DNA from: Escherichia coli
GTDB lineage: Bacteria; Pseudomonadota; Gammaproteobacteria; Enterobacterales; Enterobacteriaceae
Assembly: GCF_045037415.1 (NCBI RefSeq)
Contig: NZ_CP173438.1
Strand: one strand, 5' to 3'
Length of the DNA: 64,000 nt
Positions 1 to 64,000 of the stretch are shown one piece after another. Under the pieces are notes generated by a model that was not told where the DNA came from, ran no database searches, and saw only the letters and a list, made by a program, of their open reading frames with translations. Made by a program: the position numbers and the translations under genes. Numbering within the stretch: position 1 is the first letter of the stretch; each line of letters starts with the position of its first letter.

Positions 1-476
1 TCGGCGTAATAGATATCGTTAATGGGCGTGACGATGATTCGCTCATCTTTCACCAGATTAATGGTGTCATTCTCACGCGTTACCGTCGCGGCAGGCGTAC
101 TGCTGGTCTGCTGTTGTTGCCAGGCTGCTTCCAGTTTTTGCAGCATCCCGGTAATGCGTGACTCCTGATACGGTTTGAGAATGTAGTCAAACGCCTCCAG
201 TTCAAACGCTTCTACCGCATGTTCTTTCCACGCGGTGATAAACACAATAAACGGTTTATGGGCGAACTGGCTGATGTTTTGTGCCAGCAACACACCATCC
301 AGCGACGGAATATTGATATCCAGAAAAATGGCGTCGACGCGGTTATGCTGCAAAAACTTCAACACGTCCAGACCGTCGTCAAAGGTGCCGACAATCTCCA
401 TCTGGCTGTGCTCTTTAATTAGCCAGCTCAGTTCCTGTTGTGCCAGGAATTCGTCTTCAACAATGATGACTTTCAC
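1..476 (-). CDS. ypdB: LytTR-family response regulator YpdB, 3' end truncated by window edge; GTG start at 474-476
   Basis: Reverse-complement translation gives MKVIIVEDEF... and ...LVKDERIIVTPINDIYYA, matching YpdB from memory; sits directly downstream of ypdA on the same strand. Confidence 0.85.
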   Translation of the reverse strand, partial: MKVIIVEDEFLAQQELSWLIKEHSQMEIVGTFDDGLDVLKFLQHNRVDAIFLDINIPSLDGVLLAQNISQFAHKPFIVFITAWKEHAVEAFELEAFDYILKPYQESRITGMLQKLEAAWQQQQTSSTPAATVTRENDTINLVKDERIIVTPINDIYYA

Positions 477-490
477 AATATCACTCCGGC

Positions 491-2188
491 TCAAAGCAAT
501 AAGGTAGCCTGTGAGGCGACTGGGGTGCGTTGGTTAGGAATGTAAAACGCAATTTCCGTTCCTGGTTCCAGGCGGCGGATATGCAGCCCCTCGCCATACA
601 ATAACTTCACGCGATGATGGACATTCAGCAGGCCAATTTTATTGCCCGGCATTTCGTTCGCTTCGACCCGCTCAATCACCTTTGGATCGATGCCGTGCCC
701 GGTATCTCGCACCGCAATGCGTACCCGATTACCGCACTCAGCAACGCTGATGGTGACAACGCCTTTACCTTTGCAAGGCTGGATACCGTGGACAATGGCG
801 TTTTCCACCAACGGCTGGATCAGCAGGCTGGGAATGCAGCAATTCACCTCTTCATCAATATCATAGATAACCGTCAGCTTGTCGCCAAAGCGGGCCTGCT
901 CAATGGCAATATAGTCTTTAATTTGATACAGCTCTTTTTTGATATCGATTTGCTCATCGTCTTTTAATTCAATGTTATAGCGCAGATAGCGCGACAAATT
1001 AAAGATCAGCTGGCGAGCAGTATCCGGATTCAGACGGATTGACGATGAAATAGCGTTCAAAGCGTTAAACAGGAAATGGGGATTAATTTTGCTTTGCAGG
1101 GCGCGAAGCTCTGCCTTATTTGCCATTTCACGTAGCTGCTCGGCGCGTGACACCTCAAGTTGCGTGGAGATGATTTGTGACAGACCGACCGCCATTTCCT
1201 GTAATGACGAGGTTATCTGATGCGCGTGGCAGTAGTAAATTTTCAGCGTTCCGGTCACAACGCCTTTCTCCCACAATGGGATCACCAGCATGGAATGAAT
1301 CTCTGGTGTGCGGTGGGCTTCATCATTGTTTTTAATGATGATTTTCCCGTAATTCATCGCCTGACGGGTAGTCGGGCTAATGAAGTCATCGCCATTCTGA
1401 TAGTTATGTTCACCCACGCCAACGTAGGCCAGCACATGATCGGTATTAGTCATCGCCACCGCATCGGCGTGAATGTCATCGCGGATAATTTCGCAGACCT
1501 TGCGTAATGACTCGCTATTGACATGGCGAAACAGCGGCAGCGTTTTGTTGGCGATATCCAGCGCCAGCTTGGCCTGCCGCGCGGCGCTGGCCTCTTTTTC
1601 TCCCTCAACACTTTGTACCAGCAACACAATAAAGCCGATACAGACGCTGCCGAGGATCATTGGAATCCCGATTTTAGAGACGATATCGATCCCCAATGCG
1701 GTAGTTGGTGCCCAGACAATCACCAGAATCATGGTCAACGTTTCACACAACATGCCGCCGAGAATACCGACGCGCCAGCGCTGTGCTTTGGGGATTTTCA
1801 GGTTGATCCAGCCCGATATACAACCCGCCAGAATGCTGGTGATAAAGCAGGGGATCGCCGTCACGCCGCCGATGTCAATTAAATAACGGTGAATACCCGC
1901 AATCACGCCGGTAATGATGCCCACCCACGGGCCAAACAGAATCCCGCCTGACATCACCGCGATAATACGTACGTTCACCAGCGAGCCTTCTACGGGAACG
2001 CCGGACCAGGTGCTGAACAGGGCGAACAGCGAGAAAATGGCGGTAACGGCGAGCAACTCTTTTGGGGAGTGCGCCGACTTGTGCAACAGTTCGCGAAACA
2101 GGCGGATACGGATGAGAAAGAACAGGCAGATAAGCATTAACGCTGCCCGATCGAAGACCGCCAGCAGCATGTTGAATATTTCGTGCAC
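491..2188 (-). CDS. ypdA: LytS-type sensor histidine kinase YpdA (565 aa)
   Basis: ORF track 565 aa, [24 protein letters not shown]...; multi-TM N-terminus, GAF and His-kinase region; matches YpdA. Confidence 0.9.
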
Positions 2189-2564
2189 GGGTGACTCTGA
2201 ATAAGGATTAAACCTCTATGATAGGTAACCTGAAGGCTGATGACCAGCAGGCCTTTTTTGAGGAAAAACCACAATTTTAAAAGGGGATTGAAAGATAAAT
2301 GGTGTATTAGCAATGCATCTCTTGATAATGCACATCTTGTTGGTAAATTTATTGAAATTATAATGTTAATAAAATGAGTGGTAATTTTCTTGTTAGCGTA
2401 GATAAATTTCCTGTTTTTGAAGTGGAGTTCCTCATTTAAAGCCATTGATAAAAATGTTCTAAAACGCTGGACAGACAGAAATTAATCAGGCTATTTTCAA
2501 AACAGCCACCATCGTGGCAGCGTCGCTCGGACGGTCCGGGCGCTAACGTTAATCTGAGGAAATT

Positions 2565-3803
2565 ATGGCTGACACTCGCCCTGAACGTCGCTTTACGCGC
2601 ATTGATCGTCTCCCGCCCTACGTTTTTAACATTACCGCTGAACTGAAAATGGCTGCGCGTCGGCGCGGCGAAGATATTATCGATTTCAGTATGGGTAACC
2701 CGGACGGTGCGACTCCGCCGCATATCGTCGAAAAATTATGTACGGTGGCCCAGCGCCCGGACACGCATGGTTACTCCACTTCACGCGGCATTCCGCGGTT
2801 ACGTCGCGCCATTTCCCGCTGGTATCAGGATCGCTACGACGTTGAAATCGACCCGGAATCAGAAGCCATCGTCACTATTGGTTCGAAAGAGGGGCTGGCG
2901 CACCTGATGCTGGCGACGCTGGATCATGGTGACACAGTGCTGGTGCCGAATCCAAGCTACCCCATTCATATTTACGGCGCGGTGATTGCCGGGGCGCAGG
3001 TACGCTCAGTGCCGCTGGTGGAAGGTGTCGACTTCTTCAATGAACTGGAGCGCGCCATTCGTGAAAGTTATCCGAAACCGAAGATGATGATCCTCGGCTT
3101 CCCGTCAAACCCAACCGCGCAATGCGTGGAACTGGAATTCTTTGAGAAGGTTGTGGCGCTGGCTAAACGCTACGATGTGCTGGTGGTCCACGACCTGGCC
3201 TATGCCGATATCGTCTACGATGGCTGGAAAGCGCCGTCAATCATGCAGGTGCCGGGCGCACGCGACGTGGCGGTCGAGTTCTTTACGCTGTCGAAAAGCT
3301 ACAACATGGCGGGCTGGCGTATCGGCTTTATGGTCGGTAACAAAACGCTGGTCAGCGCGTTGGCACGTATTAAAAGCTATCACGATTACGGCACCTTTAC
3401 GCCGTTGCAGGTGGCGGCTATTGCGGCGCTGGAGGGCGATCAACAGTGCGTGCGCGATATTGCCGAACAGTACAAACGCCGCCGCGATGTGCTGGTGAAA
3501 GGGCTGCATGAAGCGGGCTGGATGGTCGAAATGCCTAAGGCTTCGATGTATGTCTGGGCGAAAATCCCGGAACCGTATGCTGCCATGGGCTCGCTGGAAT
3601 TTGCCAAGAAATTGCTTAACGAAGCGAAGGTCTGTGTCTCTCCAGGGATTGGCTTTGGCGACTACGGCGACACGCATGTGCGCTTTGCACTGATTGAAAA
3701 CCGCGACCGTATTCGTCAGGCGATTCGTGGGATTAAAGCGATGTTCCGTGCCGACGGTTTACTACCCGCCAGCAGCAAACATATTCACGAAAACGCGGAA
3801 TAA
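2565..3803 (+). CDS. alaC: Glutamate-pyruvate aminotransferase AlaC (412 aa)
   Basis: ORF 412 aa [21 protein letters not shown]...; aminotransferase class I pattern incl. [12 protein letters not shown]. Confidence 0.9.
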
Positions 3804-3822
3804 ACGCCTTCGCCAGAAATGC

Positions 3823-3851
3823 AAACAGGAGCCTAATGGCTCCTGTTTTTC
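3823..3851. terminator. Rho-independent hairpin between convergent alaC and ypdK
   Basis: Inverted repeat AAACAGGAGCC / GGCTCCTGTTT with TAAT loop, followed by T-run. Confidence 0.6.
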
Positions 3852-3867
3852 ATTGCACAGTTTGCTT

Positions 3868-3939
3868 TTAGATCATCAGGGCAAAAGTACCGGCCCAAAC
3901 GATGACCATAAAAGAAATGCCCATAAAGAAATATTTCAC
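3868..3939 (-). CDS. ypdK: Small membrane protein YpdK (23 aa), GTG start
   Basis: Reverse complement translates to (M)KYFFMGISFMVIVWAGTFALMI*, matching YpdK from memory; not in ORF track because below its length cutoff. Confidence 0.5.
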   Translation of the reverse strand: MKYFFMGISFMVIVWAGTFALMI

Positions 3940-4295
3940 TTTACATCTCTCCGCGTAATTACTGTTACGCCTGAATGACTTCATTACACCTGATACAGTG
4001 AGTTGACACCGGGCAAAACGACCTTAAACGTCCTGTATTTTACCGTGGGCATCATCCCAGAATTCTGAGCTAAACTGCTCGAGACGGCGCTAATGTACGC
4101 CTAAAACTGAAACGAGACAAGAGGCATTTTCTTATTTACTTTTAGTAACTTACAGGTGTCTCATATCGGCGACAGTTTAATTTCTGACGGTAATAATTAG
4201 ATATTCAGCGAAGGAAAAAACCTTAAGAAAAAAAGCCATAAAAACCATGAGGTTATTATGGCTGATTTGAGGAGGGAAAGAGTGAGAGCCGTTTG

Positions 4296-5216
4296 TTAAA
4301 TGTATAACGACGATTCACCCACCGGGCGCGTTTTAAAGCGACGGTGTATCCAGAGGTACTGCTCCGGTGCGCGCATGATCTCTTTCTCGATAATCTTGTT
4401 CATATAGGCAGCGGCTTGATTTTCATCTGTCGGGTAGCCTTCCATCTCTGGGGTGATGTACAAACGATATCCGCTGTAATCCGCTTTTCTTACCATCGTT
4501 ACGGTCAACATGGCTGCGCCAGAGAGACGAGAGAGGACATAGGTGCCATTGGTTGTGGCGACATTTTCCACCGCAAAGAACGGCGCGAAGGAGCTGCCTT
4601 TACGACCATAATCCTGATCGGGAGCAAACCATACCGCTTCACCTTTCTTCAGTGCACTGACAATGCCGCGCAGATTATTTCTGCCGATCATCGCTTTGTT
4701 AGAGCGCATGCGACCACGGGTCTGGACCCATTCCATCAGCTGATTATTATGCGGGCGATAGGTGGCCATCATTGGTTGGCAAAGTCCCATCACCCGACCG
4801 CCCAGTTCCAGCGACATAAAATGGACGCCGACAACCATTACGCCGCGATTTTGCATTTGTGCGCGTTTAAGGTTATCCAGCCCTTCCACATCAAACCATT
4901 TACGTACGCGACTGTCGGGCCAGAACCACGCCATGCCGGTTTCTACCAGCGCCATGCCGAGTGAACGAAAGTTTTCGGCAATCATCTTCTCGCGCTCTTC
5001 CGCAGAATGCTGCGGGAAACAAAGTTCCAGGTTTTTACGGGCGATAGATTCACGACGTTTCAGGAATGGTCGCGCCATTGTGCCGATACGCGTGCCGAGA
5101 AAGCAGAGAACAGGATAAGGAAGCTGTACCCAAAGCCAGAGTACACCAAGCCCAAACCACGTGAGCCAGTAGCGAGGATGCAGAAACTCGCGGGAAAATT
5201 TGCATTTTGGAAACAT
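4296..5216 (-). CDS. lpxP: Lipid A palmitoleoyl acyltransferase LpxP (306 aa)
   Basis: ORF 328 aa; trimmed to internal Met giving MFPKCKFSREFLHPRYWLTWFG..., the LpxP/LpxL-family N-terminus. Confidence 0.85.
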   Translation of the reverse strand: MFPKCKFSREFLHPRYWLTWFGLGVLWLWVQLPYPVLCFLGTRIGTMARPFLKRRESIARKNLELCFPQHSAEEREKMIAENFRSLGMALVETGMAWFWPDSRVRKWFDVEGLDNLKRAQMQNRGVMVVGVHFMSLELGGRVMGLCQPMMATYRPHNNQLMEWVQTRGRMRSNKAMIGRNNLRGIVSALKKGEAVWFAPDQDYGRKGSSFAPFFAVENVATTNGTYVLSRLSGAAMLTVTMVRKADYSGYRLYITPEMEGYPTDENQAAAYMNKIIEKEIMRAPEQYLWIHRRFKTRPVGESSLYI

Positions 5217-5568
5217 AGTTACCTTCTGTAGATACGAATTGTTGTATCGCAGAAGATTCCATGTCGACAGCGGTACACTCAATTGATTAGGCCATCATGT
5301 ACGACAATGGTTCCTGTAAAGAGTGTAAAGACTAGTCAGGACATAACCACGAGGAGCATGAATGCGGTATCTGTACTTTATCACTCGCTGACTGCTTTCA
5401 GCTACTGATTATTAATCGTGCAAAGTAAATATTTTTCCGTACGTAACAGTCTTGCATTTAACATGCTGTTTTGATTGATGCTTAGCAAAAATTGCCAGAG
5501 GTTAAGGATTGTCTTACTATTAAAGTGACTGAAGTTACAGGTTTTTTAGCGCGGCAGGAGGTTGAGCT

Positions 5569-5811
5569 ATGATTTATTTATGGATGTTTCTCGCCCTGTG
5601 TATTGTCTGCGTAAGCGGATACATCGGTCAGGTACTGAACATGGTATCGGCGATCTCTTCTTTCTTCGGCATGGTGATCCTCGCTGCACTCATTTATTAC
5701 TTCACCATGTGGTTAACTGGCGGTAATGAACTGGTGACGGGGATATTTATGTTTCTTGCCCCGGCTTGTGGCTTGATGATTCGCTTTATGGTGGGGTATG
5801 GCAGGCGATAG
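5569..5811 (+). CDS. yfdY: Inner-membrane protein YfdY (80 aa)
   Basis: ORF MIYLWMFLALCIVCVSGYIGQ..., two predicted TM helices; matches YfdY. Confidence 0.8.
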   Translation: MIYLWMFLALCIVCVSGYIGQVLNMVSAISSFFGMVILAALIYYFTMWLTGGNELVTGIFMFLAPACGLMIRFMVGYGRR

Positions 5812-5887
5812 TGGGTCAGGATGGCTCATTTGGGCAGGTGTTCACATCAGCATCAGACATGATTGTTCACCTGCCAGGTGACAGACG

Positions 5888-6163
5888 CTATCGCAAAGGA
5901 TGAATGAGATAATTCGCCTTTGTCGGATAAGTAGGCGTGATGTCTTCTGTGAGGTTTAATGGTGGTGCATCTTCTCTCATCTTAAACAAAATCGCCTGTG
6001 ATGGCTGAAGTTTTGTAGAATGCGTTGTCGTCATCACTGACGTTTTTTCTGTCTCTTTATAGCTCGCCTCACTACCACCACCAGAAATAGAAAATGCAAA
6101 AACATTGCATGCCATAATAGAGACAAATAAAAATAAGCTAAAAAGCATTAAGTTTACTTTCAT
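5888..6163 (-). CDS. ypdI: Small putative lipoprotein YpdI (91 aa)
   Basis: ORF MKVNLMLFSLFLFVSIMACNVFA..., signal peptide with lipobox-like Cys. Confidence 0.75.
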   Translation of the reverse strand: MKVNLMLFSLFLFVSIMACNVFAFSISGGGSEASYKETEKTSVMTTTHSTKLQPSQAILFKMREDAPPLNLTEDITPTYPTKANYLIHPLR

Positions 6164-6457
6164 AGAAAATATCCTGGAAATGGTTCACTGAAAACCTACG
6201 ATGTTATGGCTGTATTTATATTTAATTAATCAGTATTTACATCGATATAATAAATGACATATCTTTGTGGTATATAAGAATAGTTCTCTGCGACAGGAAG
6301 CAGATTCCTACAACTGTAAGACTAAAAGCGGCTTTGCGATAATAACTACAGTTGTAAGATAACCCTTTCAAAATGACCGTTGCTCTCTGATTTCTCATTT
6401 CATGCTCACCCAATATGATGGCGGCGTTTTCTAAAACTGTTAAAGAATGAGGTAAGT

Positions 6458-7090
6458 ATGAAACGTTTAATTATGGCTACGATGGTCACAGCAATTCTGG
6501 CATCTTCAACTGTATGGGCTGCTGATAATGCACCGGTAGCGGCACAACAGCAAACTCAGCAAGTTAAGCAAACCCAGAAAACGGCAGCAGCAGAGCGTAT
6601 CTCTGAACAAGGTTTATATGCGATGCGTGACGTGCAGGTAGCGCGCCTGGCTCTGTTTCATGGCGATCCAGAAAAGGCAAAAGAACTGACCAATGAAGCT
6701 TCCGCTTTGCTGTCAGATGATAGTACCGAATGGGCAAAGTTCGCTAAGCCAGGTAAAAAGACCAACGTCAATGATGACCAATATATTGTCATTAATGCAT
6801 CTGTCGGAATTTCTGAGAGTTATGTAGCGACACCCGAAAAAGAAGCCGCGATAAAAATTGCCAACGAAAAAATGGCGAAAGGGGATAAAAAGGGCGCAAT
6901 GGAAGAGCTGCGCCTGGCCGGTGTTGGCGTAATGGAAAACCAATATCTGATGCCGCTCAAACAGACTCGTAATGCACTTGCTGATGCGCAGAAACTGCTT
7001 GATAAAAAGCAATACTACGAGGCAAACCTGGCGCTTAAAGGTGCGGAAGATGGAATCATCGTTGATAGCGAAGCACTGTTTGTGAACTAA
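6458..7090 (+). CDS. yfdX: Periplasmic protein YfdX (210 aa), EvgA-regulated acid-resistance island
   Basis: [35 protein letters not shown]... with signal peptide; matches YfdX. Confidence 0.85.
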
Positions 7091-7601
7091 ACCTGACAGG
7101 CAATATATTGAGGTAAAGGATTTAACTCCCTCCAGCCGACAATTTTTTATGACCACAATACGACAGGTTGTGGTCATAAAATTATTTGGCGCTCGCGGTT
7201 CTATATACTCGCATTTTATCTTCCTCAAAGTAAACCGCAATAATCCCATATTATCACAAATCATTTATTATGTTATATTTTATGGTACGCTTTAAATAGT
7301 GTAATCATAACCTTACTTGTAAATCACTGACACTTCTTACAGTTGTAAGAATAACATCACAAATGTCGCGGCTCTCTCTGATTACCGCGAACCAATATTT
7401 ATTATATTCTTCTTTTCGTCCTCACTACTTACCATGCAGAAAGGAATTGGAAGTAGCGATGAAATGATTTTCAGCACTTGATACAGGAATTTAAAAATAT
7501 CGAGTGCAGCTACGACGATATTTTGCAGATTATTTATAGAGGCGTTATGCCTTAAATAAACGCTAAATTAACACATATTTAATTAACTAATAGGTATTGC
7601 T

Positions 7602-8852
7602 ATGTCAACTCCACTTCAAGGAATTAAAGTTCTCGATTTCACCGGTGTGCAATCTGGCCCATCTTGTACTCAAATGCTGGCCTGGTTTGGCGCTGACGTC
7701 ATTAAAATTGAACGTCCCGGCGTTGGTGACGTAACGCGCCACCAGCTGCGAGATATTCCTGATATCGATGCGCTTTACTTCACCATGCTTAACAGTAACA
7801 AACGTTCTATTGAATTAAATACCAAAACAGCGGAAGGCAAAGAGGTAATGGAAAAGCTGATCCGCGAAGCTGATATCTTAGTCGAGAACTTTCATCCAGG
7901 GGCCATTGATCATATGGGCTTCACCTGGGAGCATATTCAAGAAATCAATCCACGTCTGATTTTTGGTTCGATCAAAGGGTTTGATGAGTGTTCGCCTTAT
8001 GTGAATGTAAAAGCCTATGAAAACGTTGCTCAGGCAGCGGGTGGCGCGGCATCTACTACAGGTTTTTGGGACGGTCCGCCGCTGGTAAGCGCTGCAGCGT
8101 TGGGTGACAGCAACACCGGAATGCATTTGCTGATCGGTTTACTTGCTGCTTTGCTGCATCGCGAAAAAACGGGGCGTGGGCAACGAGTGACCATGTCAAT
8201 GCAGGATGCCGTGTTGAACCTTTGCCGCGTGAAATTACGCGACCAGCAGCGTCTCGATAAATTGGGTTATCTGGAAGAATACCCGCAGTATCCGAATGGC
8301 ACATTTGGTGATGCAGTTCCCCGCGGTGGTAATGCGGGTGGTGGTGGTCAGCCTGGCTGGATCCTGAAATGTAAAGGCTGGGAAACCGATCCTAACGCCT
8401 ATATTTATTTCACTATTCAGGAGCAAAACTGGGAAAACACCTGTAAAGCCATCGGCAAACCAGAATGGATTACCGATCCGGCATACAGTACAGCCCATGC
8501 CCGACAGCCACATATTTTCGATATTTTTGCTGAAATCGAAAAATACACTGTCACTATTGATAAACATGAAGCTGTGGCCTATTTGACTCAGTTTGATATT
8601 CCTTGCGCACCGGTTTTAAGTATGAAAGAAATTTCACTTGATCCCTCTTTGCGCCAAAGTGGCAGTGTTGTCGAAGTGGAACAACCGTTGCGTGGAAAAT
8701 ATCTGACAGTTGGTTGTCCAATGAAATTCTCTGCCTTTACGCCGGATATTAAAGCTGCGCCGCTATTAGGTGAACATACCGCTGCTGTATTGCAGGAGCT
8801 GGGTTATAGCGACGATGAAATTGCTGCAATGAAGCAAAACCACGCCATCTGA
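7602..8852 (+). CDS. frc: Formyl-CoA:oxalate CoA-transferase Frc (416 aa)
   Basis: ORF 416 aa [40 protein letters not shown]..., family III CoA-transferase signature. Confidence 0.9.
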
Positions 8853-8905
8853 TATTAACGGGGGCTTCTGGCTCCCAATTTATAAAAATTTCGAGGTTAT
8901 TAATC

Positions 8906-10600
8906 ATGTCAGATCAACTTCAAATGACAGATGGTATGCATATCATCGTTGAAGCATTAAAACAGAATAATATTGACACTATTTATGGTGTTGTAGGTAT
9001 TCCTGTGACGGATATGGCGCGCCATGCCCAGGCGGAAGGCATTCGTTATATTGGTTTTCGTCATGAGCAGTCGGCAGGTTATGCCGCTGCAGCAAGCGGT
9101 TTTCTTACCCAAAAACCAGGGATCTGCCTGACAGTGTCTGCGCCAGGATTCCTCAACGGTTTGACCGCATTGGCCAATGCAACGGTAAATGGTTTTCCGA
9201 TGATCATGATTAGCGGCTCCAGCGACCGCGCGATCGTCGATCTCCAGCAAGGTGATTATGAAGAGCTGGACCAAATGAATGCGGCAAAACCGTATGCCAA
9301 AGCAGCATTTCGCGTTAATCAGCCGCAGGATCTTGGCATTGCATTGGCACGCGCTATCCGGGTCTCAGTATCGGGTCGTCCTGGCGGTGTTTATCTTGAT
9401 TTGCCAGCAAATGTCCTGGCCGCGACGATGGAAAAAGACGAAGCGTTAACCACGATTGTTAAAGTTGAAAATCCGTCGCCAGCATTATTGCCATGCCCGA
9501 AGTCAGTCACTAGCGCAATTTCGCTTTTAGCAAAAGCTGAACGACCATTAATTATTCTTGGCAAAGGCGCGGCGTATTCACAATCTGATGAACAGCTTCG
9601 TGAATTTATTGAAAGTGCCCAGATTCCATTCCTGCCAATGTCTATGGCGAAAGGGATCCTCGAAGATACGCATCCACTCTCTGCGGCAGCTGCGCGTTCG
9701 TTTGCCCTGGCAAATGCTGACGTTGTCATGCTTGTTGGTGCACGACTGAATTGGTTACTGGCACACGGTAAAAAAGGATGGGCGGCAGATACACAGTTTA
9801 TTCAACTGGATATTGAACCGCAGGAAATTGACAGCAACCGCCCCATTGCTGTGCCAGTCGTTGGCGATATTGCATCCAGTATGCAAGGTATGCTGGCAGA
9901 ATTGAAACAAAACACATTTACGACTCCACTGGTGTGGCGTGATATTTTAAATATCCACAAGCAGCAAAATGCACAAAAAATGCATGAAAAGTTAAGTACA
10001 GATACCCAACCATTAAATTACTTTAATGCATTGAGTGCCGTGCGCGATGTTTTGCGCGAGAACCAGGATATTTATTTAGTTAATGAAGGGGCAAATACCC
10101 TGGATAATGCACGAAATATTATTGATATGTATAAACCACGTCGTCGTCTGGATTGTGGCACTTGGGGTGTCATGGGCATCGGTATGGGCTATGCCATCGG
10201 TGCTAGCGTGACCTCTGGTTCTCCGGTTGTCGCTATTGAAGGTGATAGTGCTTTTGGTTTCAGTGGGATGGAGATTGAAACGATTTGTCGATATAACCTG
10301 CCGGTGACGATCGTTATTTTTAATAATGGCGGCATCTACAGAGGAGACGGTGTTGACCTCAGCGGCGCTGGTGCACCATCGCCAACGGATCTGTTGCACC
10401 ATGCAAGGTATGACAAATTAATGGATGCGTTTCGTGGCGTTGGCTATAACGTCACCACGACAGATGAACTTCGTCATGCTTTAACCACCGGAATTCAGTC
10501 GCGCAAACCGACCATTATTAATGTGGTCATCGACCCAGCAGCAGGAACTGAAAGTGGCCATATTACCAAACTTAACCCAAAACAAGTCGCTGGTAATTAA
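8906..10600 (+). CDS. oxc: Oxalyl-CoA decarboxylase Oxc (564 aa), ThDP-dependent
   Basis: ORF 564 aa MSDQLQMTDGMHIIVEALKQNNIDTIYGVVGIPV...; ThDP-enzyme pattern. Confidence 0.9.
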   Translation: MSDQLQMTDGMHIIVEALKQNNIDTIYGVVGIPVTDMARHAQAEGIRYIGFRHEQSAGYAAAASGFLTQKPGICLTVSAPGFLNGLTALANATVNGFPMIMISGSSDRAIVDLQQGDYEELDQMNAAKPYAKAAFRVNQPQDLGIALARAIRVSVSGRPGGVYLDLPANVLAATMEKDEALTTIVKVENPSPALLPCPKSVTSAISLLAKAERPLIILGKGAAYSQSDEQLREFIESAQIPFLPMSMAKGILEDTHPLSAAAARSFALANADVVMLVGARLNWLLAHGKKGWAADTQFIQLDIEPQEIDSNRPIAVPVVGDIASSMQGMLAELKQNTFTTPLVWRDILNIHKQQNAQKMHEKLSTDTQPLNYFNALSAVRDVLRENQDIYLVNEGANTLDNARNIIDMYKPRRRLDCGTWGVMGIGMGYAIGASVTSGSPVVAIEGDSAFGFSGMEIETICRYNLPVTIVIFNNGGIYRGDGVDLSGAGAPSPTDLLHHARYDKLMDAFRGVGYNVTTTDELRHALTTGIQSRKPTIINVVIDPAAGTESGHITKLNPKQVAGN

Positions 10601-10669
10601 ATACTGACATCGTCTCCTCTTGCCAACTTATTATGCGATGGTGAGGGGACCCTTATCGGAAATACTATT

Positions 10670-11614
10670 ATGCTAACATTTTTTATTGGCGATTTATTGC
10701 CTATTATCGTAATCATGCTGTTGGGTTATTTTAGCGGCAGACGAGAAACTTTTTCAGAAGATCAAGCCCGGGCATTTAATAAACTGGTATTAAACTACGC
10801 TCTTCCTGCGGCTCTATTTGTTTCTATTACCAGGGCAAACAGGGAAATGATTTTTGCGGACACTCGCCTGACCCTTGTATCACTTGTGGTTATTGTCGGA
10901 TGTTTCTTTTTCTCCTGGTTCGGTTGCTACAAATTTTTTAAACGTACCCATGCAGAAGCAGCAGTATGTGCATTAATTGCAGGTTCACCTACCATTGGAT
11001 TCCTGGGGTTTGCAGTTCTCGATCCTATTTATGGTGATTCCGTATCAACAGGTTTAGTGGTAGCAATTATTTCTATTATTGTTAACGCAATTACTATTCC
11101 TATTGGTCTGTATTTGCTGAATCCTTCCTCAGGAGCGGATGGTAAGAAGAATAGTAATCTGAGCGCATTAATTTCTGCGGCAAAGGAGCCAGTAGTATGG
11201 GCACCTGTTCTGGCAACGATCCTGGTGCTGGTTGGGGTAAAAATTCCGGCAGCATGGGACCCAACCTTTAATCTGATTGCGAAGGCTAACTCAGGGGTAG
11301 CGGTATTCGCTGCGGGGTTGACTCTGGCTGCACATAAATTCGAGTTCAGTGCCGAAATTGCTTATAACACTTTCCTGAAGCTGATTCTGATGCCACTGGC
11401 GCTGCTTCTCGTCGGTATGGCATGTCATTTGAATAGCGAACATTTGCAGATGATGGTACTGGCAGGCGCATTACCGCCGGCATTCTCCGGAATCATTATT
11501 GCCAGCCGGTTTAATGTCTACACCCGTACTGGTACAGCGTCATTGGCTGTGAGCGTACTGGGTTTTGTCGTCACGGCTCCTTTGTGGATTTATGTCAGTC
11601 GACTGGTTTCATAA
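10670..11614 (+). CDS. yfdV: AEC-family transporter YfdV (314 aa)
   Basis: ORF 314 aa, polytopic membrane protein, follows oxc as in the K-12 operon. Confidence 0.85.
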
Positions 11615-11687
11615 TTTATCATGTTATTGATTTTACATAAATGCCGAAGTGTCTTTTCACCTTCGGCTTTTTTCAAGGCATAAGCAA

Positions 11688-12833
11688 ATGACAAATAATG
11701 AATGCAAAGGGCCGTTTGAAGGCTTATTAGTTATCGATATGACGCATGTCCTTAATGGGCCTTTCGGAACTCAACTTCTTTGTAATATGGGCGCAAGGGT
11801 AATTAAAGTTGAGCCACCGGGTCATGGTGATGATACCCGCACATTTGGTCCCTATGTGGATGGACAGTCACTCTATTACAGTTTTATTAATCATGGCAAA
11901 GAGAGTGTGGTTCTTGATTTAAAGAATGATCACGATAAAAGTATATTTATAAATATGCTTAAACAAGCTGATGTATTAGCTGAGAATTTTCGCCCAGGTA
12001 CAATGGAAAAACTCGGGTTTTCATGGGAAAGGTTACAAGAAATCAACCCGCGCCTTATATATGCTTCATCGTCAGGTTTCGGACATACCGGTCCGCTAAA
12101 AGATGCTCCTGCCTACGATACCATCATTCAGGCAATGAGCGGGATAATGATGGAAACAGGATACCCTGATGCTCCGCCAGTGCGCGTTGGTACCTCTCTT
12201 GCGGATCTCTGTGGCGGTGTTTATTTATTCAGTGGAATAGTGAGTGCACTTTATGGCCGCGAAAAGAGCCAGAGAGGGGCGCATGTCGATATAGCGATGT
12301 TTGATGCCACTCTGAGTTTTCTGGAGCATGGACTGATGGCATATATCGCGACTGGGAAGTCACCACAACGCCTGGGAAATCGCCATCCCTACATGGCACC
12401 TTTTGATGTTTTCGATACTCAGGATAAGCCGATTACGATTTGTTGTGGTAATGACAAGCTTTTTTCTGCGTTATGCCAGGCACTGGAGCTTACGGAACTG
12501 GTTAATGATCCCCGATTTAGCAGCAATATTTTACGCGTACATAACCAGGCTATTCTTAAAGAATATATTGAGCGGACGTTAAAAACGCAGGTAGCTGAAG
12601 TTTGGTTAGCCAGAATACATGAAGTTGGTGTGCCCGTCGCGCCGTTATTAAGTGTGGCTGAGGCCATTAATTTACCACAAACTCAGGCGAGAAATATGTT
12701 GATTGAAGCCGGGGGAATAATGATGCCGGGTAATCCGATAAAAATCAGCGGCTGCGCGGACCCGCATGTTATGCCGGGAGCGGCAACGCTCGACCAGCAT
12801 GGGGAACAAATTCGCCAGGAGTTCTCATCATAA
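11688..12833 (+). CDS. yfdE: Acetyl-CoA:oxalate CoA-transferase YfdE (381 aa)
   Basis: ORF 394 aa trimmed to MTNNECKGPFEGLLVIDMTHVLNGPFG...; family III CoA-transferase. Confidence 0.85.
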   Translation: MTNNECKGPFEGLLVIDMTHVLNGPFGTQLLCNMGARVIKVEPPGHGDDTRTFGPYVDGQSLYYSFINHGKESVVLDLKNDHDKSIFINMLKQADVLAENFRPGTMEKLGFSWERLQEINPRLIYASSSGFGHTGPLKDAPAYDTIIQAMSGIMMETGYPDAPPVRVGTSLADLCGGVYLFSGIVSALYGREKSQRGAHVDIAMFDATLSFLEHGLMAYIATGKSPQRLGNRHPYMAPFDVFDTQDKPITICCGNDKLFSALCQALELTELVNDPRFSSNILRVHNQAILKEYIERTLKTQVAEVWLARIHEVGVPVAPLLSVAEAINLPQTQARNMLIEAGGIMMPGNPIKISGCADPHVMPGAATLDQHGEQIRQEFSS

Positions 12834-12850
12834 ATGTAAGATGTGCTGGT

Positions 12851-12890
12851 AAATAGCTCCCACATTTGAACATTGTGGGAGCCGCTATTT
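12851..12890. terminator. Bidirectional hairpin between convergent yfdE and evgS
   Basis: Inverted repeat AAATAGCTCCCACA ... TGTGGGAGC(C)GCTATTT. Confidence 0.55.
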
Positions 12891-15800
12891 AGTCATTTTG
12901 CTGACAGAAAACAGTAATCTCCTGGTCCAGCTCTGCAATGTGTTCTTTTACAGAGTTCAGCAACTGAAGAATTTCAGGCTTACTGTCATCTGAAACAGGT
13001 GTTATTTCTAACTGGTGGCTAATATTAATCAACTTTTGCAAATTCAGGATGTTAGCCGCACCGTGGATGCGATGAATACACTGATGGAAAGTTCTGTTAT
13101 CGCCAGCTTCTAGTGCATGAAACGCAGCGGGTAGATCTTTATGCGTTTCATGCTGGAAAGTCATGAGAATCTCCTGCATCAGTTGTAGATCATTCGCCGT
13201 ATTATTCTTCAGGGCCTCGATATCAAGGTGGCGATACTGAGGTGCAATATGCGCAACCTGGTGTAACTGACTTAAATGTGTTTTCAGTACATCCAGAGTC
13301 AACGGTTTGAACAAACATAAGTTCATGCCGCAATTTAACCCTTTTTCACGTTCGTTAGCCTGTGCGTTGGCTGTAAGCCCCCAGATGGGTAAGGAAGAAT
13401 TTTGCTCACGGAGTTTGCGAGTCAACTCAAAACCATCCATATTCGGCATATTAACGTCAGTAATAAGCAGATCATAATGTTGCATACTGATTTTGTGTAG
13501 CGCTTGCACACCATCAGTGGCTTCATCAACATCATATCCTAATAGATTTAGCTGGCGTTTGAGTAATAGCCTGTTGGTCGGATGATCATCCGCGATTAAT
13601 ATGCTCAACTTTTCAGGTAGTGTTATAGGTTGTTCTGCTTTTGCCTCGACAGCCGCCACTTGTTGGGTAATTTCTACCGGGATTGTGATCGTAAATATCG
13701 TTCCTATGCCTGGATGACTTTCTAATGACAAATCGCCCTGCATGTTTTTAATTAATTCTTTGCAGATCATTAAGCCTAAACCAGAACCTGTTTGCTGACG
13801 ACCTGCACTTGTTTGGCTATAGCGTTTAAACAGTTGTTGTTGTTCTTCCTGCGATAATCCACTTCCAGAATCCATAATCGTCATTTTGATAACAGCGTGG
13901 TTGTCATCAATGTGACCCAGGGAGGTCGTAATTTTTACTGCCCCCTCGGTAGTAAATTTGAGAGCATTACTCAGTAAATTAGATAAGACCTGCTTAAACG
14001 CCTGAGGGTCGATCTTAACCAGGTAGCGTTCAGGAAGCGTACTGCTGCAACTTAATGCGATCGATTTGCTTGCAGCAATCGCAGCGAAAGAGTGACAAGT
14101 GTTCTGGACTAAAGTAGGGATATCGACCCATTGTGGTTGAAGTTGATAGTTACCCGATTCAATTTTGTCGACATCAAGGATTTCACCAATTAAGCCGAGG
14201 AGTGATTGTCCGGTGGCGTAGGCAAGTGAAATCGCCTCCACCCGTTGTTCCTTGCTAAGACCAGAACCCGACAGAAGTTCCAGGAAGCCCATAATGGAGC
14301 TTATTGGTGTTCTTATTTCGTGACTCATTGTTGCCAGAAACTGGCTTTTTGCGACAGTTGCATTGATCGCTTTATTTCTCTCTACTTCGAGTGCATGAAT
14401 TAAATCACGCGTCTCGGTAATATCTTGCCAACCACAAATATAAACAGCATGTTCGCTTGCTGGCAGATTACATAAGGTATGCCAGTGATTAATGCATCTT
14501 TTCTCGATGCCATTATCAATTTCAAATACCTGTGTGTATATTTTTCGGTTTTCTTTCGTTTCTGCTGTGACTTCATGCGTATTAGAAAAAACATCTTTAA
14601 AGGGGGATTCACTGTTTTCTAATGGTAACATTGCATTTTTATAGTAATCAGCAGTGAAATAATGTTCAAATGCACTATTGTGACTAATGACATTACCTTG
14701 CCAGTTTACAACATAAGTTGGATTAGGTAAGGAATCCGAGAGCGCTTTCCGGAATGATATTTGGTTTTCTAAATCACCCTGAATAACTTTACGACGACGA
14801 ACTGAGCGTAACAGGTAGAATCCCCATAAAAGGCTACTGCCAACTAATAAAACGGATAATGTCGTAACAATATAAAATTGCTCGCTATAGAGGTCCCATG
14901 TGTCAATGGTCACATTGGGCATTTTAATCCATTTTTCGGTCAGGCGCAGAACTTCGCTTGGGGGAATTGCATTCAGTGCTTTATTAATAATATCCTTAAG
15001 TTCCGGTTCTCCGCGAGGAAAAGCGAACGAAAGTGATGCATTCTGAACGCCGGGAATAAGAAAATGATAAAGTTCATTAGGATAGTAATGGTCGATCATG
15101 TAACGCGAATTTAACTGTGTCGCGACCAGAGCATCAAGTTCACCTTCCTTGACCTTGTGAAATGCAGCGCTGGCGTTATCGACTTTTATCCACTCTACCT
15201 CCGGATACATCTCTTTTAATTGCGAATGAAGCTCATAATAATATGGAATGGCAACTTTCATTCCTTTTTTTAATGTTTGTTCACTGTCAGGCGCTTTTTG
15301 CATGACAAAAACGTAAGGCGTTGTTATGAAGACTTCAGCAAATGAAACATTATTTTCTCGATCTTCACTATAAATAGCGGCGGGCAATATATCCCATCCA
15401 CCGGGGTTAAGCTGTGTCCCAGCATGAATATTGTGTGAAACGGTGATCGGAGAAAAATTTAAACCTGTTTGCAAGGTAATAATATTAAGAATATCACCCA
15501 TCACGCCCCGAACTGAGCCAGTTTCATCTGTCATAGAATAGGGTGGCGAGTAAGGATTTTCCAGCACCTTTAAATCGGGATGCTGCTTAATCCACTGTTT
15601 TTCATGTTCAGTGAGTTCTAATGGTTTGTTCAGAAAGGCCAGGTTTCCTGTATCAAGCCAATTTTGTGATACTTCATAGCGAACTTCATTTGTTAAAGCA
15701 TCAACAAATCGATTGAGTACTTCATTAAGAACGATTGAATCTTTTCTGGTTAATAAAAAGTTATATTGACGCGGTGAGTTATAATACTTCACTACATTTA

Positions 15801-16482
15801 AGGAGTGAGTAAAATAACGGGAAATCATACTGCTGGTAATGATGTTACTACCAATAAAGTAATCATTCTGTCCGGCTGAGACGGATGCTAATGCCTGATA
15901 TAAATTTGTAAAAGAGATAATTGTTGCTTTTGGAAATGATTGATGAATTACCTCGTCTGGGGGATAATTTGCTACTCGAGCAATATTTACTGGTTTTGAT
16001 GAGGTAAGCGGTCGCATTGAATCGTGAAGGGTAGTGACCAGCGCCGGAAAGGTAATTATCAGAGGATTAGTTGCAGCAATGTCATCATTAAGAGGCGGCG
16101 AAGCAACTAAATGTGATAACACTATATCAACTTCACCGTCTTCCAGCGCGTCCATTGCTTTTTGATGATCTGCGTATTCCCGGAGTGTTAATTTGATATT
16201 TAACGCTCTTTTTAAAAGATTTAAATAATCAGCATTAATACCACGAATCCGTTGCTGCGAATCGGTATGCAACAACGTAGCTGTTTGGGACTTGTGTACT
16301 GCAATCACAAGATTTTTTTTGCTCGCTAGCCAACGTAATTCCTTGTTGCTCAGACGTAGTGGATCAAGTGTGACACGGTTGTTACTACTGATGCCACGAT
16401 ATTCGATGTAATCTCCGTCTGCGAAACTTATGGTCGACCAAAGACCACAACAGAGAAGAAAAATATAGGGTAAAAACTTCAT
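12889..16482 (-). CDS. evgS: Hybrid sensor kinase EvgS (1197 aa)
   Basis: ORF 1197 aa; periplasmic binding domains, H-box (ATMSHEIRTP), receiver and HPt domains. Confidence 0.95.
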   Translation of the reverse strand: MKFLPYIFLLCCGLWSTISFADGDYIEYRGISSNNRVTLDPLRLSNKELRWLASKKNLVIAVHKSQTATLLHTDSQQRIRGINADYLNLLKRALNIKLTLREYADHQKAMDALEDGEVDIVLSHLVASPPLNDDIAATNPLIITFPALVTTLHDSMRPLTSSKPVNIARVANYPPDEVIHQSFPKATIISFTNLYQALASVSAGQNDYFIGSNIITSSMISRYFTHSLNVVKYYNSPRQYNFLLTRKDSIVLNEVLNRFVDALTNEVRYEVSQNWLDTGNLAFLNKPLELTEHEKQWIKQHPDLKVLENPYSPPYSMTDETGSVRGVMGDILNIITLQTGLNFSPITVSHNIHAGTQLNPGGWDILPAAIYSEDRENNVSFAEVFITTPYVFVMQKAPDSEQTLKKGMKVAIPYYYELHSQLKEMYPEVEWIKVDNASAAFHKVKEGELDALVATQLNSRYMIDHYYPNELYHFLIPGVQNASLSFAFPRGEPELKDIINKALNAIPPSEVLRLTEKWIKMPNVTIDTWDLYSEQFYIVTTLSVLLVGSSLLWGFYLLRSVRRRKVIQGDLENQISFRKALSDSLPNPTYVVNWQGNVISHNSAFEHYFTADYYKNAMLPLENSESPFKDVFSNTHEVTAETKENRKIYTQVFEIDNGIEKRCINHWHTLCNLPASEHAVYICGWQDITETRDLIHALEVERNKAINATVAKSQFLATMSHEIRTPISSIMGFLELLSGSGLSKEQRVEAISLAYATGQSLLGLIGEILDVDKIESGNYQLQPQWVDIPTLVQNTCHSFAAIAASKSIALSCSSTLPERYLVKIDPQAFKQVLSNLLSNALKFTTEGAVKITTSLGHIDDNHAVIKMTIMDSGSGLSQEEQQQLFKRYSQTSAGRQQTGSGLGLMICKELIKNMQGDLSLESHPGIGTIFTITIPVEITQQVAAVEAKAEQPITLPEKLSILIADDHPTNRLLLKRQLNLLGYDVDEATDGVQALHKISMQHYDLLITDVNMPNMDGFELTRKLREQNSSLPIWGLTANAQANEREKGLNCGMNLCLFKPLTLDVLKTHLSQLHQVAHIAPQYRHLDIEALKNNTANDLQLMQEILMTFQHETHKDLPAAFHALEAGDNRTFHQCIHRIHGAANILNLQKLINISHQLEITPVSDDSKPEILQLLNSVKEHIAELDQEITVFCQQND

Positions 16483-16486
16483 GTGG

Positions 16487-17101
16487 TTAGCCGATTTTGT
16501 TACGTTGTGCGAATGTGTAAAGATCCATCAGTGATTTGCATTCTAATTTTTCCATCAAGCGACTTTTATAAGTGCTGACAGTTTTGTTGCTGATGAACAT
16601 TTTTTCAGCAATGTCATTATTATCCTTGCCATCAAGAATATACCGCATGACACTAATTTCTTGTTTCGATAAGGAGTCGAGTTTTTGCTGGTCGGACGTT
16701 AAACTTCCAACAAACCGGTTGAGAGAGAAGGGGAAATAGCAGTAGCCATTTTTTGCAGCTTCAATAGCTGCAATGATATTGTTCATGCCTTCTTTTTTAC
16801 TCACGAAACCATTAGCGCCAGCATCAGCACAATGTTTCCCGTAAAAATGGTCATTTTTAGCGGAGACAATAATAATAATTCCGCTATATTGGCGCTTTCT
16901 CAGCGTTTCTAACACCTGGATACCGTTAACTCCGGGGATATCGACATCAATGATGACGATATCAGGCTTAAGTGTTTCCACCCGCTGAACGGCGCTTCCG
17001 CCTTCAGTCAACTCTGCTAAGATTTCAATATCGTTTTTGATCAATAAATTACGAATTGCTGCGATAGCAAGAGGATGGTCATCAATAATTATTGCGTTCA
17101 T
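16487..17101 (-). CDS. evgA: Response regulator EvgA (204 aa), NarL/FixJ family
   Basis: ORF MNAIIIDDHPLAIAAIRNLLIKNDIEILAELTEGGSAV...; 4-nt gap to evgS. Confidence 0.95.
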   Translation of the reverse strand: MNAIIIDDHPLAIAAIRNLLIKNDIEILAELTEGGSAVQRVETLKPDIVIIDVDIPGVNGIQVLETLRKRQYSGIIIIVSAKNDHFYGKHCADAGANGFVSKKEGMNNIIAAIEAAKNGYCYFPFSLNRFVGSLTSDQQKLDSLSKQEISVMRYILDGKDNNDIAEKMFISNKTVSTYKSRLMEKLECKSLMDLYTFAQRNKIG

Positions 17102-17516
17102 AGATTATTCCCTTTGCAATGAAGCATTTCCCTTCTCCCTGTAGTAATACAGACATAAGGTATCATCTCATTTTCTCAATAAAAATAAGAAAATTTGAGC
17201 TTCCTTTAAGATAATTCGACAAGTATACCATATAAATAGTCGGCATAAATAAAATGTCAACAATAAAATCAGGGATGATACCGATGATTTATAGTTTCAA
17301 ATGAGCACTATAAGTTTTCTCACTAATCCTACAGGCGTAAGAATTGTATTGCAAAAGCCGCGGTTTAGTCCTCTGTTGTTTTTTTTGCACCTCATTTAAA
17401 TTAGCCCTCCAACGTTCCTGGGATAATGTGCAAAACATGCACTGTGTTTGATATGAGGAATGAATACTCTTTTCATTCAATTCATAAATTTCATCTATGC
17501 GAAATGAGAGATAATA

Positions 17517-18680
17517 GTGGAACAGATTAATTCAAATAAAAAACATTCTGACAGAAGAAAATATTTTGCTTTGTTAGCGGTAGTTTTATTTATTGCGCTT
17601 TCAGGTGCCTATGCCTATTGGTCAATGGAATTAAAAGACATGATTAGTACAGATGACGCCTATGTCACGGGAAATGCAGATCCAATTTCTGCACAAGTCT
17701 CAGGCAGTGTCACTGTCGTTAATCATAAAGATACGAACTACGTTCGACAAGGTGACATTTTAGTTTCACTGGATAAAACTGATGCCACTATCGCACTCAA
17801 TAAAGCTAAAAATAATCTGGCAAATATTGTTCGGCAAACGAATAAACTATACTTACAGGATAAACAATACAGTGCCGAAGTCGCTTCAGCACGTATTCAG
17901 TATCAACAATCTTTAGAAGATTATAACCGTCGTGTGCCTTTAGCGAAGCAAGGGGTTATTTCAAAAGAAGCGCTGGAGCATACCAAAGATACGTTAATAA
18001 GTAGCAAAGCGGCATTGAATGCTGCTATCCAGGCTTATAAAGCGAATAAAGCTTTAGTAATGAACACACCATTAAACCGTCAGCCACAAGTCATTGAAGC
18101 TGCAGATGCAACCAAAGAAGCCTGGTTGGCGCTTAAACGTACGGATATTAAGAGTCCGGTTACCGGTTATATTGCCCAGAGAAGTGTTCAGGTCGGCGAA
18201 ACAGTGAGTCCCGGACAATCGTTAATGGCTGTCGTACCGGCGCGTCAAATGTGGGTTAATGCCAACTTTAAAGAAACACAACTCACGGATGTACGGATTG
18301 GTCAATCGGTCAATATTATCAGCGATCTTTATGGTGAAAATGTTGTGTTTCATGGTCGGGTGACAGGGATCAATATGGGAACCGGCAATGCGTTCTCCTT
18401 ATTACCTGCACAAAATGCGACAGGGAACTGGATCAAAATCGTTCAGCGTGTACCGGTTGAAGTTTCTCTGGATCCAAAAGAACTCATGGAACACCCTTTG
18501 CGCATTGGTTTATCGATGACTGCAACTATTGATACGAAGAATGAAGACATTGCCGAGATGCCCGATCTGGCTTCAACCGTGACGTCCATGCCTGCTTATA
18601 CCAGTAAGGCTTTAGTTATCGATACCAGTCCGATAGAAAAAGAAATTAGCAACATTATTTCGCATAATGGACAACTTTAA
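17517..18680 (+). CDS. emrK: Multidrug efflux membrane-fusion protein EmrK (387 aa)
   Basis: ORF 387 aa, EmrA-like periplasmic adaptor; divergent from evgA. Confidence 0.9.
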   Translation: MEQINSNKKHSDRRKYFALLAVVLFIALSGAYAYWSMELKDMISTDDAYVTGNADPISAQVSGSVTVVNHKDTNYVRQGDILVSLDKTDATIALNKAKNNLANIVRQTNKLYLQDKQYSAEVASARIQYQQSLEDYNRRVPLAKQGVISKEALEHTKDTLISSKAALNAAIQAYKANKALVMNTPLNRQPQVIEAADATKEAWLALKRTDIKSPVTGYIAQRSVQVGETVSPGQSLMAVVPARQMWVNANFKETQLTDVRIGQSVNIISDLYGENVVFHGRVTGINMGTGNAFSLLPAQNATGNWIKIVQRVPVEVSLDPKELMEHPLRIGLSMTATIDTKNEDIAEMPDLASTVTSMPAYTSKALVIDTSPIEKEISNIISHNGQL

Positions 18681-20218
18681 TGGCAATCACTAAATCAACT
18701 CCTGCACCATTAACCGGTGGGACGTTATGGTGCGTCACTATTGCATTGTCATTAGCGACGTTTATGCAAATGTTGGATTCCACTATTTCTAACGTCGCAA
18801 TACCGACAATATCTGGCTTTCTGGGAGCATCAACAGACGAAGGTACCTGGGTTATCACCTCGTTTGGCGTAGCAAATGCCATTGCGATCCCTGTTACCGG
18901 CAGGCTGGCACAAAGAATAGGCGAATTAAGGTTATTTTTACTTTCAGTAACCTTTTTTTCGCTGTCTTCATTAATGTGTAGTTTATCGACCAATCTTGAT
19001 GTGCTGATATTTTTTAGAGTCGTTCAGGGGTTAATGGCGGGGCCGTTAATTCCACTGTCACAGAGTTTATTATTAAGGAATTATCCACCAGAAAAAAGAA
19101 CATTTGCTCTGGCATTATGGTCAATGACCGTGATTATCGCTCCGATATGTGGGCCGATATTGGGCGGCTATATTTGCGATAACTTTAGCTGGGGTTGGAT
19201 ATTTTTAATCAATGTCCCTATGGGGATTATCGTCCTGACATTATGCTTAACCTTACTTAAAGGACGAGAAACTGAGACTTCACCGGTCAAAATGAATCTA
19301 CCAGGACTGACCCTGTTAGTGCTCGGTGTTGGTGGCTTGCAAATTATGCTTGATAAAGGGCGCGATCTGGATTGGTTCAACTCGAGTACAATAATACTAC
19401 TAACAGTAGTATCAGTTATTTCTCTGATCTCTTTAGTCATTTGGGAGTCGACCTCAGAGAATCCGATTCTTGACCTCAGTTTGTTTAAGTCCCGTAATTT
19501 CACCATTGGTATTGTGAGTATCACATGCGCGTATTTATTTTACTCTGGAGCGATAGTTCTTATGCCGCAGTTACTCCAGGAAACGATGGGGTATAATGCG
19601 ATATGGGCCGGACTTGCCTATGCGCCCATCGGTATCATGCCGCTATTAATATCACCTTTGATAGGACGTTATGGCAACAAAATTGATATGCGGTTGTTGG
19701 TGACATTTAGTTTTTTGATGTATGCGGTTTGCTATTACTGGCGTTCTGTGACATTTATGCCAACGATTGATTTTACAGGCATCATTTTGCCACAGTTTTT
19801 TCAGGGATTCGCCGTTGCCTGTTTCTTTTTACCCTTAACAACGATTTCGTTTTCAGGCTTGCCAGATAATAAATTTGCCAATGCCTCGAGTATGAGTAAT
19901 TTTTTTCGCACCTTGTCAGGATCAGTTGGTACGTCGTTGACAATGACACTGTGGGGACGCCGCGAATCGTTACACCATAGTCAGTTGACAGCAACCATCG
20001 ATCAATTTAACCCCGTGTTTAATTCATCGTCACAAATTATGGATAAATACTATGGTTCGCTTTCAGGAGTTCTTAATGAAATTAATAATGAAATAACTCA
20101 GCAGTCACTTTCTATTTCTGCAAATGAGATTTTCCGTATGGCGGCTATTGCTTTTATCTTACTTACGGTTTTGGTTTGGTTTGCGAAACCGCCGTTTACA
20201 GCGAAAGGCGTTGGGTGA
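18680..20218 (+). CDS. emrY: MFS multidrug efflux pump EmrY (512 aa)
   Basis: ORF 512 aa, 14-TM EmrB-like; start overlaps emrK stop. Confidence 0.9.
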   Translation: MAITKSTPAPLTGGTLWCVTIALSLATFMQMLDSTISNVAIPTISGFLGASTDEGTWVITSFGVANAIAIPVTGRLAQRIGELRLFLLSVTFFSLSSLMCSLSTNLDVLIFFRVVQGLMAGPLIPLSQSLLLRNYPPEKRTFALALWSMTVIIAPICGPILGGYICDNFSWGWIFLINVPMGIIVLTLCLTLLKGRETETSPVKMNLPGLTLLVLGVGGLQIMLDKGRDLDWFNSSTIILLTVVSVISLISLVIWESTSENPILDLSLFKSRNFTIGIVSITCAYLFYSGAIVLMPQLLQETMGYNAIWAGLAYAPIGIMPLLISPLIGRYGNKIDMRLLVTFSFLMYAVCYYWRSVTFMPTIDFTGIILPQFFQGFAVACFFLPLTTISFSGLPDNKFANASSMSNFFRTLSGSVGTSLTMTLWGRRESLHHSQLTATIDQFNPVFNSSSQIMDKYYGSLSGVLNEINNEITQQSLSISANEIFRMAAIAFILLTVLVWFAKPPFTAKGVG

Positions 20219-20325
20219 TGGAAAAAGAGGAGGCTATAGCAGGTAAAACGGCAGAATCTTAAGTCTGCGTCATCGGCAGCATCGCTCACCCAGGGAAAGG
20301 ATGGTGATGCTGCGTTGAAACGTTA

Positions 20326-21654
20326 TTAACGGCCTTTTGCCAGATATTGATTCATCTCTTCTTCCGGCACCATTCCACCTCCCGTCGCCCACACCAGATG
20401 AGTGGCATTACGCAGTTGTTCTGCGCTGAAACCGTGCATCTGTTGGTAACTTACTGATGCGCACACGCGCTGAGGTCCGGCCATACCCGCCAGTGCCGAA
20501 GGTTCAAGACGAATACCTTCTTCCTGCGCCAGCCAGCCAAGCATGTCATACATGGTTTGATCGCTAAGGGTATAGAAGCCATCCAGCAGACGCTCCATCG
20601 CCCGCCCGACAAAGCCCGATGCGCGACCAACCGCAAGGCCATCGGCAGCGGTAAGGTTGTCGATGCCAATATCCTGAACAGAAATCTGATCGTGTAATCC
20701 GGTATGGACGCCTAATAACATACACGGGGAGTGTGTTGGTTCGGCAAAAAAGCAGTGAACATGATCGCCAAACGCCAGTTTAAGTCCGAATGCGACGCCA
20801 CCAGGACCACCGCCAACACCACACGGCAGATAGACAAATAGAGGGTTATCAGCATCGACGATACGGCCTTGCTGGGCAAATTGCGCTTTAAGACGCTGGC
20901 CAGCGACGGAATACCCAAGGAACAACGTGCGGGAATTCTCGTCATCAATAAAGAAACAGTTCGGGTCAGACTGCGATGCTTTACGTCCTTCCTCGACAGC
21001 AACACCATAATCTTGCTCATATTCCACGACCGTAACGCCATGGCTGCGCAGTTTCGCTTTTTTCCATGCCCGGGCATCAGCAGACATATGCACTGTCACC
21101 TTAAAGCCAATGCGGGCGCTCATAATACCGATTGATAACCCCAGATTTCCGGTTGAGCCCACAGCAATGCTGTATTGGCTAAAGAACTGTTTAAACTCCG
21201 GAGAAAGCAGTTTGCTGTAGTCATCTTCAAGCGTCAGCAACCCTGCTTCCAGAGCCAGTTTTTCTGCATGTGCCAGGACTTCATAAATCCCGCCGCGTGC
21301 TTTTATGGAGCCGGAAATAGGCAAATGGCTATCTTTTTTCAGTAACAGTTGCCCGCTGATCGGTTGCTGATATTCCTTTTCCAGCCGTTTTTGCATAGCC
21401 GGAATGGCAACCAGTTCTGATTCAATAATCCCCCCAGTGGCAGCAGTTTCAGGAAATGCTTTTGCCAGATAGGGGGCAAAACGAGATAAGCGCGCATGGG
21501 CGTCCTGAACATCCTGTTCGGTCAGGCCAACATAAGGTAAACCTTCAGCCAATGAGGTCGTGCCAGGATTGAACCAAGTGGTTTCTTTAAGAGCAACCAG
21601 ATCCTTTACCAACGGATACTGGGCGATGAGCGAATTCATTTTAGCGTTTTCCAT
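20326..21654 (-). CDS. dsdA: D-serine ammonia-lyase DsdA (442 aa)
   Basis: ORF 442 aa [31 protein letters not shown]...; PLP-binding SGSIKARGG motif. Confidence 0.95.
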
Positions 21655-21671
21655 AGTACGTCTCTTTGCGC

Positions 21672-23009
21672 TTAGATGATAAATGACAGCAGGAATGTGC
21701 CCGCCAGAGCGATGACCGAAGCGATAAATGTCGCTGTCGTATAGTATTTAAATGTTTCATTGAGCGTAGCGCCGCAATATTGCTTCACCAGCCAGAAAAG
21801 CGAGTCCGTAACGATCGTGCAGCCAATCGCACCGGAACCGATAGCAATCGCAATAATTTCCGGGCTGATGTCGGGATACAGCGGCAGCATGGGGGCAACA
21901 ATTGCCGTTGCCCCCATCATTGCCACCGTAGCGGAGCCCACTGCAGCATGCAGAATAAGTGCCACCAACCAGGCCAGAAGAATCGGGTGCATATGCATAT
22001 TGGAGAGAATAACTGCCAGCGTATCAGCGAGACTGCTGCTTTTTAAAATGGCGTTGAATGCGCCTCCGGCCCCGATAATCAGCAAAATATTAGCAATAGA
22101 ACCGAAACCATTTTCCGTATGTGTGAGCATCGTCCCCATGCTCATATGCTGACGTATACCCAACACATAATAGGCGACAAACACGGCGATAAACATGGCA
22201 GTGATAGGGTTGCCAATAAACTCAAGCAAGGTATACAAACCACTCTCACGCGCCATATTCAATTCGGCAATCGTTTTAACCAACATCAGCGCAATGGGTA
22301 GCAGTATGGTGAATAACGTTGCGCCTAATGAAGGTAGTGTTTTTTCATCGCGAACTTTGAGATCGGCAAACTCTGTGGGTACAGGTTTAAAGGGCAGTCG
22401 TTGCCCCAGAAATTTAAGGAAAAGTGGGCCACCGATCAGTGATGCCATCAGCCCAACCAGCAAACCGTAGACGATCACCGAACCGATATCTGCGCCCAGC
22501 TTATTGGCAACATATAAAGCAGCCGGATGTGGGGGAACCACGCAGTGCACAGCCATCAATGCGGTACACAGCGGAATGGCCAGCTTTAACAATGAGGTAT
22601 TGGTTTTTTTGGCAATTGAAAAAGCCAGAGGAATCAATAGCACGACGCCCACTTCAACAAACAGCGTGATGCCGCAAATCAGGCCAACCAGCACCATAAT
22701 GACATCAGCCGAAAGCCACCGGCAGCGTTGAAGTGTCAGACCAATTCTTTCTGCGGCCCCGGATACTTCCATCATTTTTCCCAGTATCGTGCCAAGGCCG
22801 ATAACCGCAGCGAGGAACCCCAGCGTTCCGCCAATTCCACTTTCAATAGCATTTACCATATCCAGTGGCCCCATACCCATCATCGTTCCCACGAAGAAGC
22901 TGGCCAGCAACAGCGCCAGAAACGGGTGGAATTTGAACTTCACGATGGTCAGTACAATTAACACGATGCTGATAAGCAGCGTGCTCACAACCCAGATTTG
23001 AGAGTGCAT
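21672..23009 (-). CDS. dsdX: D-serine transporter DsdX (445 aa), GntP family
   Basis: ORF 445 aa [30 protein letters not shown]... Confidence 0.9.
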
Positions 23010-23226
23010 ATCTCACCTTCCCCTGTGATTAACCTGATGATATTGGACAAAAAAACAACGCAGGCTGACAAACGATAAAATTTGCCTTTCACATGAGCTA
23101 AATTGCATCAAGGGAGTGATTTACATCTAAAAATGAAGGTGAATTGAGATATGGTTCACTTTAGCTCACCTTACAGCTGAAATTTTGCCGCTATTTTTTT
23201 ACACTTAATAGAAAAATGAGGTGATT

Positions 23227-24162
23227 ATGGAACCCCTTCGTGAAATAAGAAATCGACTGCTTAACGGCTGGCAACTATCAAAACTGCATACTTTTGAAGT
23301 GGCTGCCAGGCATCAGTCTTTCGCCCTGGCGGCAGAGGAATTGTCGCTGAGCCCCAGTGCGGTAAGTCACCGTATCAATCAGCTGGAAGAAGAATTAGGT
23401 ATTCAGTTGTTTGTTCGTTCCCATCGCAAAGTGGAATTAACGCACGAGGGGAAACGCGTTTATTGGGCGCTAAAATCGTCGCTGGATACCCTGAATCAGG
23501 AAATTCTGGATATCAAAAATCAGGAGTTATCGGGAACGTTAACTCTGTATTCCCGGCCCTCTATCGCCCAATGCTGGTTGGTGCCCGCATTAGGTGACTT
23601 TACACGCCGATATCCGTCTATTTCGCTCACCGTGCTCACTGGTAATGACAATGTCAATTTGCAACGTGCCGGAATCGATTTGGCGATCTACTTTGATGAT
23701 GCGCCGTCAGCGCAACTGACCCATAACTTTCTGATGGATGAAGAAATCTTGCCAGTTTGTAGCCCGGAGTACGCTCATAGACATGATTTAACCAACACGG
23801 TAATTAACCTGCGTCACTGTACGTTGCTCCATGACAGACAGGCATGGAGCAACGACTCCGGTACGGATGAATGGCATAGTTGGGCGCAACATTATGCGGT
23901 TAATTTGCCGACATCTTCTGGAATTGGCTTTGATCGTTCTGATTTAGCCGTTATCGCCGCGATGAATCATGTTGGGGTGGCGATGGGAAGGAAACGCCTG
24001 GTACAAAAAAGGCTTGCCAGTGGTGAGCTCGTCGCGCCGTTTGGCGATATGACGGTGAAATGCCATCAGCATTATTACATCACCACATTACCGGGCAGGC
24101 AGTGGCCAAAAATTGAGGCATTTATTACTTGGTTAAGAGAACAGGTAAAAACCACTTCATAA
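23227..24162 (+). CDS. dsdC: LysR-type regulator DsdC (311 aa)
   Basis: ORF 313 aa trimmed to MEPLREIRNRLLNGWQLSKLHTFEVAARHQSF...; LysR HTH. Confidence 0.9.
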   Translation: MEPLREIRNRLLNGWQLSKLHTFEVAARHQSFALAAEELSLSPSAVSHRINQLEEELGIQLFVRSHRKVELTHEGKRVYWALKSSLDTLNQEILDIKNQELSGTLTLYSRPSIAQCWLVPALGDFTRRYPSISLTVLTGNDNVNLQRAGIDLAIYFDDAPSAQLTHNFLMDEEILPVCSPEYAHRHDLTNTVINLRHCTLLHDRQAWSNDSGTDEWHSWAQHYAVNLPTSSGIGFDRSDLAVIAAMNHVGVAMGRKRLVQKRLASGELVAPFGDMTVKCHQHYYITTLPGRQWPKIEAFITWLREQVKTTS

Positions 24163-24260
24163 TGAATAAGACCACGAGTTCCTGGTGTGCCTTATTCGGC
24201 ACTGCTAGTGCGAATTTAATAATTTACGGTTTTTACGTGGTTTTAGGGATAAACACAAGA

Positions 24261-24280
24261 ATGGTGTCCCCTGCAGGAAT
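24261..24280. repeat. Distal attachment-site repeat of the argW-integrated element
   Basis: ATGGTGTCCCCTGCAGGAAT is an exact 20-bp copy of the argW 3' end at 36076-36095. Confidence 0.8.
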
Positions 24281-24400
24281 GTGATTAATGAATTAAGAAA
24301 TTGATTTTTATGAATATAAAATTTTTATTGTCATAATTCTATACACTTAGTTATACACATAAGAAAAAATCAGTGATTTTTATGGACTGGGTGTATCTTC

Positions 24401-24490
24401 CCCAGCCCAGCCCAGCCCAGCCCAGCCCAGCCCAGCCCAGCCCAGCCCAGCCCAGCCCAGCCCAGCCCAGCCCAGCCCAGCCCAGCCCAG
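24401..24490. repeat. Pentanucleotide microsatellite (CCCAG)x18
   Basis: Read directly: 90 bp of perfect CCCAG units, then CCCCAACAAA. Confidence 0.95.
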
Positions 24491-24582
24491 CCCCAACAAA
24501 CCTAATGCAGTCTTTAGTTTACAAATTGTTACATATATTATTCGTCAAATTTCATTATTATCAGAGAGGTAATGACTCCAAC

Positions 24583-25086
24583 TTATTGATAGTGTTTTAT
24601 GTTCAGATAATGCCCGATGACTTTGTCATGCAGCTCCACCGATTTTGAGAACGACAGCGACTTCCGTCCCAGCCGTGCCAGGTGCTGCCTCAGATTCAGG
24701 TTATGCCGCTCAATTCGCTGCGTATATCGCTTGCTGATTACGTGCAGCTTTCCCTTCAGGCGGGATTCATACAGCGGCCAGCCATCCGTCATCCATATCA
24801 CCACGTCAAAGGGTGACAGCAGGCTCATAAGACGCCCCAGCGTCGCCATCGTGCGTTCACCGAATACGTGCGCAACAACCGTCTTCCGGAGCCTGTCATA
24901 CGCGTAAAACAGCCAGCGCTGGCGCGATTTAGCCCCGACATAGCCCCACTGTTCGTCCATTTCCGCGCAGACGATGACGTCACTGCCCGGCTGTATGCGC
25001 GAGGTTACCGACTGCGGCCTGAGTTTTTTAAGTGACGTAAAATCGTGTTGAGGCCAACGCCCATAATGCGGGCTGTTGCCCGGCAT
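24583..25086 (-). CDS. insB: IS1 transposase InsB (167 aa)
   Basis: [53 protein letters not shown]..., matches IS1 InsB. Confidence 0.95.
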
Positions 25087-25280
25087 CCAACGCCATTCAT
25101 GGCCATATCAATGATTTTCTGGTGCGTACCGGGTTGAGAAGCGGTGTAAGTGAACTGCAGTTGCCATGTTTTACGGCAGTGAGAGCAGAGATAGCGCTGA
25201 TGTCCGGCGGTGCTTTTGCCGTTACGCACCACCCCGTCAGTAGCTGAACAGGAGGGACAGCTGATAGAAACAGAAGCCAC
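25005..25280 (-). CDS. insA: IS1 InsA (91 aa)
   Basis: [43 protein letters not shown]..., matches IS1 InsA. Confidence 0.95.
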
Positions 25281-25528
25281 TGGAGCACCTCAAAAACACC
25301 ATCATACACTAAATCAGTAAGTTGGCAGCATCACCTATCAGAGATTAACAAGCATTGGCAAAGGTTGTCACTCAGTAATACTCACCATTATTAACTATTA
25401 TTCACCATTATTTAGTATTCAAATTCTTTGAATGAGTTTGAAAGTGCCAGTCTTTACGTATTAATTCTTCTGTGCAAGTATATATACACCCAATAGAGAC
25501 TAATTAAGTCTTAGTATAAATATCTAAT

Positions 25529-25771
25529 GTGAAGGACATAGCCATGAGCTTATTGCCTCGGGAAAACGCACCCCAAAAAAGATATAGACTTCTGAGAATA
25601 TCAGAAGTGATTAATTTGACTGGCTTACCCAAGTCAACAATTTATCTAAAGATAAAGAATGATGAATTTCCGAACCAAGTTTCTATCGGTTCTCGTTCTG
25701 TTGCATGGGTGGAGCATGAAGTTAATGAATGGATAGAGAAGAATATTCTCAATAGAAAATTAAACTCCTAA
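25529..25771 (+). CDS. AlpA-family phage transcriptional regulator (HTH); true start may be the internal Met at 25544
   Basis: ORF 80 aa with YRLLRISEVINLTGLPKSTIYLKIKNDEFPNQVSIGSRSVAWVEHEVNEWI, the AlpA/MerR-like HTH pattern. Confidence 0.75.
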   Translation: MKDIAMSLLPRENAPQKRYRLLRISEVINLTGLPKSTIYLKIKNDEFPNQVSIGSRSVAWVEHEVNEWIEKNILNRKLNS

Positions 25772-25788
25772 ATTGAGGTGGCAAATAT

Positions 25789-26649
25789 ATGGTTGACAAT
25801 GTTTTTAAGAAGAAATTGGCATCAATTAAGAACGAACATGTGTCGGTGTTAGATAGTTACAAAGTAAGATCATTTAAAGAGACTCATAGCGACACGGCCT
25901 GTATTGTGCGTATTATTGAAATATATTCACTGAATAAGCTGCGAGCTAAAGGTGAAAAGCTGTATTCACTTACGGGGTTAACAGTACCTGATACGGAAAC
26001 TGTGGCGAATGAGATCAACCTGCTCCTGAGCCGTTATGCCCAGTTGTGTCGTCAGGAAGAGGAAGAGTTATCTTTCCGGCAGCGTGAAGTGACAAATGCG
26101 GAAGTTGCATGGAAAAGCACATTCTCAAAAAACGGCGTCAGTAGCATTGCTGAAGCCAAAACGAATAAAATGGGGCATGCTGAACGAGCGGATGCTGAAC
26201 GGTATTACCATCTGGCTGTTTCCCGGTTGAATGAACAACATAGTCGATTGAGCACGATCAAGCTTTTGCCGGGAGTACTGGCCGATGAAGGAAACTACAT
26301 TGGGAAGGGAATCGATAAGCGTTTACTGAATATATTTCCTCAATCCGGCCAGATCCCTGCTGATTTTATTTCTGTATTTAATGACAGTGACGTTGTCCGT
26401 GATATTAAATTTATTACTGATGCACTCAAGTCTTTATCTGATTCCGTGAGTGAAATTATTAGTCGTTGTAGCGTTCCAACTGATCGTTATGTATTAAATA
26501 ACGGTGGAATGGCAAGAGCTATGGCTTACAGGGAGTACTATCGAGCAGATAATTATGTATTACGTTCAGTCGTAAGTGACCGGGATTATGTTGAGCATGT
26601 AATGAAATACAATCTGGTTACTGAGTACAAAAATAAAATCTTTTCTTAA
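25789..26649 (+). CDS. Hypothetical protein (286 aa) directly upstream of capsid-like gene; possible scaffold or capsid-remodelling protein
   Basis: ORF track only; consistent coding frame; function assigned by position, not by motif. Confidence 0.5.
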   Translation: MVDNVFKKKLASIKNEHVSVLDSYKVRSFKETHSDTACIVRIIEIYSLNKLRAKGEKLYSLTGLTVPDTETVANEINLLLSRYAQLCRQEEEELSFRQREVTNAEVAWKSTFSKNGVSSIAEAKTNKMGHAERADAERYYHLAVSRLNEQHSRLSTIKLLPGVLADEGNYIGKGIDKRLLNIFPQSGQIPADFISVFNDSDVVRDIKFITDALKSLSDSVSEIISRCSVPTDRYVLNNGGMARAMAYREYYRADNYVLRSVVSDRDYVEHVMKYNLVTEYKNKIFS

Positions 26650-26671
26650 ATACTTAAAAAGGTGAAAAACT

Positions 26672-27676
26672 ATGTATGCCTTCAAAACTGAAAGGCCGGA
26701 CGCAGCACGTCGTTATCATAATAAATTCGTCACTGGCACTAACTATCAGGAAGAATCAAACAGACGCTTTGCATTAAGCGAACCTACTGAAAATATACTG
26801 CGTACCTCAATTCTGGAATCCGGGTGGCTTATTAAAAATATTACCCTACGTGATGTTAACGCCGTGTCAGGTAATGCCGTCAATATTGGTGCCAGTGAAC
26901 TGTATACCGGACGTGTGGATGGTGGCCGTTTCCACAAAAAAATGGCAATCAATGGTACGGAGTTCTTTCTGACAGAGACGGATACCTGCGCCCGGATCAG
27001 CTATTCCGATATGTCTCATATTTACCATACCGGCGTGCCGGATGAGTTTGAGAAAACGGTTGAGAGCTTTTTTGCCCAGGCATATGCGCTGGACATGCTG
27101 CGGGTCGGTTTCAACGGTGTGTCGATTGCAAATACTACAAACCCGGAAATCAATAAAAAAGGCGAGGATGTCAATATTGGCTGGCATGCACTGGCGAAAG
27201 CCTACGGGAACGGAAAGCAAATCATCTCTGAGCCTGTCACTCTGGGAGAGACTGGCACCTGGAAAAATATTGATGCTCTGGCCAACCATCTGATTACAGA
27301 GCTTATTGCTGAGCAGTTTCGTGAAGATCCTCGTCTGGTTGTACTGGTTGGGGCAGAGCTGGCAGCACATCAACGCCTGAAGTTATTTAATGCCGCAGAC
27401 CGCCCGTCTGATGTGAATGCGGCACAGATGGCTACAAGTTCTGTTGCTGGCCGCTTTGCGTTTATTCCCCCGTTTATGCCGGGTAAGCGTCTGGCAGTAA
27501 CGACGCTGGATAATCTGCATATTTACACTCAGGCGATAACACGCTGGTTTCGTGCTGAGTTTGATGATGAAAGCAGTGAATACGTGCATTCCTACCTGCG
27601 CAATGAAGGTTATGCACTCGGTGAACCTGAACTGTACGCGGCTGTTGATGAGTGCACCCTGACGTTTGCGGATTGA
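26672..27676 (+). CDS. P2-GpN-like major capsid protein homolog (334 aa)
   Basis: Blocks FALSEPTENILRTSILES..., MLRVGFNGV...NIGW..., DALANHLITELIAEQFREDPRLVVLVGAEL and TLDNLHIYT align by eye with my recollection of P2 GpN; needs profile confirmation. Confidence 0.45.
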   Translation: MYAFKTERPDAARRYHNKFVTGTNYQEESNRRFALSEPTENILRTSILESGWLIKNITLRDVNAVSGNAVNIGASELYTGRVDGGRFHKKMAINGTEFFLTETDTCARISYSDMSHIYHTGVPDEFEKTVESFFAQAYALDMLRVGFNGVSIANTTNPEINKKGEDVNIGWHALAKAYGNGKQIISEPVTLGETGTWKNIDALANHLITELIAEQFREDPRLVVLVGAELAAHQRLKLFNAADRPSDVNAAQMATSSVAGRFAFIPPFMPGKRLAVTTLDNLHIYTQAITRWFRAEFDDESSEYVHSYLRNEGYALGEPELYAAVDECTLTFAD

Positions 27677-27905
27677 CTTAGCGACAGAAAGACCCGCTCA
27701 GAGGCGGGTTCGTTTACAGCATCAGGAAAAATGAAGAACTATTTTTAAGCAGAGGCTTAAGCATGCCAGCGTTAATTAATCCAGGCAATGATCAGTTTTC
27801 GGTTATAAATTTCTTGCCTCACCAGGAATGCGCGGGATATAGTTTAAAGGTTGCCGCAAAATCGGCAGCCGGGCGTAGGAACCCGTGTTATCTGAAGGCG
27901 ATACT

Positions 27906-27929
27906 ACACGCGCTAGGCGTGTTTTTTTG
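27906..27929 (+). terminator. Rho-independent terminator inside the apparent non-coding leader upstream of the primase operon
   Basis: ACACGC-GCTAG-GCGTGT hairpin followed by TTTTTTT. Confidence 0.55.
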
Positions 27930-28149
27930 TGTCGCAGCTTTGACTCACCTAAAATTTATGGTGTGGTGGCTGATTGTATTTTTTTATTTTTTACGCCACA
28001 TCATCAGAATTATGGTAGTCCAGGCGGGGCAGCTTTCGGGCTGGCCGGTATCCTTCAGAGCCGGTATTCCTACCCCCGTCTGGGCTACCACCCATGAGCG
28101 TAGGAACTCCGGTGGTAGCGTTACCCGCTATCTGAAGGAGGTTGCCATT

Positions 28150-28353
28150 ATGGCTACAGTCCCTGCTTTATCTCACCCTGAATTTACCTTTGTCTTTCTG
28201 GCTGTCCGCCGTACAGACCGTGATGCCCGTCCACGCCCTGTGCGTGTAATCGCAGAATGCGAGCATGCTGCACGCCTTAAACTTGCCACTGAATTTATCC
28301 TGAGCTTTGCTGCCCGTATCCCTGTGAAAAGAGCCGGGGAGGTGGTTGCATGA
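28150..28353 (+). CDS. Small hypothetical protein (67 aa), first gene of a translationally coupled operon
   Basis: ATG at 28150 preceded by GAAGGAGG; stop overlaps next start (ATGA); the 196-aa ORF-track call 27763-28353 is treated as spurious upstream of this Met. Confidence 0.4.
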   Translation: MATVPALSHPEFTFVFLAVRRTDRDARPRPVRVIAECEHAARLKLATEFILSFAARIPVKRAGEVVA

Positions 28354-28586
28354 AATCCATGAATTTTAAGCAAGGCTGCATATTGAGTGAACAGGGGGAG
28401 AGTCGTCTGTTACGGGCGGCACTGGCCAGTGAGTTTCTTGCAGAGGTCTTGTCCGTGCCCACAGTGAATGGAGCGAGAACTGTTTCAGCGGAAGGCGCTG
28501 CGGCTTTAGTGGCCTGTATTGCCGAACAACTGGATGGCGTTGTTAAGGAAACCAGCACAATTAAGGGAGTGATGCGCGATGAATAA
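28350..28586 (+). CDS. Small hypothetical protein (78 aa)
   Basis: ORF track; start overlaps upstream stop and end overlaps next ORF. Confidence 0.45.
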   Translation: MKSMNFKQGCILSEQGESRLLRAALASEFLAEVLSVPTVNGARTVSAEGAAALVACIAEQLDGVVKETSTIKGVMRDE

Positions 28587-28989
28587 TAATCAAAATTTAA
28601 AGGCGCATGCTTTACGAACAGCAGTCTTACGCTACTACATTGCTGATGCATTCATTTCCTTAATGGTGCGTGTTCATAATGAACCTGTTTATATTGAAGA
28701 TGGCGAACGAATAGAACTCTCCCACGAAAAAGTGGTGAGTAATATTATTTACCATATTGAAATGCCGTGGGTGAATGAGTTTGGGGCTGATGCTGGTTGC
28801 ATACTGGCCGCAGAGAAACTGGAAAAAATGCTTAAACCAGGCTTTATGTCAGAAAATATTCGCCTGTCAGTTTTTGGTGTCACAGAGATGCGTGAGGTTT
28901 ACCGGGATATTATTTTCGGAGCACCTGATGGCGAACTACCCGAAGGTTTTGAATTTGTGAAGCCGGAAGGTCAGGAGGTGCTGCTGTGA
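28579..28989 (+). CDS. Hypothetical protein (136 aa) immediately upstream of primase
   Basis: ORF track; 4-nt overlap with primase start suggests coupling. Confidence 0.5.
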   Translation: MNNNQNLKAHALRTAVLRYYIADAFISLMVRVHNEPVYIEDGERIELSHEKVVSNIIYHIEMPWVNEFGADAGCILAAEKLEKMLKPGFMSENIRLSVFGVTEMREVYRDIIFGAPDGELPEGFEFVKPEGQEVLL

Positions 28990-31673
28990 AAACACCGTCT
29001 GTATCCACGATTTCCGGAGCTGCAATTGGGCGCTGGCCTTATATCCTGTCAGCATTAGGTATTAAAGTACCGTCCGCAGGACATCATGGGGCTTGCCCTG
29101 CCTGTGGTGGAAAAGATCGTTTTCGACTGGACGATAAAGCGGGGCGAGGGACGTGGTTTTGTAATCAGTGCGGTCATGGCGATGGTCTTGATCTGGTTCG
29201 TCTGGTGACAGGAAGAAAGATAAAAGAAGTCGCCGGGATGGTATCTGAGGCGCTTGCATTACCAGAAATACAGGAGAAGCCCGCATTGCCAGCCAGGAAA
29301 AAGGCCGCAGGAAAAGAAGCGGGCGCGGAGCGATATACCAGACTCAGACAGCAGTCCTGCAATGGTGAGCCGGTCTATCTGACAAATAAGAGCTTACACG
29401 GGTATTCACTTCCCTTGCTGTCACAGCCTTTGAATCTGGCCGGAATAACATTTTCCACCGGTTCATTACTGCTGCCTTTGACGGATATTTCCGGGAATAT
29501 TACTGGTGGCCAGCTTATCAATCCTGACGGGGATAAAAGTCTGCTGCCCGGTAGCCAGCTGTCTGGCGCATTCATTGCCCTGACCGATATACCCGCTGAA
29601 ACACCTGAACAGGTGATTATCACTGAGGGTTTTGCCACGGCGCTTACCGTCAGTCTGCTGACTGAAGGATGGATCGTGGCGGCTGTCGCTGCCACCAATT
29701 TACTGAAGGTGACGGAGCAGATCCGAAAACGCTGGCCGGAAACCCGGATCATTCTGGCCGGAGATAATGATCTGGCTGACGGCAAAGAAAACACCGGGCG
29801 TATTCAGGCAGAGAAAGCCGCCAAAGCGGTGGATGGCTGGGTAACGCTCCCTCCGGTACGCCATAAGGCTGACTGGGATGATTATCGGCAGGAAGTGGGG
29901 AAAGAACGGGCGAGAGATGCCTTTCGTGAAGAAATGACGCTGCATGGCAAAGGGCAGACCCGTTTACCAGAAGGGTTCCGGCTGACAAAAGAATATTTGT
30001 GGTACGACAAGCTGGTTAATAAGTCTGATGGTGATACAGAGATACGTAATATCAAAATTTGCAGTCCGTTGCGGGTGACGGCAATCACCAGTGATGCTGA
30101 TGGAAGTAATTACGGGCGTTTGCTGGAATGGGAAGATACCAACGGAAACAGCCGTAAATGGGCAATGCCGATGGAGATGCTGGGCGGTAGCGGGGAAGAA
30201 CTGCGCCGCGTTCTGCTGGTTAACGGGCTTTCTTACATCAACATTAACGGCATGGCCAGAGCATTCCTGATGGAATATATCTCGCTGTGTAAACCGGACA
30301 GAAAAGTAACCTGTGTGAATAAAACTGGCTGGCACGGCGGGGTTTACGTTCTCCAGGATGAAGTGATAGGGCGCGAAGCCCAGTCAGTCATCTTACAAAC
30401 ATCGAGTGTGCAGGGGCGTGATTTTCGTGTCAGCGGCACATCAGAGGGCTGGCGTGAAAATATAGGCCGTTATTGCATAAAGAATGCCCGTCTTGCCTTT
30501 GCGGTGAGTCTGGCATTTGCTGCCCCCCTTCTGAAACTGGTTGGTATCGGCGGTGGAGGTTATCACCTCAAAGGGGAATCCACAGACGGTAAAACCACGA
30601 CGATGAAAGTGGCTGCATCAGTATGTGGTGGAACAGATTTCTGGCATACGTGGCGGGCGACGGGGAATGCCTTAGAAGGAACGGCGAGCCGCCGCAATGA
30701 TGCCACGCTGATGCTGGATGAAATCCGGGAGGTTGACGGCAGGGAGGCGGGAAATATCGCTTATATGCTGGCTAACGGGCAGGGCAAAGCCAGAGCCAGA
30801 ACAGATGGTTCGGTAAGGGAAACCAACCGCTGGAATCTGTTGTTTCTGTCTACCGGGGAACTGTCACTGGTAGAGCATGCGGCAAGCGCCGGGGAACGTA
30901 CGTATGCCGGGGTTGAGGTCAGAATGATCCAGATCCCAAGCGATTCGGGCAAGTATGGCGTGTTTGAAGAACTTCATGGCTTCAGTAGCGGGAAAACCCT
31001 GGCTGAGCATCTTGAGCAGCACGTAGCGCATTATCATGGTGCACCATTCCGCGACTGGCTGTATTGCCTGACCGCTGATCTGCCGGAACTGACCAGTCAG
31101 GCGAAAGCCTTATTGAAAGAGTATACCCGAAGGCTGACGCCGGAAAATGCCGGGAATCAGGTTGGCCGGGCTGTTACCCGTTTTGCTCTGGTTGCGATGG
31201 CCGGGGAGCTGGCCACAAAAGCGGGCATCACAGGATGGCCGGAGGGAGAGGCCTTTCGTGCCGCTCAAAGCTGTCTGGCTGCATGGATGGCTGACCGGGG
31301 CCATACAGCTAATCAGGAAGATAAAGCGGCACTTGAACAGGTTCGGGACTTCATGACGCGTAATCAGTTCAGTCGGTTTGCTGACTGGAATGACGACAGG
31401 AACCGGCCTGTTTCAATGATGGGATTCAGAAAAGTCGATAAAGGAGACAACGTGACAGAGCCGGTTGTGACGTTCTACGTTCTCCCGTCAGGCTGGAAGG
31501 AGATCTGTAAGGGATTTGACTCGCGTAAGGTGGCCAGGTTGTGTGTGGACGCGGGCTGGCTGAAACCCGGTGAAGATGGCCGGACGCAAAACAGCATTCG
31601 CCTGCCAGAAATAGGGCTTAAACGTGTGTACCAGTTCAATACACAGGTACTGGGAAGCGCTGAACCTGAGTGA
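28986..31673 (+). CDS. P4-alpha-like zinc-binding primase-helicase (895 aa)
   Basis: N-terminal CPACGG...FCNQCGHGDG zinc-finger pair; Walker A GESTDGKTT; overall satellite replication-protein architecture. Confidence 0.8.
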   Translation: MKTPSVSTISGAAIGRWPYILSALGIKVPSAGHHGACPACGGKDRFRLDDKAGRGTWFCNQCGHGDGLDLVRLVTGRKIKEVAGMVSEALALPEIQEKPALPARKKAAGKEAGAERYTRLRQQSCNGEPVYLTNKSLHGYSLPLLSQPLNLAGITFSTGSLLLPLTDISGNITGGQLINPDGDKSLLPGSQLSGAFIALTDIPAETPEQVIITEGFATALTVSLLTEGWIVAAVAATNLLKVTEQIRKRWPETRIILAGDNDLADGKENTGRIQAEKAAKAVDGWVTLPPVRHKADWDDYRQEVGKERARDAFREEMTLHGKGQTRLPEGFRLTKEYLWYDKLVNKSDGDTEIRNIKICSPLRVTAITSDADGSNYGRLLEWEDTNGNSRKWAMPMEMLGGSGEELRRVLLVNGLSYININGMARAFLMEYISLCKPDRKVTCVNKTGWHGGVYVLQDEVIGREAQSVILQTSSVQGRDFRVSGTSEGWRENIGRYCIKNARLAFAVSLAFAAPLLKLVGIGGGGYHLKGESTDGKTTTMKVAASVCGGTDFWHTWRATGNALEGTASRRNDATLMLDEIREVDGREAGNIAYMLANGQGKARARTDGSVRETNRWNLLFLSTGELSLVEHAASAGERTYAGVEVRMIQIPSDSGKYGVFEELHGFSSGKTLAEHLEQHVAHYHGAPFRDWLYCLTADLPELTSQAKALLKEYTRRLTPENAGNQVGRAVTRFALVAMAGELATKAGITGWPEGEAFRAAQSCLAAWMADRGHTANQEDKAALEQVRDFMTRNQFSRFADWNDDRNRPVSMMGFRKVDKGDNVTEPVVTFYVLPSGWKEICKGFDSRKVARLCVDAGWLKPGEDGRTQNSIRLPEIGLKRVYQFNTQVLGSAEPE

Positions 31674-31699
31674 TTATCGCGTGAGTCTTATTTTTATGA

Positions 31700-31888
31700 G
31701 GTAACACTGGTAACAGAGGTAACACCCGTTACTGATGCGGTTCTTCAGTGTTACCAGTCAAAAATACTGACTGGTAACAGAGGTAACAAAAAATGGTGTG
31801 TTACCACGCGTTACCTCTTGATTTTGCTAACTGGTAACAGATTAAATCCTTTTAAATCAATAGCGTTACACGTGTTACCAGTGTTACA
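31700..31888. promoter_or_regulatory. Iteron cluster, candidate origin of replication of the element
   Basis: At least 12 copies of GGTAACA / TGTTAC(C/A) in both orientations within ~190 bp just 3' of the primase gene. Confidence 0.55.
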
Positions 31889-31955
31889 CGTTCAGAACAA
31901 GAGGTAGGGATCCAAATCCCTTCTTCTGGCGGGCAACAGTATAGGGCACAGAACG

Positions 31956-32228
31956 ATGAAGATGATGAGAATGTACTGCCCCACATGTCAGGCAGTAGCA
32001 CGGATAGGTAAAACAAACAGGAAACACCCACAACTGTACGATGTGTACTGCTATTGCTCTAATGTGGAGTGCGGTCACTCGTTTGTGATGAATGTTGCTT
32101 TCTCCCATTCCGTTAGTCCAAGCGCGCTGAACGGGCAGGGAAGGGTTAAAGAGCTGATTGATGCAATTCCACCCGAGGAACGGGAAAAGGCTTTAAAGTT
32201 GCTGCTGGCTGCGCAAAAGAATGGGTAA
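31956..32228 (+). CDS. Ogr/Delta-family zinc-finger late-gene activator-like protein (about 87-90 aa)
   Basis: ORF MKMMRMYCPTCQAVARIGKTNRKHPQLYDVYCYCSNVECGHSF...; C-x2-C ... C-x4-C spacing typical of Ogr/Delta. Confidence 0.65.
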   Translation: MKMMRMYCPTCQAVARIGKTNRKHPQLYDVYCYCSNVECGHSFVMNVAFSHSVSPSALNGQGRVKELIDAIPPEEREKALKLLLAAQKNG

Positions 32229-32907
32229 AGTATGCGTCGGGAATGGCCGATCTGTTCCCGGAACCTGAACACAGGATTTCAGTTTATACGGTCATAAAAT
32301 TATTATTTTTCAACTGGTTATCTTCTTCATGTTTCACAAACCTTCATAAAATCACACACCTAAAATTAATTATCCATTTAATATCATAGAGTTGCGTATT
32401 CAGGCCATAGATTCGACGGACAGTAAAACTGAAAAAAAATGAATTTCTTTTCATTCTTTTCAGTTCCTGTATCGCAGTACATCTCGAGGACTGGCACGGA
32501 CTGGCGGTATCGTTTGTAAAAAATCCAGGCTGAAAATTTTTAGTGATATGAAAACCGCAGGCGGGTGCGGTGTAGTGCCGTTTTGGTCTGTCGAGCGTAT
32601 ATTTTCCTTTTTCACGATTGCTGCATATCAAAACGAATGTGCAGATATCAGGCCGTGTCAAACCGTGAATCGTGGAGCCTAAATGCCCAAACTACGTTTG
32701 TAGACCTAGCTAGGGGAAGGTTTCCACATATACTGCTACCTATCTTCCAGTCGCTGGTGAGGATCAAGGTAAGCTAACTGGTGAACAAGAAAAGTACTTT
32801 CGTATCTTGCGTACTCGTTTTTTTTGATTAGTATGTACAGGTAGTAACTGGATGGTGAGAATTCGTCATAACTTATCAAATTGCATGATGTTTATAGAGT
32901 ATGAGTA

Positions 32908-33789
32908 ATGAGTCATAATAAAAAGGAATATGCTAAATTTTTCCGTCGCCCCATTTTTTCATCCTTAGCAAAAGGTAAGGATATTTCGGATTTATTTGGG
33001 AGTTTTGATTCTTACTGCTATGAAACACTGTTTTCAAACAATGATAATAATGAACATGAGATTTCACTAAGGGATTTATTTACATCATTATATGATTTTT
33101 TGCGTCTGAATTATAGAAATGAATATGTTTATAAGACAGCACTTGTCAATAAAATAATATTCGGTAAGCACAGCCCAAAAACAAGTTCGTCGTCCATAGA
33201 GTTACCAATTAAAAACTCTATAGTGGATGTTGCGGTGTTTAATGGTACGTCTACAGCTTACGAGATTAAGACAGAGTATGATTCACCAAAAAGGTTGATT
33301 ACTCAAGCCCCTGATTATTTGGATGTTTTTGATAAAGTGTATATAGTTACACATCCAGAGTATGCAAGTAAATATTGTGCTTTAAATCTCCCCAGAGTGG
33401 GAGTTATGGTTTTGAATAAAAAAGATCAATTGAGTGTCATTAAGGAGGCAGATTCAAATATTGATTATATTAAAAGTGACAGCTTGTTTTCAGTTCTTAG
33501 AAAGGAAGAGTTCTTAGCTATAATAGAAGATTACACTTCAACTAAAATAAATATGCCTAACGGATTGGTTTATGAATATTGTAAAGAGATATTCATGCAG
33601 ATGCCATTAAACATAGCAAATAAATACTTTATCTCTGCTATGAAAAAAAGATGTAACGATAAAGTTTTTTTGGATTATATTTATTCTCTTCCAGCATGTT
33701 TACGTGTTTTAGGTTATGCAACACCATTATCAAGAAAGCAAAAAGAATTCATCATGAATTTGATGGATGTAAAAATTAAAATTTGTTGA
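32908..33789 (+). CDS. Hypothetical protein A (293 aa), AT-rich cargo gene with PD-(D/E)xK-like motif
   Basis: ORF track; IVDVAVFNGTSTAYEIKTE (D107 ... E119-x-K121) resembles a restriction-endonuclease-fold catalytic core; strong AT bias unlike flanking DNA. Confidence 0.6.
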   Translation: MSHNKKEYAKFFRRPIFSSLAKGKDISDLFGSFDSYCYETLFSNNDNNEHEISLRDLFTSLYDFLRLNYRNEYVYKTALVNKIIFGKHSPKTSSSSIELPIKNSIVDVAVFNGTSTAYEIKTEYDSPKRLITQAPDYLDVFDKVYIVTHPEYASKYCALNLPRVGVMVLNKKDQLSVIKEADSNIDYIKSDSLFSVLRKEEFLAIIEDYTSTKINMPNGLVYEYCKEIFMQMPLNIANKYFISAMKKRCNDKVFLDYIYSLPACLRVLGYATPLSRKQKEFIMNLMDVKIKIC

Positions 33790-33810
33790 TATCCTCAGGA
33801 GTTGTAAGTT

Positions 33811-34761
33811 ATGTATAGCCCATATTTGTATGCGAGAAGTACAGAGTTATTATGCCTTAGGGACCTCGTTGCGAAGGGAGTTAGCCTAAATGGTCTGCTA
33901 CCAATTTTAGAACCAATTAACGTCAATACGAGAAATTTATTAACATGTTTAAATGTTTGGAATTCTGACATAATTGTTATCCTTAATCCTTATCAGGAAG
34001 ATTTTTCTTCACACAATAACGTCTTAACTTTAAATCAAAATTTATCAAGTGTATTAACAAATAAAAATAATATCATCTCTGGATATCTTATTCAGCCCAA
34101 TACAACGATTAATGATATTAATAATTGGTTGAATGCTAACTTAAATAGACGAGTTGCACTTCTATATGATAATCCATCATTATCCAACTCTGATATTCAG
34201 TTGTTGGCGACAAATCAATTGATTAGTTATCATGTTGTTTTAAATAATAAAATGCTTCCTAATCAGTGCGCTCTTCTTCCTTTGTCGAAGTTAATTATTA
34301 TTAGCGATAACTTTAGAAAGTTAGCAAAAAATGCTGATTATAATGGGCCGGAACTTTTCACGCACGCACATCAATTCGTGGGACAAAATTACTTAGGATT
34401 TGGCGATTATACAATTACTGGCCAGGTACTAGATCTTGGAGGTGGTCAACCTTCTGCTGTTGCCGCACATTTGGTGTTCAAGAATTTACAAGCGAATACA
34501 GTTTGGATTCGTCATTTTGTATCAAGCAACACGCAACGAGGAAGTTCAAATGTTACTGCAAAATTTTTAGATGTTTCAGATCAAATTACAAATCTTGTTC
34601 CCCAACATCCAACCCAGTTTGGCAGCAACATTGGTCTTAACTATTATTATTACAATAGTCAACCAACTGTAAGGCATTTCCCTGGGTTGCCAAAAAACAA
34701 ACAGTATCAAATTACTCACCATATTTGTTTCATGCTGGATTTAATAGCAGGTCGTATTTAA
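33811..34761 (+). CDS. Hypothetical protein B (316 aa), AT-rich cargo gene, Asn/Ser/Leu-rich, no motif I can assign
   Basis: ORF track; AGGAG Shine-Dalgarno 8 nt upstream; 21-bp gap from gene A; 3' end overlaps integrase 3' end convergently. Confidence 0.6.
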   Translation: MYSPYLYARSTELLCLRDLVAKGVSLNGLLPILEPINVNTRNLLTCLNVWNSDIIVILNPYQEDFSSHNNVLTLNQNLSSVLTNKNNIISGYLIQPNTTINDINNWLNANLNRRVALLYDNPSLSNSDIQLLATNQLISYHVVLNNKMLPNQCALLPLSKLIIISDNFRKLAKNADYNGPELFTHAHQFVGQNYLGFGDYTITGQVLDLGGGQPSAVAAHLVFKNLQANTVWIRHFVSSNTQRGSSNVTAKFLDVSDQITNLVPQHPTQFGSNIGLNYYYYNSQPTVRHFPGLPKNKQYQITHHICFMLDLIAGRI

Positions 34762-35916
34762 TAAGCTAGCGTACCATTCCATCATTACTTGTCGATCTTT
34801 AATATATTGCGCATGATTGTAAGTACCTCGAATAGAGTTCTTATCAACATGCGCAAGCTGCATTTCAATCCAGGCACTTTCAAACCCATGCTCATGCAAG
34901 ATGGTGCTCATGGTATGCCTGAAACCGTGACCCGTTAACCGACCGTGATAACCCAGTAGTTTTATCACTTTGTTGATGCTGGCTTCGCTCATTGGTTTAC
35001 TGACGTCATTCCGGCCAGGGAAAACGAGGCTGTAATTCCCTGTTATTTCTTGCAGCTTTTTCAGGATATTGATCGCCTGAGTTGATAACGGAACCAGATG
35101 GGGGCGGCGTTTCTTCATCCGTTCTTTGGGGATCTCCCATAAGGCATTATCTAAATCAAACTCAGCCCATTCCGCTGCACGTAGTTCAATTGTTCGCACG
35201 CCTGTTAGCATCAACAGCTGCGTGGCGTATTTGGTAACTAAACTGCCCTGATAGTTATCCAGAGCATTAACGAACTCGGGCAACTCGCTTTCAGTCAGGA
35301 ACGGGAAGTGTTGGGTTTTAGGTTTGTTGAGTGCGATAGCTAAATCGGGTGCAAAATTATACTTTGCTCTACCAGTGGCAACAGCATAACGAAGCACTTC
35401 ACCACAGCGGCGGCGGATCTTACTGGTTTGCTCTAGCGCACCTCTTTTCTCTATTTTTTGCAGGACGGTTAGCAGTTCTAATGGTTCAATCTGCTCAATT
35501 GGGCGCTGGCCGATAAAAGGAAAAATATCCTTTTCCATACAATTGAGAACCTCTTTTGCATAACCCTCTGACCAGGTGGCTTTTTTCGATGAGTGCCATT
35601 CTCTGGCCACAGACTCAAAGCTGTTCTCATGCGCGAACTGCAAAGCAATCTTATCTGCTTTTCTGGCTTCACTTGGGTTTATCCCGTTGGCTAACATCGA
35701 ACGCGCTTCATCACGTTTGGTACGTGCCTGTGCCAACGACACATCGCCATATACGCCAAAGGAAATCATCTTAGGCTTACCTGCAAAGCGATAGCGAAAA
35801 CGCCAGCCTTTACTGCCCGCTGTGTCGATCAGGAGTGATAGCCCCATACCATCGTTAAGCGTATAGGGTTTGTCCTTCGGTTTTGCTCTTTTTATTTGGA
35901 TGTCAGATAGCAGCAT
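34741..35916 (-). CDS. P4-family tyrosine integrase (391 aa)
   Basis: ORF 407 aa trimmed to MLLSDIQIKRAKPKDKPYTLNDGMGLSLL...; C-terminal HxxR ... Y catalytic pattern; adjacent to tRNA. Confidence 0.85.
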   Translation of the reverse strand: MLLSDIQIKRAKPKDKPYTLNDGMGLSLLIDTAGSKGWRFRYRFAGKPKMISFGVYGDVSLAQARTKRDEARSMLANGINPSEARKADKIALQFAHENSFESVAREWHSSKKATWSEGYAKEVLNCMEKDIFPFIGQRPIEQIEPLELLTVLQKIEKRGALEQTSKIRRRCGEVLRYAVATGRAKYNFAPDLAIALNKPKTQHFPFLTESELPEFVNALDNYQGSLVTKYATQLLMLTGVRTIELRAAEWAEFDLDNALWEIPKERMKKRRPHLVPLSTQAINILKKLQEITGNYSLVFPGRNDVSKPMSEASINKVIKLLGYHGRLTGHGFRHTMSTILHEHGFESAWIEMQLAHVDKNSIRGTYNHAQYIKDRQVMMEWYASLLNTTCY

Positions 35917-36075
35917 GTGTATAGAAAAAAGATCGAACTCAGTTATACACAATGTTATACGCAAAGATGTATAGATTCCATTAGAAATAATGGTACTTTG
36001 CTGGACGAGTATAAGGAGATGATATCAGTTAAAACAGTGAGTTATGGAATTAATTGAACTTAGTGAGAAGTGTTC

Positions 36076-36095
36076 ATGGTGTCCCCTGCAGGAAT
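36076..36095. repeat. tRNA-proximal attachment-site repeat (overlaps argW 3' end)
   Basis: ATGGTGTCCCCTGCAGGAAT, identical to 24261-24280. Confidence 0.8.
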
Positions 36096-36151
36096 CGAAC
36101 CTGCAATTAGCCCTTAGGAGGGGCTCGTTATATCCATTTAACTAAGAGGAC
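36077..36151 (-). tRNA. argW: tRNA-Arg (anticodon CCU)
   Basis: Reverse complement reads GTCCTCTTAGTTAAATGGATATAACGAGCCCCTCCTAAGGGCTAATTGCAGGTTCGATTCCTGCAGGGGACACCA; cloverleaf with CCU anticodon and T-arm GGTTCGATTCC. Confidence 0.9.
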
Positions 36152-36226
36152 AATGCGGCATGAGTATACCCGCTAATGGACTACGGGGTAAGTACACAGC
36201 CGCTCGATTGCTTAAACCCTCGCCAT

Positions 36227-37159
36227 TTATGCCGGGTTTTTATCATTTTTCTTAATGTTTTCCGCACGTTCTGCTTTTTGACGTGCTTCTGCTTTGCGCT
36301 TGTTGCTCATGTCGTTACGAATCTGTGCATGACTCATTAACGCGAAGATAAAGGTGCCGCCGCAGATGTTCCCCGCTAAAGTAGGTAGTGCGAAGGGCCA
36401 GATGAAATCGCTCCAGTGCAGCGTGCCGTTAAACACCAGATAGAGGATTTCAACAGAACCGACAACGATGTGGGTGGTGTCACCCAGGGCAATAAGCCAG
36501 GTCATCAATATAATCACCACAATCTTTGCCGCACCCGCTGCAGGAAACATCCATACCATAGTGGCGATCAGCCAGCCGGAAATAATCGCGTTGGCAAACA
36601 TCTCGCTGGGGGTGTTCTTCATCACATCCATGCCGATTTTGACAAATGCATCGCGAGTTTCTTCATTGAAGATAGGCATATATTCAAATGCCCACGCAGC
36701 AATACCTGTCCCGAGAATATTACCCAGCAGCACGATGCCCCATAACCGCATAAGTAAGCCGACGTTGCTCATTGTCGGTTTTTGCATGACGGGTAGTACC
36801 GCAGTTACGGTGTTTTCGGTAAATAATTGCTGGCGGGCCATTATGACGATAATAAAACCAAAGGTATAACCGAGATTCTCCAGCAAGAAGCTGCCCGGCA
36901 CGCCTTCCAGTTCGACATGAAATATCCCTTTTGCCAGTAACGAAGCGCCCATCGACAGGCCCGCCGCAATGGCTGACCACAGTAGCGCCATTGCGTCGCG
37001 TTCCAGCTCTTTTTCACCATCCTGGCGGATATGCTCATGAATTGCCATCGCCCGGGAGGGGAGTCGGTCTTCATCTATTTCTATTTTTTTACCGCGCTCT
37101 TTTTCTTCGCTCTCAACTTCAATTTCGTCGCTGTGTTGATCAATTTTGTCGTTGTCCAT
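36227..37159 (-). CDS. yfdC: Formate/nitrite-transporter-family membrane protein YfdC (310 aa)
   Basis: ORF 310 aa MDNDKIDQHSDEIEVESEEKERGKK... Confidence 0.85.
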   Translation of the reverse strand: MDNDKIDQHSDEIEVESEEKERGKKIEIDEDRLPSRAMAIHEHIRQDGEKELERDAMALLWSAIAAGLSMGASLLAKGIFHVELEGVPGSFLLENLGYTFGFIIVIMARQQLFTENTVTAVLPVMQKPTMSNVGLLMRLWGIVLLGNILGTGIAAWAFEYMPIFNEETRDAFVKIGMDVMKNTPSEMFANAIISGWLIATMVWMFPAAGAAKIVVIILMTWLIALGDTTHIVVGSVEILYLVFNGTLHWSDFIWPFALPTLAGNICGGTFIFALMSHAQIRNDMSNKRKAEARQKAERAENIKKNDKNPA

Positions 37160-37452
37160 GGTCTCTTCTCTTGAATTAGCACGTATAGCTAAAGCGTAGC
37201 GGCTTTTTTGCTCGCAACTGGCGGGAGTTACTCTGAAAATGTAGAAAAGGCCGCGTTTGCCTTTTTCTGTTTCTATTGAATCAAGTAGCCTACAGGGCGG
37301 CGATTACCAGGCTATGATCAAATCAGCAAATCAGGGCGTCTGGACATCAGTTGACGTGCTGTTACAATCGCCCACACCTAAACAGGCGGATACGGTATCG
37401 TTCCGTCATGGATGGCAAACTGCATAAGCCATAAAAAAACAGGGAGACATTT

Positions 37453-38208
37453 ATGAAGCTTCGCCTGTCGGCGCTTGCTCTGGGAACTACGCTTCTGGTG
37501 GGGTGTGCGAGTTCCGGTACAGATCAGCAAGGGCGTTCTGACCCGTTAGAAGGGTTTAACCGCACTATGTACAACTTCAACTTCAATGTATTAGACCCGT
37601 ATATTGTTCGACCGGTCGCTGTCGCCTGGCGTGATTATGTTCCGCAACCTGCGCGTAACGGTTTGAGCAACTTTACCGGCAACCTTGAAGAACCTGCGGT
37701 GATGGTTAACTACTTCTTGCAGGGCGACCCTTATCAGGGGATGGTCCACTTTACCCGCTTTTTCCTGAATACCATTTTGGGAATGGGCGGCTTTATTGAT
37801 GTTGCAGGGATGGCGAACCCGAAACTGCAACGGACTGAACCTCACCGCTTCGGTAGTACGCTTGGTCATTATGGTGTGGGTTATGGGCCGTACGTTCAGT
37901 TACCGTTCTACGGTAGCTTCACGCTGCGTGATGACGGTGGTGATATGGCGGATAGTCTTTACCCGGTTCTTTCCTGGCTGACCTGGCCGATGTCTGTGGG
38001 TAAATGGACGCTTGAAGGGATAGAAACTCGTGCGCAGTTGTTGGATTCCGACGGTCTGCTGCGTCAGTCCTCCGATCCTTATATTATGGTGCGTGAAGCG
38101 TACTTCCAGCGTCATGATTTCATCGCTAATGGCGGTGAACTCAAACCGCAGGAAAATCCGAACGCGCAAGCGATTCAGGATGATTTAAAAGATATCGATT
38201 CTGAATAA
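37453..38208 (+). CDS. mlaA: Outer-membrane lipoprotein MlaA/VacJ (251 aa)
   Basis: ORF MKLRLSALALGTTLLVGCASSG... with lipobox. Confidence 0.9.
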   Translation: MKLRLSALALGTTLLVGCASSGTDQQGRSDPLEGFNRTMYNFNFNVLDPYIVRPVAVAWRDYVPQPARNGLSNFTGNLEEPAVMVNYFLQGDPYQGMVHFTRFFLNTILGMGGFIDVAGMANPKLQRTEPHRFGSTLGHYGVGYGPYVQLPFYGSFTLRDDGGDMADSLYPVLSWLTWPMSVGKWTLEGIETRAQLLDSDGLLRQSSDPYIMVREAYFQRHDFIANGGELKPQENPNAQAIQDDLKDIDSE

Positions 38209-38217
38209 GAAACAAAC

Positions 38218-38250
38218 AAAAAAGGTGAGTCGCAAAACTCACCTTTTTTC
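38218..38250. terminator. Bidirectional terminator between convergent mlaA and fadL
   Basis: AAAAAAGGTGAGT-CGCAAA-ACTCACCTTTTTT. Confidence 0.65.
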
Positions 38251-38269
38251 TTATTAAGCTAACGCGTTA

Positions 38270-39610
38270 TCAGAACGCGTAGTTAAAGTTAGTACCGAAC
38301 AGCCAGGCTTTACCTTCAGACTCGAAGGAATAAGCTGCCGCTCCTTCACCTTCGGTGAATTTCACTTTCTGACCATGCATATAAGATGCGCCAACATCAA
38401 TGGATGCATCTTCATTAAATGCGTAGGTTAACCCAGCACTTAACCACAAACGATCCTGGTCAGGAATGGAAATAGAACGTTTATCTGCCGGAACCGGGCT
38501 GTCGTCATAAGCGATACCGGTACGGAAGGTCCAGTTTTTATCATAATAGTAGGTTGTACCCAACGCGATACGATACGCGTCCCGGAATCCTTCATCTTTA
38601 TAGAACAGAGTCTGACCACTATCGCCTTTCGCTTTCAATTCCTGGAACTGGCTCCAACTGGTATAGGCCATGCTGTAGTGAATTGCCCACTGCGGCGCAA
38701 CACGGTTATAACCAGAAATCTCCCACATCTCAGGCAGGTTCAGCGTTAAGGATCCATTTTGGGTTGCCCCCATCGTGCCATACGGTAAGCCCATGTTACC
38801 CAAAATATTGTTCAGATTTGGGTTAATGGAGCTTTTGTAATCCCCATCGAAGTCGATTTTAACTTCTGAACGATATGTCAGCCCCCAACGGTTATCTTTA
38901 TCCAGTTCATAAAGAATACCCGCGTTCCAGCCAAAGCCCCATTCGTCACCTTTCAAATGAGCAATTTGAGAGTCCGGAGTATTAATACCATTGGTTAATG
39001 AAGCGGGTACACCCTGGGCAATCAACTGTTGAGACAACAATGGCCCCAGCGAACCGGCGTAACGCTCAATTTTTGCCTTGGCATAAACTGCATCAAAACC
39101 AAGACCAAAACTCCAGCTATTGTTAAGGCGATAAGCCCCGCTAAGGTTAAGGTTGATTGTTTGCAGATCGGTTTTACCGCCATAGATACCAGCAGCGTAG
39201 TTGTCGGTAAATTCCGTAGCCAGGCCATAGTTGGAAGTTATTGACGCTCCCCAACCAAACTGATCGTTAATAGGCGCGACAAAGTGCAGGTTAGGTACCC
39301 ACGCTGTCGGCGCGATATTTTTAGCATTTGCACTCTGACCGGTTAAATTAGAATGTCCGGTAATATCTACATCCGGATCAATATAAACCGCACCCGCAGA
39401 AAATGTCGGGCGGTCAAACATGGTAATCAATGCGGGGTTACGGCTAACGTTACCTGCATCATCGGCAATTGCACCTTCCCCTGAATAAGCCCGGCCCAGG
39501 CCAGAGGAAGAAAATTCGTTTAACTGAAAGCCTGCCGACCAGGCCTGGGTGGAGATAAGTGCCACTGCGACTGCGAGAGCAGACTTTGTAAACAGGGTTT
39601 TCTGGCTCAT
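38270..39610 (-). CDS. fadL: Long-chain fatty acid outer-membrane transporter FadL
   Basis: ORF 448 aa M(VM)[32 protein letters not shown]...; C-terminal Phe typical of OMPs. Confidence 0.9.
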
Positions 39611-39981
39611 GACCATAACCTCAATGATTTATTTTTATACAAACTATGTTACGTGCTGTAACAGGAGCGCGAAGTGTAGGGTCTGAGGTACATCTTAGAA
39701 ATCAGACCAGTGGCGAGAGTATAGGTCGGACCAGCTGGGATGTTGCAAGTATGTTTCTATCTTTTTTCAGATATGATCTAAGAAACGCGATCCAGCTGGC
39801 AAAATTGGGAGGTGGCGCACTCATGGATTCGGGTGAATTTTGTTTTAGATCATTTTTAAGTGTGATTTCGGTCACTTATCCGATTTTGCAGAATTAACAA
39901 CTGGAGCAGCACTTTCCGGAAGCGTAAAATATCCACAACGTTTATCTGGCACCTTGGGTGCACATACAGAGGAAATCAACG

Positions 39982-40266
39982 ATGAGTAAATGTAGTGCTG
40001 ATGAAACCCCGGTTTGCTGCTGTATGGATGTTGGCACCATTATGGACAACTCCGACTGCACCGCGTCTTACAGCCGTGTGTTTGCAAACCGCGCAGAAGC
40101 AGAACAAACGCTGGCGGCGCTGACTGAAAAAGCCCGTAGCGTGGAATCCGAACCGTGCAAAATCACCCCGACTTTCACTGAAGAGTCTGACGGTGTGCGC
40201 CTGGATATCGATTTCACTTTTGCCTGCGAAGCTGAAATGCTGATCTTCCAGCTGGGTCTGCGTTAA
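39982..40266 (+). CDS. yfcZ: YfcZ-family protein (94 aa)
   Basis: ORF trimmed to MSKCSADETPVCCCMDVGTIMDNSDC... Confidence 0.8.
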   Translation: MSKCSADETPVCCCMDVGTIMDNSDCTASYSRVFANRAEAEQTLAALTEKARSVESEPCKITPTFTEESDGVRLDIDFTFACEAEMLIFQLGLR

Positions 40267-40283
40267 TTCCTCTCGGGTACATA

Positions 40284-40319
40284 CGCCCCTGTCAGCTGCT
40301 GACAGGGGCGTTTTATTTT
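40284..40319 (+). terminator. Rho-independent terminator after yfcZ
   Basis: CGCCCCTGTCAG-CTGC-CTGACAGGGGCG followed by TTTTATTTT. Confidence 0.7.
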
Positions 40320-40446
40320 CTCCTCCTCTTTTCTCTCTGTGTCATAGCTCCCACTTTCCCTTTTCTCCACTTGGCTAAATGTAAAAAAATGGTTAAGACT
40401 ATGATCAGGTCAGACCACTTTATTTATTTTTTTACAGGGGAGTGTT

Positions 40447-41757
40447 ATGGGTCAGGTTTTACCGCTGGTTACCCGCCAGGGCGATCGTATCGCCATTGTT
40501 AGCGGTTTACGTACGCCTTTTGCCCGACAGGCGACGGCTTTTCATGGCATTCCCGCGGTTGATTTAGGGAAGATGGTGGTAGGCGAACTGCTGGCACGCA
40601 CCGAGATCCCCGCTGAAGTGATTGAACAATTGGTCTTCGGTCAGGTTGTGCAAATGCCGGAAGCGCCCAACATTGCCCGTGAAATTGTTCTTGGCACTGG
40701 AATGAATGTGCATACTGATGCTTACAGCGTCAGCCGCGCTTGCGCCACCAGTTTTCAGGCGGTTGCGAACGTTGCCGAAAGCCTGATGGCGGGAACTATT
40801 CGAGCGGGGATTGCCGGTGGGGCAGATTCCTCTTCCGTATTGCCAATTGGCGTCAGTAAAAAACTGGCGCGCGTACTGGTTGATGTCAACAAAGCCCGCA
40901 CAATGAGCCAGCGCCTGAAACTCTTCTCTCGCCTGCGTTTGCGCGACTTAATGCCCGTACCGCCTGCGGTAGCAGAATATTCTACCGGCTTGCGGATGGG
41001 GGACACCGCAGAGCAAATGGCGAAAACCTACGGCATCACCCGAGAACAGCAAGATGCACTGGCGCACCGTTCGCATCAGCGTGCCGCTCAGGCGTGGTCA
41101 GAAGGTAAACTCAAAGAAGAGGTGATGACTGCCTTTATCCCTCCTTATAAACAACCGCTTGTCGAAGACAACAATATTCGCGGTAATTCCTCTCTTGCTG
41201 ATTACGCAAAGTTGCGTCCGGCGTTTGATCGTAAACACGGGACGGTAACGGCGGCGAACAGTACGCCGCTGACCGATGGCGCGGCAGCGGTGATCCTGAT
41301 GACTGAATCCCGGGCGAAAGAATTAGGGCTGGTACCGCTGGGCTATCTGCGCAGCTACGCATTTACTGCGATAGATGTCTGGCAGGACATGTTGCTCGGT
41401 CCAGCCTGGTCAACACCGCTGGCGCTGGAACGTGCCGGATTGACGATGGGCGATCTGACATTGATCGATATGCACGAAGCCTTTGCCGCCCAGACGCTGG
41501 CCAATATTCAGTTGCTGGGTAGCGAACGTTTTGCTCGCGACGTACTGGGGCGTGCACATGCCACTGGCGAAGTGGACGAGAGCAAATTTAACGTGCTTGG
41601 CGGTTCGATTGCTTACGGGCATCCCTTCGCAGCGACCGGCGCGCGGATGATTACCCAGACATTGCATGAACTTCGCCGTCGTGGCGGTGGATTTGGTTTA
41701 GTGACCGCCTGTGCTGCGGGTGGGCTTGGCGCAGCAATGGTTCTGGAGGCGGAATAA
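40447..41757 (+). CDS. fadI: 3-ketoacyl-CoA thiolase FadI (436 aa)
   Basis: ORF 436 aa, thiolase fold; followed by fadJ with overlapping stop/start. Confidence 0.9.
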
Positions 41758-43901
41758 TGGAAATGGCATCAGCGTTTACTCTTAATGTTCGTCTGGACAA
41801 CATTGCTATCATCACCATCGACGTACCGGGTGAGAAAATGAATACCCTGAAGGCGGAATTTGCCTCGCAGGTACGCGCCATTATTAAGCAACTCCGTGAA
41901 AACAAAGAGTTGCGTGGCGTGGTGTTTGTCTCCGCGAAACCAGACAACTTCATTGCTGGCGCAGACATCAACATGATCGGCAACTGCAAAACGGCGCAAG
42001 AAGCGGAAGTACTGGCGCGGCAGGGGCAACAGTTAATGGCGGAGATTCATGCTTTGCCCATTCCGGTTATCGCGGCTATTCATGGCGCTTGCCTGGGCGG
42101 CGGGCTGGAGTTGGCGCTGGCGTGCCACGGTCGTGTTTGTACTGACGATCCTAAAACGGTGCTCGGTTTGCCTGAAGTACAACTTGGATTGTTACCCGGT
42201 TCAGGAGGTACCCAGCGTTTACCGCGCCTGATAGGTGTCAGCACAGCATTAGAGATGATCCTCACCGGAAAACAACTTCGGGCGAAACAGGCGGTAAAGC
42301 TGGGGTTGGTGGATGACGTCGTTCCGCACTCCATATTGCTGGAAGCCGCTGTTGAGCTGGCAAAGCAGGATCGCCCATCTTCACGCCCTCTACCTGTTCG
42401 CGAGCGTATTCTGGCGGGGCCGTTAGGTCGTGCGCTGCTGTTCAAAATGGTCGGCAAGAAAACAGAACACAAAACGCAAGGTAACTATCCGGCGACAGAA
42501 CGCATCCTGGAGGTTGTCGAAACGGGATTAGCGCAGGGGACCAGCAGTGGCTATGACGCCGAAGCTCGGGCGTTTGGTGAACTGGCGATGACGCCGCAAT
42601 CGCAGGCGCTGCGCAATATCTTTTTTGCCAGTACGGACGTGAAAAAAGATCCCGGCAGTGATGCGCCGCCTGCGCCATTAAACAGCGTGGGGATTCTAGG
42701 TGGTGGCTTGATGGGCGGCGGTATTGCTTATGTCACTGCTTGTAAAGCGGGGCTTCCGGTCAGAATTAAAGATATCAACCCGCAGGGCATAAATCATGCG
42801 CTGAAGTTCAGTTGGGATCAGCTTGAGGGCAAAGTTCGCCGTCGTCATCTCAAAGCCAGCGAACGTGACAAACAGCTGGCATTAATCTCCGGAACGACGG
42901 ACTATTGCGGCTTTGCCCATCGCGATCTGATTATTGAAGCGGTGTTTGAAAATCTCGAATTAAAACAACAGATGGTGGCGGAAGTGGAGCAAAATTGCGC
43001 TACTCATACCATCTTTGCTTCGAACACGTCATCTTTACCGATTGGCGATATCGCCGCTCACGCCACGCGACCTGAGCAAGTTATTGGCCTGCATTTCTTC
43101 AGTCCGGTGGAAAAAATGCCGCTGGTGGAGATTATTCCTCATGCGAGTACATCGGCGCAAACCATCGCCACCACGGTAAAACTGGCGAAAAAACAGGGCA
43201 AAATGCCAATTGTCGTGCGTGACAAAGCTGGGTTTTACGTCAATCGCATCTTAGCGCCTTACATCAATGAAGCTATCCGCATGTTGACCGAAGGCGAGCG
43301 TATTGAGCATATCGATGCCGCGCTAGTGAAATTTGGTTTTCCGGTAGGCCCAATCCAACTTTTGGATGAGGTAGGAATCGACACAGGGACTAAAATTATG
43401 CCTGTACTGGAAGCCGCTTATGGAGAACGTTTTAGCGCGTCTGCAAATGTTGTTTCTTCAATTTTGAACGACGATCGCAAAGGCAGAAAAAATGGTCGGG
43501 GTTTCTATCTTTATGGTCAGAAAGGGCGTAAAAGCAAAAAACAGGTCGATCCCGCCATTTACCCGCTCATTGGCGTACAAGGGCAGGGGCGACTCTCCGC
43601 ACCGCAGGTTGCTGAACGGTGTGTGATGTTGATGCTGAATGAAGCAGTACGTTGTCTGGACGAGCAGGTTATCCGTAGCGTGCGTGACGGGGATATTGGT
43701 GCGGTATTTGGCATTGGTTTTCCGCCATTTCTCGGTGGACCGTTCCGCTATATCGATTCTCTCGGCGCAGGCGAAGTGGTTGCAATAATGCAACGACTGG
43801 CCACGCAGTATGGTTCCCGTTTTACCCCTTGCGATCGTTTAGTTGAGATGAGCGAGCGTGGGGAAAGTTTTTGGAAAACAACTGCAACTGACCTGCAATA
43901 A
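41757..43901 (+). CDS. fadJ: Fatty-acid oxidation complex alpha subunit FadJ (714 aa)
   Basis: ORF 714 aa; enoyl-CoA hydratase N-terminus and 3-hydroxyacyl-CoA dehydrogenase [13 protein letters not shown] site. Confidence 0.9.
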
Positions 43902-44103
43902 GAAGGTCAAAGTTATATGAATCCGCGCTGAATGGCGGAGTGTTGCTCAAAATGTAAACGCATATTGACTATACTTACGCCATTGAGGTAAAAAACAGCG
44001 TTTCATTCGGTGAATGGATAAGGCACAATGCCGGCCACCGTTTTCTTTCTCTGGTTTCAGATGAAAGAAAACGGGCGAATCTGGTTAACAAAAGCGGTGC
44101 AAT

Positions 44104-44589
44104 ATGCAAGTTTTTATCATGCGTCACGGCGACGCAGCCCTCGATGCCGCCAGTGATTCGGTTCGTCCTCTGACCACTCATGGTTGTGACGAATCTCGCC
44201 TGATGGCGAACTGGCTGAAAGGTCAAAAAGTGGAAATCGAACGCGTTCTGGTGAGCCCGTTCCTGCGAGCCGAGCAAACACTTGAAGAAGTAGGGGATTG
44301 TCTGAACCTGCCTTCCAGTGCAGAAGTTCTGCCGGAGTTAACGCCCTGCGGCGATGTTGGTCTGGTCGGTGCCTATTTGCAGGCGTTGACCAATGAAGGT
44401 GTTGCTTCGGTACTGGTGATCTCCCACTTACCGTTAGTTGGGTATCTGGTTGCCGAGTTATGTCCGGGCGAAACGCCGCCTATGTTTACCACGTCAGCGA
44501 TTGCCAGCGTAACGCTTGATGAAAGCGGAAAAGGCCAATTCAACTGGCAGATGAGCCCTTGTAATTTGAAGATGGCAAAAGCAATTTAA
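44104..44589 (+). CDS. sixA: Phosphohistidine phosphatase SixA (161 aa)
   Basis: ORF MQVFIMRHGDAALDAASDSVRPLT..., RHG motif. Confidence 0.9.
   Translation: MQVFIMRHGDAALDAASDSVRPLTTHGCDESRLMANWLKGQKVEIERVLVSPFLRAEQTLEEVGDCLNLPSSAEVLPELTPCGDVGLVGAYLQALTNEGVASVLVISHLPLVGYLVAELCPGETPPMFTTSAIASVTLDESGKGQFNWQMSPCNLKMAKAI

Positions 44590-64000: not shown

What the first reader, a model, noticed from the sequence alone, without database searches (positions are those of the whole stretch)
32908..34761. AT-rich two-gene cassette in the integrase-proximal hotspot of a satellite-like element: candidate undescribed anti-phage system
Two co-oriented genes (293 aa and 316 aa, 21-bp gap, AGGAG before the second) lie between the Ogr/Delta-like gene and the P4-family integrase. 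Their DNA is visibly AT-rich (roughly one-third G+C by eye, not computed) against ~50% in flanking E. coli DNA, which indicates horizontally acquired cargo. The last codons of gene B overlap the integrase 3' end convergently (34741-34761), as expected for a cassette swapped into a tight slot. Protein A carries a PD-(D/E)xK-like core (IVDVAVFNGTSTAYEIKTE; D107, E119, K121), so a nuclease effector is plausible. Protein B has no motif I can assign; its N-terminus (MYSPYLYARSTELLCLRDL...PILEPI) vaguely recalls the uncharacterised sce7725 family, which is reported paired with sce7726, but this is an unverified memory. In P4-like satellites the integrase-proximal region is a reported hotspot for variable anti-phage cargo. 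A two-gene nuclease-plus-partner module here fits a defence or abortive-infection system that I cannot match to a named one.
Basis: partly seen in the sequence, partly recalled or inferred. Interest (0 to 1): 0.9.

Follow-up and report, generated by a model that had tools for sequence, protein, structure and literature searches.

The report
Gop-less relative of P4 gop-β-cII defence
The two AT-rich genes are real, swapped-in cargo of a defence hotspot in a P4-related island: a predicted DNA-cutting enzyme of the phage P4 cII family paired with a barrel-shaped protein distantly related to P4 β, so they are an untested two-gene cousin of a known anti-phage system rather than something wholly new.

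Summary
Genes A (32908-33789) and B (33811-34761) are co-oriented with a 21-bp gap and AGGAG before B. Their G+C is 32%, against 48% in the island backbone. B's end overlaps the integrase 3' end by 21 bp.

A is an sce7726 / Pfam Phage_P4_cII protein. D107, E119 and K121 are invariant, and its predicted fold is PD-(D/E)xK. B is an sce7725 protein with a confident TIM-barrel model. Profile comparison links B remotely to phage P4 β (93% probability; unrelated controls 0.1-0.2%).

A cII-family gene is adjacent in 24 of 24 intact sce7725 loci across three phyla, and no third gene recurs. β homologues instead keep the gop→β→←cII triad.

Sister argW islands carry PARIS, SLATT+RT or Shedu in the same slot. 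Other sce7725 loci neighbour Hachiman, Thoeris and Lamassu genes.

The cassette is therefore most likely a two-gene, gop-less variant of the validated P4 gop-β-cII defence system, with the nuclease as effector. It is untested, unnamed and missed by PADLOC. Two natural IS1 knock-outs argue against a simple toxin-antitoxin pair. Its anti-phage function and its mechanism are inferred, not shown.

The parts
25543..32589 (+). Backbone of the P4-related integrative island. Gene order: HTH regulator, hypothetical, P2-family major capsid, Icd-like with C4/isrK immunity RNAs, two small ORFs, DUF927 primase, ogr/Delta-like. It is shared with sister islands that carry other cargo.
   Evidence: RefSeq annotation of the identical island. 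The backbone is 90-93% identical in L013-L015 up to about 32586-32589. The primase N-terminus is 38% identical to P4 alpha. C4 RNA and isrK are found by Rfam.
31956..32228 (+). ogr/Delta-like zinc-finger gene, the left neighbour of the slot.
32554..32581 (.). G+C-rich hairpin, terminator-like on both strands, lying just before the left recombination junction.
   Evidence: junction position
32590..32907 (+). Cassette-specific upstream DNA. It is swapped together with the genes and presumably holds the native promoter; none was identified confidently.
   Evidence: Homology to sister islands ends at about 32586-32589. The promoter scan found no strong + strand site here.
32908..33789 (+). Gene A: sce7726 / Phage_P4_cII family protein (293 aa). 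It has a PD-(D/E)xK core (E98, D107, E119-x-K121, Q133-x3-Y137), flanked by an N-terminal helical extension of about 68 aa and a C-terminal helical domain. It is the predicted nuclease effector.
33797..33801 (+). AGGAG ribosome-binding site for gene B.
33811..34761 (+). Gene B: sce7725 family protein (316 aa) with a predicted TIM-barrel fold. Conserved polar residues sit at the strand ends (E12, E34, N59, D176, D199, H220, H235, K297, H303/H304). It is a remote homologue of P4 beta and the predicted sensor/switch enzyme.
34741..35916 (-). P4-family tyrosine integrase. Its last 10 or so codons (34741-34771) lie inside the swapped module and overlap gene B convergently.
36077..36151 (-). tRNA-Arg(CCT) (argW), the integration site.

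Best explanation
The module at about 32590-34771 is a self-contained two-gene anti-phage cassette carried as exchangeable cargo in the integrase-proximal hotspot of a P4-related argW island. It is a gop-less member of the wider family that includes the phage P4 gop-β-cII defence system.

Protein A (cII/sce7726 family) is a PD-(D/E)xK nuclease and the likely effector. Protein B (sce7725) is a TIM-barrel protein distantly related to P4 β, with an enzyme-like conserved pocket. It is the likely sensor or switch that licenses the nuclease when a phage product appears. The nuclease then attacks phage DNA, or phage and host DNA together (abortive infection).

Shown here:
- the family memberships and both predicted folds;
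- the intact catalytic motif in A;
- strict pairing of the two gene families;
- exchange of the slot with known defence systems;
- defence-island neighbourhoods at other loci.

Inferred:
- anti-phage activity of this cassette;
- which protein senses and which one kills;
- the trigger and the substrate.
For: Family and fold:
- A is in the cII family.
- A has the nuclease fold and motif. Rousset Table S3 also places P4 cII with MmcB-like/PDDEXK families.
- B is linked to β by three lines. hhalign gives 87.9% probability (E 3e-6, 247 columns) and 93.1% (E 3e-7) with broader profiles, while controls give 0.1-0.2%. Invariant residues of one family align with invariants of the other: Y2/P4/R9/E12/P31/G198-D199 against Y10/P12/R17/E20/P37/G240-D241. 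Beta_protein is the only Pfam family touched by more than one sce7725 member.

Shared partner:
- β homologues in Pseudomonas, Methylibium and Acinetobacter keep small ORF→β→←cII.
- sce7725 genes have an adjacent cII-family gene in 24 of 24 intact loci, with no recurrent third gene.
- One lineage has the convergent P4-like layout.

Defence context:
- The same slot holds PARIS, SLATT+RT or Shedu in sister islands.
- Other loci sit beside Hachiman plus type I RM, ThsB, or LmuB plus PDC-S25.

Precedent:
- gop-β-cII protects against λ and P1 (PMC9122126) and is triggered by a phage accessory gene (bioRxiv 10.1101/2023.04.06.535777).
- The β-like PD-λ-2C is required for defence but not for neutralising the toxin (PMC9519451). 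That fits a sensor role for β-type proteins.

Expression: an sce7725 family protein was detected by mass spectrometry in clinical E. coli (PMC8203672).
Against: - No experiment exists for this pair. No paper in the searchable library treats sce7725/sce7726 as a defence system.
- The B-β link is remote. BLASTP is not significant, B hits neither the Pfam nor the PADLOC β model, and the strongest profile match covers only the N-terminal 118 or so columns.
- The membrane toxin gop, thought to be the killer in P4, is absent. The effector assignment to A therefore does not transfer from P4.
- B's barrel has no specific superfamily match, so its chemistry is unknown.
- No convincing promoter was found in the cassette-specific upstream DNA.
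- The element is nearly clonal in E. coli: 421 genomes at 99% identity or more. Its persistence there says little about selection.
Confidence: 0.6

Rival explanations
1. Restriction-modification-like logic. B is a TIM-barrel enzyme that marks self DNA or a nucleotide pool, for example by TGT/DpdA-type base exchange. A is a restriction nuclease that cuts unmarked incoming DNA.
Against: The TGT-type hits do not outrank generic barrels such as TrpA, pyruvate kinase and citrate-lyase-like proteins. No cofactor or precursor genes accompany the pair. A strain with B destroyed by IS1 and A intact is viable, which is unexpected if B protected self DNA from A. The related β branch works with a membrane toxin and behaves as abortive infection/PCD.
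Confidence: 0.12
2. A classical toxin-antitoxin or addiction module. Its main role is to stabilise the island: A is the toxic nuclease and B its antitoxin, or the reverse.
For: In P4, β was described as neutralising gop toxicity (Ghisotti 1990, as cited in PMC9122126). The two genes are tightly linked and lie on a mobile element next to its integrase.
Against: Two natural knock-outs are viable. IS1 splits B at about codon 143 while A is identical to wild type in THO-015. IS1 truncates A at about codon 268 while B is intact in FXCREC145. The slot is exchanged with bona fide defence systems rather than TA modules. The β-like PD-λ-2C is not the antitoxin in its own system. Caveat: there is one strain for each knock-out, and expression levels are unknown.
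Confidence: 0.1
3. The roles are reversed. A is a DNA-end or DNA-structure sensor (or an inactive scaffold). B is the killing enzyme, for example by depleting or converting an essential metabolite.
For: B has the richer set of invariant catalytic-type residues, placed at the ends of the barrel strands. β-type barrels recur with different partners: gop plus cII, HigBA-peptidase, or cII alone. They may therefore be the constant active core.
Against: A keeps every catalytic residue of an active PD-(D/E)xK/RecB-like nuclease, including QxxxY. PD-λ-2 already has its own toxin, and its β-like protein is an accessory.
Confidence: 0.1
4. A satellite life-cycle function rather than immunity, such as control of lysogeny. 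That is what the historical name cII (clear-plaque) suggests for P4.
For: cII was named from a P4 plaque phenotype (my recollection of the P4 literature; not checked here). The cassette lies beside int in a P4-related element.
Against: The pair occurs in chromosomal defence islands with no satellite genes nearby, in Acidobacteria, Actinobacteria and Burkholderiales. Sister islands do without it and carry PARIS, RT or Shedu instead.
Confidence: 0.04

Closest known systems
Phage P4 gop-β-cII anti-phage system (PADLOC gop_beta_cll; from memory, DefenseFinder calls it Rst_gop_beta_cII)
   Same: The nuclease family is the same: cII = sce7726 = Pfam PF26915 = phrog_984. The partner is a remote homologue of β. 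The position next to a P4-family integrase in a P4-type hotspot is the same. One sce7725 lineage even keeps the convergent β→←cII layout.
   Different: There is no gop (2-TM toxin). B falls outside Pfam Beta_protein, the PADLOC beta model and β's PHROG (phrog_34524 against phrog_9159). The genes are co-oriented in the order nuclease→barrel instead of gop→β→←cII. A carries an extra N-terminal helical extension of about 68 aa. The cassette is not called by the PADLOC v2 models.
PD-λ-2 (Vassallo et al. 2022)
   Same: It contains a β-family protein, PD-λ-2C. The P4 β protein hits the PADLOC PD-Lambda-2_C models. PD-λ-2C is required for defence but not for toxin neutralisation, which is the role proposed here for B.
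   Different: Its partners are a HigB-like protein and a HigA-peptidase fusion rather than a cII-type nuclease. B itself does not hit the PD-Lambda-2_C models.
MmcB-like / RecB-like PD-(D/E)xK nucleases (PF06319; PDB 3dnx SPO1766)
   Different: Sequence identity is only 13%. A has additional N- and C-terminal helical domains and an obligate TIM-barrel partner.
P4 satellite psu-int defence hotspot (Rousset et al. 2022)
   Same: Cargo is exchangeable and lies immediately beside a P4-family integrase. The slot holds PARIS, RT-type and other systems in sister elements.
   Different: This island lacks annotated psu and sid, and no P2/P4 cos site is detectable. It carries a P2-family major capsid gene and integrates at argW. 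The slot lies between ogr/Delta-like and int.

Membership tests
gop-β-cII defence system | cII-family protein (PADLOC 'cll', Pfam PF26915 Phage_P4_cII) | tested here: met
   PADLOC cll at 1.2e-18. Both A and P4 cII pass the NF033832 cut-off. Homologues of A carry PF26915. Both fall in phrog_984.
gop-β-cII defence system | β-family protein (Pfam PF14350, PADLOC 'beta') | tested here: not met
   B has no hit to the PADLOC beta model or to Pfam Beta_protein. The relationship is only profile-to-profile, at 88-93% probability. Three of 38 family members have sub-threshold PF14350 hits.
gop-β-cII defence system | gop, a small 2-TM toxin gene upstream of β | tested here: not met
   No ORF in window 24000-37000 matches gop, even at E 10. 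No recurrent small upstream gene appears in 25 sce7725 loci.
gop-β-cII defence system | Protection against phages (λ and P1 for the P4 system) | not testable with these tools
   Requires plaque assays.
sce7725/sce7726 gene pair (NCBIfam NF033831/NF033832) | Both proteins score above the curated cut-offs | tested here: met
   242.2 bits against a cut-off of 60, and 175.6 bits against 70. RefSeq annotates them this way in 421 genomes.
sce7725/sce7726 gene pair (NCBIfam NF033831/NF033832) | The two genes are adjacent | tested here: met
   21-bp gap here. Adjacent in 24 of 24 intact loci elsewhere and in a gut-virome contig.
PD-(D/E)xK nuclease superfamily (protein A) | αβββαβ restriction-endonuclease-like core fold | tested here: met
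PD-(D/E)xK nuclease superfamily (protein A) | Conserved catalytic D...(D/E)xK residues | tested here: met
   D107, E119 and K121 are invariant. E98 is nearly invariant. Q133-x3-Y137 is conserved.
PD-(D/E)xK nuclease superfamily (protein A) | Metal-dependent nuclease activity | not testable with these tools
   Biochemistry needed.
TIM-barrel fold (protein B) | (β/α)8-type barrel | tested here: met
P4-like satellite | P4-type integrase, α-type primase, delta/ogr activator and CI (C4) immunity RNA | tested here: met
   Int is 40% identical to P4 Int. The primase N-terminus is 38% identical to P4 α. ogr/Delta-like gene. C4 RNA at 81 bits. The P4 immunity region is 80% identical.
P4-like satellite | sid/psu capsid-size genes and a P2/P4 cos site | tested here: not met
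   No psu or sid in the annotation. No match to the P4 cos region or to the 19-nt cohesive end with up to 5 mismatches.
Defence hotspot | The same flanks hold different known defence systems in related elements | tested here: met
   PARIS (L013), SLATT+RT (L014) and Shedu (L015). Junctions mapped at about 32587 and about 34772-34800.
Type II toxin-antitoxin pair | One partner is needed to neutralise the other | tested here: inconclusive
   Natural IS1 knock-outs of B with A intact, and of A with B intact, occur in viable isolates. This argues against dependence, but there is one strain each and expression is unknown.

The most novel reading that the evidence does not exclude
β/sce7725 TIM-barrel proteins are a widespread, unrecognised class of enzymatic phage sensors or switches. 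They plug into interchangeable effectors: a cII-type nuclease alone, a nuclease plus the gop membrane toxin, or a HigBA-peptidase module. On this reading the sce7725-sce7726 pair is the minimal core of that superfamily. It has about 1,500 clusters at 50% identity, spans several phyla, and is carried by about 8% of complete E. coli genomes, including ST131 strains. It would work by a chemistry not yet seen in bacterial immunity.
Probability: 0.3. Interest if true: 0.75.

Novelty: new variant of a known kind. Interest (0 to 1): 0.55.

Why it matters
If the pair is active, three things follow.
- It adds a compact, widespread defence system that current annotation tools miss. The sce7725 family has about 1,500 clusters at 50% identity, in Proteobacteria, Acidobacteria, Actinobacteria, Firmicutes, Bacteroidota and Spirochaetes. 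It is also present in 421 of 5,426 complete E. coli genomes, including ST131 strains.
- It would recast the classic P4 gop-β-cII locus. The conserved core would be the barrel-plus-nuclease pair and gop an add-on. That gives a simpler two-protein entry point to a mechanism that is still unknown for the three-gene system.
- It documents a second P4-related island type, at argW, whose integrase-proximal slot behaves like the published P4 hotspot.

Tried and rejected
- Pfam-A scan of both proteins found nothing significant. The library copy is older than PF26915.
- PADLOC gave no model for B, even at E 1.
- PDB sequence searches with both family profiles gave only chance-level hits.
- Foldseek against AFDB50 was meant to show B's next-nearest family. 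The 50 rows shown are all sce7725 or differently named close relatives, so it could not test the β link.
- The deep profile search had the same limitation. Its top 150 are full-length hits of about 270-330 aa aligned over nearly the whole profile.
- Search for a P2/P4 cos site and for the island's far att repeat found nothing convincing. The island's left end is therefore taken only from annotation.
- The first search for related loci attempt failed because the alignment was too diverse. It was repeated with a narrower alignment and returned 21 loci.
- Literature searches by family names, accession numbers, PF numbers and 'TIM barrel + PDDEXK + anti-phage' found no functional study.
- The Listeria-associated contig L037 has an sce7725 gene, but my proteobacterial cII HMM found no partner. 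I did not pursue this.

Full report
**1. The observation**

The ORF list shows A at 32908-33789 (+, 293 aa) and B at 33811-34761 (+, 316 aa). A convergent integrase ORF ends at 34741.

Direct computation gives G+C of 0.306 for A, 0.340 for B and 0.324 for the pair. GC3 is about 0.27. The island backbone is 0.479 and the primase GC3 is 0.53.

AGGAG lies at 33797-33801, 9 nt before B's ATG. B's stop lies 21 bp inside the integrase 3' end.

The left neighbour is annotated ogr/Delta-like. The integrase is 40% identical to P4 Int over its full length. tRNA-Arg(CCT) follows at 36077-36151.

**2. What the proteins are**

NCBIfam places A in sce7726 (175.6 bits, cut-off 70) and B in sce7725 (242.2 bits, cut-off 60).

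The important extra fact is that phage P4's own cII protein is an sce7726-family protein:
- P4 cII scores 151 bits against the same NCBIfam model.
- A hits the PADLOC model 'cll' at 1.2e-18.
- A aligns to P4 cII at 39% identity across the catalytic core, E 9e-11.
- A and cII share phrog_984.
- A's homologues carry the recent Pfam family PF26915, named Phage_P4_cII.

In a 33-sequence alignment that includes P4 cII, the invariant residues are D107, E119, K121, D125, R129 and Q133. E98 and Y137 are nearly invariant. This is a D...ExK motif followed by QxxxY.

The nuclease assignment is therefore supported by motif, family conservation and predicted fold.

B's invariant polar residues are E12, E34, N59, D199, H220, H235, K297 and H304; D176 and H303 are nearly invariant. 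Most fall at or just after predicted β-strands. This is the usual catalytic face of a TIM barrel, so B looks like an enzyme.

**3. Is B related to P4 β?**

BLASTP is not significant, but the N-termini align. Several further lines point the same way.
- Profile-profile comparison of 38 sce7725 against 31 β sequences gives 87.9% probability, E 3.2e-6, over 247 columns.
- Broader profiles (208 against 118 sequences) give 93.1%, E 3.3e-7, over the N-terminal 118 columns. The same profiles against the unrelated cII family give 0.1-0.2%.
- Residues invariant in one family align with residues invariant in the other. These are Y2/P4/R9/E12 against Y10/P12/R17/E20, and G198-D199 against G240-D241.
- Scanning every sce7725 member against Pfam, the only family touched by more than one member is Beta_protein (3 of 38, sub-threshold).

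Independent genomic evidence agrees.
- β homologues in Pseudomonas, Methylibium and Acinetobacter keep small ORF→β→←cII(PF26915). Two of the small ORFs are detectably gop-like.
- sce7725 genes have a cII-family gene immediately adjacent in 24 of 24 intact loci, from Proteobacteria, Acidobacteria and Actinobacteria. Twenty-two are co-oriented with the cII-type gene upstream. One lineage is convergent, as in P4.
- No third gene recurs.
- No gop-like ORF exists in this island.

I conclude that sce7725 is a remote homologue and functional counterpart of β. The cII nuclease family comes in two packages: gop+β+cII, and sce7726+sce7725.

**4. Is the slot a defence hotspot?**

Yes. The flanks occur in about 440-450 complete E. 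coli genomes, and about 420 of these are near-identical. The diverged sister islands have the same backbone and the same argW site but different cargo:
- AAA ATPase + DUF4435, which is the PARIS system (L013);
- SLATT + reverse transcriptase (L014);
- a Shedu nuclease (L015).

Backbone homology stops at about 32586-32589, just after a G+C-rich hairpin. It resumes at about 34772-34800, inside the last 10 or so codons of int. The exchanged module is therefore about 32590-34771.

Elsewhere the pair sits beside Hachiman plus type I RM, Thoeris ThsB, and Lamassu LmuB plus PDC-S25. In six genera it is followed by a convergent P4-type integrase, as here.

The island itself is P4-related. It has a C4 immunity RNA and isrK, 80% DNA identity to P4's immunity region and an α-type primase. 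It lacks psu, sid and a detectable P2/P4 cos site, so its satellite status is plausible but not shown.

**5. Mechanism**

Three published precedents bear on it.
- gop-β-cII protects against λ and P1, and was proposed to act by abortive infection with gop as toxin (PMC9122126).
- It is triggered to kill by a phage accessory gene, orf184.
- In PD-λ-2 the β-like third protein is needed for defence but not for toxin neutralisation (PMC9519451).

β-type barrels thus recur with different effectors, which fits a sensor or switch role.

In the present pair the only obvious killing activity is A's intact nuclease site. My best model is that B senses a phage cue, probably through an enzymatic pocket, and licenses A to cut DNA.

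Two natural IS1 insertions bear on the rivals. In one, B is split at about codon 143 and A is unchanged. In the other, A is truncated at about codon 268 and B is intact. Both are in viable isolates. This argues against a simple toxin-antitoxin dependence, and against B protecting self DNA from A. The caveat is one strain per case.

An sce7725 family protein has been detected by mass spectrometry in clinical E. coli, so such a protein is made (PMC8203672).

The defence function, the sensing and killing roles, the trigger and the substrate are all inferred.

**6. Comparison and novelty**

The cassette meets one of the three sequence criteria of gop-β-cII, the cII criterion. It fails the other two: a β protein at family level, and gop. 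It should therefore not be filed as gop-β-cII.

It is a member of the catalogued but functionally unstudied sce7725/sce7726 pair. No paper in the searchable library assigns that pair a function.

The fair label is "new variant of a known kind". The family is large, with 1,496 clusters at 50% identity at E ≤ 0.001, and spans many phyla. It would make the unresolved P4 system easier to study.

**7. Verdict**

- Observation: confirmed.
- Interpretation: partly supported.
- Confidence that this is an anti-phage module of the cII/β superfamily: about 0.6. Confidence in the specific sensor→nuclease model is lower.
- Interest: 0.55.

Noticed in passing
window 26671-27675 (+): The island encodes a 'P2 family phage major capsid protein' but has no annotated sid or psu and no detectable P2/P4 cos site. 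This gene set is unusual for a P4-related element and hints at a different way of exploiting a helper phage.
   Followed up: partly
window 27850-27927 and 28008-28095 (+): isrK (68.9 bits) and C4 antisense RNA (81.1 bits) lie within and next to the Icd-like gene. This is a P4-type RNA immunity region, about 80% identical to P4 8285-8707.
   Followed up: partly
window 31706-31841: Repeats lie between the primase and ogr/Delta-like genes: ACTGGTAACAGAGGTAACA twice (exact, 64 bp apart) and a 32-nt GTTACC...GGTAACAGA pair. They could be iterons or activator-binding sites.
   Followed up: no
window 34741-34800; also L013 9288-9309, L014 8949-8968, L016 6919-6945: The right recombination junction lies inside the integrase coding sequence. 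The last 10 or so codons of int travel with each cargo, and every cargo examined (sce7725, PARIS AriB, RT, and the Morganella sce7725) overlaps the int 3' end convergently by about 20-26 bp.
   Followed up: partly
L039 2404-4131 and L040 1501-3181 (same cassette in strains THO-015 and FXCREC145): There are two independent IS1 insertions in the cassette, one splitting sce7725 and one truncating sce7726. Many draft assemblies also end inside these genes: numerous 'partial' proteins sit on contigs of about 8 kb.
   Followed up: partly
L013 3287-5974; L014 8949-10124: Sister islands carry an internal stop in the primase (L013) or in the integrase (L014), and L015 is rearranged by IS3. Some copies of this island type are decaying while their defence cargo stays intact.
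   Followed up: no
L007/L008 (Pseudomonas aeruginosa contigs): The gop-like→β→←cII triad lies between genes of a filamentous (Pf-like) prophage (DUF2523, Phage_Coat_B, DUF5447) and a HigB/HTH pair. The P4-type system is therefore also cargo of a very different mobile element.
   Followed up: no
window 32229-32589: About 360 bp of conserved non-coding backbone lies downstream of ogr and ends in a G+C-rich hairpin (32554-32581) at the cargo junction. No function was assigned. It occupies the position where P4 has psu and cos.
   Followed up: partly

Follow-up and report, generated by a model that had tools for sequence, protein, structure and literature searches.

The DNA analysed here, called the window, is a stretch of 64,000 nucleotides from Escherichia coli contig NZ_CP173438.1 (RefSeq assembly GCF_045037415.1). 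In the RefSeq annotation of an identical copy, an 11.8-kb element lies between dsdC and argW. This element is a P4-like satellite prophage. Read from the dsdC side, the same annotation gives genes for an HTH protein, a hypothetical protein, a P2-family capsid homologue, an Icd/Ash-like protein, the products of two small open reading frames, a DUF927 (alpha-type) primase, an Ogr/Delta zinc-finger protein, the sce7726/sce7725 pair, and the integrase. Two copies of a 20-bp att repeat, 11,815 bp apart, mark its junctions, and the 75-amino-acid AlpA/Vis-family protein that it encodes is likely its recombination directionality factor (RDF). The junctions and the genes of the recombination module are the following.

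24261-24280: att core identity at the distal junction by dsdC, second copy of ATGGTGTCCCCTGCAGGAAT, a duplicated argW 3' end.
25544-25771, plus strand: gene for the AlpA/Vis-family HTH protein, 75 aa (Pfam Phage_AlpA, E=5.2e-20).
34741-35916, minus strand: int, encoding a P4-family tyrosine integrase of 391 aa, with its ATG at 35916-35914.
36076-36095: att core identity at the int-proximal junction, argW 3' end; 20-bp exact direct repeat ATGGTGTCCCCTGCAGGAAT, overlapping tRNA-Arg(CCT).
36077-36151, minus strand: argW, tRNA-Arg(CCT).

Of 5,426 complete E. coli genomes, 438 (~8%) have the int-proximal junction, nearly always at an identity of at least 99%. Strains 81009 and ZH063, which are among the identical-sequence matches listed, presumably belong to ST131.

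Several other features of the element deserve mention. An IS1 copy of 768 bp is inserted at 24568-25335 between two copies of its duplicated 9-bp target, TATCAGAGA (24559-24567 and 25336-25344), and is missing from a related element, L002. A perfect (CCCAG)18.6 microsatellite at 24401-24493 lies immediately inward of the distal arm sites described below; L002 has about 11 copies of this unit, and the CCCAG copy number is therefore variable. Upstream of the AlpA gene, TTCACC-type short repeats (25374-25419) are similar to the “ori type 1 repeats” TGTTCACC of P4 crr/ori and are probably iterons for the alpha primase. The satellite has a full-length P2-family major capsid homologue (26672-27676; Pfam Phage_cap_P2, E=9.5e-67), and neither sid nor psu is annotated in it, whereas the P4 record has sid and psu and is without a capsid gene. 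A variable slot adjoins int, occupied in the window by the sce7726/sce7725 family pair (32908-34761) and in L002 by an ATP-dependent nuclease (13062-14900); P4 cII, which adjoins P4 int, is likewise annotated as a member of the sce7726 family. We take this cargo slot beside int to be a candidate anti-phage defence hotspot.

A sequence-only reading of the window had pointed to the same short motifs inside both ends of the element and had proposed that they are arm-type sites of the integrase or of an RDF. The strings that it listed are indeed found, namely, GTTATACACA at 35942-35951 and 24350-24359, GTTATACG at 35954-35961, CTATACAC at 24339-24346, and an inverted GTGTATAG at 35917-35924. They form one pair near the distal att repeat and another near the int-proximal one, and the latter does lie just upstream of the start of int, which is read from the minus strand; one motif overlaps the ATG itself. 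The arm word in the window is GTGTATA(A/G), and the individual 12-bp sites, scored with a weight matrix described below, are as follows.

24349-24360, minus strand: distal arm site 1, ATGTGTATAACT in int-sense orientation; 16.2 bits with the matrix, which was built from relatives only.
24337-24348, minus strand: distal arm site 2, AAGTGTATAGAA; 14.1 bits, in tandem with site 1 at a 12-bp period.
35953-35964, minus strand: proximal arm site B', TTGCGTATAACA; 15.4 bits, 111 bp from the core.
35941-35952, minus strand: proximal arm site A', TTGTGTATAACT; 16.0 bits, in tandem with B' at a 12-bp period.
35915-35926, plus strand: inverted arm site C, ATGTGTATAGAA; 17.6 bits, the best match of the window, overlapping the int ATG.
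35965-35976, plus strand: possible weak fourth proximal site D, AGATGTATAGAT, inverted, overlapping a conserved GGAATC box.

The distal and the proximal pair agree in orientation, and in both the sites follow each other head to tail at a 12-bp period. The distal sites lie 56 to 80 bp from the core and the three sites of the int arm (together with the weak one) 111 to 161 bp from it. The motif, which is unlike the core sequence, is repeated on both attP arms, and arm-type sites are expected to lie in this way within about 150 bp of the core.

Two further matches were considered as arm sites. Site D (35965-35976) is an extra TATAC copy that the sequence-only reading did not list. It is not among the 25 best matrix matches of the window (cut-off, 8.0 bits); at its place, L007-L009 have a good match, CTGTGTATAGAT, and the thrW subgroup has none. 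Being weak in the window and absent from the thrW subgroup, it was downgraded and is not counted as a full arm site. The string GCGTATAG at 35859-35866 lies within int, scores 8.6 bits, and falls on the codons of conserved PYTL residues; as an arm site it is probably coincidental.

Words of this kind could be frequent at random in AT-rich DNA, a possibility that had been raised against the motifs from the start, and the answer depends on their length. The exact 10-mer is confined to the two places named, which is more than chance predicts for 64 kb (0.12 expected; two or more matches in 1 of 100 shuffles), whereas the shorter versions occur in the window at about the expected count (TATACAC, 7 matches versus 5.3 expected; GYGTATAR, 6 versus 6.3). 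Because these short motifs are not over-represented, simple counts were dropped as evidence; frequency alone proves nothing, and the case is made by placement and by the relatives. As to placement, five of the six GYGTATAR matches of the window fall within one or other of the arms beside att. From 33 sites of eleven related elements, the window being excluded, we derived a weight matrix of 12 bp and ran it over both strands of the window. The five arm sites are its top five matches in the 64 kb, with 14.1 to 17.6 bits, and the next match has 10.9 bits. In composition-preserving shuffles, matches of at least 14 bits numbered 1.07 on average and 3 at most.

For the comparison with relatives, a scan seeded with the window integrase, with one genome per species, yielded 80 loci. 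Segments of 123 nt up to the int start codon were aligned for 39 elements, comprising the window, L002, 36 Enterobacterales relatives whose integrases are 59 to 96% identical to that of the window, and P4. All 39 have phased short repeats, a tandem pair, a GTTCGATC-like box, and an inverted copy abutting the start codon. The motif positions, whose conservation in related argW elements had been suggested as a check on the arm-site idea, are thus retained not only at argW: the five-site layout recurs in relatives with integrase identities as low as about 60%, and in three tRNA targets.

The word itself changes in concert at B', A', and C. The GTGTATA class (TATAC when read on the opposite strand) has 26 elements. 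Their targets are argW and thrW, except that L022 occupies a tRNA gene whose anticodon loop we read as Arg(TCT). The GTTGGTA class has 2 elements, the GGGGGTA class has 4, and the GGGGGCA class has 6 in addition to P4. Because most of the relatives come from the one integrase-seeded search, these classes represent few independent lineages. Over the 39 regions, the B', A', and C heptamers differ at 0.42 positions within an element versus 3.58 between motif classes. In L004 and L037, exactly one 12-bp unit of the tandem pair has been lost, at A'.

The closest comparison is with L002, a close variant that has a different int allele and the nuclease cargo in place of the sce7726/7725 pair. Its site blocks are 100% identical to those of the window, while the neighbouring arm DNA has diverged on both arms, a footprint-like pattern of conservation; distal site 1, in particular, is identical despite its diverged flanks. 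Some of the other relatives are decaying or tandem elements. L037 has a second, degraded copy of the proximal arm and int start at 15148-15188, ~5 kb downstream of its first int, and stops truncate int in L015, L017, L036, L037, and L040; L036 is listed among them at about 9995.

On the distal side, an exact-repeat search recovered the far att copy in L006, L011, and L022, as well as in L002, and in the first three a tandem motif pair is located immediately inside it. The matrix scan added tandem pairs with the same 12-bp period and orientation in L016, L018, and L019; in relatives recovered in this way, the distal att repeats (copies of the tRNA 3' end) are degenerate. L006 and L009 each have one distal site above the matrix threshold, the adjacent 12-mer being a weaker match. 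In all, seven further relatives (L006, L009, L011, L016, L018, L019, and L022) have a distal pair, at a distance of 55 to 65 bp from an att repeat that is degenerate. Control DNA of 895 kb, consisting of loci of other classes and of more distant relatives, gave 11 single matches and no tandem pair. For the GGGGG classes, confirmation on both arms comes from P4 alone, because most of their distal ends are outside the 10-kb flank.

These distal pairs bear on one alternative, in which the proximal sites do no more than serve as an operator for integrase autoregulation, or as promoter elements of the -10 type, and recombination makes no use of the distal copies, which would have arisen by chance in AT-rich DNA. 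DNA of this composition often contains TATAC-type words, and the int promoter is expected where the proximal sites lie; moreover, in our reading of the alignment, the junction of B' and A' has a conserved TANNAT hexamer, which in P4 and the GGGGG classes is preceded by TTGAAA 18 bp upstream. However, distal pairs with the same period, orientation, and distance to the core are present in nine TATAC-class elements (the window, L002, and the seven further relatives), in P4, and in the K-12 prophage KplE1. Furthermore, a reading as pure promoter elements fails because the GGGGGCA class and the GGGTAAAA class of KplE1, whose words are not -10-like, occupy the same positions. We therefore regard this alternative as very unlikely.

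If the motifs are arm-type sites, the question is which protein they serve. The integrase of the window has the separate N-terminal arm-DNA-binding domain of a heterobivalent integrase (Pfam Arm-DNA-bind_3, residues 3 to 87, E=3.7e-26) besides the Phage_int_M and Phage_integrase domains. Over residues 1 to 90, integrases of the TATAC class are 66 to 99% identical to it and those of the other classes 47 to 53%. Identity to the window integrase in the two parts of the protein separates as follows. (i) The thrW-type integrases of the TATAC class and that of L022 have 66 to 69% over residues 1 to 90 and 61 to 64% from residue 91 to the end. (ii) Those of the GTTGGTA, GGGGGTA, and GGGGGCA classes, P4 being left aside, have 48 to 53% over residues 1 to 90 and the same 61 to 64% over the rest. 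(iii) P4 Int has 47% over residues 1 to 90 and 40% over the remainder. The N-terminal domain of P4 Int, in turn, is 62 to 63% identical to those of its GGGGG-class relatives, versus 38 to 42% for the rest of the protein. The motif class tracks the N-terminal domain of the integrase. It is not tied to the catalytic domain, to the tRNA target, or to the type of Vis/AlpA protein.

The integrase of L022 (int at 10001-11164, from an Enterobacteriaceae MAG) is instructive in this respect. Its catalytic part is closest to GGGGG-class integrases (69 to 70%), and its N-terminal domain (69 to 72%) and its arm sites are of the TATAC class. It is a clear mosaic, which indicates that the arm-binding domain and the arm sites were exchanged together.

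The competing view is that the motifs are bound by the AlpA/Vis-type RDF and not by the integrase. The element does encode an AlpA-family protein, the sites of RDFs are usually short repeats in direct orientation spaced by roughly one turn of the helix, and P4 Vis likewise represses the int promoter (PMC7286903). The motif class is nevertheless independent of the Vis type. The Vis proteins of L018, L019, L023, and L036 are 59 to 71% identical to P4 Vis, yet these elements have TATAC sites and P4 has GGGGGCA; the AlpA protein of the window is 46% identical to P4 Vis, and its motif is TATAC, as in the elements with P4-type Vis. In addition, a motif that is present on both arms, with one copy inverted, has the pattern of integrase arm sites and not that of RDF sites. 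Other sequences in the element, listed here with two IHF-like sites, are better candidates for RDF sites than the arm 12-mers.

24294-24306, minus strand: candidate IHF site AATCAATTTCTTA, within the 56 bp that separate the distal pair from the core; an exact match to WATCAANNNNTTR, but a consensus match only.
35931-35938, minus strand: conserved GTTCGATC box between A' and C.
35974-36007, minus strand: phased short repeats GTCCA, GTACC, TTTCT, and GAATC with a period of ~11 bp.
36012-36024, minus strand: weak IHF-like site TATCATCTCCTTA in the proximal arm, with one mismatch, in a stretch poorly conserved in L002.

The phased repeats align with GTCCG/ATCCG repeats of P4 and of the elements with P4-type Vis, are similar to the TorI sites of KplE1, and may be excisionase sites for AlpA/Vis. 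The box appears as GTTCGATC, GTTCGGTC, GTTCAATG, or CTTCGATT in all motif classes, including P4. It, too, is similar to the TorI sites of KplE1, whose attL has five of them (GTTCG, GATCG, and GTCCG; PMC2951348), and is a candidate RDF site or else a part of the int leader. As for the IHF site, the window has four exact matches to WATCAANNNNTTR, of which the one at 24294-24306 is at a place where L002, L009, L011, L016, L018, and P4 also match the IHF consensus exactly or with one mismatch. Because the motif co-varies with the arm-binding domain and not with Vis/AlpA, the integrase is favoured over the RDF. The RDF reading, which we consider very unlikely, was rejected; of the two proteins named by the sequence-only reading, the integrase is retained and the RDF is not.

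The arm sequence repeats of P4 attP were reportedly described by Pierson and Kahn in 1987. Our comparison with P4 is based on the features of GenBank record NC_001609, in which the repeats are annotated from sequence, and on secondary citations. In this record, 12-bp “attP arm sequence repeats” are given as a tandem at 4174-4151, the core at 4097-4078, a second tandem at 3965-3942, and an inverted repeat at 3915-3926 that runs into the P4 int ATG; the P4 word is GGGGGCA. In the alignment, B' corresponds to 3965-3954, A' to 3953-3942, and C to the inverted 3915-3926. The distance from the distal pair to the core is 53 bp in P4 and 56 bp in the window, that from the core to the proximal pair is 112 and 111 bp, and that from the proximal pair to the inverted site is 15 and 14 bp, respectively. 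The window thus has the attP layout of the P4 family, with one pair on each arm and an inverted copy at the start codon, at the spacing of that family. Both elements have a P4-family integrase gene beside a tRNA gene and transcribed away from it, and both have a Vis/AlpA gene, an alpha primase, and a delta/ogr gene. They differ in the recognition word, which is GTGTATA(A/G) in the window and not the GGGGGCA of P4, and in the target, which is argW for the window element and leuX for P4. Likewise, an extra arm repeat inside P4 int (3621-3632) is without a clear counterpart in the window. The window element is a different specificity class on the P4 scaffold.

A similar layout is found in the KplE1 (CPS-53)/HK620/Sf6 module, which has the same attB, argW, and the same core sequence as the window element. 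In K-12 KplE1, GGGTAAAA and GGATAAAA make up a tandem at a distance of 112 bp from the core; two copies of TTTTACCC in inverted orientation come next, and the second directly precedes the ATG; in attR, a tandem pair of GGGTAAAA lies ~58 bp from the core. KplE1 and the window thus share a proximal tandem pair at 111 to 112 bp, an inverted copy at the ATG, and a distal pair, and the overlap of KplE1 attL with the int promoter is a further likeness. Four arm-type sites of IntS with a common TAAA, one of them over the -10 box, are known in KplE1 attL, and these TAAA-containing P' sites were assigned experimentally (PMC2951348, Panis et al.). On the other hand, the KplE1 arm word is GGGTAAAA, with its conserved TAAA, and that of the window is GTGTATA(A/G). 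K-12 IntS is 45% identical to the window integrase, TorI shows only a weak similarity to the window AlpA protein (27% over 51 aa), and KplE1 is a defective P22-like prophage whereas the window element is a P4-like satellite. The window element therefore has neither the IntS-type integrase and TAAA sites nor the TorI of the KplE1 module, and only attB and the architecture are common to both.

The likeness to lambda is more general. Lambda Int and the window integrase are both heterobivalent, both systems have arm sites on either side of the core, adjacent tandem ones included (P1, P2, and P'1-P'3 in lambda), and the IHF and Xis sites for bending proteins in lambda have candidate counterparts between arm and core in the window (PMC2951348). 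Lambda Int, however, has an arm-binding domain of a different family, the number and orientation of its sites differ from those of the window, and the lambda int promoter does not overlap att.

Taken together, the comparisons make it very probable that the GTGTATA(A/G) 12-mers are arm-type binding sites of the integrase of the argW P4-like satellite. Being laid out as in P4 and KplE1, with a different word, they are an ordinary, already known kind of feature.

From this arrangement we infer binding, bridging, and autoregulation by the integrase along the following lines. Read in int orientation, the attP of the excised circle would consist of the distal pair (24360-24337), 56 bp with the IHF consensus, the 20-bp core, 111 bp with the candidate excisionase sites, the proximal pair (35964-35941), 14 bp, and the inverted site (35915-35926). 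The Arm-DNA-bind_3 domain would occupy the arm sites while the C-terminal domains occupy the core. Bending of the DNA, by IHF at 24294-24306 and by AlpA on the opposite arm, would allow bridges between arm and core, and this bridging by the integrase would give rise to the complexes of integration and excision. After integration, the dsdC junction would retain the distal pair and the argW junction the three proximal sites, and integrase bound to the latter would repress int.

The last step follows from the position of the proximal sites, which cover the int promoter/leader and the start codon; bound integrase should therefore repress int. Piazzolla et al. (2006) reportedly found the N terminus of P4 Int to be enough for autoregulation. 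P4 Int has been described as repressing its own promoter, as has the PAI I integrase of strain 536 (PMC7286903), and negative autoregulation is known for IntS, IntC, IntF, and IntL (PMC2951348). In the window, a simple scan of 35800-36200 found no sigma-70-like promoter, which leaves the autoregulation step unanchored. The conserved TANNAT hexamer mentioned above, preceded by TTGAAA in P4 and the GGGGG classes, may mark a candidate int promoter. Alternatively, int might be transcribed by read-through from argW, by analogy with ICEKp1, in which int is transcribed by read-through from the tRNA gene and stem-loops in the leader attenuate the asn-int transcripts (PMC13023037).

The ICEKp1 leader also lends some credit to another explanation of the proximal sites, namely, that A' and C pair with each other in the leader RNA of int and that the resulting hairpin masks the start codon or acts as a transcriptional attenuator; their concerted changes would then be compensatory base-pair changes. 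A' and C are inverted relative to each other and change together, and the predicted structure does pair them. Its folding energy, however, is -8.9 kcal/mol (z = -0.22), no better than that of shuffled sequence, and a hairpin leaves unexplained why the direct copy B' and a tandem pair 11.6 kb away have the same class-specific motif. As the main explanation, the hairpin was therefore rejected, and we consider it very improbable; it could still be an added layer on top of the integrase arm sites, especially in the GGGGG classes.

The arm sites of the window leave the current understanding of such integrases unchanged. [quoted passage not shown] Two of the specificity classes, those of the satellite and of the KplE1 group, use the same attB. 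Our findings suggest that P4-family integrases have a modular arm-site specificity that can be swapped. Such modularity would allow the prediction of cross-talk between co-resident elements and would be of use for orthogonal integrase tools. A broader proposal, which we put forward tentatively and with the balance tilted slightly against it, is that P4-family integrases use one rigid attP scaffold in which the arm-binding domain and the 12-bp sites are swapped together as a cassette, independent of the catalytic domain and the tRNA target. The rigid scaffold may consist of a pair ~55 bp from the core on one side and, on the other, a pair at 111 to 112 bp plus the inverted site at the start codon. 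If this proposal is true, there would be at least five orthogonal classes (GTGTATA, GTTGGTA, GGGGGTA, GGGGGCA, and GGGTAAAA), and elements that compete for one attB, such as the satellite and KplE1/Sf6/HK620 at argW, would assemble their recombination complexes and autoregulate their integrases without cross-talk.
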